From Octopus sinensis (taxonomy: Eukaryota), in contig NC_043003.1 of the NCBI RefSeq assembly GCF_006345805.1, forward strand, positions 83,204,001 to 83,268,000: a stretch of DNA of 64,000 nt. The letters run 5' to 3'. The translations under genes and the position numbers were made by a program. The notes beneath the pieces are model-generated. The model saw only the letters and a list, made by a program, of their open reading frames with translations, was not told the DNA's origin and did not search any database. Positions 1 through 64,000 of this stretch are shown in pieces (the first letter of the stretch is position 1; the number at the start of each line of letters is the position of its first letter).

Positions 1-450
1 TGTTCTTTTATTCGTTGATTGTATTCTATTGTTTTCTTTCTATTATGTTTTTTACTTACATATCTCACATTTTTTTCCTTTCAAGTTTATGTCTTTATGA
101 ATTAGGAGAGTTCTTCTGGGATTCAAATTTACTCCCAAATCAGAGCTATTTTCTCTACAGGGAATATGCATATATGTTGTGGAATTAGTGACAGATTGCT
201 ACCATAAATTGTGTATGTAGTTAGTAAGCGTATTCCTCTTAGGTCCTATAATGCTATTATCTTATTTACGAGAGTTTATTAACATTTGTCTCCTTTATTT
301 AATATACTTGTAAATATTTTTTCCGGGAACCGTTTATGGTTTTCTATTGATGACTTATGTAGATTCCATTCTCTGTATTTTTACGCACAAAATTCGAAGT
401 GCTCATTCTCGTTTAATATTAGAATTAATCGTATGATTTCTATATTACAA

Positions 451-680
451 GGCGGCGAGCTGGCAGAATCGCTAGCGCGCCGGGCAAAATGCTTAGCGGT
501 ATTTCGTCTGTCGTTACGTTCTGAGTTCAAATTCCGCCGAGGTCGACTTTATCTTTCATCCTCTCGGGGTCGATAAATAAAGTACCAGTTTCGCACTGAG
601 TCGATGTAATCGACTTAATCCCTTTGTCTGTCCTTGTTTGTCCCCTCTATGTTTAGCCCCTTGTGGGTAGTAAAGAAATA
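451..680 (+). mobile_element. tRNA-derived SINE family A, young full-length copy with Tx1-like tail
   Basis: Head GGCGGCGAGCTGGCAGAATCG, B-box-like GAGTTCAAATTCC, central GGTCGACTTT..TTTCATCC..GGGGTCGATAAA (Deu/Nin-like), tail GCCCCTTGTGGGTAGTAAAGAAATA; many homologues in the window. Confidence 0.9.
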
Positions 681-710
681 TATATTTATTATTTGCTATT
701 CTTACTTTGT

Positions 711-1160
711 GGAGGCGCAATGGCCCAGTGGTTAGGATCGCGGTTTCGATTCCCAGACCGGGCATTGTGTGTGTTTATTAAGCGAAAACACCTAAAGCTC
801 CACCGCAACTTTCCCTCACTCTTTCTTCCTGTTTCTGTTGTACCTGTATTCCAAAGGGCCAGCCTTGTCACACTCTGTGTCACGCTGAATCTCCCCGAGA
901 ACTACGTTAAGGGTACACGTGGAGTCTGTGGAGTCGGTGGAGTGCTCAGCCGCTTCCACGTTAATAAATGAGCTGCGACGTCATTGATACCAAGCTGTAT
1001 CGGCCTTTGCCTTTCGCTTGGATAATATCGGTTGCGTGGAGAGGGGAGGCTGATATGCGTGGGCGACTGCTGGTCTTCCATAAACAACTTTGCCCAGACT
1101 TTACCTCGGAGGGTAACTTTCTAGGTGCAATCCCACGGTCATTCATGACCGAAGGGAGTC
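711..1160 (+). mobile_element. tRNA-derived SINE family B, composite or internally deleted copy
   Basis: Head GGAGGCGCAATGGCCCAGTGGTTAG..GGTTTCGATTCCCAGACCGGGC shared with 42763-43030 and 63409-63690. Confidence 0.7.
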
Positions 1161-1225
1161 ACAACGCAAATTCTTACTTTGGAGATGAATTTTGATTAAA
1201 GTTTTAGCAGTATCTAATTTATGTG

Positions 1226-1480
1226 CAGGCGCGTGGCTTAGCGATTAGGGTGGTGGACTCCCAATCGTAAAATTGTGGCTTCGATTCCTGGACCAGGCGA
1301 CGCGTTGGATTCTTGAGCAAAACACCTCATTTTGCGTTGCTCCAATACACTCAGCTGGCAAAAATGAGGACTCCTGTAACGGACCGGCGTCCTGTCCAGG
1401 TGGGGAATATATAAACCATGGAACCGAGAAAACGGCCCTTATTAGTCGCTATGATTTGAGAAGGTGACTTTACCTTTAAT
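1226..1480 (+). mobile_element. tRNA-derived SINE (B/C group, V-domain-like body)
   Basis: A/B-box-like head, CTTGAGCAAAACAC core, GGACCGGCGTCCTGTCCAGGTGGGG module shared with 42763 and 63409 copies. Confidence 0.7.
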
Positions 1481-1834
1481 TTTTGGTATCTAATTTATAG
1501 TGAGCAAGGCAATCTAAACAATTACGATATATGTTCCAGCTGTAGCCAGTTCGTTTTCATTTCTTTCCTTGTTATTGAGCATGTTTTGCAAAGTGTAGGT
1601 TTAGCAAACACCGCTATTAACATTCCATCTAATTCTATTCTAAGTTATTCTCTACCTTGTTATTTTTCCTAGCGGAAAATGGTTGTGTATCAAGAAATTT
1701 ATGGACCTATGTCTAAAAAATTATCATCATCATCATCGTTGCCGCCGAAGTCATCTTCGTCACCGCCGACGTCATCTTCGTCGCCGCCGACGTCATACTC
1801 ATCGTCATACTAGGGAATTTTCGTGGGGACACAC

Positions 1835-2376
1835 TAGGGAATTTTCGGTCCATAACTTTGCTAAACACAGAGTTTAAGATTTTGGCCAAGATGTTAGAGA
1901 CAATGTTGGCGCCTGTCATTGGTAGTATAGTAGGAGAAGCACACATATGCGCAATCCCGAACAGGTCTATTCGCGACAACCTCCACCTTATGCAATACAT
2001 CGTAGAGAGAGCTGGGACTAAAGGTGGCTCCAGTGGGGCACTGATCAATTTGGATCAATCAGAAGCATTCGATAAGGTAGACCATCGTTATCTGGAAGTC
2101 GTCCTTAAAGCGGTCAGTTTAGGACCCATTTTCGTGGGCTGGATCGATTAAATGCACAACGCCACCTGCTCGGTGGTCAAATTAAGTGGTCATCTATCGG
2201 AATCGTTTAGCATCGCACGCCCGGACTGTCAGTGTTGCCCGATGTCACCTCTTCTGTACATGCTGGCTCTCGCGTCACTGTTGCGGAAGTTGGAACTATT
2301 CAGGGGCATCTCTTTCGAACTGGGACTCGGAAGAGCAGTGACTGCATATGCGGATGACTTCATGATGGTGTCTTAG
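1835..2376 (+). pseudogene. Tx1/L1-clade non-LTR retrotransposon reverse transcriptase fragment
   Basis: NFRSITLLNTEFKILAK, IPNRSIRDNL, LINLDQSEAFDKVDHRYL, CPMSPLLY, AYADD motifs in one frame with an in-frame stop at 2149-2151. Confidence 0.9.
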
Positions 2377-2479
2377 AACATTGAAGTGATGGTAATAAAT
2401 GGATGTCATTCTCGGATTCTGTGCGTCAAAAGTTCCCTAGTTCATGTCGAAACTTTTTGACCGCAGAGAAAAAGTTATT

Positions 2480-3510
2480 GACTTGTGTTGTTATTGTTAT
2501 TTTTTTTGTTGCTGTAGTTCGTGATGACGATGTTGTTCTTGTTGTTATTGTGGATGACATTCCTGCTAATATGGTTGTTGTTATTGTTGCGGTGGTGGTA
2601 GTGGTAGTGGTTGTGGCATTGGTGAGTGTCGTGGTAGTGTCAACAACACGTCCCTTCGAGTGGCTCTTAAGTTTGCTTGTCTGTTCAAAAGCTGCTAAAT
2701 TTTGAAATTTTATTATGTAACATTTAAATCAACCAGAATACATATGAGATGATGGTTTTGTTTCTTTTTGTTCCTCATCCATTGGAGATTATATTTACTA
2801 TAAAAATTTTAAATTCTCGTTTGAACACATTCTCTTCTACAAACATGGCGTCAACTTTTATAGCGAGCAAACTAACAGGAGAGATAGCTGACATGCAAAT
2901 CGAACTGCACAGTATGTGGAAAGAAGGAAAACGAAAGTCAAGAGTTCAAAGTTCAAATATTTGTACTGCTGCTACAATGGCAAATGACAGTAGCGTTAAC
3001 AACAAACACAATAACAAACGTAGCAAAAGCAACAGCAGCAGCAGTCCAAGAATTTGGACCTGAAGATTTCCATTTCCAGCGACTTCGAGGGCCACCTCCC
3101 AGTGGTGTCGGGCGTCAACGAAGAGTCCTCGACTACAACAAGACGACCAAAGTTTTTTTTTCAAAGGTCTTGGGTCTCCCGCCCCTAAGCCCTAGACCAT
3201 CACCTAATCACCCTTATCCGTCTTGTTGCTTAACAACAACAACAACAACAACACCAAAAGCAGCAGCAGCAGTGCAACAAAAGGTGACATTATGCTTATG
3301 GAATGGAAGTGTTTTCAAAAACATTGCAGCGCTGGTGCAATGGCAAATAAAGTAGCAATAAAAATAACAACAAAATTGACAAAACTAATAACAATATCAA
3401 CAACAGCATTGATAGCAAATGCACCGGCGGTAGCAACGATAAAGGCCCTAAAGATGACAACAGCTGCATCAGCAACGATTACAATACATCAAGAAATATT
3501 TATTTTGCCA
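2480..3510. repeat. Trinucleotide-mosaic low-complexity tracts (GTT/GTG then AAC/AGC/AAT)
   Basis: Degenerate triplet periodicity giving poly-V/N/T/S/A ORFs. Confidence 0.7.
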
Positions 3511-4380
3511 AGTTCACCATCATTTGCGACTATGTCTCCACAAAGAGCATGAACAGTTAATAAAATTCGGATTGACACGTCTACAGAATAGAAAGGTTAC
3601 ACTCAATATATCGCAAACTAAAACCATACGGAAAGAGAAACAATTCTTTATAGATACATATCGACGAAGCGATACAAATCGAAGTGTAGACATTCATAAC
3701 AAATTCAACTCTTTTTTAAGAAACATTTATCCTAGAAGAATTTTATGAGACATGACTATGATTTCAGATACATCCGAGCTATTTATCAGCGATCACATAG
3801 AACTCACAAATGGTATCCAACTGCACGTAATGGTGGAGGACAGATGATTAGGGGGACATGCATATGGTAAGACCAACCATTTGAGAGCCTTCTTCCTCCA
3901 ACAAAACTCAAAACACCATAAACTCGCACTGCTGGCGGCACCGCAACCACAAGAAGATCAACAGTAACAAGTTAACAGCAGCAATAGCGCAAGCACTACA
4001 ATAACCAGTGAATATTCGAGTTTTCTGTTTGCTTCGACTTGTCATGACATTTCTATGTCGTCCTTCAATTCTTACTTCGCCACATTATTTTCTGTTTTCA
4101 GTTTAACCGGATGTACCTATTCAAATCAAAGAAACTTTAACATCTTTCTAAGTGAAGCATTTCTTGCATGATAAGGGCATCTCGACAAGCTGATCAGTGC
4201 AATAAGAAAGAACCGAAAATGAGCAGTGTAAATGTTACATTAGTATTCCTAGAAAAACCGTGTCATTTTCTTTGAATTGGAAAAAGTTACCTACCCCCAC
4301 GTGGGAATATCTTTATACTTTACATTAAGTGTAATCTTTGTGTATGTTCACAAACTCAATATGTTATGAACATCTTCTAG

Positions 4381-4621
4381 CTTTACCTACGAAAAATCAC
4401 TAGGGGAAAGAATGCGATCAGCTTTCTTTACTCTCTGAAAAGTATTCTGTTGAGAGAACACATAAATGAAAAGGACAACCCTTTAGTTAAAAAATTTGAC
4501 TCATTGAAATCAAACTGCAAAGTATACTTACATTTGTTTACTCGGTGGTTAGAAAGATACTGTACAGTAAGACCTAGAGATTTAGACCCGTTAGAAGTTG
4601 TATCGAATGAGATGAAGTTAG
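4381..4621 (+). CDS. Probable internal coding exon of an unidentified gene (LYLRKITRGKNAISFLYSLKSILLREHINEKDNPLVKKFDSLKSNCKVYLHLFTRWLERYCTVRPRDLDPLEVVSNEMKL)
   Basis: 80 stop-free codons of ordinary composition bounded by CTTCTAG acceptor and AG|GTATGA donor; phase 0 to 1. Confidence 0.6.
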
Positions 4622-5025
4622 GTATGAGAGAACAGCTCCAAATGAAAGTATCAATATTTTGGGAATTTCCTTAAGATGTCTGCCCTGAACCTTATTTACG
4701 CAGTAATCCGATTCAAAATAATGAATATTCTATGAACTAATTTCGGAATCATACAGTGGCATTAACATATCCATTTAAAGGCATGGTTACACGTGAATAT
4801 ATATAGAAATATTGACGCTTTCATATTTTGATATTACACATGCAATTTTATTACTTGAGAGAAAGGAGAATATACTACTTTCATGTAAATTATGTTGTAC
4901 CTTATAACAATATATATCATCGAAATTCCACGAAAACTGCAATTATTTTATAGTACAGCAGTTACAAATACTTTTGTAAAGTACTATCTCAACAGTCTGT
5001 TTGTAATGATCAGTGGAACTTTCAG

Positions 5026-5120
5026 GTACATACATTTACGCTGATATATTGTTTCTATTGCTTTATCGTCTGTTCTCTAGAATAAGTATTTCGATCATAA
5101 GTAGTAGACTATACATTAAG
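5026..5120 (+). CDS. Possible next exon (GTYIYADILFLLLYRLFSRISISIISSRLYIK)
   Basis: CTTTCAG acceptor, phase 1 matches the previous exon; donor AAG|GTAGAA or alternative GAA|GTAAGA at 5126. Confidence 0.4.
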
Positions 5121-6449
5121 GTAGAAGTAAGAGTTGTTAACTTAATTGACTCTAATACCTTACTAATTACCTATTTTATCAGTCCGGTAAGAATTGAAGA
5201 TAATGTCAGCCAGAACGAAATACGAACTTTAAAGCCATGTTGCTAAATTTAGAAAATTAGAGCCTTTCATTTAAAGTTATTCACAACAACTAATGAAAGT
5301 ATTTAATCGACTGTATCGACCGCCCAAACAATTTCTTGGCATGAACATACGATAGACGTGATTACTTACGAAAATATTTCTGAATTAATAAGCGTTTCAA
5401 ATTTCGATACAACGACTGAGATTTTGAATATATTTTATTTCATTGTTCCCGAAATGAGAAAATGCGAAGTTGAGCTCTGCGGGATTTGAAATGAACGCGT
5501 AAATTGACTGGAAAAATACTACAAAATATTTCAACGTGCGGTCTAATAATTCTGTTAATCGACCATATATTTCTGAATTAATAAGGAAGTCAAGCTATAG
5601 TAAGCAAGAGATGTCGGGTCTAGCAGAACAATGTGACAGTTTCGTCTGTTTTGAATATCAAAGATTTCTTTGTTCTCTACTATATCGTCGAGCAAACACA
5701 CCACTTATCTCGTTAATTATAGGACCTGTATGTTATTCTTCCATTATTTAGTTTCAGTGTTTAATGAAACAGGGTATCTGTTCGTCACACAAATATTGTG
5801 ACCGTTGAGATTGACATCCTCATTCACCCTTGAACAGCAAGTAGCGTTAATATTCGTTTAAAATTCAAAGCCGTAGTTTCTTGCCTAAGGAAACCAAGGA
5901 TACACTACTCTCAATAAATTACACGAACACCAGTATTTGACTGGTATTTTATGTAATTGACACCTTAAAGCGGAAATACAAATTAGACCCAGGTGGTATT
6001 TGAAATCGGAACAAAAATGTAGATACCTAAAATGTACTAGGAATTTGTCTGACGTTTTAACGATCCTACCTTCTAGCAGTTTCGGTTGACCAAGCAGCTC
6101 GCATTTCATATCTTTCTTATTAGGGTTTGAGTAATTTAAAGCTTGTAGCACAAACTCACCTAACCAATTTTATATCGCCTCCACTTCTCATAAAATCTCT
6201 CTGTCAGAATTTATTCTCAGTATTAAAAGTAAACATGACATAACTTTATACTCTATACTGTAAATTATCATCGTCAAATTGTCACGGTAGACATTTAAAT
6301 TTCTTGAATCAACATTTCTTATATCCAATCTTTATTTTGACAGACATAATATTTACTGCTTTGAGGAAAGCCTAATCTCGTGGGAAAATTAATTATTACG
6401 TAATTCATATAAATTTAATACCTTTTACTCTTCAGACTTTTCTTTTCAG

Positions 6450-6542
6450 CCGCTCAGATTGAAACTTCTGACACATCCGATCACATTGAATAAAGGTCTC
6501 AATGGAAATTACATTAATTTCTATTTAGCTGTCATTGTGAAA
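6450..6542 (+). CDS. Possible exon (PLRLKLLTHPITLNKGLNGNYINFYLAVIVK)
   Basis: Strong pyrimidine tract TTTTCTTTTCAG, open frame phase 0-0, weak donor GTATTC. Confidence 0.3.
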
Positions 6543-6944
6543 GTATTCGATACTAACGGCTAATGCTTAACTCTCGCTGTTAACCTCCTGTTAAAAATCG
6601 GTTGTTGATAGACAGTGTTGATCTTCTGCGGGTATTAAAGCAATCACCTCCAGTCATATTTGTATATTTGTACTGCTTCTCATTTAAGATTACGCTGAAT
6701 ATCAATGGCGGGAAACAAATGATAATTAGAAATGGTGTGGCTATAGCTTTTGGCCTCAACTGATTCATGTGTTATTAAATAAGAGGCTAAATTAATGCAA
6801 AACAATGGAAGATTTCCCAAGGTTAACTGCAGAGGTGCATATGCAGTACTGTACGTTGTCAAAGAATGATTAATACGTTTAATTTGAAATAATTCCTAGT
6901 GTAGTCTAGCAATTTTATTTTGTAACTTCTTATTACCGCAGTAG

Positions 6945-7038
6945 AAACTAACATACACTTCTAGCAAAAGAGAATCCAAAACACCAATCTTTAGTAATGC
7001 AGTGCCAACAATAATAAAGGGTTTTCGTATGCATAACG
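6945..7038 (+). CDS. Possible exon (KLTYTSSKRESKTPIFSNAVPTIIKGFRMHN)
   Basis: CAGTAG NAGNAG acceptor, open frame, CG|GTAGGC donor; phase 0 to 1. Confidence 0.35.
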
Positions 7039-8339
7039 GTAGGCTTTAAACACCGAATAAGGGAGAAAGCCTTAGTAGAGCCGTGCTGACGCATGAAATC
7101 GATACAATCAAACATCTCTAGGATATGATTAGTATTTAGTTTGTCAAACGAATTGGACATAAGCTCAGAATGTTGAACTAATATAGATTTAAATCGGTAA
7201 ACCGCCGTTTCTAATCATTCTACACCCATCTCCTCTAGAGTTATTATTTCTGATATAGCCAAGAGATCATACATTTGGATGGATGTAAGGAACAGAAAAT
7301 TAAATGGACTACAGTGTTTTACTTGTAATGTGTTTTATTTATTTTATTTTATTTTATTTCAGAGGAAATGTCAAGCACGGTGAGATAAGACATCAGAACT
7401 TAAAGACATGTAAAAAAAATATTGGAAAGTGCCCTGTAAATCGTTCTACCATTTGTGCAAATACATACCCTGTCTCTTTTCCTTACGTTATCACAGGTTA
7501 CAAAGTCTTAAGGAAACATATAATCGAGTGTGCGCAAAATATTACTGTGCAATCTATACCAGAAGGACAAAACACAATGTAGTAAGGTTTGAATTTAGAA
7601 TATCGAGTGACGAAACTATATTGCAAACTATAGAATCAAATGACTGAAACCACATGAGTCTATAGTTAGCAATATCTCTTAAGAAACCGATGATACATAA
7701 GTTTACATCAGAAATATAAAAATATAAATGCAAAGTGAAAGACAGCTTTAAGTTTTTAGTATTTTATCATCTCCTATTCAGGAACTTTTTCGTGTTCTGC
7801 TTCTGTCTGTGAAACTTCAGGAATTTTCTTTTTGCGTAAAATTTGTGTTTAGAACTTCTTCAATGAATTTAACGTAGCTTGTCTAAAGAATTTTACATGA
7901 AATAATAAAAGTCTAGTGCTACGTACATAAGAGCCTAGTGTCATCTGTATAAAAGTGTCATTTGAAATGACAGTTTGTTATTAATATTCAAAACGACAAC
8001 TACATCTTAGAATACACGAGATCTATTAGAAACTAACAAAATCATGCATGTACACTTCTACACTTTTTCTGTCCTCCACACCCAAGTCTTAAAGTCTTCA
8101 TTCATTGTGAAATAGATGCTGAAAAACTTTACCGATGTAATCAGTAGGACAATGGCAAAGCTGTCTTTCCTCATTTACTAATAAAAGAACACAATATTAT
8201 TTCAAGACAAATTTTCATCAAAGTGATTTGTATAATTTATGCCAGTACAACCGAAGACCAATCGTTTACTGAATCTTAACGACACATATAACCTGTAATT
8301 TCTTCCATTACCTGCAGTTGTTATTGGTGATCATTTCCT

Positions 8340-8402
<63 letters not shown>

Positions 8403-8410
8403 GGTGTTAG

Positions 8411-8470
8411 GATGTCAATGAGAAAAATGTATGTTATTGGTAGCAGGTTGAATGGTAATGCAGAAACTAG
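8411..8470 (+). CDS. Possible 60-nt exon (MSMRKMYVIGSRLNGNAET)
   Basis: TTAG acceptor after (ATT)n, only one frame open, strong AG|GTAAGC donor. Confidence 0.35.
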
Positions 8471-8898
8471 GTAAGCTTTATATGGATAATATGTTGTGCT
8501 ATCACAAATATTAATTTCTCCTGGTGGTAATCAAATAAGCATAAACAAACTGACAAATATATCGCCACACAATAAATTACCCTCCACTTTGTCACATCAT
8601 TTGAGAACTTCCACATAATCGCTCAATTTGGTAGAAATAGCGGCCATTCATGTCAGACCCTACTGTCTTTAAAGAAGAAATACTGTGTCCATGGTATCCT
8701 ATTTAATTAGCAGGTTATCTTCAGACTGAAGGCCCGACTCAAACGTTTCTACGGAATACACTACACTAGAGGCACTCAAAGAGTACAGCGCGCTGTTAAG
8801 CTGGATGTTAGATTATGTTTACTCTCTATAAATAAGAACAGTAATCACTCAGTTTTTTTCTCCAAACATCACTCAGAATATTTTAATAAAGATATGTA

Positions 8899-10069
8899 TT
8901 GGGTCATTCCATAAATAATGCGGTGTTTTTGTACGTCTTTTATTTTTCAGAATTAAAATAAAGTTCTTTTTCAGTCTAAAATATATACTCTTACATTTTC
9001 AACAATGCTCTTCCAGCTATCTTGCAAGGCCCATCTTCCAAAACTCACTTGTCCGTGACGAAAATACTCCTCCAGGACTGTTCTGACCTCGTCTACAGAA
9101 TTCCTATTTTTCCGTCCAATTGATTTAGAAGACTGCAGAATAAATGATAATCAGATGGGTCAATGTCCGGTGAATATAATGGGTGGGGCATCGTTTCCCA
9201 TTCAAACAGCTCCAGCCTTTGGTATGTCAACCTCGTTGAATGTAGCCTAGCATTATCCTGATTGAAGAACAACTTCGTCTTCAAACCAAAGATTCTCGTT
9301 TTTCTTCTAGTGCTGACTTAAGCCGCTCAAGCTGCTCGCAGTAGATCTCCTTTGTTAATGTTTGGTTTGAGTTTAAAAGTTCAAAGTGGGCTAAACCTTT
9401 CATATCGCACCAAACAGGTAACACCTTACGTGGGTGAAGAACTTCTTTAGCCTGTGGTGCCGGTGTTTCTCCTTTCCCTAGCCACTGCTTTCGGCGCTTG
9501 ACATTTTTTATACAGAGCGTATTTCTCGTCACCAGACTCTATCCGGTTCAAAAAAGGTTCATTGCTGAATTTTCCGATGTTGATGAATAGTTGATTGGCC
9601 AAATCCAAGCTTGTCTGCTACTTTCTCAACAGTTACGATGGGATTTTTTTCCCACCAAGTTTTGCAGGACTTCCTAGTCGAGCTCTACAGATCTTCCAGA
9701 ACGCGGCTCAACAACTAGGCTGTAGTTTCTGGCTCGGAATTTCTAGAACAACCGTTGACACAGGCTTACGCTTATTGCCCAAACCTCATATACTGCATCA
9801 ATATTCTTCACACTTTCTGTTGCGTTGTTGCCTTTATTGAACTCATGAAGCAAAATATGCCGAATACGCTCCTTTGCCACTTCCATTATAGCTTTGAAAA
9901 AATAGCTATTAAAATCGAACTGCACTCTTCAAAACTTGCACTAACTATAAGGTCATGGTAAAATTACTACTAGCTTTTATAGAAAGTTGATGCAGGTAGT
10001 TCATCCCGTCCCCTTCCGACTTTTAATTCATGCAATTGAAAAAACCGCATTATTTATGGGATGACCCAA
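8899..10069 (-). mobile_element. Mariner (DD34D) DNA transposon, decayed, both TIRs present
   Basis: TIRs TTGGGTCATTCCATAAATAATGCGG / CCGCATTATTTATGGGATGACCCAA with TA on each side; MEVAKERIRHILLHEFNKG N-terminus, QDNARLH and HPLYSPDIDPSDYHLF motifs; frameshifts and stops. Confidence 0.95.
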
Positions 10070-10318
10070 TATATTTGATTTTAACCCACACCTGCATATT
10101 CGATCTGAATGACATTCACTGTGAGGTTTTGTCTCAGAAAACAACTTTACTCTATATATTTTGTGTGTGAAAATAAGCTCCAAAATATATGCGCAGACTG
10201 ACACCGACGATTCGCCTCAGATTTGCCTCTTCAGCGGGGGATACTGCTTTGATTTTCTAAAGTTAGATACCATTCACGTTTCAGTGTGCAGTAACTTAGT
10301 AAAAGTATATATACAAAC

Positions 10319-10630
10319 AATTATTCCGATTCAAGCTCCTTATGAGCATTTACTAATACATTTCACACGAGTTTAATCCATTCGATGCTTTAGTAGAAGA
10401 CACTTTCAGGAGAGTCAAATCTGAAACCATAAAGCTATGAAGCAAACTTCTGCAGCGCAGACCCATACTTAAAACGGATAGACATTTGAATAATGCAGTT
10501 ATAATATACCATAATGTGAACGGGATGGTTATGGCTGGAATGCTTTCATTATAGGATAGCTCAATCAATGCCCAACAGAGCTTTATCAGCAAAAACAAGC
10601 GCACCACTATAACTACGTATTTTATTACCA
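10319..10630 (+). repeat. Copy 1 of a diverged ~310 bp local duplication (copy 2 at 12858-13175)
   Basis: Collinear blocks such as GAGTTTAATCCATTC, GAGTCAAATCTGAAACCATAAA, GCTGGAATGCTTTC, ATCAATGCCCAACAGA. Confidence 0.8.
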
Positions 10631-10790
10631 ATTCGGGTCAACAAAAGAGTTTCTATGTGAGTGATCAAGTTGTTGGAAACAGTAATTAATTATCCATCAG
10701 AACACAAATTAATGCTTCAATTAAATAAGGATTCCAAGACCAAATATTCCTTGATATTCAAAAAATACGAGATGCTCATAACTGTTACAC

Positions 10791-10863
10791 ATTTGATCCC
10801 AGATCTATTTGATCCTAGATCTATTTGATCCTAGATCTATTTGATCCTAGATCTATTTGATCT
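10791..10863. repeat. 16-bp minisatellite (ATTTGATCCTAGATCT) x ~4.5
   Basis: Directly visible tandem units. Confidence 0.9.
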
Positions 10864-11654
10864 GAGCTAGCCAGGGGGTAGAGAACAGCAGCATCTTTAT
10901 TCCTATCTGTTTTAAAATAAAATGAATTCAACCGTTCAGAAATTTATATCTAGGTAACGGATACATTGCAACACGGACAACAAAATTCGAACACCAGACA
11001 CTAAATTGATTAAGTATATCTTGTGAAAAATAATGACCAAACTTGAATGCAAAAGACAGCACTTGCAGAAAAGCAATGTTCAATTCACAAATGAAATTAG
11101 TGAAGTTACCGTTTCTATCATGTAATTATGGTGAAAGATCATACGATAAATCCTTTCGGCGAAATATTTTCTGCAACTCTGACTCTATTATGGTCATAGA
11201 TGTTTCACATCAATTATAATAAAACTGCCAAGATTAAGGAAATTTGAAAATAATCATTTCTAATATCACCCACTGCTGGATACTTTTGATCACTAGAGGT
11301 CAACAGTTGTTTCCTTAGTTTTCAAATAGCTCTTTAATTTTCATCTAATTTAATTCAATTATTCGTGGAGAATTTGTAAAAGTCCCTAACGATTTCTTTT
11401 CCATTATATATAATTGGAGATAGATGAAAACTCTTGCAAAAACTTATGTAGAATATTTTACTATTTTGATAGATATGTCAGAATGTTATACGAGAGTGAA
11501 TTGGGAAGTAATGCAATATATATTTGCTTTGCTTTCTAACTCACGTTCGTATACAGACTTACATACACATATAAATCAGAAATATATATCTATAAATAAT
11601 CTATTCATACACACACACACGTACACAAATATATATATATATACCTTTTTTTTG

Positions 11655-12111
11655 TTACTTGTTTCAGTAAGTAGACGGCGGCCAGGCTGAGGAACCGCCT
11701 TGAAGAAACTTTTAACCGAATAAATCGACACCAGTACATATTTTTTAACCCTGGTACTTATTCTGCGGGTTTCTTTTTGCCGGACCGCTAAGTTGCGGGG
11801 ACGTAAACAAAACAACAGCGGTTATGAAGAGCTGAGGGAGAGGACAAGCATTGGCACAAATTAGACACACGCACGCATACAAACTTAAATACACCTGCAC
11901 ATACACACACATGTACACGCACGCACACACACCACACACACCCATATGCAAACATACATACATACATACATACGACGAGCTTCTTTCAGTTTCCGTCTAC
12001 CAAACCCACTCACAAGCTTTAGTGATGGCACTTGTCTAAGGTGCCACCCATTAGGGACTGAGCCCGGAATCATGGTTGCAAAGAAATTTTTTACAACAGT
12101 CACACCTGCCC

Positions 12112-12112
<1 letters not shown>
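11655..12112 (-). mobile_element. tRNA-derived SINE family D, degenerate copy
   Basis: Homologous to 52721-53148 including the internal (CA)n/(TA)n tract. Confidence 0.8.
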
Positions 12113-12144
<32 letters not shown>

Positions 12145-12371
12145 CGCGCGCACGTGTGTGTCTGTCTGTGTTTATACATTCACGCGTGTGTTTGTACGTG
12201 TGCGTGTATATGTGTGCGCGTGTGTATGCAATATTTTGGCGTTCCTACCAAAGTGGGAGAATATTCTACAACAGCTTTTGGAAGACTTTTAACTTATCTA
12301 CTATAATATCTAACAGAAGGGAAGTTTCAAAAACTTACACAAATTCTTCTCGTGTAGTTTAATTCAATATA

Positions 12372-12850
12372 CAGGGGTTGCACACAATAATGGAAACACC
12401 TTAAAATTGCAAACAATTTATTTTGATATGGTGTAGGACCGCCTTTGACAGTAATTATAGCTTGAGTTCTACGACGTAAGGACTCGGACAAAGTTTGAAT
12501 TCTTTCCAAATTACTTTCCGTCCATTCTTCAGCTAAATTCTCCAGTTCTTGTAGTGATGATAGTGGAGGATATCGACTCTTTACTTGTCTTTCTAAAGTG
12601 CACCATAAATGTTCAATCATATTGAGGTCTGGAGATTGTGGCGGCCACATAAGATGTTCGATTTCACAAGAGTGCTCCTCGTGCCATTCAGTAACAACGT
12701 TAGCAGCGTGAATTGGTGCATTATCATCCTGAAAGATTTCGTTTCCTTCCGGAAACTGTTCCGCAAACATAGGATGAATTTGATCCGATAAAATGCTTAA
12801 ATAATCTTGACTATGAATTCTGCAATGAAAGGAATCTATTGAGCCGGCGG
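12372..12850 (-). mobile_element. Tc1-family (DD34E) transposon 3' fragment with one TIR
   Basis: IFQDDNAPIH, WPPQSPDLNMIEHLW and KGGPTPY motifs; TA-CAGGGGTTGCACACAATAATGGAAACACC terminus. Confidence 0.9.
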
Positions 12851-12857
12851 ATTTCTA

Positions 12858-13175
12858 ATTATTCCAATTCAGACTCTTTGTATGCATATACTGATACAAT
12901 TCACATGAGTTTAATCCATTCCATGCTTTCGTAGAAGACACATGCTTAAGGTTTATGCAGAAGAGTCAAATCTGAAACCATAAATCTATGAAGCAAACTT
13001 CTTCAGTGCAGACCCATACTTAAAAAGGATAGAGACATTGAATAAAATAGTTATGATATATCATAATGTAGAAGGGGTGATAGCTGGAATGCTTTCGTTA
13101 TAGGACTGCTTAATCAATGCCCAACAGATTTATCAGCAACAACCAATGAACCTCTTTTACTACATATTGTTTTAC
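12858..13175 (+). repeat. Copy 2 of the diverged local duplication
   Basis: See 10319-10630; begins at the Tc1 breakpoint. Confidence 0.8.
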
Positions 13176-13507
13176 ACAGATCGATTACGCTGCAAGGCTT
13201 TGCTTCCTCCCTGTACTAAGTTGTTTCAAAATGATAGCCAGACTATCTGACATGGGCGATTCGTCACAGATTTTCTTCTTCGGCGAGGGACTCCGCTTGA
13301 AGAATTTTCTAGTTGAATAAATTGATCCCAGTACATATTTTTAAAGCCTGGTACTTATTCTGCAGTTTCTTTATGCCAGACCTCTAAGTTACGAGGTAAA
13401 CGAAGTAACGGCGGTTTTGAAGAGGTGGAGGAGAGACAAAACACAGGCACAAGACAGACACACGCACACATACACAAATAAACACACACACGCACATAAA
13501 CACAGAT

Positions 13508-13538
<31 letters not shown>

Positions 13539-14011
13539 GACCGACCCCACATTTTAGGAGTGAATTTGATCACAGGTGTTTAGGAGGCTAAGAAGGTTGT
13601 GATGGCTAGCAGGTTGTAGGTTTTATATTGGATGGTTATTAGTTACCTGCCGGAAGAGTGTCAATCAAAGAGGGCACCGAACTGCTTGAGGGACTCAACT
13701 CCTTTCATCGAATTGCATTCAAAAGGCAGTAAGGGTTTGTGCTTGGATTTTCTTTCATATCTTACATATTAACCCATCGCAGGGACTCCGAAAGTACTAC
13801 TGCTCCGAGTCAAAGTTGACTAGGGACCAATAGTGGCTAAAAGATGGTTCCACATACCTCAAAACTCTGAACTTTCCAAGCAAGGACCCTCACTACAGGA
13901 TGCAGTCTGAAATCATACCCAGGACAGATATGTGTGTATGTGTGTGTGTGTGTATGTGTGGGTTTGTGTGTGCCTGTATGTGTGCGTGTGTGCGTATATT
14001 ATATATATGTG

Positions 14012-14121
<110 letters not shown>

Positions 14122-14339
14122 GGGGGTGAAAGCAGTCAGATAAACAAACTGACAGACGGCCTGACGGAGGGGCGGACGGACAGGGAGATGGACGGGCAGT
14201 CGGACAGATGTACAGACGGTCGGACAGACAGACAGGCAGACAGATATATATAGATAAATAGAAAGATACGTAGATACATACATATATACATGCACATATG
14301 CATATATTATTAATATATGAATGTTTTACTTGTATGCAG

Positions 14340-14458
14340 GAGAAAAAGTGTCAATACAAGGTGTAAAATATGACCATATTTATTGGAATTATGTTGCTAC
14401 TCAAAGTTTCAGGATAGCTCAAAGTAATTCCATTCAAGTGACACCGACACAAATTCAC
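14340..14458 (+). CDS. Probable coding exon (GEKVSIQGVKYDHIYWNYVATQSFRIAQSNSIQVTPTQIH)
   Basis: TTTTACTTGTATGCAG acceptor, open frame, CAC|GTGAGT donor; phase 1 to 0. Confidence 0.6.
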
Positions 14459-15785
14459 GTGAGTTGCATTCAAATACAGTAATTCAATTGTGAAGAGTTT
14501 TTCAAACACAAACCCAGAACATGATATAAATTTGCTTAGGATGAGGCAGATGCTGTGTACTTGATATAATTAATATAATTAATACTAAAATTCAAATATT
14601 CTCAGAAAGATTTTGCTTCAATTTTGAGTGACGAATTTCTTGATGACACACGTTTTTGAATGTATTTTCGTCATTCAAACTTTATGTGCATATAAGACTA
14701 ATTATGAAATCTTGTATCAGTATCTTGAATTTGTATCAGCATCATGAAACTCTGGACATTACTGGCTCCAGTGTCAGTATTAAGGGGCTGGCTACTCGGT
14801 TTCAACGACCCATTAGCGAACAGAGCGCCAGTTTGTCGAAGGATCCATCATTTATAACAGAGTGGACTGAGCAACGTCAGATGAAATTTTTTGCTCAAAA
14901 GCACAACGTACAGCTCGGTCTGATTATCAAGTGCAATGCTCCAACTACAAGGTCACGAACCTTCACTTTTGTCTGGATTGGGACAAGGGTAAGGATTCTT
15001 CCCTCATATGTAAGATATAAGGGTAGATTTAATATATTGTGATCTTTGGTTTGCACTTAAATAACTGTGGTTACTACCGTCAGTGTATGCATTTACCTTT
15101 ACAACAATACACAATTTCATTAGAGGATTCCTTTTAGTTCAACATGTCATTGTACTAGCTCTTGACTGAGAAAATACATGGGATGAATATACCTTATTTT
15201 AAATGTATTTGTGTTTAACCTGATGTTGAACTTTCCGTGTGGGCTATTTATTCTAAGACAGTTGTCTATACCATTTCTTTTGGTATCAGTTTATACCTGT
15301 GTCTGTATAAGTATATTGCAGCTGGGTGGCTTCTGTGGTGCTAACAGATTTAGGTCTGCCGTTAGAGATTTATAATTCTGTGTTGTTTATATGAATATAG
15401 TTAGCCTTAACTAAACTCTTGCTGCAGTTATTTGTGCATATATGTGAAGTGAATTAATGCCAGCAGATCAGTGCTCATTTTATTAAAATGAAATACAGTT
15501 GTCTCTCTCTTAAGGATATGTTCTTACGTGATCCTCTTGTACAATTTTTGTAGTTGCGACGTGCAGCCCGTTGCGACTAAATGACTTGGTCAGTGATAAT
15601 CAATGAAATTACCATGTTTAGATAGCATCTCCCGTTAGAACACGCTTTCTTTACACTAAATAATGTCTGCTTGATATAATGACTGCCTGATATATCAAAG
15701 AATCGTATAACTTTAGTTCTGGTAAAAGACGCCAGCTGAATATATATATATATATATATAAAGAGAGAGAGAGATGAATAGATAG

Positions 15786-15794
15786 ATATACATT

Positions 15795-15883
<89 letters not shown>
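15786..15883. repeat. (GATA)n microsatellite
   Basis: Direct. Confidence 0.95.
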
Positions 15884-15886
<3 letters not shown>

Positions 15887-16435
15887 TTGGGTCAAAGAGT
15901 AGAATCTTCGTTGTTACTTGATATTTCACTTTCTGATTATCGAGCCAATTATTGTCTCGCATATTCGACAAATCGTTTGACATACAGATACGTGGATCTT
16001 TAAGTAATGATGGTATGAAGTTTAAACTTTGAATTATAATAGCAACATATATAAATCCACTTCATGTTTAGAGTACTTTATCCCCTCGTTTGTAATTCCA
16101 AACATACATATACGTATGTATGTGTGTGTTTGTGTGTGTGTGTGTGTGCGTGCGTGCGTCTGTGCGTACGTGTGTATGTGTGTGTCTGTGTGCGAGTGTG
16201 TGCGTTCGCGTGAGTGTAGGTGTGTGTGTCTGTGTATGTGTTGGTAGCATTTACAAAGCTATTCTTATTATTTTCTTGTTTCGAAGTCATCAGCGGAGAT
16301 TCTGGTGGTCTGGAAACTTGGGAGAAGCGGCACTAGTCTTTCAAGTGTCATTGTCTGAATAATTATATAGCGACTTTTTCTCATATATTTTTTGATACGT
16401 TATCTTACATTATGGTGTATATATATAAACATATA

Positions 16436-16675
16436 TACAAAATTAAGAGGAATGACCACTAAAATGGCATTTTGGCATTTTGCTGAGGGTTTTTTTTCTT
16501 GAGTGCACATTCTTCGTGGTAATGGCGATTTGACGTCTATGCTTAGCATATAGGGTGTCCACTTTAGTGGTCATTCCTTTTAATTTTGTATGTATCACAA
16601 TACTTAAAATTTTGTATGTATCGGATTTTTTAAATATGCTAAGCCACTGGTGTTAATTGATTAACATGAATTAAT
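16436..16675. mobile_element. Hairpin (foldback) repeat, internally deleted copy; family member at 26795-27061
   Basis: TACAAAATTAAGAGGAATGACCACTAAA ... TTTAGTGGTCATTCCTTTTAATTTTGTA plus shared flank ATATGCTAAGCC..TTAATTGATTAACAT. Confidence 0.75.
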
Positions 16676-16677
16676 TT

Positions 16678-16717
<40 letters not shown>

Positions 16718-17291
16718 TACTGTTGTGTATGGTGGGGGGGGGGGATTTTCTTTTTGTGCCTTATAATTTAACACTCACCTGCAAAATTATTTCCACTTAT
16801 TTCATATTTTTATTTTCATAAAATTTTCGTTGATTAATATATGTGTGTGTGTGTGTATGTATGTATTTGTGTGTGTATATATATGACTGTATGTGTATAC
16901 ATACAAACATTATAGATGTATGTTTATAACGATACGTTTCAGTTGCACGGCGTTATTCGTATTCTGACTTTAATTAAAACAAACTACGAATCTGCTATTC
17001 ATCTTGCTGAACTTGGGGTCATTGTTAAATGATGACCGGTAGCAGTATTGATAGATTATTATTTACTATCTATGAGAGAGAAGCAATTTCTATGGACAAC
17101 TCTTTAATAATACGACAATGTGAGCAAAATTGTATTTTGAATAAGAGAACTTGTATTTCGGATTAGAAATATACTGACAAGGCCAAACAAAGTTGCAATA
17201 ATGCGATCTGGTGGCCTCGGCACTTGAGGTAGCGGAAATGTACATCTCCGCAAGCGATATAGACTAGAGCGCATTTTGCACCAAAAAGTGT

Positions 17292-18050
17292 AGGTACAGG
17301 GCTGGTTGTGTGATAAGAAGTTTGCTTACCTATCGCTTGGTTTCAGGTACAGTCCTACTATGAGGCACCTTGGGCAAGTGTCTTCCACTATAGCCTCGAG
17401 TCGTGCAAAGCCTTGTAAGTTGATGTAGCAAAGGGAAACTGAAAGAAGTCCATCGTATATGTATATATCTACGTGTGCTATTGTGTCTCTGTTTGTACCA
17501 CCACCACCACCACCGCTTGATAACCGGTGTTGGTGTGTTTACGTTCCCGTAAGTCAGCAGTTCGGCAAAATGACCGATAGAGTATGTATCAATACCGAGC
17601 ATGGCCGCAGTTTAATGATTGAAATAAGTAAAAGATAAAAGATAGAGATAGGGGCATGCGTGGTTATAGAGTTAAAAAGCTTGATTGGCAACCATAGATT
17701 CTTCTGTTCAGTCCCATTGCATGGCACCGTGGGCAAATGTCTTCTGTTATAGAACCGAGCAGACCAAGATATTGTGAGTTGATATGGTTGATGGAATCTG
17801 AAAGAAACTCGATGTATGTAAACATATATGTATATATTTATGTGTACCTTTGTTTCTGTACTACGTTTGTCACCTATCGTTGCGTAATAAGCTGATTTGA
17901 TTAAATCCCCGTAACGCAGCTATTCAGCCAAAGACGCCGTTGGAATAAGTACCAATCTTTAAAATAAGCACTTGAGTAGATTTGTTTGAGTAAACCATTC
18001 AAGGCAGTGCCCCAGCATGACCACAATCCAATGACTGAAACAAGTGAAAA
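17292..18050 (+). mobile_element. Two adjacent degenerate SINE family D copies
   Basis: GGCACCTTGGGCAAGTGTCTT core and CATGGCCGCAG..ATGA(C/T)TGAAA tails. Confidence 0.75.
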
Positions 18051-18056
18051 AAATAC

Positions 18057-18286
18057 CTATTTCTTTACTACCCACAAAGGGCTAAACACAGAGGAGACAA
18101 ACAAAGACAGACAAACGGATTAAGTCGATTGCATCGACCCCAGTGCGTAACTGGTACTTAATTTATCGACCCCGAAAGGATGAAAGGCAAAGTCGACCTC
18201 GGCGGAATTTGAACTCAGAACGTAACGGCAGACGAAATACGCTACGCATTTCGCCCGGCGTGCTAACGTTTCTGCCAGCTCGCCGC
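18057..18286 (-). mobile_element. SINE family A, young copy with Tx1-like tail
   Basis: Near-identical to 451-680 in reverse complement. Confidence 0.9.
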
Positions 18287-18372
18287 AGAATGCATACATA
18301 CATGTGATCGCGTGTACGCGTGAGTCTGCGTGCGCGTGCATGTGTGTGTGTGTGTATGTGTGTGTGTGTGTG

Positions 18373-18403
<31 letters not shown>

Positions 18404-18450
18404 TTGCGTGTGTTTAGAAAGTAGGAGAGAACAGAGATATGAGATACAGA

Positions 18451-18489
<39 letters not shown>

Positions 18490-18894
18490 TGAGAGATCTT
18501 GCTGGACAATAATCTTAATTTTGTAGAATTTCGTTAAATTTCATGCAGTGTCGATCCTAGTTTTTCTCTAAACCAGATTTGCAATGAGTTATTCATTAGC
18601 TTGTTGTACTTACGTGATGATTAATGCTTATGTATTGTGTTGCTTGTCATCAAATAATAAATATTGGATATCTATACACTTTAAAGTATTCAAGAAAATA
18701 CATTGATTTGACTACGCAAAATGTCTCCTCCGCAGCTTTCTGTGCCTCTTACCTTCTCATCCCTTCTCTTTATTTCCCTTTCTATTTTGCTTTCTCTCTC
18801 TTTCTATAAAGACACACACATACACATATATTTCCTCTCCTTTTGTTATTTATTTCTGACTGTTTTCCACCTGCCCTCATTTCTTTCTCTCTAT

Positions 18895-19165
18895 ATATTT
18901 CTCTCTATCTGTCTAGCTATCTATCAATCTATCTATCTATCAATCTATCTATCTATCTCTATCTCTATCTCTATCTTTGTCTCCCTGTTCCTTCCTCTCG
19001 CTCTCTCTCTATCTATCTATCTATCCATCTATCTATCTATCTATCTCTATCTTTCTCTATCTGTCTATCTATCTCTATCTCTATCTTTGTCTCCCTGTTC
19101 CTTCCTCTCTCTTTCTCTCTATCTACCTACCTATCTTTGTCTCCCTCTTTCTTCCTCTCTCTTTC
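18895..19165. repeat. (TCTA/TC)n tract with a higher-order ATCTTTGTCTCCCT..TTCCT unit x3
   Basis: Direct. Confidence 0.85.
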
Positions 19166-19307
19166 TGCAAAGAAACAAGTCACTGTGAACCAAAATATAT
19201 TTTCTCATACAGAACAGTTTTCTTCTAACGAATGTTATTTTTCTATGGCATTAAGAAAACACTGAGGATATATTGAATTCTTTGAATGATAAGAATGTTT
19301 CAAATAG

Positions 19308-19465
19308 GATTTCGTCGCCTGGTTCATTCCAGCAAATATCACAATTTTAATCAAAACAGGCTTGCTTTTAGAAGAAGGTTTGTTCCTACTGCAAAGACAA
19401 TAACGAACGCCATTATAACAATTCATACTCTGAAAGACGCCATTCAAGAATACAGCACTCGATAG
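19308..19465 (+). CDS. Possible terminal exon (GFRRLVHSSKYHNFNQNRLAFRRRFVPTAKTITNAIITIHTLKDAIQEYSTR*)
   Basis: AATAG acceptor phase 1, 52 codons ending in TAG, ordinary composition. Confidence 0.35.
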
Positions 19466-19592
19466 CATTTCTTTAGTTTGTAAGAATCTGTAATAATGTG
19501 CAATGCGCAATAAAGAACCTTGCCTCCATCCAAATATTCAAATACAGCCTCAATTCTCTGATATGAAATAGTAAAATAAAGGCGAAATTTAT

Positions 19593-20469
19593 TTAGAAAA
19601 TAAATTTAATCTTGGAGGAATTTTCTGGAAACGTTTTTGTTTTATATTTTTACGTATAGAATTTACTATCAAAATTCAAATAGGTTTTAAATTTATCAGT
19701 GCTCTAGTTATATATAGTTTAAAAACTTCAAAATTAAATTATATTCATGCAGCAATGAGTATCTCACTTTTACGTGCTGTGATTTTTATTTATTTTTCGC
19801 ATACATTTTGCAATTTTGCAATATTCAATATTTTGTAAAATTAAATTGATAAGATATGCTACTGGTAATTAATGCATTAAGAACGTATCCACGTTTATTT
19901 CAAGTTCAGAGTTATCTGCTGTATTCTGAGCTTCTATAAAATGCAGACATGTATCTCACTTATTAGAATTACCTATTAATATACTTTTCTGCGCTATAGT
20001 TTTTGAGATTAAACTACCATGTAAATTAGAAAATAAATTTAATCTTGGAGGAATTTTCTGGAAACGTTTTTGTTTTATATTTTTACGTATAGAATTTACT
20101 ATCAAAATTCAAATAGGTTTTAAATTTATCAGTGCTCTAGTTATATATAGTTTAAAAACTTCAAAATTAAATTATATTCATGCAGCAATGAGTATCTCAC
20201 TTTTACGTGCTGTGATTTTTATTTATTTTTCGCATACATTTTGCAATTTTGCAATATTCAATATTTTGTAAAATTAATTGATAAGATATGCTACTGGTAA
20301 TTAATGCATTAAGAACGTATCCACGTTTATTTCAAGTTCAGAGTTATCTGCTGTATTCTGAGCTTCTATAAAATGCAGACATGTATCTCACTTATTAGAA
20401 TTACCTATTAATATACTTTTCTGCGCTATAGTTTTTGAGATTAAACTACCATGTAAATTAGAAAATAAA
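19593..20469. repeat. Near-perfect 433-bp tandem duplication
   Basis: Units start at 19593 and 20026; TTAGAAAATAAA recurs at 19593, 20026 and 20458; I see one 1-nt indel. Confidence 0.95.
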
Positions 20470-20883
20470 ATTTTTCACTTCATTGAAGAGAACCATCATT
20501 TTTCAGATGGGAAATTATGATATAAAGTTATGATTTGTTCTCAAATAGGAATTTTATGCATCCCAAAACTGCTATATCGGTATCTATAGTATGGGATAGT
20601 AAGCTCTATGGCCCTCAAGCCCTTAAGCCTTTCAAAGAGAACTAGAGACACCATAACAAACAATACATCAATGGTAGGTTTCAATTCCAATGCTACAAAC
20701 ATTAGCGCACGTATGCAGACGCACAGACGCGCGCTCGCACACACACACTCATACTCACAGAAGCACAAAGCATAGACAAACACAAATACACACAAGAGAT
20801 CACACCGATACAGGCAGATAGGTTGAAAGATACGAAATAATGTACAGCAACTATCTACGATATATATATATATACAAATAGTG

Positions 20884-21083
20884 ATAACGATCCTTTCTAC
20901 TAAAAGCATAAGGCCTGAAATGACACACCCCAAAAGTTTCACTGGTACTTAGTTTTAGCGACCACGAAGTGATGAAAAGCAAAGTTGACCTCAGCAGAAT
21001 TTGAACTCAGAACATAGCGACAGGCGGAATAACGCTAAACTTCTCGTCCTCCGTGCTACTGATTCTGCCAACTCGCTGCCTTC
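20884..21083 (-). mobile_element. SINE family A, old copy with alternative tail
   Basis: Degenerate head and core, tail containing AGGCCTGAAA on the + strand. Confidence 0.7.
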
Positions 21084-21115
21084 AACAATAAAATTTATTA
21101 TTATCATTATTATTA

Positions 21116-21165
<50 letters not shown>

Positions 21166-21288
21166 AAAAAGCATTCGTGTAGCAACACCAAATGGCGCTG
21201 CTCCAGCATGGCCACAGCTCGTGAGCTGAAACTAAATGAAATGAGATGAAAACTGAAAAACATTATTATTATTATTATTATTATTTTG

Positions 21289-21848
21289 ATTGAGTGACGA
21301 GAGCAGTTCATGCCATCAAAGTGACACTGGGGTAAAATATACGAAGCCCAATATACCCATCATGACTACCCGTCTGATAAGGGTACACCAGGCACATGCA
21401 TCACAACCATTGTGCGCGACATGGTATCTCATATCAAGATAAACAGCACATGACCTTGCAGGTGGGGCCCAGTTAGAATTTCTCTTCAGGTTGAGTAGCA
21501 CCCACCCGCTCAAAAGGTCCCTGAATAAGGGTTGTTTAAGGATGTTGAAAGAAAACCACCCATGTTTCCAGAGGTGAATTATTCAAACCCCAAAGAATTC
21601 GTCTCAACACATGGCTATGATGCTTCCCCACTACTTCTGCTCATGATCAGAGATGCGCATATCGTCAGCCACTAGGGGACATGCTCAACTGGTAAAGGTC
21701 AAACAACTGACAAGCAAATCTGTGGTATTGAGCAGAATATTTGCTGTAACCCATCTTTTATACCAAGACAAAACAATTTACATGATAACACTTCCAATCA
21801 GTTAAGATCAGAAGCCATGAGAGCCACTGCCTGGTACTGCATCAGGGC
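21289..21848 (-). mobile_element. ~560-bp non-coding interspersed element embedded in (ATT)n; family member at 36826-37373
   Basis: End-to-end collinear homology with 36826-37373 in opposite orientation; both bordered by AAT repeats. Confidence 0.85.
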
Positions 21849-21849
21849 A

Positions 21850-21892
<43 letters not shown>

Positions 21893-21894
21893 TC

Positions 21895-22103
21895 AAATTT
21901 CTGCCACACGTGCAGCTTGGAGGAGGTGGGGATAAGTCGATTACATCGACCCCAGGTGTCAAATGGTACTTATTTTATCGACCCCGAAAGGATGAAAGAC
22001 AAAGTAGACCTCGGCAGAATTTTAACTCAGAGCGTAGCGACGGGCGAAATACCGCTAAGCATTTCGCCTAGCGCGCTAACGATTCTGCCAGCCCGCCGCC
22101 TTC
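21895..22103 (-). mobile_element. SINE family A with alternative tail
   Basis: Head and core homology to 451-680, different 3' end. Confidence 0.8.
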
Positions 22104-22264
22104 AATAATAATAATAATAATAACGACAACAACAACAACTATAATATTGATGATGATAATAATAATAATATATTCATATAAAGGGAGATAATTATCCAAA
22201 TTATATCACATCATAAAACAACGTAACCAGATGACCGTCATACATCTATAAGCAATATATATAT

Positions 22265-22304
<40 letters not shown>

Positions 22305-22430
22305 CTATAGATAGATATAGATAGATAGATAGATACGCAGATAGATATACACACACACACAAGTGAGTGATTGTGTGCGTGTTTGTGTGTATGCATGTGT
22401 GTGTGCGCGCGCGTGTGTATACGATATATG

Positions 22431-22487
<57 letters not shown>

Positions 22488-23673
22488 GAGGGCATTATAC
22501 ATACATGCCAAACGCTAAGAGGGACAATTAGTCATTTCTACCAAAAATATACTAATCCCACCGAATGCAATTTTTCAAAGTAAGACATTTAAAAAAATAT
22601 AGACCTGTATCACAGTGATTTCATACTTACGTACTCATCAGCAGCCTGAATGTATTATAATAAACAACGACCCTGCCCCGCTTAAGCCGATCAGCTAACT
22701 GCTCGACATCAACGAAGCACATGGGTGAGTTTACATATATTACATCATCGGATAAATGGCAAACTTTTACGAATTGCATTTCGGGAGAGGAAAAGTTTTT
22801 TCGGAATAAAAATTTAGCAATTAAGGACAACTACTTAATAAGGAAAACTTAACAAGAAATGTCAGGTAGATAGCGTAAAAACCTCATAAGAGAAAAAATT
22901 TCGAAAAAATTATTTCTTATTGAACATATTAATTTATATATAGAGGGCATTATACATACATGCCAGAAGGCATTATACATACATGCCAAACGCTAAGAGG
23001 GACAATTAGTCATTTCTACCAAAAATATTACTAATCCCACCGAATGCAATTTTTCAAAGTAAGACATTTAAAAAAATATAGACCTGTATCACAGTGATTT
23101 CATACTTACGTACTCATCAGCAGGCCTGAATGTATTATAATAAACAACGACCCCTGCCCCGCTTAAGCCGTTCAGCTAACTGCTCGACATCAACGAAGCA
23201 CATGGGTGAGTTTACATATATTACATCCGGATAAATGGCAAACTTTTACGAATTGCATTTCGGGAGAGGAAAAGTTTTTTCGGAATAAAAATTTAGCAAT
23301 TAAGGACAACTACTTAATAAGGAAAACTTAACAAGAAATTGTCAGGTAGATAGCGTAAAAACCTCATAAGAGAAAAAATTTCGAAAATAATTATTTCTTA
23401 TTGAACATATTAATTTATATATAGAGGGCATTATACATACATGCCAGAAGGCATTATACATACATGCCAAACGCTAAGAGGGACAATTAGTCATTTCTAC
23501 CAAAAATATTACTAATCCCACCGAATGCAATTTTTCAAAGTAAGACATTTAAAAAAATAGACCTGTATCACAGTGATTTCATACTTACGTACTCATCAGC
23601 AGGCCTGAATGTATTATAAATAAACAACGACCCTGCCCCGCTTAAGCCGATCAGCTAACTACTGCTCGACATC

Positions 23674-25373
23674 TATTTCTTTATACCCACTAGGGGCCAC
23701 GAAGAGGGAACATTACAAAACATGGGGGACATAAAAAATGCGATTAAAATTATGATTAAATGAATGTTAAAATGAAAAAAATGATAACATGAAAGCGATG
23801 CTAACGGCCCCCTCCGCCAGCATCACTTACCTTTCCGTTTCCTATCACGATTCCAAAGTTTTTTCACCTCACCTTTCATTTTTCTCTCATATCTCTCTAT
23901 CATATCATCCTTCATAAATGCTGTTATACAATTTATACGTAGTTCATTGCACTTGCTCATCAAAGAGCCCATGAGTTCAAAATCGAATACCGCATAACTT
24001 CCGTCCTCATACTCCTGACATACATCGTCTTCAAATAGCCTTCTTGCGTTCTCAGTATCCCCCTTCCCCACAACACATAAAAAGTAGGACTGGGGCTTTT
24101 GTATGTTTCTGTGTGTCTGTTTTCGTTTTCTTGTAGGCGGGGAGTGGGTGGGATTGCTGTTTGCGGGGGCAGGATGGGTCTCCAAGGGTGTGGGTGGTAT
24201 TGGGGTGGGTTGGGGCTTCGCGCACAGTTTTTCTTTTCTTTCCTTTTCTCTTCTTTCTGCCTCCTCACACTCTTTTTGCATCTCCTCCTCCTCTGTCATT
24301 TCCCTTTCCGTCTGCTTCTCTTTAATTTCTTCTTCTTTTGGGGCCTCCTCTTTTGTAGTTTCCTCAACGATTTCCTTTTCTCTTGTGGGGGGGGGGCAGA
24401 AGCTCTTATGTGGCCCCTCAGGCCACACTTGTAACAACGTGGAGCTCTGCCCTCCACCCACACTCTCATAATCACGTCTCCCAATTTAATGCTCTCCGCC
24501 AGGTCCACCAGTACCTCGCTCTCCGCCTGCACGTTCAGCTCCACTATTACGCCGCCTCTCCAGCCCTCGGTCTTGACCGAGGCATGAAGAATCTACTTTC
24601 TCTTCTCCTCGTGGTCGCTGATCACAGCCGCCACAATCCACTCAGCCTCCACGTTTGGTGGCACTCCCTCCACCCTTACTCGTGTGATCCTTCTATTCAA
24701 GTACATAGGTAAAAGTGTTACCCTTTCTGACTTCACCGCCTTCACCGCCATCCTCCTCGCTGCAGTCTCACTTTTAAAATGCACCACTACAGTACCGTAC
24801 TTCGATCCTCGAGTCAGAAAAATGATTTCCTCCTACCATCTTCTCAGGGCCTCCTCTATCCATTCCATGTTTACGATCTCTATTTTCTTTCTATCGTTCA
24901 CGAACACCCTGTAAATTATGGTCCTCTTATTGTACCATTCCTTTCTTTGGTGGTGGTTCCAGTTCCACCTCGCCGCTGTCCTTCCTCATATACCTCTGGA
25001 AACCTGGCAATTTTTCTAGGTTTATTTCTTTTTCCTGTTCCGTCTTCTTTTTTGCAACTCCTGCGTACGTTTTCCTGTTTTTTGTCTCCACATTATTTAC
25101 ATCACCGATTTGCTCGTCTTCAGAGTTCGATGTCTCCGACAAGCTCTCAAATATCCATTCTTCCTCCGACTCCTCCACTAGGTAGTGGTCATCCATTTCC
25201 TCCGCCTGACAGGCCAAAACGGCCGTCAAAACAGAAAAAGTGTTACGCGCAGAACCAGTGGAACGCGAAACCGCTTTAACGCCTTTTAAAATTACCACAA
25301 CAACAACAATTCTTTTTGATCTTTTTTTACCGAATTTTACGAGCGTAAAAAAACACGACCGAACTCAAACTGA
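23674..25373 (-). mobile_element. Full-length ORF1-only (HAL1-like) non-autonomous retroposon related to Tx1/L1 clade
   Basis: TSD CGATCAGCTAACTGCTC..CATC (23648-23673 and 25374-25396); 5' end TCAGTTTGAGTTCGGTCGTG; disrupted ORF with RKTYAGV, RRM-like segments and VEGRAPRCYKCGLRGHIR knuckle; ~150 nt 3' UTR; no RT or endonuclease. Confidence 0.85.
23823..25196 (-). pseudogene. Gag-like ORF1 (~457 codons) with 2 frameshifts and 2 stops: acidic N-terminus, RRM-like, CCHC knuckle, Glu/Lys-rich, Pro-rich, C-terminal domain
   Basis: Stitched from ORFs 24927-25298, 24593-24787, 24296-24544 and 23823-24461. Confidence 0.8.
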
Positions 25374-26706
25374 CGATCAGCTAACTGCTCAGCATCAACG
25401 AAGCACATGGGTGAGTTTACATATATTACATCCGGATAAATGGCAAACTTTTACGAATTGCATTTCGGGAGAGGAAAAGTTTTTTCGGAATAAAAATTTA
25501 GCAATTAAGGACAACTACTTAATAAGGAAAACTTAACAAGAAATTGTCAGGTAGATAGCGTAAAAACCTCATAAGAGAAAAAATTTCGAAAATAATTATT
25601 TCTTATTGAACATATTAATTTATATATAGAGGGCATTATAATAATATGTTCAATAAGAAATAATTATTTTCGAAATTTTTTCTCTTATGAGGTTTTTACG
25701 CTATCTACCTGACATTTCTTGTTAAGTTTTCCTTATTAAGTAGTTGTCCTTAATTGCTAAATTTTTATTCCGAAAAAACTTTTCCTCTCCCGAAATGCAA
25801 TTCGTAAAAGTTTGCCATTTATCCGGATGTAATATATGTAAACTCACCCATGTGCTTCGTTGATGTCGAGCAGTTAGCTGATCGGCTTAAGCGGGGCAGG
25901 GTCGTTGTTTATTTATAATACATTCAGGCCTGCTGATGAGTACGTAAGTATGAAATCACTGTGATACAGGTCTATATTTTTTTAAATGTCTTACTTTGAA
26001 AAATTGCATTCGGTGGGATTAGTAATATTTTGGTAGAAATGAATAATTGTCCCTCTTAGCGTTTGGCATGTATGTATAATGCCTTCTGGCATGTATGTAT
26101 AATGCCCTCTATATAAATTAATATGTTCAATAAGAAATAATTATTTTCGAAATTTTTCTCTTATGAGGTTTTTACGCTATCTACCTGACAATTTCTTGTT
26201 AAGTTTTCCTTATTAAGTAGTTGTCCTTATTGCTAAATTTTTATTCCGAAAAAACTTTTCCTCTCCCGAAATGCAATTCGTAAAAGTTTGCCATTTATCC
26301 GGATGTAATATATGTAAACTCACCATGTGCTTCGTTGATGTCGAGCAGTTAGCTGATCGGCTTAAGCGGGGCAGGGTAGTTGTTTATTTATAATACATTC
26401 AGGCCTGCTGATGAGTACGTAAGTATGAAATCACTGTGATACAGGTCTATATTTTTTTAAATGTCTTACTTTGAAAAATTGCATTCGGTGGGATTTTGGT
26501 AGAAATGACTAATTGTCCCTCTTAGCGTTTGGCATGTATGTATAATGCCTTCTGGCATGTATGTATAATGCCCTCTATATATAAATTAATATGTTCAATA
26601 AGAAATAATTATTTTCGAAATTTTTTCTCTTATGAGGTTTTTACGCTATCTACTACCTGACAATTTCTTGTTAAGTTTTCCTTATTAAGTAGTTGTCCTT
26701 AATTGC

Positions 26707-26783
<77 letters not shown>

Positions 26784-26794
26784 GTAATAAGTGT

Positions 26795-27061
26795 AGAAAT
26801 TGATGTTAATCAATTAAAACCAGAGGCTTAGCATATTTAAAAATCCGAAGATTAAAAATTGCGTTGCATACAAAATTAAGAGGAATGACCACTAAAGTGG
26901 AAACCCTCTATGCTAAACATAGACGTCAAATCGCCATTACCACGAAGTATTTTGAATAAAAACAACATCTTGAGAACACATTCTTCGTGGTAATGGCGAT
27001 TTGACGTCTATGTTTAGCATATTGGGTGTCCACTTTTGTAGTCAGTCCTCTTAATTTTGTA
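26795..27061. mobile_element. Hairpin (foldback) repeat with ~80-bp arms
   Basis: 26869 TACAAAATTAAGAGGAATGACCACTAAAGTGG..CCATTACCACGAAG mirrored by CTTCGTGGTAATGG..CTCTTAATTTTGTA 27061. Confidence 0.85.
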
Positions 27062-27091
27062 TATATAACTATGTATATATATATAATATAT

Positions 27092-27126
<35 letters not shown>

Positions 27127-27143
27127 ATATATTATTATATATA

Positions 27144-27197
<54 letters not shown>

Positions 27198-27244
27198 ATA
27201 TATTATATATATATATATATATACCATATATATAATGAGCTTAC

Positions 27245-27277
27245 CCGATTGACCAGGTGCACATGATGTACTGCGTC
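27245..27277 (-). CDS. Possible 33-nt micro-exon
   Basis: CTTCTATCTTATATAG acceptor and CGG|GTAAGC donor; all three frames open. Confidence 0.25.
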
Positions 27278-29461
27278 CTATATAAGATAGAAGTTACAGC
27301 AAAGAAGAATCACATGGGATTATGTGAATGCGACTTCAAAAGAGATGCTGTTCAAACCACCTGTATTCTTTCCGTCACGTGAAGGAAAGAAATAAAGCCC
27401 GTCATATGGCTATGCATGTATGGGGTTTGAAGATCAACTCTACACCACACAGAACCAAATGGAAAATTCTAGAAATATCATTGCCGTATGTTAATGGCTC
27501 TAAGAAATCCATGTTGTGCGTAGCTGAAAGATCGCATATCATTGTTACGAGTAGATCTAAGAATTCCACGGCGCTGCTGAATTCCAGATCAGAAATTTTC
27601 GACAATTAGAAGCATATCACGATTTGGAGGACACATATTCTCTCCTAATAGAGCAGCAGCTATTTTGTAGGCTTTAGACTCTTTCCGCTGATTCACTACC
27701 AACTGGCCCAATTACGGCTTTACAATCCAAGAGTATATGACAGTGTGTTTATATATGTTTAAGAAAGCATCATAGTATATAATAATAACACGCTGGTGTC
27801 AATGTTCGGTAAATATGGAAGTTAAGCTCCTACATATCTGCTTTCAAATCCAAGTGGATTTGATTTGCTTGAGCTGGATTCAAGTGTTAAAATCAGTCAT
27901 GTGTGTGTTTGTTTGTGTGTGTGTGTGCATGTGTGTGGGTGTATGGGTGTGGGTGATTATACATATATAAGCATACATACATAAATGCATATGTAACTAA
28001 ATATACAATCGTAAGAGGTATTAATAGTTTTATGCTATTATTATATTTGAACTGGCATATACGTGTGTGTGTGTGTGTGTATTGTGTGTATACACTCCAT
28101 ATTTATACTGAAAGCTTATTCTATTATTCTATTACTGTTCTTTTAAGCCCATTCAATCCTGACCGAGAAATTAATTCAACCAGTGTCAGTGCCCACTACG
28201 TTAGTCAGATTGTAACTAGGGTTATATGAGCTCCTGTTGTTTCACATTCTTTAAGATTTGGGTTATGTCACTGTTATTCGTAGGAGGTGGAGAAACCACG
28301 TAATATTTCCTTCATTGGTTCATATTCAATTCTAGTATAAGGCATAGTATCCATGGTGACGAAATTTTCCATTCACATTCTAAAATCTTTTAACCAAAAA
28401 GATGATCAAGAGAGAGGACTAGATTTAAAGAAACAATAATTGACCGGTAACTCTCGTTTGAAAATATTTTATAGTATTTTGAAATAAAAACAATATAATT
28501 TTTATTTTTCTTCTAGGTTTGCTTTAGAGAAGGAAAAGTAACGTCCATATTCTTTGCAAAGATTAAGACTATGAATATTTGGAACCCAGCTTAAAGGTAG
28601 CGAAGGGCAAAAAGGTAATATTGGTATTGAAAGATTATACCTGCCATACAATGCTAAATGTGATCCCGCTGGCCAGCTTCCATCAAACATATGTTACTAA
28701 AAAAAAAAGCCTCGGTAAGTCTATGATTATGATAAATCACCGACCTCTCGGCTTCATATCTCTTACCTCAGCACCGATATGTCTATTTGGTGTTTTGCTA
28801 GTTATTCGAACTGTTATAAGAATATTTTCGATGGGTATATGGTGGGAGTATCCAGTTTAATAGAAATGCGTACGCAACTGACGATCATTGATAGTCAGTT
28901 TACAAATAGTTTCAGTTACGAGACAAGATTTTGTATCTTTGTTAGAAAAGCTTAACGTACGTGCATCAAATTTTGTGAGGAGCTCAGCAAATCTGCTTCT
29001 GAGATCCTCGAAATATGGTTGCGAAACGAACTTTTTCACCACAGGTTCATGCGAACAATGATATCTCTATAATAATTAAATATGCAGAGATTGATTCAAA
29101 AAGTAACAGTACTCACTCCCAACTTGTTCACAAAATTTTGTTATAATGCAAGCACAGTTGTTTTTTTTTTACCCTACTACGTCTGACTAAAGTTAAAAGA
29201 ATGCCCGGAGGAGAATCTGCAGACGTAACTTACTGGCTGTAATGTGACACAAAAAAATTTAAAGAACCTCAAGCATAGATTCTTCTACTTCTCAATTTTG
29301 CTGTCTTTAGTAATGGCATAGCGCCATTTTCAGTCCTCTGTCAGTTCGGTCGTATCTTTTTACATTCAATCTGTAAACACAACGTGATACAAAAATCGCT
29401 CCCAGCATTTCCTTCTCTTTCTTTCACAATTCTCTCTCTTTCCTTATTTTTCTCTCACACA

Positions 29462-29537
<76 letters not shown>

Positions 29538-29725
29538 CTCTCAGTGTCGTTCTCTCGCTTCTTCTCACTTTTGTCTGTCTATGTGTATATGTATGTGTGT
29601 GTGTTTGTATGCATGTACAGTCCATTCGCGTCAGTTTTCTTTGCTTTTTCCCTCTATTTGTCTCTAATCATCTGACCTTGCCGTCACCTTCTAACTTTCT
29701 AAATGTATATCGATCGATATACATT

Positions 29726-29726
<1 letters not shown>

Positions 29727-29801
<75 letters not shown>

Positions 29802-29833
29802 TAGATAGACAGATAGATAGATATATCGATAGA

Positions 29834-29867
<34 letters not shown>

Positions 29868-29927
29868 AACAGATAGATAGACAGACAGATAGATAGATAG
29901 ATAGATAGATATATATATATCGATAGA

Positions 29928-29961
<34 letters not shown>

Positions 29962-30000
29962 AACAGATAGATAGACAGACAGATAGATAGATAGATAGAT

Positions 30001-30050
<50 letters not shown>

Positions 30051-30053
30051 TGA

Positions 30054-30103
<50 letters not shown>

Positions 30104-30104
30104 T

Positions 30105-30145
<41 letters not shown>

Positions 30146-30249
30146 CTCGTGTGTTTGTGTGAGTGAGTGCGTGTGTACTGTGCGTGTCTGTGTGTGTATG
30201 TGTGTGTGTGTGTGTGCGTGTGTGTGTATGTGTGTGTGTGTGTGTGTGT

Positions 30250-30282
<33 letters not shown>
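29727..30282. repeat. Compound (AGAT/AGAC)n and (GT)n microsatellite
   Basis: Direct; source of the long spurious YLSI ORFs. Confidence 0.95.
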
Positions 30283-30806
30283 CTGCGTCTGTGCGCCTGA
30301 ACGTATAACCACAATATAGCTGAAGTTTGTTCACAAACATGAGGTCACCTGTTCGATCGCACTGCGTTGCATCTTGAGCTATCGTCACTTTCTAAACCTT
30401 CGTTTTATTAATATCATTCGCATAAAACTTCGTAGACAAAAACAGTATAAAACTCCATCGAATGGATTGTATTCGTAATTTAAAAGGACCAGCCTGGTAA
30501 CACATTATGTCACGCTGATTCTACCATAGAATTATGTTTAAGGTACTCGTCTTTGCCTCATGCTCAGCTTCATACGGGTTAATTCAGAAGCAGATAATTA
30601 AGTTAATTAAACAACTGAATTCTCTTGCTCGAACGACGGAAATCTATCACTGTATGCATGTATGTATGTATGTATGTATGTATGTATGTATGTATGTATG
30701 TATGTATGTATGTATGTATGTATGTATGTGTGTGTGTGTATATATATATACATACATATTTGCGTGTGTGTGTGTGTTTGTGTAAGTAGGTAGGTTGGTA
30801 TAAGTT

Positions 30807-31018
30807 GGTGAGCTGGCAGGATTATTAGCACGTCGGACAAAATACTGAGTAGCATTTCTTCCGGCACTGTACATTCTGAGTTCAAATGCCGCTAAGGTCG
30901 ACTTTGCCTTTCATCCTTTCGAAGTCAATGAAATAAAGCACCAGTTGAGCAGAGGGGTCGATGCAGTTGACATCCCCATCCCTTTAAAATCGTTGGCTTT
31001 GTGCCAAAAATTTAGAAA
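30807..31018 (+). mobile_element. SINE family A, old copy with alternative tail
   Basis: Head and core homology; tail GGCTTTGTGCCAAAAATTT. Confidence 0.75.
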
Positions 31019-31398
31019 GATTACACGTATGTATGTATGTATGTATGTATTACGCAAGTATGCATGCGTCTGTGTGTGGTGTATCCTTTTATACATGTGT
31101 GTATGTATGCGTTCATCTTCTCGCCTGCTTTCATTGGCGGTTCCTCTTTCTTTGTTCTTCTGTCTATGTCTGTTTATCTCCTTCACAGTATCTTTCTTCT
31201 ATCTATCTATCTTTCTATCACACTATCTGTTCGTTCAGTCACTTATCTGTTCATTTCTCCTCCAGCTATTTGCGGTTTCCCCTTCTTTATATTTTTATTA
31301 CTTCCTTTATATCGCGTATATCTTCCTGTCCTCTCTCTTCTTCTTCTCTCTTTTCTCTTATTCTCATTCTTTATACCTTTCTCTCTCTTTCTTTTCTG

Positions 31399-31455
<57 letters not shown>

Positions 31456-32569
31456 AACACATCTATGTGTGTCTGTAAGTCTGCGTGCTTGTGTGATACA
31501 AACGCCATCATTACGCTTTTATTTCCTTTCAGGTTCAGCAAAACATCGAAATAAATGCTTTGCAGAATTTAGTTACGGATTTTTATGTTCTAAATTCGAA
31601 TCTCACCGAGGTCGACTTAACCTTTCATATTTCTGGTGTCAATTGAATAATTGTTTCAAAGCTTGACAAAAGTCCAGCAGTTTTAAGGGAGTGAATAAGT
31701 CGATTACAACTCAAGCATTCATTCAAGTAGTACTTATTTTATCGACTCCGAAAGGATAGGTTAAGTTGACCTCAGGGAAAATTGAAGTCAGAACGTAAGG
31801 AGCCGGAAGAAATGCCACTAAGCACTTTGTCCGACTTGGTAACAATTCTACCAGCTCTTCGCCTGAGGAGTCAATTTAATAATACAAAACTATGTTTTCA
31901 CATAACAAATGTTTTCGTATAAGAGTTATACTGAAAATATATAAGTGTCTCTTTTAAGATGAGTTTTACATACTTAGAATACACAACACAAAAAAAGGAG
32001 GAAGCAGAAAAAATTCACATATTATTTGCAGGTTTTCGCATAGAAAGAGGTTTTAGTGAATAATCCCTAGTGCATATCGAAAACTAAAGAGAATATATAC
32101 TAGAAGAAAAATCGTTCAAATTACCAGTTTTTAGCTGTTTTTCGCTGTTTTTTTGCTGTTTTTCACTGTTCTTTGAATTTTCGCTGTTTTTCAGTTTACC
32201 AACGTTGTGTGTGTTTCCTCCATTATATCTAAAGACTATGTGGTCTTATATACGTATATGTGTGAGTGTATATCTGTGTGTGTGTGTGTATGTGTACATA
32301 CATGCAGATAGTTAGCAGACATACAGACGGATATATAAAGTCAAAAGTGAAAGCTGTGCCCAGGAACCCTCCCCAAAGTATCTGAGACTGGCAGGGATAA
32401 GGATCCTCAATGCAGAAACCTGACACGAAATGATGAAATTGCACAGCCGACATTTGTGGAATTTGAACTCAGATCGTAGAGATTCGGAAGAAAAGCCGCA
32501 AAGCATTTTGACCGACCTACATTTGATTTTCCTTGCTTTACTGTCTTAGAATATAAATGATGACATAAA

Positions 32570-33202
32570 GAATCTTTTCAACTAAAAGTACAAGGCCTGA
32601 AATTTTATGGGGAGAGGATAGTTGAGTATATTGAGCCCAGTGCTAAATTTTTTCTTAGAAAATGTGAATGGCAAAGTCGTCCTTGGTGACATTTGACTCA
32701 GAACATAAAGATAGACGAAATACCTATTTCTTTACTACACACACGAGGCTAAACACAGAGAGGACAAACAAGGACAGACAAATGGATTATGTCGATTATA
32801 TCGACCCCAGTGCGTAACTGGTACTTAATTGATCGACCCCGAAACGATGAAAGGCAAAGTCGACCTCGGCGGAATTGGAACTCAGAACGCAGCGGCAGAC
32901 GAAATACCTATTTCTTTACTACCCACAAGGGGCTAAACACAGAGAGGACAAACAAGGACAGACAAACGGATTAAGTCGATTATATCGACCCCAGTGTGTT
33001 ACTGGTACTTAATTTATCGTCCCCAAAAGGATGAAAGGCAAAGTCGACCCCGGCGGAATTTGAACTCAGAACGTGACGGCAAACGGCTACGCATTTCGCC
33101 CGGTGTGCTAACGTTTCTGCCAGCTCGCCGCATAAATAATGATAATAATAATAATGGTTTCAAAGCATATTGCCCAACACGCTAACGGATGTGCCAGCTC
33201 GA
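32570..33202 (-). mobile_element. Nested cluster of SINE family A: two young copies between the head and body of an old copy
   Basis: Junction GACGAAATAC|CTATTTCTTTACTAC at ~32721 and ~32906; orphan head remnant at 33160-33202. Confidence 0.85.
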
Positions 33203-33733
33203 ATAATAAATAGATTATCTCTAACTGCTCAGTCTTAGGCAAGGAAGAATATAATCGCAAATAGGACAAAGTTACACCAGCACTATGAATATGAAATCGC
33301 CACAGATATGAGATGCTGTAGATATATACCAGCAGTTTCCGAAAATTACTGAGTACCCGTACTCTGGGATACTTCAATAACCACAGAAAGGGAGATTAAG
33401 GCACCCAACAAGATATTGCTATCAATGACTAGCAGGAATAGAATTGCACTTCTAGAGGAGATGAAATATAATTTACATATAAATAACTGAAAATAATCAT
33501 AACCCGAATGTGTTTATCTGTGTGTGTGGAGGGGTGAAAATTCCACTGTAAAAATAGGTGCTTTGGGCATGTTAAAATATCATACAGGCAGATACATAAT
33601 AAAAAAAAAAACCAAGACTTACAAATATACATGAGGTGCAGAAAATAGCACTACTAGACACTGCACACATATCGTGCAGAGTTATTCTGATACTGCAAAA
33701 GCAAAAATCAAAAAACAAAAAACGTAACAAAAC

Positions 33734-33784
<51 letters not shown>

Positions 33785-34514
33785 TTTACTAGATGCACAA
33801 GGTCTGAAATATGGGTGAGTGGGATAGACGATTACATCGGTGTTAGTACTTATTCTACCGACCCTGAAAAAATGGAATGCATAGTGGACCTCGGCGGAAT
33901 TTGAAATCAGAACGTAAAGACGAATGAAATGCCGATGAGTATTTTGCCAAGCATGAAAACGATTCTGTCAGCCTGCTGCCTTAATAATAATAATAATAAG
34001 AAGAAGAAGAAGAAGAAGAAGAAGAGTTCAAATAACATAGAGAAGAAGAGTAGTATGTCGGAGAAATTGTAATTGACATGAGGGTTGATCAAGCTCAAGA
34101 AACTAATTCTCATAGAATTGACCGAGGATATTTACCCCTTGACTGGCAGATTTAGAAAGTAACTTCTTGTAGCTAAACACTTTCGTATACTGGTTGAGCG
34201 TGTCATATAAAAACTTTTACTCTTAGCGTTTTTGAGAAAAGTTTATGTTTACGAAGTTATTTAACGTTAAAGTTCTCGTATTTCGGTAATTTCAACCAAT
34301 CAAGGACGTGTATTCAGATGAATAAAATTACTGCCGTTGTTTGTCAACAACAACTGCTATTTATGACATATTTCATCTCAGTTATGTTTGTATGAATAAA
34401 CGAGTGAATCTGAAGCATGCCATCACCAGAATCGTTTGTGTATTTCTATTGCTTTTAGTTTTTTCCCTGTTTTTCAGCTACTATTTTTGGAAAATCTTTT
34501 TTACCTCCCCTACC

Positions 34515-36739
34515 CCTGCTGACAATTACAGACCAATATGTTGCTACCTGTTAATGTGGAAGTTACTATCAGAGTCTTTAGCGGGGGCATAACTTTATGT
34601 TATGATGAGACCCAAACTGCAAAATGGATGCAGCACAACATATTGAACGTAGTCCCATCCACAAGGGACAGTAGCATGATGGGTCGAAACGACCGTTGTA
34701 CAAACTAAAGATTTACACCAGTTAAGAACTGTACAAATTTCTTGATGTGAACGATATATTACCGGCGGAACAAAAAGGCTGTAGAAGGAGATGCAGGGGT
34801 GCCAAAGATGAATGTTTGATAGACAAACAGTAATGCAAGATTGTAAACGAAGAACACATTTGGGAATGGTCTGGATTGATTATCGCAAAGCTTATGATAC
34901 GATTCCACATTCGTGGATTATTGAGTACCTGTATCTGTTTGGAAATGCGAGGAATGTAACGTGTTTCCTGAAGATAAGTATAGTGTGGTAGAAAGTTGAA
35001 CTGATACGTTACGGGAAAAGGTTTGGCACCCTGGGTATCAGAAGAGGGATTTTCCAGGGTGATAGATTATCTCCGCTGCCTTTTATTCTCTGTATGATAC
35101 CCCTGACATTGTTACTTAGGAAAATGAGCCTGGGATACTAACTAAAGGGAAAAAAAAAACAATCAACCACCTCCTCTTGGACGATTTGAAACTGTATGTC
35201 AGAGATGAGACACAAGGGAGTTCGTTAGTGAACACTGTCCATAGTTTTAGTACTGATATTAGAATGGAATTTGAATTCAAGAAGTGCGGAATAGTCTACC
35301 CAAAAAGAAGTGAGGTATAGTCCCAATGGGGGATAGAATTACCAAATACAGACTTGATTAAGCAAATTGAAACGGAAGGCTACAAATACCCTAATACCCT
35401 GTTTTACTAGAGTTCAACGAGATATTGGAGAAGGAAATGAAAGACCAACTGAGGATGGAGTATTTCCGAAGACTAAGGTTGGTGTGCGCTCAAAATTGAC
35501 TGCATGGAATAAAATGCAAGCAGTTAATACGAATGCGATAGCATCACTTCGGTATGGAGCGGGAATTATAAAATGGCAAAAAAAGATAAGTGGTGAAAAT
35601 GAATACCAAGACCAGAAAAATTTTGACAGTACACGGAGCCTTCCACCCTAGGAATGACACCTATAGGCTGTGCTTGTCCAGAAGAAAGGGTAGGAGAAGT
35701 TTGATCAGTTGCCAGGACTGTGTCGAAGCAGAGGAAAACAGCTTCGGGTGGTATTAAAAAATGCCGTGGAGCCATTGTTGAAACATACTAAGAAGGCCGA
35801 CATCATCAAAACTGAAAATTGTGTAAGGAAAGAAATATTCATCTCTTAAATATAGAACTGTATTATCTAAAGAAAAATATAAGCAAGAAATGAATGCAAA
35901 AACAGAAAAAGCATGGAAAAAATATGTACGGTCAGTTTGCAGGAGATGTGAACGCGAAGACAGATAGCGGACCGGTGGCTATGGATGAGGAGGAATGACT
36001 TGAAGATAGAGACAGAAGTACTCATATGTGCAGCTCAAGAACAGGCGTTAAGGACCAACTATATAAAGTGCAGAATAGACAACACTACCGACAGCGACGA
36101 ATGCAGAATATGTGGGGAGAGGGGTGCATCGGTATGCCCGAAGTTGGCACAACACGAATATAAAAGACGCCATGACATTGTGGCATGCATGATCCATTGA
36201 GATGTCTGTAGAAATCACGGCCTACAAAGAGCAAAGGCGTGGTATGAACAAACACCACAAGGAGTAACCGGGAATGAGAATTGCAAAATCCTGTGGAATA
36301 CAGTGATACAGTGCGATCACCTCACCAGACATCGGAAACCGGACATTGTTGTAGTGAATAAAATAGAAAGAACATGCATGGTAATCGACATAGCATGTTC
36401 CGGTGACAACAAGATCAATGTGAAAGAAGAAGAAAAAATAAACAACTATGACGATTTGAAGCGGGAAATACGAAGGTTGTGGTCAATGAGGTGAGTAGAC
36501 GTGATACCACTAGTAATTGGTGCACTTGGAAGTATCAGCACTCAACTATCAACACAGTTGAAAAAGATTGGTGCCAGTGTGGATGTATAACACCTTCAAA
36601 AATTAGCATTGCTTGGAATTGCAAGAATTCTTCGTAGAGTTCTTGAAGCATGACCAGTAAACAGGTGTCACCTTAGTCTGCTGGCTGTGGACAGCTAACA
36701 CTTTCCATCATACCCAGAAAAATAAGCTGTGAGTTTTCA

Positions 36740-36746
<7 letters not shown>
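34515..36746 (+). mobile_element. R4/Dong-like (RT plus restriction-like endonuclease) non-LTR retrotransposon, 5'-truncated, decayed, (AAT)n tail
   Basis: NYRPI, EQKGCRR, WIDYRKAYDTIPHSW, GIFQGDRLSP, NHLL.DDLKLY; CRICG..C..LAQHEYKRRHD; RKPDIVVV, IDIACSGD, EEKINNYDDL; ends in (AAT)n. Confidence 0.9.
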
Positions 36747-36813
<67 letters not shown>

Positions 36814-36825
36814 TAATAATAATAA

Positions 36826-37373
36826 GCACTGATGCAGTTGCAGGCTATGGAACTCATAACCGATTGGAACTCCTAACCGATTGGAAGTCTTATCCTGTAC
36901 GTTTTGTCTTGGTATAAAACTGATGGACTACAGCAAATATTCTTCGCAGTACCACACATTTCCTTCTCAGTTTCTTGACCTTAACCAGTTGAGCATGTCC
37001 CTTAGTGGATGAGGATAAAAAGTTTTGGCATTTCTGATCACGAGTAGAAGTAGTGGGGGATCATCTTAGCCATTGGGGTTTGAATAATTCACTTCTGGGA
37101 ATATGGTTGTTTCGTTCATCACCCTTAAACAACCCCTATTTAGGGACATTTTGAGCGGAATGGACAACTCGACCTGAAAAAAATTCTAACTGGGCCCCAC
37201 CTGCAAGGTCATGCGCTGTTTATCTTGATATGAGATTACTATATCGCGCACATATGATTGTGATGCATGTGCCTGGTGTACCCTTATCAGACGAGTAGTC
37301 ATGATAGATATACTGGTCTTCGTATATTTTACCCCAGTGTCACATTGATGGCATGCACTGCTTTCTCACTCAA
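36826..37373 (+). mobile_element. ~550-bp non-coding AAT-embedded element (same family as 21289-21848)
   Basis: Collinear homology; starts inside the (AAT)n tail of the R4/Dong-like LINE and ends CTCACTCAATAAT. Confidence 0.85.
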
Positions 37374-37944
37374 TAATGATAGTTTTCTATCCTATATGTG
37401 ACAGCAACACCTTAGATGCAAGGAATAGATACCATTACTTTGTAAGTATTTGTTTTGTTAATATAGGAAGGATAAAAGACAAAAATCGACCACAACTGGA
37501 TTTCAGCGATGACAAAACATTTACAGTTTCTTCTAATATTGATAATTATAATTTCTAAAGATTGGCAAGAGACCAGATCTAAATTTGTTTTGAGGGAGTA
37601 TATGTCGATTTAATGGATCCTAGTATTACGAATGAAAAGCAAACTCGACCTCAAATGGTTTTGAACTTAAAACATCAAAAGACGTATTTAAATATATGAG
37701 ACATTGTAGAACATCACAAGAAGAACTAAATGTATAGAAAACATTTGGTGTGACGAGTGATGTATTTAATGTTTAAGGTTCGTGTCCTTTGTGTGGAAGA
37801 GAAGAAGAGAGGAAGAATGTCGTCACTATGGTTGCAACACCTCAAAGCAATTGGATTTATTGAAAGCTTTCCGTAGACACTTTTATGAAGTAATTGTATG
37901 GATTAATATGGAATCTCATATCATCACAGAATCCAAATTATGGC

Positions 37945-38680
37945 GGTGTATTGGCTGAATTGTTAGAGTGTCGAACGAAATGCCTTGCAGTATTTATTGC
38001 GTTCCCCTTTCAAATCTCATTGAAGTTAACTTAGCTTTTCATTTTATCCGAGACTAATGAATAATGAAGGGGGCTAGTGTAGTGGATTGGTGGAAACTTT
38101 AGAAAGTCATAGAATAAGCTTCTGTATTTTCGGCACTTTGCATTCTCAGTTCAAATCCGTTTTTGCTTACTCAGGAGTCGACGAAATCCGTCGGCCGGTT
38201 TAGAATTTATTAATTTGGCTTTTGAAATGCTCTAGCGAATATTTTAGCCATCAGAGATAATTTGTTTATTATTATTATTATTCTCATCATTTATGCGTCT
38301 AGATGGCAAAATTGTTAGCACATAGGGCAAAATGTTTCACGGCTTTCCTGTCAGCTTTAGGTTCTGAGTCAAATGACACCAAGGTCGACTTTGCCTTTCA
38401 CGTTTTCTAAGAACCTCAGGCTTTGTGCCTGCAGTAGAAAGAATTATTATCGTCATTATTTGTATTTAAATGTAGTAAGCAGGCAGAATCGCTAACACGT
38501 TGGGCAAAATGCTTAGCAACTTTTCTTTCGACTCTCTACGACCTGATTTCAAATTCGACAAAGGTCAGATGTGCTTTTTATCCTTTCGGTATCAATAAGA
38601 GCCAGCTGAGCACTGAGGTCGATATCGACTAAACCTCTACCCCTAAAATCGCTCGCCTTGCGCCAAAATTTGGAATAATT
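37945..38680 (+). mobile_element. Cluster of degenerate SINE family A copies with alternative tail
   Basis: Repeated GGCAGAAT..GTTAG heads, GGTCGACTTTGCCTTTCA cores, GGC(C/T)TTG(T/C)GCC tails. Confidence 0.7.
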
Positions 38681-41170
38681 ACTATTATGGTGATTATGAT
38701 CATCATTATTATTATTAAGACCATTAAGGTAGGTCATGGTTTGACATACACATTAAAGAGTCAACTTTCTTCTGGCTCTTTACTTTCTGACTTCAAAAGC
38801 ATATTTTATCAGCTTTGCCTTTCATCCTAGCGGATTCGATGTATAATATACCAGTCAAGAACGTGGATGCCCCCTCCTCAATGTGGTTGACTTTTACATA
38901 AATCAGAATGTATTATCATTAAGAATATCGGTTGGTATAATCGTGATATCGGTGAACAACATCATTTGCTGCAGTGCCAACGTTTCTTTACGTCTAAGTT
39001 AAATCCCACATCGTAGCCAAATCTATAAAATATATAGTAAAAAAGGATCCTGTCCGGATGCAAGGCCTGATGTCTGTCATGAAAATAGCGATTATTGAAA
39101 ACTGTCTCAACAGTAAATTAGAGTACTAAATATTTTGTATTGTTTGGATATCTCCTAGAATGGTGAATCAAATGTGTTTTTCATAGTTAATCACATACAA
39201 TATAGAGTAAACTAGTATTGTGATTGATATAATCGACTAACTCCATCTCCAAATGTAAGGCCTTACGTTTGTCATAAAAAGAATCGTCATTACTGAAAAC
39301 TGTATTAACTATGAATTATTTAGATATCTCCTTGAGTCGTAAATAAAATGTTTTGACAAAGTTAATCACATAGTTAGTCCACTTCTTTCAGATGTCCATT
39401 TCGCTTTTCGTCTTTCTGTACTTCATAAAGTACCAGTCAAATATTGGCCTCAATTTCAATGATCGTCATCACTCACTAAGTGGCCAATTGCCAGAATAGT
39501 TAGAACATCGGGGCAAACGTCTTTCACAATTTGTTCTGGTTCTTTTCAGTCTGAATTCAGATCCCTCTGTGGGCAACGTTGCTTTCATGATCGGGGATCG
39601 ATAATATAGTGTATCAGTATAGACCCTTAGATTAACGGAATTCTTAGTATGTTGGACAAATTGTGATTTTTGTTCCGGACTTATACGTTTTAATTACCCA
39701 GGCAGGTATGATGAGGGTGTCTATATTTACCCGACAAGTTGGTACCATATATGAATAATGATAACAGGAGACCACTTTTGTGTTCTTCTACGAATATTCC
39801 ACGACAAGAATATAACGTTTGTCAAGAAAATCAGTGCGGTCGTTCGGCGACTAGATACTGATAAAAGAAAAGACACCATTCTTAGAAAGTGTTTAAACAT
39901 GTGACAAAGATAAGGAAAGGACGCATTATATTTAGTATTGTTGAAATGCCAAACATTTGAAATTCTAACTTGAATAAGACATTTTTATAGTAACAAATAT
40001 CTGAAAACATTCTCTGCCAAAATATGAAAATATATCGTATGTGGGAGATGTCAACTATTTCATGCAATACGATGATTCACATAAAGTATTTCTATTTGTG
40101 AATAATATATATCTATCAACAATATTAATATTCATGTTGTGATATATCTTGCATCAAACAAACAAAAACTCTCGCATATAGGATTAATGGAACTCTTATC
40201 TACTAATTGTTTGATTCATCTTGTATATTCTAAATGGATAGGATTTCACTGTAAAAGACTTTGTGTCTCGATTTCATGTTTTATTCAACATATATCAGCA
40301 ACCCACATATTTGCTAGAAGTGTGAAGCGGTTATATTGTTATTATCTCAGATAGAACGTCAACAACTAAGTCTTTGTATTCGCTTATAAATGGCACTATT
40401 TTCAGTGAATCAAATCTGTTTGCTCCTCTACTAGCTTTCTATAGTTGTAATTGGTTCTCGGAGTGATAAAATATCAGAGAATATGCCGTAGGTTTTGGTC
40501 AAGTGCATTGTGTGCAGTGTTAAGCTTCTCAACCAAATAGTGACTGAAGATGTAACACTAAATTGCGTTATCCTCACAAGTCATCTAAGTGTTATTTGAC
40601 AAATTTAAACAGGAGTCCTATTTACAGGAAAATCAATCTTTTCTCACTAACTAAAGATTCGGCAGTCTTAGCGCCTGCTTTATAAGACACACTGACTTGT
40701 AATGTCGTTGATTGATTTTATAAATTTAGTAAAGAGAAAAGCCTGAAGCAGTAACAACCATTTTATATATTATTGTTTTTTTCAATAACTCCACACCGGA
40801 CATCTTGTTGATGTTAACATAATAAACATGGAGTATGTCAACGTTGACTTAAAATCTAATGATTGGATAGATAATGGCAGAGAAAATCATTCACATAATT
40901 AATTGTAATGGACGTATTTGAAAACATTGTCAACAAGTAAATGTATTTAGAACAGCTTAGTCTCGTACCACACAGTCCTCACAATCACATAGCCGTAGGA
41001 AAGATTGAACCTAGATTTGAGAGCTAAGAAAACGGTCGTCAAGTTCCTGCTGATATTACTCCTCGTCGTAAATAATAAAAAAATAATTCATTTTACGCTT
41101 TGGAACTTGGTTTACAGTTAAACTATAAAATAAATCATCGACGTTAATGAATCAGTGTTGCTGTACATAA

Positions 41171-41844
41171 GAGGAAGAAACTAAAGAAGAAGGGAACCAA
41201 ACAGAAAAGGAAACGACAGAAGAAGAGATCCAGCAAGAGTGGGAAGAAGGAAGGAAAAGAAGAAAGAGAAGAAGGAGAAAAGCAAACAGTACGGAACTCC
41301 AATCCACCCCAAAACCACCCGCACCCTCTGAGTCCCACCCGTCCCCTGCAGACAGTGAAGCTACCCACTTTCCACCAACAAGAAAACAGAAAAAAGATAC
41401 ACACAGTCAAGACACTAAAAAAGAACCCAGGCCCAACGTTTTATGTATTGCAGGAAATGAGGAGATAAAAAAGACAATGACGGACTACCGATGGTGTAAT
41501 AGGGGAGGGAAAAGATGTGCAGTAATTCCAAAGGAACAAGTGGATGAGTTTATGGAAAGGTGCGAAAGGATGGACTGGAGAATAATTGAAGTGGATATGG
41601 ATGAAGAGACGGTGAAGGAATTTGAAGAGAGATTTGAGAGAAGGATAGAGGTGAAGGCATATTATATTGAGACTGAGCAAGACTGAAGGACAGGTAAGTG
41701 ATGCTAGCGGATGGGGCCGTTAGCACCACTTTCATATATCATTTTCATTGATTCATTTTACCCATAACTATGTAATTGTGATGTTCTATGTCCCCAATGT
41801 TTGTAGCGTCCCCTCTATGTAGCCCCTAGTGGGTAATAAAAAAT
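41171..41844 (+). mobile_element. 5'-truncated, divergent sister copy of the ORF1-only retroposon
   Basis: Open frame 41171-41686 homologous to the C-terminal part of the 23823-25196 ORF (QTEKETTEEE, HFPPTRKQK, LCIAG, MERCE); same 3' hairpin and tail. Confidence 0.85.
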
Positions 41845-41995
41845 CACAGTGTTGCTGTACAGCATCAGAACAACCGTGATCAAGCAGAATCAACATCAAA
41901 TCATATCACCTGAAACAATCCTTTTTTACAGACATCTACACACACAAAGCAATATATATATATATATATAGATAGATATAGATATAGATATAGAT

Positions 41996-42162
41996 ATTAT
42001 TAAAATTATAATTTGGGATATCTAAGAGATACCGCCACTTTGGAAATAGCAGCCAAAACCTGACTCTAAAACAACATTTAATGTTGTTTTAGAGTCAGGT
42101 TTTGGTTGCTATTTCCAGCGTGGCGGTACCTTTTAGATAGCCTAAATTATAATTTTGATAAT
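41996..42162. mobile_element. 167-bp near-perfect palindrome (MITE-like hairpin)
   Basis: Arms of ~83 nt centred on AACATTTAATGTT. Confidence 0.85.
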
Positions 42163-42598
42163 AATTATTACCTTTGAAGGTTTTTATTCTCATTTGATAA
42201 GATCGATATTTCCCACTTAATAAGATCGATATTTTAGTTAACGATCTCATCCTTATTTATATATATATATAATTCATAAAGAAGTATACAATTGACAGTG
42301 ACTTTGAAGGTTTAGCCAGCTAAGGTATAGTCCAAGTGCGATACATTGAAGTTAATCTTTATTGAGATGAAATTTTCCTTGGGTATATGGGTTTAAGTGG
42401 TAAGTAAGTTGTAGGATGGATATATATATATATATAATTTTCATTTGTAAATCTCTCATCGAGAGATATTCAGTAATAGTAGAAATTATTTGGCAACATA
42501 ACGTGGCAGTCCTGGTTAAGGACGAATGTTGGCGCTAAATAACATTAACATTCCTCCTGTAACGTTATGCTGGCAAATAATCTCTCTCTGTGTATATG

Positions 42599-42642
<44 letters not shown>

Positions 42643-42762
42643 CCTGCTCGCTTAGCCAGCGGGGTGGCGTTATTCGAAGGCTAAAACAATGCGAACGCAT
42701 TGTGACCAGCGATGTGTAGCAACATCTGATGGTCTGGTCGGTCACGTGATATATATATATAT

Positions 42763-43030
42763 ACGGCAGCAGACTCGCGGTCGGATGATCGCGGTTTCGA
42801 TTCCCAAACCGGGCGTTGTGTGTGTATATTGAGCGAAAACACCTAAAGTTCCACGAGACTCCTGCAGGGAGGGAGGCGGCCCCTATTGTACTCTTTCGAC
42901 CGACTTTCTCTCACTCTTTCTTCCTGTTTCGTGGGTAACGCTGCGATGGACTGGCGTCCCGTCCAGCTGGAGGGAACACATACGCCACAGAAACCGGGAA
43001 ACCGGGTTCATGAGCCTGGCTAGGCTTGAA
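42763..43030 (+). mobile_element. SINE family B/C with V-domain-like module
   Basis: GGTTTCGATTCCCAAACCGGGCG head; GCTGCGATGGACTGGCGTCCCGTCCAG module. Confidence 0.8.
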
Positions 43031-43705
43031 AAGGGTGAATATATATATTTATATTAGTATCGCGCTACTAATAGTTTCCCGTACGTTCGTCATGCGTTTG
43101 TGCGGGAAACTATTAGTACATGTAGTTGAAATGTTTAGTAATATATATACGAATGTATATGTCTACACACACACATATATATATAGTAAATGTGTGTGCG
43201 CGTGTGTGTGGTCTCTTGACAGCTGTTGGTTTTTATCCCTACAACTTAGCTATTTGGCATAACAAATAAGACTTCAATAAAATAACTCGTACTGACGTCT
43301 ATTTATTCGACTAAAAAATATTCAAGACGGTTACCCAGCATGGGCGCGATCCAATGACTGAAAGAACTGAACGATAAATTATATATTTCGTTATTAGAAC
43401 ATTGGTTGCCGCATAATGCATTAAATATTGTCTGAAAAAAAAAACCTTTTCGATTAAAAAAAAAAGCCGTATATATTTATTTTTAGAACGTATCGTAGAA
43501 GTTATCCAGAGGTTTTTAGCCAAAACTGTATAACACGACTAATATAAATATGTCTATATAAATATGTTGGTGGAAAGTAAAAAAATGAACAGCTTTATAT
43601 ACTCTATGTCTCAATGTTGCTTTTAATTTGCTTTGCAGTTGTACGCCTTCCTAACCTATCCGCGAATATATTACCAAAAGCATCGATGATCTTACTGGAT
43701 AAAGG

Positions 43706-44120
43706 AAGGAGTGGAGCTGGCAGAATCGTTAATGCGCCAGGTAAATTATTCGTCTTTATGAGCTGAGTTCAAATTCCACCGAGGTTCACTTTGCCTTTCA
43801 TGCTTTCGGGGTCGATAAAATAAGTACCAATCGAGCCCTGAGATCGATATAACCGATTTAAACCCTGCTCCGAAATTGCCAAAATCTTTAAATCATTATT
43901 ACTGGTCAAAGGAAGGCGGCAAGCGGGCAGACTCGCTAACGTGCCGGTCAAAATGTATTTCGTCCGTATTTACAGTCTGAGTTCAAATTCCTCCGAGGTT
44001 TACTTTACCTTCCACACTTTCGGGGTCGGTAAAATAAATACCAGTTGGGTACTAAGGTCGAAGTAACGGACTTACCCCTTCCCTGAAATTACTGGCCTTG
44101 TACTAAAATTTGAAACCGAT
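43706..44120 (+). mobile_element. Two tandem SINE family A copies with alternative tail
   Basis: Head, core and GGCCTTGTACTAAAATTTGAAA tail. Confidence 0.75.
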
Positions 44121-44473
44121 ATTATTGGCTAAAGGTAACTGGAAGTAGCAATTTGCATATAAGACCACGGATTAAAAAAATGAAAAGTCAACAGCGAAAT
44201 TTATTAACCGTATCGTTATATATATTCATATCAATAATGCGCGTTAAATCTACTCTGGAAATTCTTTTGGGGAATACTTGTTGCTGTTTCGTATCGTTAT
44301 TGCTTTGTTTTGTTGTTTAGACGCCTCAGACTTCATCAAGCATACGTGTAATAAAAAAATTTTCCCATCCATCCGGGCATTTTAAGAGTATACTGGAAAA
44401 CATTAACCAATGTTCCTGCCCCTTCTCCGATTAGATTGCGAATAGTAGCATCTCCCTCAGTTCACGTACAATC

Positions 44474-44709
44474 TGTTTCTTTATTGCCCACAAGGGACTA
44501 AACATAGAGGGAAACAAACAAGGACAGATAAACGGATTAAGTCGATTACATTGATCCCAGTGCGTAACTGATACTTAATTTATCAACCGCGAAACGATGA
44601 AAGACAAGGTCGATCCCGGCGGAATTTGAACTCAGAACGTAACGGCAGACGAAATACGACTACGCATTTCGCCCGGCGTGCTAACGGTTCTGCCAGCTCG
44701 CCGCCTTCG
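44474..44709 (-). mobile_element. SINE family A, young full-length copy with 14-bp TSD
   Basis: TSD GTTCACGTACAATC at 44460-44473 and 44710-44723; Tx1-like tail. Confidence 0.95.
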
Positions 44710-46262
44710 GTTCACGTACAATCGTCGAGAGAATGGGCGCTAAACTTGAATATAACTTATTAACATACAGAACGATAAAGGCTGGAAATCTTTTGACCAG
44801 TCTGTGAAGTCTAGTGTTATGTTAAACAACGGCAACTCTGACATCATCAATATTCTATTTTACTTTACTGCTTAAAACGCTAGTCGCTGCATCAAGAAAG
44901 TGTATTCATAGCGATCATAAACACCTCATTTTGTACTATCTCTTTCGCCGATCAGATTCATACTAATGCAAACCATTACTCGCCAACCAATTCTAAATTG
45001 TTCTAATTTTCTAGAGAAACACTTTTATTCCGAAAACATTATTTATAGTAATTTTATTTCATTTTCAACACCTTCAAGAATCATTCCGAGACTTTATTTA
45101 ATATATTTTATATTTCTTTGTCAATTTCTATTAGAAGAGTAGCACTCTAAGAAGTTTAACATCTTCACATAAATTTAGTCAATCTAACATTTCTTCGCAT
45201 TTTCTAACGTTTTTATCTATGCAAGTCTTTCTGTGTCTATATGTGCGTGTTTGTGTATGTATGTATGAATGTATATGCGCATATGTATATGTTAGTATGC
45301 ATGTATGTATGTATGTATGTATGTATGTATGTATGTATGTATGTATGTGTAGACAGATAGACAGATGACAGATAAAATAATTTTCACATCCAACTTAACT
45401 TGAATGTGTGTTAAAAAGGCCGTAAGCTGTGGTAATCGTCCTGAGAAATCGTCTCCTATAGACAAGAGACAAGCAATTACTATCCTTACAGAAAACCCAA
45501 CTAGGAAAATGTCTCTTAGACGCTTCAACTCCATTCAGTCCCAACTGTGATTCAGAGCCTAGTCTCAGACGTCAGCAGAAAAACCTTCACTATATAAGTG
45601 AACCGAGTGAGCTACTACAGGAGCCCACCCTGCTATAACGAGACAGTATCTAGAAGCTTCCTTACACTAGCTAAAATGTATTTCTCAGCTCTTTAATTCC
45701 CATAATTCTAAGGTTCCCTGCTTGTGATTAAATAATATCGCTTCCCTCATGTCATGCTACATCAGACGTACGCACAAACCCACCGGTTTCCCTTCTACAC
45801 TCTGCTGAAAACCTACCACAAAATGGCAAAATATACAACCCCTATTTATATGTCAGTCTTGCGAAGCTACTCTTAGCTGAAACCACCAAATCTGTTAACT
45901 GCCACGTGGTAAATGTTGTCAGTAAAGTATCATAAACTACAGAGCGATTACTATTTGACTAATTCACGCCAACGTTTTACCTACACTACTACGTGCATCA
46001 ACTAATATTAAGAATTAATGCCAATGGATACATCATTTTGCACAATGCCGATAATGTGCGCCAACATCTTGTCTACTCTAAAATGTGCATCTAGCAATAA
46101 AATAGCTGCGTCTATCATAGCAGAAAAAAAAACATCCACGTGACCTGAACAAACGAACGGAGGCTCAAATAACTTTCAAATTTCTTCTCACTTATGGCTT
46201 CGTTTCCGAAGAAAACAGGAGGTAGATGCGCAATTAACCAGACCCTGTCCAAACTGTTACGC

Positions 46263-46301
<39 letters not shown>

Positions 46302-46635
46302 CTGTGTGTGTGTGTGTGTTTGTGTGTGTGTGTAGTGTTAGAAGTGGTGTACAGATATTGTATCTTGAGAAAATGGAGGTAGTCAGAATTTTGGATAATC
46401 CTTTATTAGTGCTTTCGTTAGTTTTCGAACTCGTCAAGACAAAATCGAAATTAAAATGGTAAAAGCAGAAAGGTTCCTTGTTCATTTCTATGAATCAAAT
46501 GTTTTTGTTTTGTTTTGTTTTGAAAAGGAGAATATTGTTTTTGTTTTTTGAAAAAGGCGGGGAGAGAGAGAAAGAAAAGCAAAGCGGTGGGAGAATAGAT
46601 TGAGAAAGAGGCTTCAGGACAATCAAGAAAGAGAA

Positions 46636-46687
<52 letters not shown>

Positions 46688-46689
<2 letters not shown>

Positions 46690-47240
46690 CACAAACCACC
46701 TCCAGTGCTTGAAAATGATCACATCTCACTCCTCTGGAACTTCACCATTCAAACTGACAGAAAGATAGATGCAAATAGGCCAGACATCATATTGAAAGAA
46801 TTCAGACAAAAGTCATGCCTCCTCATTGATATGACTAACCCAATCGATATAAACATATCTGTCAAGACCTACCAAAAACTGAGCAAGTATAAAGATCTTG
46901 AAATAGATATTAGCAAAATGTGGAAGCTGAAGACTAAAACAATACCTGTTGTCATAGATGCCCTGGGAATGATAGCGAAAGGGGCTGATTGCTACCTAGC
47001 CCAGATACCAAGAAACCCCAAAATGCCAGAAATTCAAAATATAGTGCTCATGGGAACTGCTCATATCCTTAATTTTCTTATGGTTTCTTAAACATTCTCT
47101 AGAATAACACTATGTAGAAATGCAAATATATGACACCCTAGGCATAACACCAACATGAACTTCCAACTTGTTGTCTCTTGAGGTTTCTGGGTGAGACTTG
47201 GAGCCAACTTGTACAAATGTAAAGCAAATGACAAACATAA
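46688..47240 (+). mobile_element. R4/Dong-like LINE 3' fragment (restriction-like endonuclease) inserted in (AAT)n
   Basis: LLWNFTIQTDRKIDANRPDII, LIDMT.P, KLSKYKDLEI, IPVVI.ALG; AAT repeats on both sides. Confidence 0.9.
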
Positions 47241-47869
47241 AATAATAATAATAACAAAGGATGCAGAAAGTATAGACAGAGAGAGAGGGGGGGGGAGAAC
47301 GAAATTTCTTTACTATTTGGTGTGGCCACTGCATTGAAATTTCATTACAAAGTATTTATCTTTCTTTCTCTTTTTTTTTTTGTCTTTTTCTATTGTATAC
47401 ATATCAACATATTTGTAAATAAATGCAACATCTCACAAGGGCTGGTGACCTTTCAAAGATGTTAATTTCAGGGAGTCGGATGGAAGAAATACGAAAAGTG
47501 TGGAGGGTAAGGACATCACCGCAAAATAAAAAAGAGCTCAAAGTTCAAAGTCCTTTGAAAATGTATTTTCTTGTACACTGTACAGCCAAGTGCCATATTC
47601 TGTGTAATTCTATGTTTTGCATGAACAAACATTAGATATTAGTGCAATATATATAAATTAGGAAACTAACGTCAAAACCACGAATTACTTTGCCAAGTAA
47701 CTACATTAGATATCTTTCCTAATCAGTGGTAAAATGGTTCTAATATTCTTTCCGGGTATATGTAAGTTCTATAAGAACAACAGTTGTCAAAATCCCAATG
47801 TTATATAGATATGACCAATCACAGAGACGAGAATATCACATTATTAACATTGCTTTTTTTTTTCTTCTT

Positions 47870-48238
47870 TTCTTTTGGAAAAAGGAATATAGAGAGACAG
47901 AGAGAGAAAAAGCAAAGCGGGGCTTAAATAGAGAGAGAGGGGTTTCAGGAGAATCAAGAAAAAGGAGAATAAAAAAATAATAATGATAACAAAAGATGGG
48001 AAAAGTATAGAGAGAGGGTTAGGGTTAGGGTTACATTAAAAAATATTTTACTTTTTTCTTTCTCTTTTCTTTTTTTCTTTTTCTATTGAATTCCTATCAA
48101 CATATTTGTAAATAAACCCATTTTCTCACAAGGTCTGGTGACCATTCAAAGGTGTCAATCTTAGGAGGTAGAAGGGAAGAAATAAGAAAAAGGGGAGGGT
48201 GTGGCCATTACTGAAAAATAAAAAAGTGTTCAAAGTTT
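47870..48238. repeat. Paralogue of 46540-47550 lacking the LINE insertion; contains three TTAGGG-like units
   Basis: Shared AAAGCAAAGCGG, TCAGGA(C/G)AATCAAGAAA, TATCAACATATTTGTAAATAAA and TCTCACAAGG blocks. Confidence 0.8.
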
Positions 48239-48251
48239 ATATATACATGCA

Positions 48252-48286
<35 letters not shown>

Positions 48287-48299
48287 TTAGAACTTAGAT

Positions 48300-48590
48300 A
48301 AACTAAGATATGTTTCGACCAAAGATTGGTCGAGGTCATGTCTAACTTAATAGCACAACCTGATAGGATTATCTAAATCCTGTTTAAGTCAAGATTTATT
48401 AATAGTCCATTCAAGTAGTGAGTTCTTGTTGAGTGAGTTGTATCCAGGTATATATGGCTTATCCGGTATTCTTTGAAGAAATTTGTCCAGACTCCGTTTA
48501 AAAGTGATGGGATCCTTTTCCTCTTTGGTCTCTTTCGGGACAATGTTAAACAGGGCAGGGCCTGTTGAGTAGAAGACATTATGCTGCAGT
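48300..48590 (-). mobile_element. CR1/L2-like LINE 3' end fragment
   Basis: STGPALFNIVP..FKRSLDKFLQRIPDKP.IPGY..NSL C-terminal motif followed by a short 3' UTR with a stem-loop. Confidence 0.7.
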
Positions 48591-48595
48591 GTACC

Positions 48596-48635
<40 letters not shown>

Positions 48636-49686
48636 AGTATGTATGTGTATATGTGGACGTGTATTTTATGTTTCCACTACATTTAGCAATATGCTTTACA
48701 ACATTCATATCAACACAGAAAGTCGATAATTCATTTGCATATATACAAATTGTTCATGTGTCTATTTCAGTTGTATTTTTCGTGTATTTATGTACATGCC
48801 TATGTATGCATATGTGCATATACGTATGCATAAACGCACTTGTATTTATGCAAGTGTGTGCATTTACGCATGCATATATGTATATATGTTTGCACACATG
48901 TATGCCAATTGGTATGAAAGTGTTTACATGCGATTCACTGTCTTTCTCATTAGCATGAAACTGCAACAACTATTGCTTCCAATACTAATTCTACTTTATT
49001 TTGTGAGGTTTTAAATATAATTATCAACTCAAGGCCATCTATCATCCTACACGTAATAGATATGTGTTATATATATGTGTGTGTGTGTGTATTCTACAGT
49101 GTGATGTGTGTAAGCAGCATAGATGTTATTATACACTCACTCATGTATGTATTTATATGTATATACATGCGTGTACATAAGTATGCATGTATGTATGAGC
49201 AAATGTGTTTACATATGTTTATGCGTATATGAGCATATATATATATATACACTTATATATGTGTATATCAGAATATATAAGTATATATATATATATCATT
49301 ACCACTATCATATGCATATGTTGTATATACATTGTGTACATACGTATGTATGTGTTTGTATGTGTGTGTATATATCTTGATATATATTCTTACAGACAGT
49401 TTAGTGTAGGAATAACAAATCCTCTGTGTATGTCTATGAACACCACATGCGTGCTTGTGGCTGTCTCTATATGTGCATTTTTATACTTATATATGTATAC
49501 ATAAACTTGGGTGTGTGTGTGTCTGTCTGTTTGTATATAAACATACATATAAAGTGATACACATATACGTACTTAGCAGATATTGCGGCTATGATTTATG
49601 GGTATAATTAAACAACTGATTGCTTAGATGTGGTGCATTTTGTATCTGCCATGACTTTTTTTAGCCATGTGACTGTATATCTCAGG

Positions 49687-49718
<32 letters not shown>

Positions 49719-50029
49719 CATACACATATAAATATGTTTATACACTCACACACGCACACTCATATATGTGGGTGTATGTGTTTGTGTGTGCGCACGCGTG
49801 TATGCGTATATATATATATATAATATATATATATATAAGTAGATGTATGTAACAACATACATGCGTATTATATATGTATCTAATACTTCACGTACAGCAA
49901 TAGGTGTGCGGTCTCCAAGAAACATTGTTTAACAATCTTATAATCACTAGTCGATTTAAAAAGCCATCTATATCGATCTAAAATCCAGTCAGAACAGACA
50001 AATCATTTTCCCAGCAAAATAATTATTCT

Positions 50030-50156
50030 GGTTTACTTTTTCTTTCATTTTTCGTCTTTTTCGTCTTTCCTCTTAATTTTTGTTTTCACTTGGGTTTACT
50101 TTTTCTTTCATTTTTCGTCTTTTTCGTCTTTCCTCTTAATTTTTGTTTTCACTTGG
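50030..50156. repeat. Exact 63-bp tandem duplication
   Basis: Units start at 50030 and 50093. Confidence 0.95.
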
Positions 50157-52720
50157 GCCTTATTTATGTTCAAAACCTTGAAAGGATTCCGTGATAGAAA
50201 CGTTACATTTACATTGTGATTATATTTTTCGTTTCCATAGGTAACAGACACATTGCGTCAAGTGCAGGCGCATGTGTGTAGTGTTTGTTTGTTTAGGGTC
50301 TTTTTTTTCCATTTTTAATTGTGATTCTCCTCGTTAGATCTACAACTATAAGTAGGTTTCAGGTTACTCTTGTTTTCAAATTGTGTTTGGTGTTTGTCAT
50401 CGGCAGCAAACTGCTGCTTGATTGGAGTAAAAAAAAAAAAGAAATAGCTTAATATTTGATTCATTTAACATTGTTTCGCATAAATTTATTGACTTTATCG
50501 TTGTAACTTGATTTATCTCGTTGTTCTCATCATTCTTTAAGACTTTATTGTAAAATGATGCCCGACAAACAACTGTGCTCTTATTAATGGTTAAATTACC
50601 ATTTCCATTACATTGTTTTACTTTATTTACATTGTTTTTTATACGATTAGCATATACTTTGAAAGAACAGAAAACGTGTTGTGAAGAAAATTATTTTCTG
50701 TGAACATTTACGACATAACTGTATAGGACTCGCCTCCCCTATGTCACAGTGTACACACTCTAAGGTTTTAGTAATACCTTCCGTAACTTATTTTCTCGCA
50801 TCTGTTCATATAATGCAATAATGCATCGCTTTTATTTTTATGCTGTTGCTCCATAGGAACATTCGCTATTTATTGTAGGTTTACCATTGGATCTATATAA
50901 GAATTATGAAATAGTCTACTAAGTCAAAATTTAAATGTTTACTAATAGGTAGTGAAAATTTGGTAGTGAAAATTTGCCTTTCTAGTCAGTAATAGTATTA
51001 TGAAACTAGCGTTCAGTTCATTTTTTCTTTTTTTTTTTCTTTTTTGTCAAGAAATCGGCCTCTTCAAATGACCTGTACCAAGTCCTAAGATCAAGATAAG
51101 ATTCTCAGTGGCATCGAAACTTCTTTGTAGTTTTCCTCTTATCTTCTAGTTTAAGATGCAATGGAAATACATTTACACGTTTAATCCTCTGGAATTAAGA
51201 GCCAAATATCAAAGTTCATGAATTCGTTCTGAGCATACTTTACCAGAAATGAAATTGGGATGTTTGCCGCATAAATTTCGATTAAATAATGGAAATGTGA
51301 ATCACAGCAGCGATTATGTAAAGGCTGCCAACACTGTACGTGTTTAAAATTTGAACGGTACAACCTAGTATCAAAGTCTCAAGACTCTATAAAATGCATG
51401 TACCTCTTGATGCTTTGATTGAAGTTTTCTATGTTCCTACTTTTGCCAGAAGGCCAAATATACTAGTGGCAAAGGTTTGTTGATTATATTTCTCCACACT
51501 GCTTGACTTGCATACTATTTCATCAAAGGACAAAGGTGACATTACCGCAATTCTAACCCAGAACGCAAAAAGCTGAAAGAAATATCGCAAGGTAATTTGT
51601 CTAATGTCCTAGTTATTTTCCACCATCCAACTATAATTCACGAAGAAAACGAAGACATTTTCAGTTATTTAGAATCACACCGCTAGTGATGAGAACCATA
51701 TTATATAGCTTTGTTTATGCTTAACTTTCAAGACAATCTTAACCTAGTAGATATTTGATAAAAACAAAGAAAAAATCGTGAGCCCCTAGCCTGCCATTAT
51801 TCGTGAACGAGTATCTATTATGCCTTTCTATCCCGCCTTCTTATCAGGTTACATTGTCTACCGCATCGTTCACTATCTCTAAACGTCATCGTCTACTGTG
51901 TCCCACAATTTTTAACTCATCATAATGGTTCACTAATCGTTCACTAGTTTGTTGTATAGCTTAGTACAATTTAATATTTTTTATAATAGCACACAACAGT
52001 CTAAAATAAAATACAACACCACACAAAACTGGTATAAAATCCAGCATTACGATATAATTTAGAATTGTAAGTGAAGGGTTTACTTGTTTGAAATATTATC
52101 CCAATGATCCTGAAATTCTCAACTATTTTCAAAAGGGAAAGATGCATAGGAAAATACAGTCCAGAGACACAAATCTGAGAAATAAAATGCGATGGACATG
52201 ATTGAGATGTCCTTGATTGTGTGTTTGTTCCAGCAGATCCAAACTGACATTAAAGAGCAACGTAATATCAATCAACTAAATACGAGAAATAACAAAGAAA
52301 ATATCAACGAAACAAAGAGAACTGGCAAACACGTAAACAACAAAATGGGCCTGAACAAACACTGAACGAACAATTTAGTAACATCAACAAAAAGGAGCAC
52401 CGGATACAAAACACAACAAGTGATTTCAAGTAGCCCCCACCCTATGTAGGGTAAGTAAACTCCCTTGTCAGACTTCTCATAAAATGAGCCACCAAAAAAT
52501 AAAAAGATGGAACACGCGAATACACTGCATTAAATACACACATTCCAGTTAGTCCGAGATGTTACCCCTTTCTTCTATCAAACCCCCAAAAGGCAATATT
52601 TAGAGAAACCTGGCGTTTAACACACGACAAAAATTTCTTGACCCATTGGTCACCAAAATGTGCTACATTTTGTATCAATACTACCGAATCCTCAGAGTCT
52701 GGAATCTGAACAAAAGTATT

Positions 52721-52881
52721 GCGCAGGAGTGGCTATGTGGTAAGTACCTTGCTAACCAACCACATGGTTTCGGGTTCAGTCCCACTGCGTGGTATCTTGG
52801 GCAAGTGTCTTCTGCTATAGCCCCGGGCCGACCAATGCCTTGTGAGTGGATTTGGTAGACGGAAACTGAAAGCAACCTGTC

Positions 52882-52939
<58 letters not shown>

Positions 52940-53148
52940 TTGTGTGTCTGTGTTTGTCCCCCTAGCATTGCTTGACAACCGATGCTGGTGTGTTTACGTC
53001 CCCGTCACTTAGCGGTTCGGCAAAAGAGACCGATAGGATAAGTACTGGGTTTACAAAGAATAAGTCCCGGGGTCGATTTGCTCGACTAAAGGCGGTGCTA
53101 CAGCATGGCCGCAGTCAAATGACTGAAACAAGTAAAAGAGTAAAGAGT
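52721..53148 (+). mobile_element. tRNA-derived SINE family D, young full-length copy with internal (TA)n(TG)n
   Basis: GCGCAGGAGTGGCT.TGTGGTAAG head, GGTTCAGTCCC B-box-like, CTTGGGCAAGTGTCTT core, CATGGCCGCAGTCAAATGACTGAAAC tail. Confidence 0.9.
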
Positions 53149-54739
53149 ATTGTGCTGGAACACACATAGTCAATCCTGTCTACAGAGGAATATTAATTGT
53201 CACTCTCTCATTGAATTCCCTTTGTTCATCTCTTCTGTGGCTAAGGCTGAAAAACCACGAAGTTTGGAGAGCGTACAGCATGTCTAAACTGCAACACTGC
53301 ACCCATACAATTAACTACTATTTGTTAGTGTGTAATTTGAACCACTGTCAGAGGCATGGTATATCTAAAATAATATATTTGTGAGCAACACTGAGGCCTT
53401 CGACCGTATATGTACGTGCTATATGTCCCTTCATCCACAACAAACTTTTGTTTGAACATATAGTTAGCTACAGTAACCAACGAAAGATTTTGATTGAAAG
53501 TGGAATCTTGAAGATCGATACGTGATCATTATTCGAGTGATCAATATTCGATTATTCATGTCTTGCCTGATTCTATACTTGCAACTATCTCTCACTTATT
53601 GATCACTTTATCACCGTTATATTAATTATGGCTTTATGTTATCAATATCACATCTCTAAGCCATTCTTCCATACAATATTAAACTATTAAATTATACTAA
53701 GCTATACTGCAAAGCATCTAGGGAGGCATCAGGCGGTTCATCTGTTAGCTAAAAATTCCAGTCAAGTTACCCCCAAACCTGTAAAGTCTTGTAAAAGAAA
53801 TAGAATATAGTATTTAATGTACTCTAGAAAATGTGAATGATACATTACTGATGTACATTACAGAATGATACATTACTGATATATTACAAGCCAAATTAAA
53901 GTCGCTTTGGATGGTAAAAGCAATGACTAATATATAATACTTTCTCCTCATCTGGGATAATTTTTAATTAAAATTTAACTAAAATTTTATCAGTAATTTC
54001 CCATTTAATTCACTATTTTTAAGATGATAAACGTCGCTGAGCGTGCTTCCCAGTCATTTTTATGAAATGGTATCACCACTCCTTGTTCCTTTAATAGAAA
54101 CTGATATAATTTCTTCTTATATCATCCAAGCTCTGGCAGCTTCGGTTAATATACATCTCGTTGATGAGGATTAAGAAGATGGAAATGTGCTTAAAGCTGT
54201 CAAATTTCTACCAAAAAACTGGCGTCAAACGCAATTGTATTCAATATTTTTAATTATTTTTTAATTAATTATAAGTTGGTGTTGTCTCCCCTGCCTTTCT
54301 TGATAAGAATTAGATGGTAAGTTTCCCTTCCTCACTATAATTTTACTTTTATCTATAAATTATTATTGTTTCTTTTCTCACAACATCAATTATACTGGTT
54401 ACCACTTTAACTGCCAACTATACTATAACACCTGTGCAAGCAGGAAGCAATACTACAGCGTTTTCTTCTGGTGTTGCCGCGCTCTATTGCTTTTCAAGAA
54501 AACAATACTAGCTGAATGTCCGCACACTGTTCTCTTTTAAATAAATGTTAAAATGCTTTTCTCACTAATTTTGACAAGTGACAACTCAGTAGACATCAGC
54601 TTCCATAAAACACAGCAGCCAATTAACGAATGTCATCAAGTTGGAAGCAGTTTTATTACCAATAGTTTTTTACTTTGTTTCTGTCTTTTTTTTTTATATT
54701 TCATTTTCTTTTAGCAAGTGTACTTGTTGTTTATTTTAA

Positions 54740-55154
54740 ATTTAGTGCATAAGTGCGTATGTTTGTGTGTGTTGTTTGTATGTTTGTGTGTCTGTTGTAT
54801 GTATGTGTATGCTGTTTCTCTCTGTGTTGTGAGTGTTGTTTGCGCGCGTATATGTGTGCGTTGCGTGTATGTGTGAAAGCATTTAAGACAAGGCGATGTG
54901 ATGGATGTGCGCGGTTGAGTATTGTGCACATGTGAATGTATATACGCGAACGGTTACCTGCATATGTATGTGTTTATTCGTGTATGTGTATGTGTGTGTG
55001 AGTGTGTGTGTGCCTCTGTCTGTGCGTGTGTATCTATGTGTGTGTGTGTAATGCACAAGTGTTTGAGACGAGGTGATGTGATGGCTGTGCGTGTTTGAGT
55101 ACTGTGCACATGTGAATGTATGTGTGCGAACGGATACATGCGTATGTGTTTATT

Positions 55155-55202
<48 letters not shown>

Positions 55203-55732
55203 AGTTGTTTGTGTGTGTTGCATGTATACTATACGTGTTGTGCTGAGTGTGTCTGAAATTGAGTGGTCTGCACCGTCAGTGCGTGGAATATATATATATG
55301 CACATGTATGTATCTATACATGCTATATAACAATATGTATGTGTGGTTCTGTGTAAGTGTATTGTACGTGTTTATATGCATACGCATATACTTGCGTGTG
55401 TGATCAGAGTGAGATGTTTGCGTGTATGTGTGTGGTGTGTCTCTGTGTGTGTGTGTGTGTGCGAGCGTGTGTGAATGTGTGAATGTGCGTGCGCGTATGT
55501 CTAATGTGTGCATGTGCGTTTTTGTGGCATCCATTAGTGAATTCTATCGAAACCATTCTCTTGTCGCAACTCTGCTGATTGGTCTTAATCGATCTACTTC
55601 TGGGAAACAAATTTTCAGTGTCAGAGTAGATGTTTCTTTCTGTAACACAGCTACATACATTGTTAGAGTGGGGGGGGGGCTGGAGGTTGGTTCGTTGGCT
55701 GGCTGGCTGATGGAGGCGAATCGATATAGATT

Positions 55733-55828
<96 letters not shown>

Positions 55829-55955
55829 CAGATGGATAGATAGATAGATATAGATAGATAGATAATAGATAGATAGATATAGATAGATAGATAGATAGAT
55901 AGATAGAGATAGATAGATAGATAGATAGATAGGCAGATAGATAGATAGATAGATA
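54740..55955. repeat. (TG)-derived minisatellite with a ~180-bp higher-order repeat, followed by (AGAT)n
   Basis: GATGTGATGG..GAGTA(T/C)TGTGCACATGTGAATGTAT occurs at ~54895 and ~55075. Confidence 0.85.
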
Positions 55956-56484
55956 AAGAGAAATACCCAGCATCTATGATGCACACACAAACATACATAT
56001 TTACGTAAATGTGTTTTGATTCTTCACCAGAAAGTTATATCGGAGTCGCGAATTATTTATAATTACTTATAATTATTCGATGATCGCTTTTAGTGATTTA
56101 TACTTCGATTAAGATGAGTTAAGAGGTAATCAGTTGTGTTTATATGGAATTCTTGGTATACAGATAATACTACTAAGAATCTAATTCCATGCTTAATGTT
56201 TTAGAAGGTATTTTCTGTCTCGGGAGAGAATATTTAGTTCGGTTAATAGAAAAACTCTCGTTTCGATACCTTTCTTCAGCCCGTTTCACTTAGTATGTAA
56301 TCCCATGAAAGAAAACTGAAAGTTATCATTCGTAATTTCAGTAATGTAGAATATTATACATAATTCGTACATACATATAAACATATACGCGCGCACACAC
56401 ACATATATACATATGGTATCTACTGTAATATAGTTTGTTCCAATAGAACACCTACGTTTAAGTGAGGATAAATATTACCTCACG

Positions 56485-56518
<34 letters not shown>

Positions 56519-56729
56519 ACACACATGCGCACAAACAAAAAAAAAGGAATGCAGTGTAAATAACGGACAGAGCCTAGGCTATTGAAAATGTTGCAAGGCG
56601 CAACGAAAATTTTAGGAAAATAAAAATAAGAAATAAGGGGAAATTTTACTGGCACAAAAAGAAAATGACTCTCCCCAGAAACAATAGAACACATACACAC
56701 ACATATATGTATATGTATATATATATATG

Positions 56730-57026
56730 ATGGATTCTCCCGTCGTCAGGTGACGTATGGGGGTTCGACAATTTCTTAGCGAACAACCAACCACAGAAAT
56801 GCTTTGTTTATAGTGATCAAATGTTTGTGCACACATAAGTCACTCCTTCCACCAAATTGACATTATCTAGACAGGAGCAACGGGTGCTATATGTCAGATG
56901 GCGAAATGACCGCAGAGCAACGAGAAATGAAGTACTTTGCTCAATAACACAGCGCAACGCCCGGTCTGGGAATCGAACCCACGAACTCGCAATCGTGAGG
57001 GCTGCACCTTAAGCCATGCGCCTTCA
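56730..57026 (-). mobile_element. tRNA-derived SINE, B-type head with a different body
   Basis: Reverse complement GGCGCATGGCTT..GGTTCGATTCCCAGACCGGGCGTTG. Confidence 0.7.
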
Positions 57027-57110
57027 CGGGCGAATCCCAGCTGGCGATATTGCAACAACTTCCTCTTCTTCTTCTCCCTTCTCCTTCTCCTGATAAATAT
57101 ATAGATAGTT

Positions 57111-57273
57111 AGGCGCAGGAGTGGCTGTGTGGTAAGTAGCTTGCTGACCAACCACATGGTTCCGGGTTCAGTCCCACTGCGTGGCATCTTGGGCAAGTGT
57201 CTTCTGCTATAGCCCCGAGCCGACCAATGCCTTGTGAGTGGATTTGGTAGACAGAAACTGAAAGAAGCCTGTC

Positions 57274-57325
<52 letters not shown>

Positions 57326-57538
57326 TTCTGTGTTCGTCCCCCTAGCATTGCTTGACAACCGATGCTGGTGTGTTTACGTCCCCGTCACTTAGCGGTTCGG
57401 CAAAAGAGACCGATAGAATAAGTACTGGGCTTACAAAGAATAAGTTCTGGGGTCGAGTTGCTCGACTAAAGGCGGTGCTCCAGCATGGCCGCAGTCAAAT
57501 GACTGAAACAAATAAAAGAGTAAAAAGAGTAAAGAGTT
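57111..57538 (+). mobile_element. SINE family D, young full-length copy
   Basis: Nearly identical to 52721-53148. Confidence 0.9.
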
Positions 57539-58019
57539 ATACAGAGAGAGGGGAGGAGGAGGAGGAGGAGGAGGAGGGGAGGAGTTGCTGCAGCATTGCT
57601 CGCTGGGATTCGACGTCTTGTTTTCTGTAAAGCGTACAGCCGTGCAAAACTTTGTACTAAAGTAACGTTAGGACTTTGACCATCTTGATTAGAAAACTTA
57701 ACTATGATTAAGGTCCGCTATGATTACTCATAGCGGACCTGTCAATTGGGATCTTAATCTACACATATCCAAAGTATGATATTTGTGGTAGTATGATATT
57801 TATGCTAATAAAAATATATATATATCTTTAATCTTTAATCTTTAAATTGTTTCAGCTTCAAAGCTGCGGTCATGCCGAGGCACCACCGTTGACATTGCTA
57901 GAGCACTAAATAGTGCTCCTCTGATACATCCTTCACAACAGGAGATACAATTTTGTTTTGAAGACACCTCCATCCACACCATGCAGGCCTCTTATACATT
58001 TTGGAAGGATATTGAAGAT

Positions 58020-58950
58020 ATATATATATATATACTACATATGTGGGAAATTCTATCTGTGGGTGTGTTTGTGGAGTTGTTAGCTAACCCCTCATACATT
58101 GTTTTATCGATTTTGATGAAATTTGACATGTGAGTAGAACTCATGTCTGGAAACCTAATGATATACTCAGATTGTTGAAAAGAAATCGGTAATAGAGCCC
58201 CTGGAAGGGATCCTTATATATAGCCAAGAGAAACAACCCATTCAATTACTTAAATTGTTTGGTAAAAATGAAATTAAGTATGCTTCTTTCTTAGTATTTT
58301 CGCAATTTATCCTTAAACAAGTAAATAGTATTTTTCTAAACAATAGATCCACTTATTTCGGTTAGTGACTTATACACGAATATACCAACACTAGCACCCT
58401 AAGTGTAATATTCTCTGGGAACGCACAAAAGCTCTTTCCAGAGTTATTTACTTTGAATTGTTATTATCTCATATCTGATTAACCTGTCATTACGTAACTC
58501 GCTTCACGATTTTAGTATACATACCTTATTAGTATTTCCTCCTACGTTCTATATACTCTGGGAACGCATTAAAGCCCTTTTCATGGCTACTTTATTTTAA
58601 TTCTTACTATCGAGTAACTAATTTCATGTTATTACATAACTGACTTCACAATTTTAGTGTTCATAACTTATTGGGAATTCATAAAAACCATATTCTGTGT
58701 AAGATAGTTTAGTATTCTCTGTAAATGCACAAAAATGTTTTATGGGCTATACACTTTGTACTGCTGTTATTGGATTAGTGAAACAATTATGAGAATGGGA
58801 CCTATGGAATTACTGGGAATTAAATTTGTTCACGGGAAACGTTTTGAATATGCAAACAAAGCTCCTTTTGCTACAGTCTAATGATATTGACTAGTGAACC
58901 AGTTTTGGGGGGTTGCCCCGAGCTGTGCCGATATAATGTAACATAAATAT
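58020..58950 (+). mobile_element. Possible non-autonomous Helitron-like element with ~150-bp internal subrepeats
   Basis: 5' block TATCTGTGGGTGTGTTTG..ATCGATTTTGATGAAATTTG resembles Lep1/HINE-type ends from memory; subrepeats at 58410, 58555, 58714; no clear 3' terminus. Confidence 0.35.
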
Positions 58951-59059
58951 AGTAATAATAACAGTCCTTGGATGGAGTTTAGAAATATAAGAACATAAAC
59001 AAATAAATAAGCAAACCAATACAGTTCTATATTTAAGAGATGAGGAATTATGTACATTA

Positions 59060-59290
59060 TTTACATTCGACGGATATTTGTCCTCATCTTTTTGGTTGTT
59101 AACACAACGTTTCGGCTGATATACCCCACATGCCTTCTTGAAGTGTCTTGGGAAAAATTCGACCCTGGGTTCTCATTTCTAAGGTATTTTTCGATGTTAC
59201 TATTACTATTATTGTTGTTGTTGTTGTTGTTGTTCAGTTTACTGCTTGGAATCGAACTCGGAATATTGAGGTTAGTAGCCCGCGCTCTAA
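59060..59290 (-). mobile_element. tRNA-headed SINE-like element with internal (AAC)n and a decayed hammerhead-like motif
   Basis: B box GAGTTCGATTCC; downstream GACAC-TTCAAGA-AGGC..GCC-GAAA-CGTT-GTGTT. Confidence 0.6.
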
Positions 59291-59561
59291 AAAGGGAGAC
59301 AATTTAGGAGAGAGAAAAACACGTCCGTTCGTTTAAATATCCGTGTAGGAAAAGAAAGATGGTCAGTTTAAGCAACGAGAGAGAGAAAGAGAAAGAGGGG
59401 AGAGAGAGAAAGATAGAAAACGGTGAAGGAGGGGGGAGAAAAGGGAGTTAGAGAAGGATGGACGAAGAAAACAGTATAAAGTAGAGAGTGACATCAAAGA
59501 GGTGAAGACAAATTTACTTGGAGATGGATGCGTCGAGTTCAGTTAAATGATAATTAATAAT

Positions 59562-59950
59562 AGGCGCACTAGTAGCTGTGTGGTAAGCAGCTTGCTTACC
59601 AACCACATGGTCCCGGGCTCAGTCTCACTGCATGGTACCTTGGGCAAGTGTCTTCCACTATAGTCTCGAGTCGATCAAAGCCTTGTGAGTGGATTTAGTA
59701 CACGGAGATTGAAAGAAGCCCGTCGTATATATATGTGGAGTGGTGTTTGTGTGTCTGTGTTTTACCCCCATCATCGCTTGACAACCGATGCTAGTGTATT
59801 CGTGTCTCTGTAACTTAGTGGTTCGCCAAAAGAAGCGATATAATAAGTACTAGGCTTACAAATTAATAAATCCTGGGGTTGATTTGCTCGACTAAAGGCG
59901 GTGCTCCACCATGGCCGCTGTGAAATGACTGAAGCAAATAAAAGAATAAA
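59562..59950 (+). mobile_element. SINE family D copy
   Basis: Homology to 57111-57538. Confidence 0.85.
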
Positions 59951-60583
59951 ATAATAATATATATATAATTCCAAGAGAGATAGTGGTTGTGAATCCAACC
60001 AACTAAGGGATATCTATCCAATATACTGCTGGTAGAATACCCAATTATTAATACACAAGTGTTTTGTTTTTATTGCATGGCAACTACACTACTGAATGTA
60101 ATAAACGGGTGAGGGTAAAAAGTTGTTTTACCCTTAATTTATATAGCAATAAGAAAATGGAGGGGATCAAAAGTTTGTATTCATCAACTTATAGACATTA
60201 TATAATGTCTATTTATGTATTTTTATAAAATACAATTATAGCAATATACATATATGTATAAAAAATTATGCTTTACATATATAATATATTAAATATAAGA
60301 TATAAAAATACCAGTAATTATTAAAATATATAACGTAGAACATAGAAAGTAGGATCAAATCTTACATCTGTTTCAGCCAAGAAGCCATAGTATCCCATTC
60401 TAATTTTATCCCTCCAGTGCACTGAAGTATTTGGTAGATAAGTTTAAGGTACCTAGGTGGGTCTCTAGGTTTCGTCAGAGAGTTTAGAAAGTTCATAAGA
60501 CTGCAATTTAAAAATCAATGTATCTTAAGATTATGTATATACACATATACATACACACACACACACGCATATATATATATATA

Positions 60584-60660
<77 letters not shown>

Positions 60661-60668
<8 letters not shown>

Positions 60669-60864
60669 TTAGAGATAAAACCACTATTAGGCAAATCATA
60701 CAATGAAAAACTTAAGCTAATACATAAGATTATTTAATTTAAATTATTTAAATATATAACAATATATAAATATATAAATAATATAAATTAAATAATCTTA
60801 TGTATTGGCTTACGTTTTTCATTGTATGATTTGCCTAATAGTGGTTTTATCTCTTATTTAATAT
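60661..60864. repeat. Inverted repeat with ~80-bp arms and an AT spacer, beside (TA)n
   Basis: AGAGATAAAACCACTATTAGGCAAATCATACAATGAAAAAC mirrored at ~60812-60852. Confidence 0.9.
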
Positions 60865-60943
60865 AATATAATATTTTACTATAAAATTGGATTCAATCCT
60901 AAATCTGGTTTTTCCCTGTAAGTTTGGATTTATTTCCTAATAT

Positions 60944-60989
<46 letters not shown>

Positions 60990-61166
60990 CAAAATTAGAA
61001 AATGGAGAAACATACTTAAATCAATAAAACATCAACTATCAGATGATACCCAATCAATACTTTATTACACCATTACATTCAGTAAAGGCATTATACAAAA
61101 TATAAAGTAAATATAAATAGACAAGGAAATAGAAATATAAAAATATAAAAATATAATATATAATTA

Positions 61167-61286
61167 TATCATATCTGACAGCTGTTTCGGCAGTAAGGGC
61201 AGTCATACCTCATTTAACCTATAAGCCATAAAGGCAGGTATAAATGAGGCATTAACAAGGATGCCCCACGGCCTCTTCAGAGAATT
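61167..61286 (-). ncRNA. Type I minimal hammerhead ribozyme fold (Penelope pLTR type) with extended stem II
   Basis: Minus strand UCU-CUGAAGA-GGC...GCC-GAAA-CAGCUG-UC-AGA; intact core, palindromic stem III ACAGCUGU, GUC site. Confidence 0.65.
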
Positions 61287-61656
61287 TAATTTGTTATAAT
61301 TGTGAAAAAAATTATTTTTCCATATACATATAAATATAAAAATATAAAAATGTAAAATATAAAAATTTGTGCATAACTCCATAATGCTACACATATATAT
61401 AATACTCATTGGTACAATAATGCAAGGTAAACAAAACAAAATAAAACAAAATATATATCAGTGTATATATTAATATTAATAAGCACAGTTATTTTACATA
61501 TTTAGCTAATAGTTCTAAAAACTAACACATAGGGAGATGTATGCGCACTACTATTTAAATTAAAATCATCCCTATACCTGAAAATAATAATAAAAAAACC
61601 ATAGTTCAGTTCATAAAATTATAAACCTATAAAAGTCAATATAAATTACTGTTAAT

Positions 61657-61687
<31 letters not shown>

Positions 61688-61895
61688 GATACAGTTAAGT
61701 TAGCACCAAGTACATCCATTCAAAATCGAAATAACTATGAGTTTAGTTATCCTGTCCGCTTGATATTGATTATTCTAGATTCATATATATTCATATATAT
61801 TTTTACGTACAAACATACCCATAGGTATAATTATATAAAATGAATAATACGAACTGTTGCAATATACTCGTGTGTGTGTATATGTGTGTGCGAGC

Positions 61896-61940
<45 letters not shown>

Positions 61941-62139
61941 GAATTATATGGAAATATAATATTCCTTCACGTGCTCTCTCACTCATAAGAAAAATATATC
62001 ACATGCTAATAAAAGAAACAAAAAATTAAACTCTGAGCGGTCCCCTCCCTTTAAGTGAACTTTCTCCTTCCTTTCTGTTTCTTAGCAAACTCTATTTTTC
62101 ATCCGCCCCTTAGTCTGAAAGCAAACGTAGGTAGCATCA

Positions 62140-62478
62140 CCAACAGTCGCCAGTCAAATTTCACAAGTACATGTTTAAATTTTCTAAGATGTTGAAAGTA
62201 TATTGAAAAGGCATGGAAGAGAAACCTTGATGATTGCTTCATAATCCGGATAGAATCTCTAACTGCTCTGGAAGAGTTCAATACCCTCCTGAACAACCTA
62301 CACACATCTCTCTAGTTTACAAAGGAGATGAATAGTACCAAATTACCATTCCTCGATACAATTGTAATTAAAAATGACACCACCATTACCACAGATATAT
62401 ACTATAAACACGGACACACATCAATACCTGGATATTAAGTCGTGCTGTCAACCACATACAAAACGCAACATCCCATAC
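62140..62478 (+). pseudogene. Penelope-like element reverse transcriptase fragment
   Basis: WKRNLDDCFI, FNTLLNNLH, FTKEM..KLPFLD, TTDIYYK, DTHQYL, HTKRNIPY; stop and frameshift. Confidence 0.85.
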
Positions 62479-63300
62479 TGCGGAACCAAAAGAATCTTCG
62501 TCTTCCATCGCACGAATTTTGGTAAGAATTGTTCGGCCTGTACTGGCTGACACACCGCCAACATACGACTAGATACACCATTTTGTTAAATGCAGCACTG
62601 CCCACTGTATCAACTTTTCCCTGTTCTTCTTCTTCTTCTTCCTCCTCCTTTCCTTCTTCCGATTCTTCTTTTTCTTCCTCTTCCTGTCGTCCTACTTCCC
62701 TTTCGTCATCTTCTATTCGTTTCCCTCCCCTCCTTCCCTTTCCTTCTCTTACCATTATACGTATCCGCTCTCCTGATTCTCCTCCCCCACATATCATTTT
62801 CACGTATTGAAATCGCATACACGTTTTCAATTTTTTCTTTTTTATTTCCTTCCGATATTTTCCCAACAACAAGGTCTGAAAGACGCACAATATAATAGCA
62901 CGCCTTTGATGCAAATCTGAAGAAGCGTCTCTCCAGTGCCTAAAACCGCAAATAGTATGTGACATTTCATTTAGCATGTTTGCGTAAACTGGCGTTGTAA
63001 ATGGAGACGGTACGGAAACATTTGTAACTTATAATTAAAGATATGTTAAAGAATTTTCCTTGTCTTCTTTTAATTAGCATGTCAGTCATTAAGATAAGTG
63101 CTTCTCGTTGCTATGAGTTGCTTAACTCTTATTTCTAGCAATACTGATGCTGACAAGTGCTCTCAGTCACTTTAGTGACATACACACACGCACGCACTTA
63201 TATATATATATATATATATAATAGGGAATATTATTCCAAACTTACAGGGAAAAATTCAATTTAGAAATATTAAATCAAATTTCACAAAATATTATATATA

Positions 63301-63379
<79 letters not shown>

Positions 63380-63408
63380 TTGTGTGTATGTGTTTGTGCG
63401 TGTGTGTG

Positions 63409-63690
63409 GAGGCACATGGCTTAGTGGTTAGAGCAGCGGACTCGCGGTCGACGGATTGCGGGTTCGAATCTCAGTCTAGGCGATGTGTGTGTTTATGAGC
63501 GAAATACCTAAGCCCCACGCGGCTCCGGCAGAAGGTAATGTCGAACTACTACTGACTCTTTCTCTCACTCTTTCCTCCTGCATCTCGTAGCTCACCTGCG
63601 ACGGACCGACGTCCCGTCCAAGTGGGGAACCTATACGCCAAGGAAACCGAGAAACCTGCCCTTATGAGCCAGGTATGGCTCGAGAAGGAA
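63409..63690 (+). mobile_element. SINE family B/C full-length copy
   Basis: GGAGGCACATGGCTTAGTGGTTAGAGC head, GGTTCGAATC B box, GACGTCCCGTCCA module. Confidence 0.85.
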
Positions 63691-64000
63691 CAAACAAACA
63701 TATATATATATTTTGTTCTATTAAGAGTTTTATTAGTCAGATGACTATTATTATAGTTATATAAGTATTTAAGCAACTTTGTATTATATATTCATATGTG
63801 TGCATCTCTTTCTATGTGTGTGTCTATGAGTATGTCTGTGTGTTTTTGTGTGTGCATACATGCAACCACGCGTAATATATATGTCTAAACAAAAGAATAA
63901 ACCACTTAGTACCTTGAATAAACTTTGATTTTAAGTAAACAGTTGAATGATTCATTAATACATTACGTGTGGGGCAAAATTTGATGTGCTAGTAAATCAA

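What the first reader, a model, noticed from the sequence alone, without database searches (positions are those of the whole stretch)
640..680. SINE family A tail matches the tail of the ORF1-only retroposon: a three-tier parasite set
Seen: SINE tail GTCCCCTCTATGTTTAGCCCCTTGTGGGTAGTAAAGAAAT versus GTCCCCTCTATGT--AGCCCCTAGTGGGTAATAAAAAAT at ~41807-41844 (35 of 40 aligned positions by my count), and GGCCCCTAGTGGGTATAAAGAAATA at 23674-23698 (-). Neither has poly(A), and both have TSD-bearing copies here (14 and ~23 bp). Known: stringent LINE-SINE pairs share 3' ends, but L1-clade elements usually rely on poly(A). Inferred: one Tx1-like RT recognises this tail and mobilises both the ORF1-only element and the SINE. 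The Tx1 RT relic at 1835-2376 may belong to that clade, but its tail is absent, so the link is unproven.
Basis: partly seen in the sequence, partly recalled or inferred. Interest (0 to 1): 0.8.

Follow-up and report, generated by a model that had tools for sequence, protein, structure and literature searches.

The report
SINE and ORF1-only retroposon share tail
A short mobile element and a 1.7-kb element that carries only the first gene of a LINE end in the same ~40-base tail with no poly(A), so one reverse transcriptase (probably from an L1/Tx1-type LINE that is not in this window) most likely copies both; this is a familiar parasite-on-parasite arrangement, not a new mechanism.

Summary
SINE A (451-680) and the 5'-truncated ORF1 element (41168-41844) match at 35 of 40 aligned positions. 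The match runs to the last base of both, and shuffled sequence never comes close (score 52 against 18 +/- 2). The core motif AGCCCCTWGTGGGTA occurs six times in 64 kb, always at the 3' end of a SINE A copy or an ORF1 element. Target-site duplications follow the tail directly, and there is no poly(A). The 1.7-kb copy (25373..23674, minus strand) is a discrete insertion: it has a 23-bp duplication, and four empty paralogous sites lie in the same satellite. Its single decayed ORF is a complete LINE ORF1 (two RRM-like regions, a CCHC knuckle, a linker and a C-terminal domain). This ORF is homologous (E 1e-8 to 1e-12) to the ORF1 of intact APE+RT+zf-RVT LINEs from another organism, whose RT also resembles the window's RT relic. 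Those LINEs end in specific tails without poly(A). A model built only from their tails finds the tails of the window's other SINE families, but tail A only below threshold. No RT-bearing element with tail A could be found, because the source genome is in none of the searchable collections. The three-tier reading is therefore plausible but lacks its top tier, and "Tx1" was not tested. The closest analogues are HAL1 and stringent LINE-SINE pairs.

The parts
451..680 (+). SINE A, full copy. Head and core are shared with the window's other SINE families to about position 175. A family-specific 3' part of ~58 nt follows, and its last 42 nt (639-680) are the shared tail.
18058..18286 (-). SINE A, full copy (91% identical to 451-680). 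The tail ends at 18058.
32909..33131 (-). SINE A, full copy. The tail ends at 32909 and is followed directly by a 5'-truncated SINE A.
32725..32908 (-). SINE A, 5'-truncated copy (from about position 50) with a decayed tail. It is nested in another SINE.
44474..44705 (-). SINE A, full copy with a TSD. Its tail variant AGTCCCTTGTGGGCA keeps the small hairpin through two one-sided changes.
44706..44723 (.). Left TSD of SINE A 44474-44705 (GATTGTACGTGAAC + CGAA). The right copy is at 44456-44473.
23674..25373 (-). ORF1-only retroposon, full-length copy 2 (1700 bp). It has a 5'UTR and one decayed ORF1 (stops and frameshifts; two RRM-like regions, CCHC, an E/K- and P-rich linker, a C-terminal domain). 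AGGTAAGT lies at the stop, followed by a conserved hairpin, an AT-rich UTR and the tail at 23674-23715.
25374..25396 (.). Left TSD of copy 2 (GATGCTGAGCAGTTAGCTGATCG). The right copy is at 23648-23673. Empty paralogous sites are at 22671-22718, 23152-23199, 25854-25901 and 26329-26376.
41168..41844 (+). ORF1-only retroposon, copy 1. It is 5'-truncated within the ORF1 linker, its frame is open for 171 codons to the stop at 41684-41686, and it is 67% identical in DNA to copy 2. The tail is at 41807-41844.
41153..41167 (.). Left TSD of copy 1 (CAGTGTTGCTGTACA). The right copy is at 41847-41861.
1822..2376 (+). RT relic (RT motifs through YADD, one stop). It is L1-group-like and 42-47% identical to the ORF2 of the comparator LINEs whose ORF1 matches the ORF1-only element. 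It has no tail and no demonstrated link to the finding.

Best explanation
Two non-autonomous non-LTR retroposon families of this genome carry the same ~42-nt 3' terminus: (G)TCCCCTCTATGT(TT)AGCCCCT(T/A)GTGGGTA(G)TAAAGAAATA, with no poly(A). One is SINE A, a ~230-nt SINE whose head and core are those of the window's other SINE families and whose last ~58 nt are its own. The other is a HAL1-like 'half LINE' of ~1.7 kb that keeps a 5'UTR, a complete ORF1 and a ~150-nt 3'UTR but has no ORF2. The tail is most likely the element that a LINE reverse transcriptase binds and from which it starts target-primed reverse transcription (stringent-type recognition). One autonomous LINE, or a small set of close relatives, would then mobilise both families in trans. 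Because the half LINE's ORF1 belongs to an L1/Tx1-group LINE lineage (APE + RT + C-terminal zinc-binding domain), the driver is most likely a LINE of that group. The SINE would have gained the tail by template switching onto a transcript of that lineage. Shown: the shared terminal sequence, the TSDs, the ORF1-only architecture and the ORF1 homology. Inferred: recognition of the tail by an RT, a single common driver, and the clade of that driver.
For: Tail identity is confined to the termini of both families and lies far above chance. TSDs abut the tail in both families and empty sites exist. Copy 2 holds no RT or APE similarity between its TSDs. The two ORF1-element copies are only 67% identical yet share the layout ORF1 end, AGGTAAGT, hairpin, UTR, tail, so the ORF1-only layout belongs to the family and is not a one-off deletion. 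The ORF1 is homologous to the ORF1 of three intact LINE families: BLASTP E 1e-10, 2e-12 and 8e-8; tblastn on the window 2e-7, 7e-9 and 2e-5. The match is collinear through the RRM-like regions and CCHC, with a weak C-terminal-domain match at E 1e-3. Those LINEs encode Exo_endo_phos + RVT_1 + zf-RVT, and their best solved relative is human L1 ORF2p (2e-52, against R2 at 5e-23). They end without poly(A) in a conserved specific tail: a C-rich run, a GGC-loop-GCC hairpin and an A-rich end ...GAAATAAA. A covariance model built only from their tails has five SINE tails of this window as its top five hits (E 0.005-0.11). LINEs of this group therefore plausibly drive SINEs in this genome through specific tails. 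SINE A's tail aligns weakly with one of those LINE tails (CCCCTCTATGTTTAGCCCCTTGTG against CCCCCCCATTTTTAG-GCCTTGTG; 5 of 1000 shuffles score as high, before correction for the several tails compared). Literature: L1-Tx1 is among the recently active LINE groups in Octopus vulgaris (PMC13282606). HAL1 shows that ORF1-only L1 derivatives arise repeatedly (PMC5753468). Stringent L1-clade/SINE pairs exist but are rare (PMC3472496).
Against: No RT-bearing element with this tail was seen. All six tails in the window belong to SINE A or to the ORF1-only element. The source genome is not in the searchable collections. The LINE-tail model scores SINE A only at E 1.2 and 7.1 and does not find the ORF1-only tails. 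Direct alignments of the ORF1-only tails to the comparator tails are at chance level. The tail has no thermodynamic signal (z about -0.5) and only a 4-bp hairpin with no double compensatory change within the family. Tx1 was not distinguished from other L1-group lineages; the only informative name among the hits is a distant fungal 'transposon TX1' annotation. The seven insertion sites share no common target, unlike typical Tx1 elements. A LINE derivative can be a mosaic, so the clade of its ORF1 does not prove the clade of its tail.
Confidence: 0.55

Rival explanations
1. The tail belongs to a LINE of another clade that is active in such genomes (CR1, RTE or Dong/R4). The ORF1-only element is a mosaic: an L1/Tx1-type 5' part that acquired a foreign 3' end by template switching. 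A non-L1 RT would then mobilise it and SINE A.
For: No RT was found attached to the tail. The tails of the L1/Tx1-type comparators are not significantly similar to tail A. Classical stringent pairs are mostly non-L1, with only 3 of 58 pairs in the L1 clade (PMC3472496). CR1, RTE and Dong-R4 are recently active in O. vulgaris (PMC13282606).
Against: Two copies only 67% identical share the same ORF1-to-tail layout. This includes an AGGTAAGT motif at the ORF1 stop that the L1/Tx1-type comparators also have at their ORF ends. TSDs of 14-23 bp and an A-rich end like ...GAAATAAA fit the comparator LINEs. No short terminal repeats of the CR1, L2 or RTE kind are present.
Confidence: 0.22
2. The tail is shared by descent only. 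SINE A copied its 3' end from an ORF1-only (or parental LINE) transcript once, but the two families were amplified at different times by different RT lineages, so there was never one simultaneous three-tier system.
For: The SINE and ORF1-element tails differ consistently (loop CTTGT against CTAGT, and a 2-nt indel). The copies differ much in age: SINE A copies are 86-91% alike, the ORF1 copies 67%.
Against: A 42-nt tail kept at ~85% identity across families whose other parts are unrelated suggests continuing constraint by a similar RT. A sample of seven copies cannot resolve when each family was active.
Confidence: 0.15
3. The resemblance is chance, or comes from a fragment of SINE A that happens to lie next to an unrelated ORF1 relic.
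For: The tail is short and has no significant predicted structure.
Against: The alignment score is about 18 sd above shuffles and the motif count is 6 against 0.07 expected. Both ORF1 copies have the tail flush against their own TSDs, with shared family-specific differences from the SINE tail.
Confidence: 0.02

Closest known systems
HAL1 ('half L1') of mammals
   Same: It is a non-autonomous LINE derivative that keeps only ORF1 with its UTRs, forms its own subfamilies, and is presumed to be mobilised in trans by the parental LINE's ORF2 protein (PMC5753468).
   Different: HAL1 ends in poly(A) and uses the mammalian coiled-coil/RRM/CTD type of ORF1. The element here has no poly(A) and a specific tail shared with a SINE. 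Its ORF1 has RRM-like regions, one CCHC knuckle and a separate C-terminal domain.
Stringent LINE-SINE pairs with a common 3' tail (e.g. eel UnaL2/UnaSINE1, CR1- and L2-tailed SINEs)
   Same: The identity is restricted to the last few tens of bases, there is no need for poly(A), and the tail is taken to be the RT recognition site (PMC4176376 and PMC3747384 for the concept).
   Different: The RT-encoding partner has not been seen here. The known partner is itself non-autonomous. No terminal short repeats and no well-supported stem-loop are present.
Stringent L1-clade pairs (maize LINE1-1_ZM with ZmSINE2/3; Chlamydomonas L1-1_CR with SINEX-3_CR)
   Same: They are L1-group LINEs whose conserved specific 3' end is shared with SINEs (PMC3472496). 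This is the situation proposed here.
   Different: Those are plant and algal lineages and their LINE partner is known. Here the assignment to the L1 group rests on ORF1 homology alone.
Tx1-Mar LINEs and SINEU of crocodilians
   Same: A Tx1-clade LINE is proposed as the driver of SINEs (PMC4494074).
   Different: That link rests on a shared insertion target, not on a shared tail. No common target is seen here.
Octopus tRNA-derived CORE-type SINEs (OR2 and relatives)
   Same: SINE A shares its head and core with the window's other SINE families. Octopus genomes are reported to be dominated by tRNA-Core and tRNA-Deu SINEs, and OR2 is a CORE-SINE (PMC8967140, PMC4758252). Calling this core 'CORE-like' rests on my memory of the MIR/CORE consensus, not on a test.
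   Different: Membership was not verified: ARAGORN and Rfam find no tRNA in the head, and no reference SINE sequences were available. Tail A differs from the GGCCTTGTGCC-type tails of the sister families.

Membership tests
SINE (short non-autonomous retroposon) | Short (100-500 nt), non-coding, multi-copy, flanked by TSDs | tested here: met
   There are four full copies and one truncated copy, 86-91% identical and ~230 nt long. One copy has a 14/18-bp TSD.
SINE (short non-autonomous retroposon) | Head derived from a small RNA gene (tRNA), with pol III A and B boxes | tested here: inconclusive
   A B-box-like GAGTTCAAATTCC is visible. ARAGORN finds no tRNA, and Rfam gives no tRNA match even at E up to 10.
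Stringent LINE-SINE pair (shared 3' tail) | Sequence identity between the partners is confined to the 3' terminus | tested here: met
   The last ~42 nt match at 35 of 40 positions, and upstream similarity is at chance. This was shown between the SINE and the ORF1-only element.
Stringent LINE-SINE pair (shared 3' tail) | One partner encodes the reverse transcriptase | tested here: not met
   Neither tail-bearing family encodes an RT in this window. Genome-wide this cannot be tested with these tools.
Stringent LINE-SINE pair (shared 3' tail) | Mobilisation depends on the tail | not testable with these tools
   This needs a retrotransposition assay.
HAL1-like ORF1-only LINE derivative | The ORF is homologous to a LINE ORF1 | tested here: met
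   BLASTP gives E 1e-10, 2e-12 and 8e-8 against the ORF1 that lies directly upstream of APE+RT ORF2 in three LINE families, collinear through the RRM-like regions, CCHC and C-terminal domain. Pfam zf-CCHC scores E 0.005, below its cut-off.
HAL1-like ORF1-only LINE derivative | No ORF2 within a complete copy delimited by TSDs | tested here: met
   The 1700 bp between the 23-bp TSDs have empty sites for comparison. No RT or APE similarity lies inside.
HAL1-like ORF1-only LINE derivative | A parental LINE with the same 5' and 3' ends exists | not testable with these tools
   The source genome is absent from the collections.
L1/Tx1 group of LINEs (for the presumed driver) | The RT groups with L1/Tx1 in a phylogeny with reference clades | not tested
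   No reference RT set was available. Indirect evidence only: the comparator ORF2 has APE + RT + zf-RVT and its best solved relative is L1 ORF2p, and the window's RT relic gives L1 ORF2p 4e-12 against R2 6e-9.
Tx1 clade specifically | Insertion into a specific target sequence | tested here: not met
   The seven junctions have different flanks. Three SINE A copies are followed by GGTATTT, but at least two of these are nested in one locus.

The most novel reading that the evidence does not exclude
A stringent, poly(A)-independent lineage of L1/Tx1-group LINEs drives the large SINE load of this (probably octopod) genome through a family of related tails: a C-rich run, a small GC hairpin with a CUUGU-type loop and an A-rich end. 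One branch of that lineage has spawned both an ORF1-only 'half LINE' and SINE A. A conserved U1-complementary AGGUAAGU motif at the ends of ORF1 and ORF2 may have mediated the loss of ORF2. If so, an L1-group LINE in an animal would behave like the classical stringent clades, with a three-level parasite hierarchy.
Probability: 0.3. Interest if true: 0.6.

Novelty: new member of a known kind. Interest (0 to 1): 0.4.

Why it matters
If an RT-bearing L1/Tx1-type LINE with this tail exists, it would be one of the few animal cases in which an L1-group element recognises a specific 3' end instead of poly(A). A 2012 survey found only three L1-clade pairs among 58 SINE/LINE pairs (PMC3472496). It would also name a driver for part of the large SINE expansion reported for octopus genomes. 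In addition, it would give a natural pair of passengers, one with ORF1 and one without, for asking what ORF1 protein supplied in cis adds to trans-mobilisation. As it stands, the finding is a correct piece of transposon annotation, not a new mechanism.

Tried and rejected
- A protein search with the reconstructed ORF1 gave no hit at E up to 1e-3.
- Exact look-ups of two window ORFs found nothing on record.
- Scans for the tail in metagenome contigs (two patterns) and in prokaryotic genome contigs gave 0 matches.
- Full-text searches for tail and SINE strings, and a search of the supplements of the octopus LINE paper, found nothing relevant.
- Two paper look-ups were wasted because 'sine' matched 'sinensis'.
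- The RT-relic search returned only unnamed ENA/Logan proteins. Cluster look-up gave no names or organisms.
- The comparator contigs are not from the same genome: 45 kb of them hold no octopus-type SINEs and no tail A.
- Tail structure is weak: RNAalifold finds only a 4-bp hairpin without double compensatory changes, and folding energies are ordinary.
- I considered that tail A is a stem-flipped version of the GGC-CUUGU-GCC hairpin of the comparator LINE tails and the sister SINE tails. It stays a lead only. Pairwise tests against the sister SINE tails give z up to about 2. Covariance models place SINE A at E 1.2-3.5 and miss the ORF1-only tails.
- Ka/Ks between the two ORF1 C-terminal halves was uninformative: 0.26 in the low-complexity linker and ~1.2 in the C-terminal domain, with an uncertain alignment.

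Full report
**Observation.** A Smith-Waterman comparison of each full SINE A copy with each ORF1 element always picks the extreme 3' ends of both. For SINE 451-680 against copy 1 the alignment is 640-680 with 41807-41844: 35 identities in 40 columns and a score of 52. Five hundred shuffles give 18.2 +/- 1.9 with a maximum of 27. Against copy 2 the last 42 nt align with a score of 41 against 19.8 +/- 2.1. The sequence just upstream of the tail is no more alike than shuffled sequence.

The core motif AGCCCCTWGTGGGTA, with up to two mismatches, occurs six times in the window where 0.07 are expected. The six sites are the ends of four SINE A copies and of the two ORF1 elements. A fifth, 5'-truncated SINE A copy (32725-32908) has a decayed tail that falls outside this pattern. 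None of the ends carries poly(A).

**Both families are retroposed units.**
- SINE A at 44474-44705(-) is flanked by GATTGTACGTGAAC, 14 perfect bases or 18 with two mismatches.
- ORF1 copy 1 (41168-41844) is flanked by CAGTGTTGCTGTACA.
- ORF1 copy 2 (25373..23674, minus strand) is flanked by a 23-bp duplication of GATGTCGAGCAGTTAGCTGATCG. It lies in a satellite, and four other units of that satellite carry the target uninterrupted. The 1700-bp unit is therefore a single discrete insertion.

In every case the tail runs up to the duplication. The two ORF1-element tails also share differences from all SINE tails: the loop is CTAGT rather than CTTGT, and 2 nt are missing. The tail therefore belongs to that family and is not a stray SINE fragment.

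**What the longer element is.** Copy 2 has about 175 nt of leader, then one reading frame broken by stops and frameshifts. The frame encodes:
- an acidic N-terminus;
- two RRM-like regions;
- the knuckle CYKCGLRGHIRASC (Pfam zf-CCHC E 0.005, below its cut-off);
- an E/K-rich then P-rich linker;
- a C-terminal domain of about 85 residues.

The stop lies within or next to AGGTAAGT. A conserved 15-bp hairpin follows, then an AT-rich stretch, then the tail. Copy 1 is truncated inside the linker and keeps an open frame of 171 codons to the same kind of stop. It is only 67% identical to copy 2 in DNA and 40% in protein. The layout of ORF1, short UTR and tail is therefore old and belongs to the family.

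No RT or endonuclease similarity lies between the duplications. The large protein database holds nothing similar to this ORF at E up to 1e-3.

**Which kind of LINE it comes from.** The window's RT relic (1822-2376; RVT_1 E 2e-16) led to eukaryotic contigs in two ENA assemblies. These carry three intact LINE families. Each has an ORF1 of 546-719 residues directly upstream of an ORF2 of about 1155 residues with Exo_endo_phos, RVT_1 and zf-RVT. The best solved relative of the ORF2 is human L1 ORF2p (2e-52), well ahead of R2 proteins (5e-23).

Their ORF1 has the same order of parts as the window's ORF: RRM-like, RRM-like, CCHC, low-complexity linker, C-terminal domain. It is homologous to the window's ORF as follows:
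- BLASTP E 1e-10, 2e-12 and 8e-8 for the three families;
- tblastn against the window E 2e-7, 7e-9 and 2e-5;
- a second, collinear match in the C-terminal domain at E 1e-3.

The window's ORF is therefore a whole LINE ORF1 of an L1-group lineage, and the element is an ORF1-only derivative, the invertebrate counterpart of mammalian HAL1 (PMC5753468). I could not separate Tx1 from the rest of the L1 group, because no reference set was at hand. The only informative name among the hits is a distant fungal 'transposon TX1' annotation. L1-Tx1 is the L1-group label used for recently active LINEs in Octopus vulgaris (PMC13282606).

**Do LINEs of this lineage use specific tails?** A solitary 5'-truncated copy (L005) defines the end of comparator family 1 as ...CCCCCAAAACCTCAAGGCCTTGTGCCTTCTGTGTAATATACGCAGAAATAAAA, followed by unrelated flank and no poly(A). 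Family 2 ends ...CCCCATTTTTAGGCCTTGTGCCAAATTTGTATATATTTATACAATAAATAA. The third family has GGCTATATGCC in the same place. These LINEs therefore end in a C-rich run, a small GC hairpin and an A-rich terminus.

In an alignment of these six ends with seven SINE tails of the window, the closing pair of the hairpin covaries (AU, UA, CG, GC).

I built a covariance model from the six LINE ends alone. Its five best hits in the 64-kb window are exactly the tails of five SINE copies of the families that share SINE A's head and core (E 0.005 to 0.11). The literature already records rare stringent L1-clade pairs (PMC3472496).

**Where the chain stops.** Tail A is not significantly recognised by that model: SINE A scores E 1.2 and 7.1, and the ORF1-only tails are not listed. 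One pairwise alignment to the family 2 tail is suggestive. CCCCTCTATGTTTAGCCCCTTGTG aligns with CCCCCCCATTTTTAG-GCCTTGTG, and 5 of 1000 shuffles score as high, before correction for the several tails compared. In that alignment the hairpin has the same CUUGU loop with two stem pairs flipped. The ORF1-only tails do not reach significance against the comparator tails. The tail also has no energetic or within-family covariation support.

Above all, no RT-bearing element with tail A was seen. The window has none, and the source genome is absent from every collection I could query. The seven insertion sites show no common target. That does not favour a classical site-specific Tx1, although the sample is small.

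**Verdict.** The reading 'one RT recognises this tail and moves both' is the best explanation and follows the standard logic of shared-tail pairs. It is now backed by the ORF1 homology and by the tail behaviour of the related LINEs, but the autonomous tier and its clade remain inferred. The case is a new member of known kinds (a HAL1-like half LINE and a shared-tail SINE), not a new mechanism. That the window comes from an octopod is my inference from the SINE content and from published descriptions (PMC8967140). It was not verified.

Noticed in passing
window 44071-44119(+), 30972-31020(+), 38631-38679(+), 38396-38444(+), 20890-20938(-), 33779-33827(-), 32572-32620(-); L003 8124-8183, L005 9102-9162, L007 7112-7174: SINE families that share SINE A's head and core have a different tail: CCCC..AAAA..GGCCTTGTGCC.., often ending in ATT repeats. 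A covariance model built only from the 3' ends of L1/Tx1-type LINEs of another organism ranks five of these SINE tails as its top five hits in the window (E 0.005-0.11). The closing pair of the hairpin covaries. This suggests that LINEs of that group, rather than RTE, partner these SINEs.
   Followed up: partly
window 41693-41699(+), 23825-23831(-); L003 3987 and 7482, L001 8651, 12059 and 18541, L005 4987 and 8482, L007 6502: AGGTAAGT, a perfect match to the U1 snRNA 5' end, lies at the ORF1 stop of both ORF1-only copies. In comparator LINE family 1 it lies right after the ORF1 stop and again 14 nt after the ORF2 stop. A deletion or template jump between the two copies of the motif would produce exactly an ORF1-only element. 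Its function is unknown.
   Followed up: partly
window 41696-41731(+), 23793-23826(-): A conserved ~15-bp hairpin (GTGATGCTRGCGG-loop-CCGTTAGCAYC) starts the 3'UTR of both ORF1-only copies. It is far better conserved (~93%) than the rest of the element (67%).
   Followed up: no
window 18051-18057, 32902-32908, 32718-32724 (minus strand): Three SINE A 3' junctions are followed by GGTATTT. At 32560-33201 two SINE A units sit one after the other inside another SINE, at the homologous position (about position 50). This could reflect a target preference, homology-assisted 5' joining or tandem duplication.
   Followed up: partly
window about 22500-26500: A tandem and partly inverted satellite of ~480-bp units hosts ORF1-only copy 2 and supplies four empty-site paralogues.
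   Followed up: partly
L003/L004 (ena:ERZ21867824:ctg88761c), L007/L008, L001: The comparator LINEs lie in head-to-tail tandem arrays (units of ~6.8 and ~6.6 kb). In L001 a 57-nt tail-only copy (5827-5883) is flanked by the direct repeat GGAAACAAGGGA, and the same sequence follows the full LINE at 12750. This may be a target preference or LINE 5'-end sequence.
   Followed up: no
window 34824-35150(+), 12327-12770(-), 46600-47091(+), 712-1180 and 1226-1470(+): Other repeats in the window: a second weak RT relic, a mariner-type transposase relic, a 163-codon ORF that resembles the C-terminal part of another LINE type, and two further tRNA-like SINE families next to SINE A.
   Followed up: no
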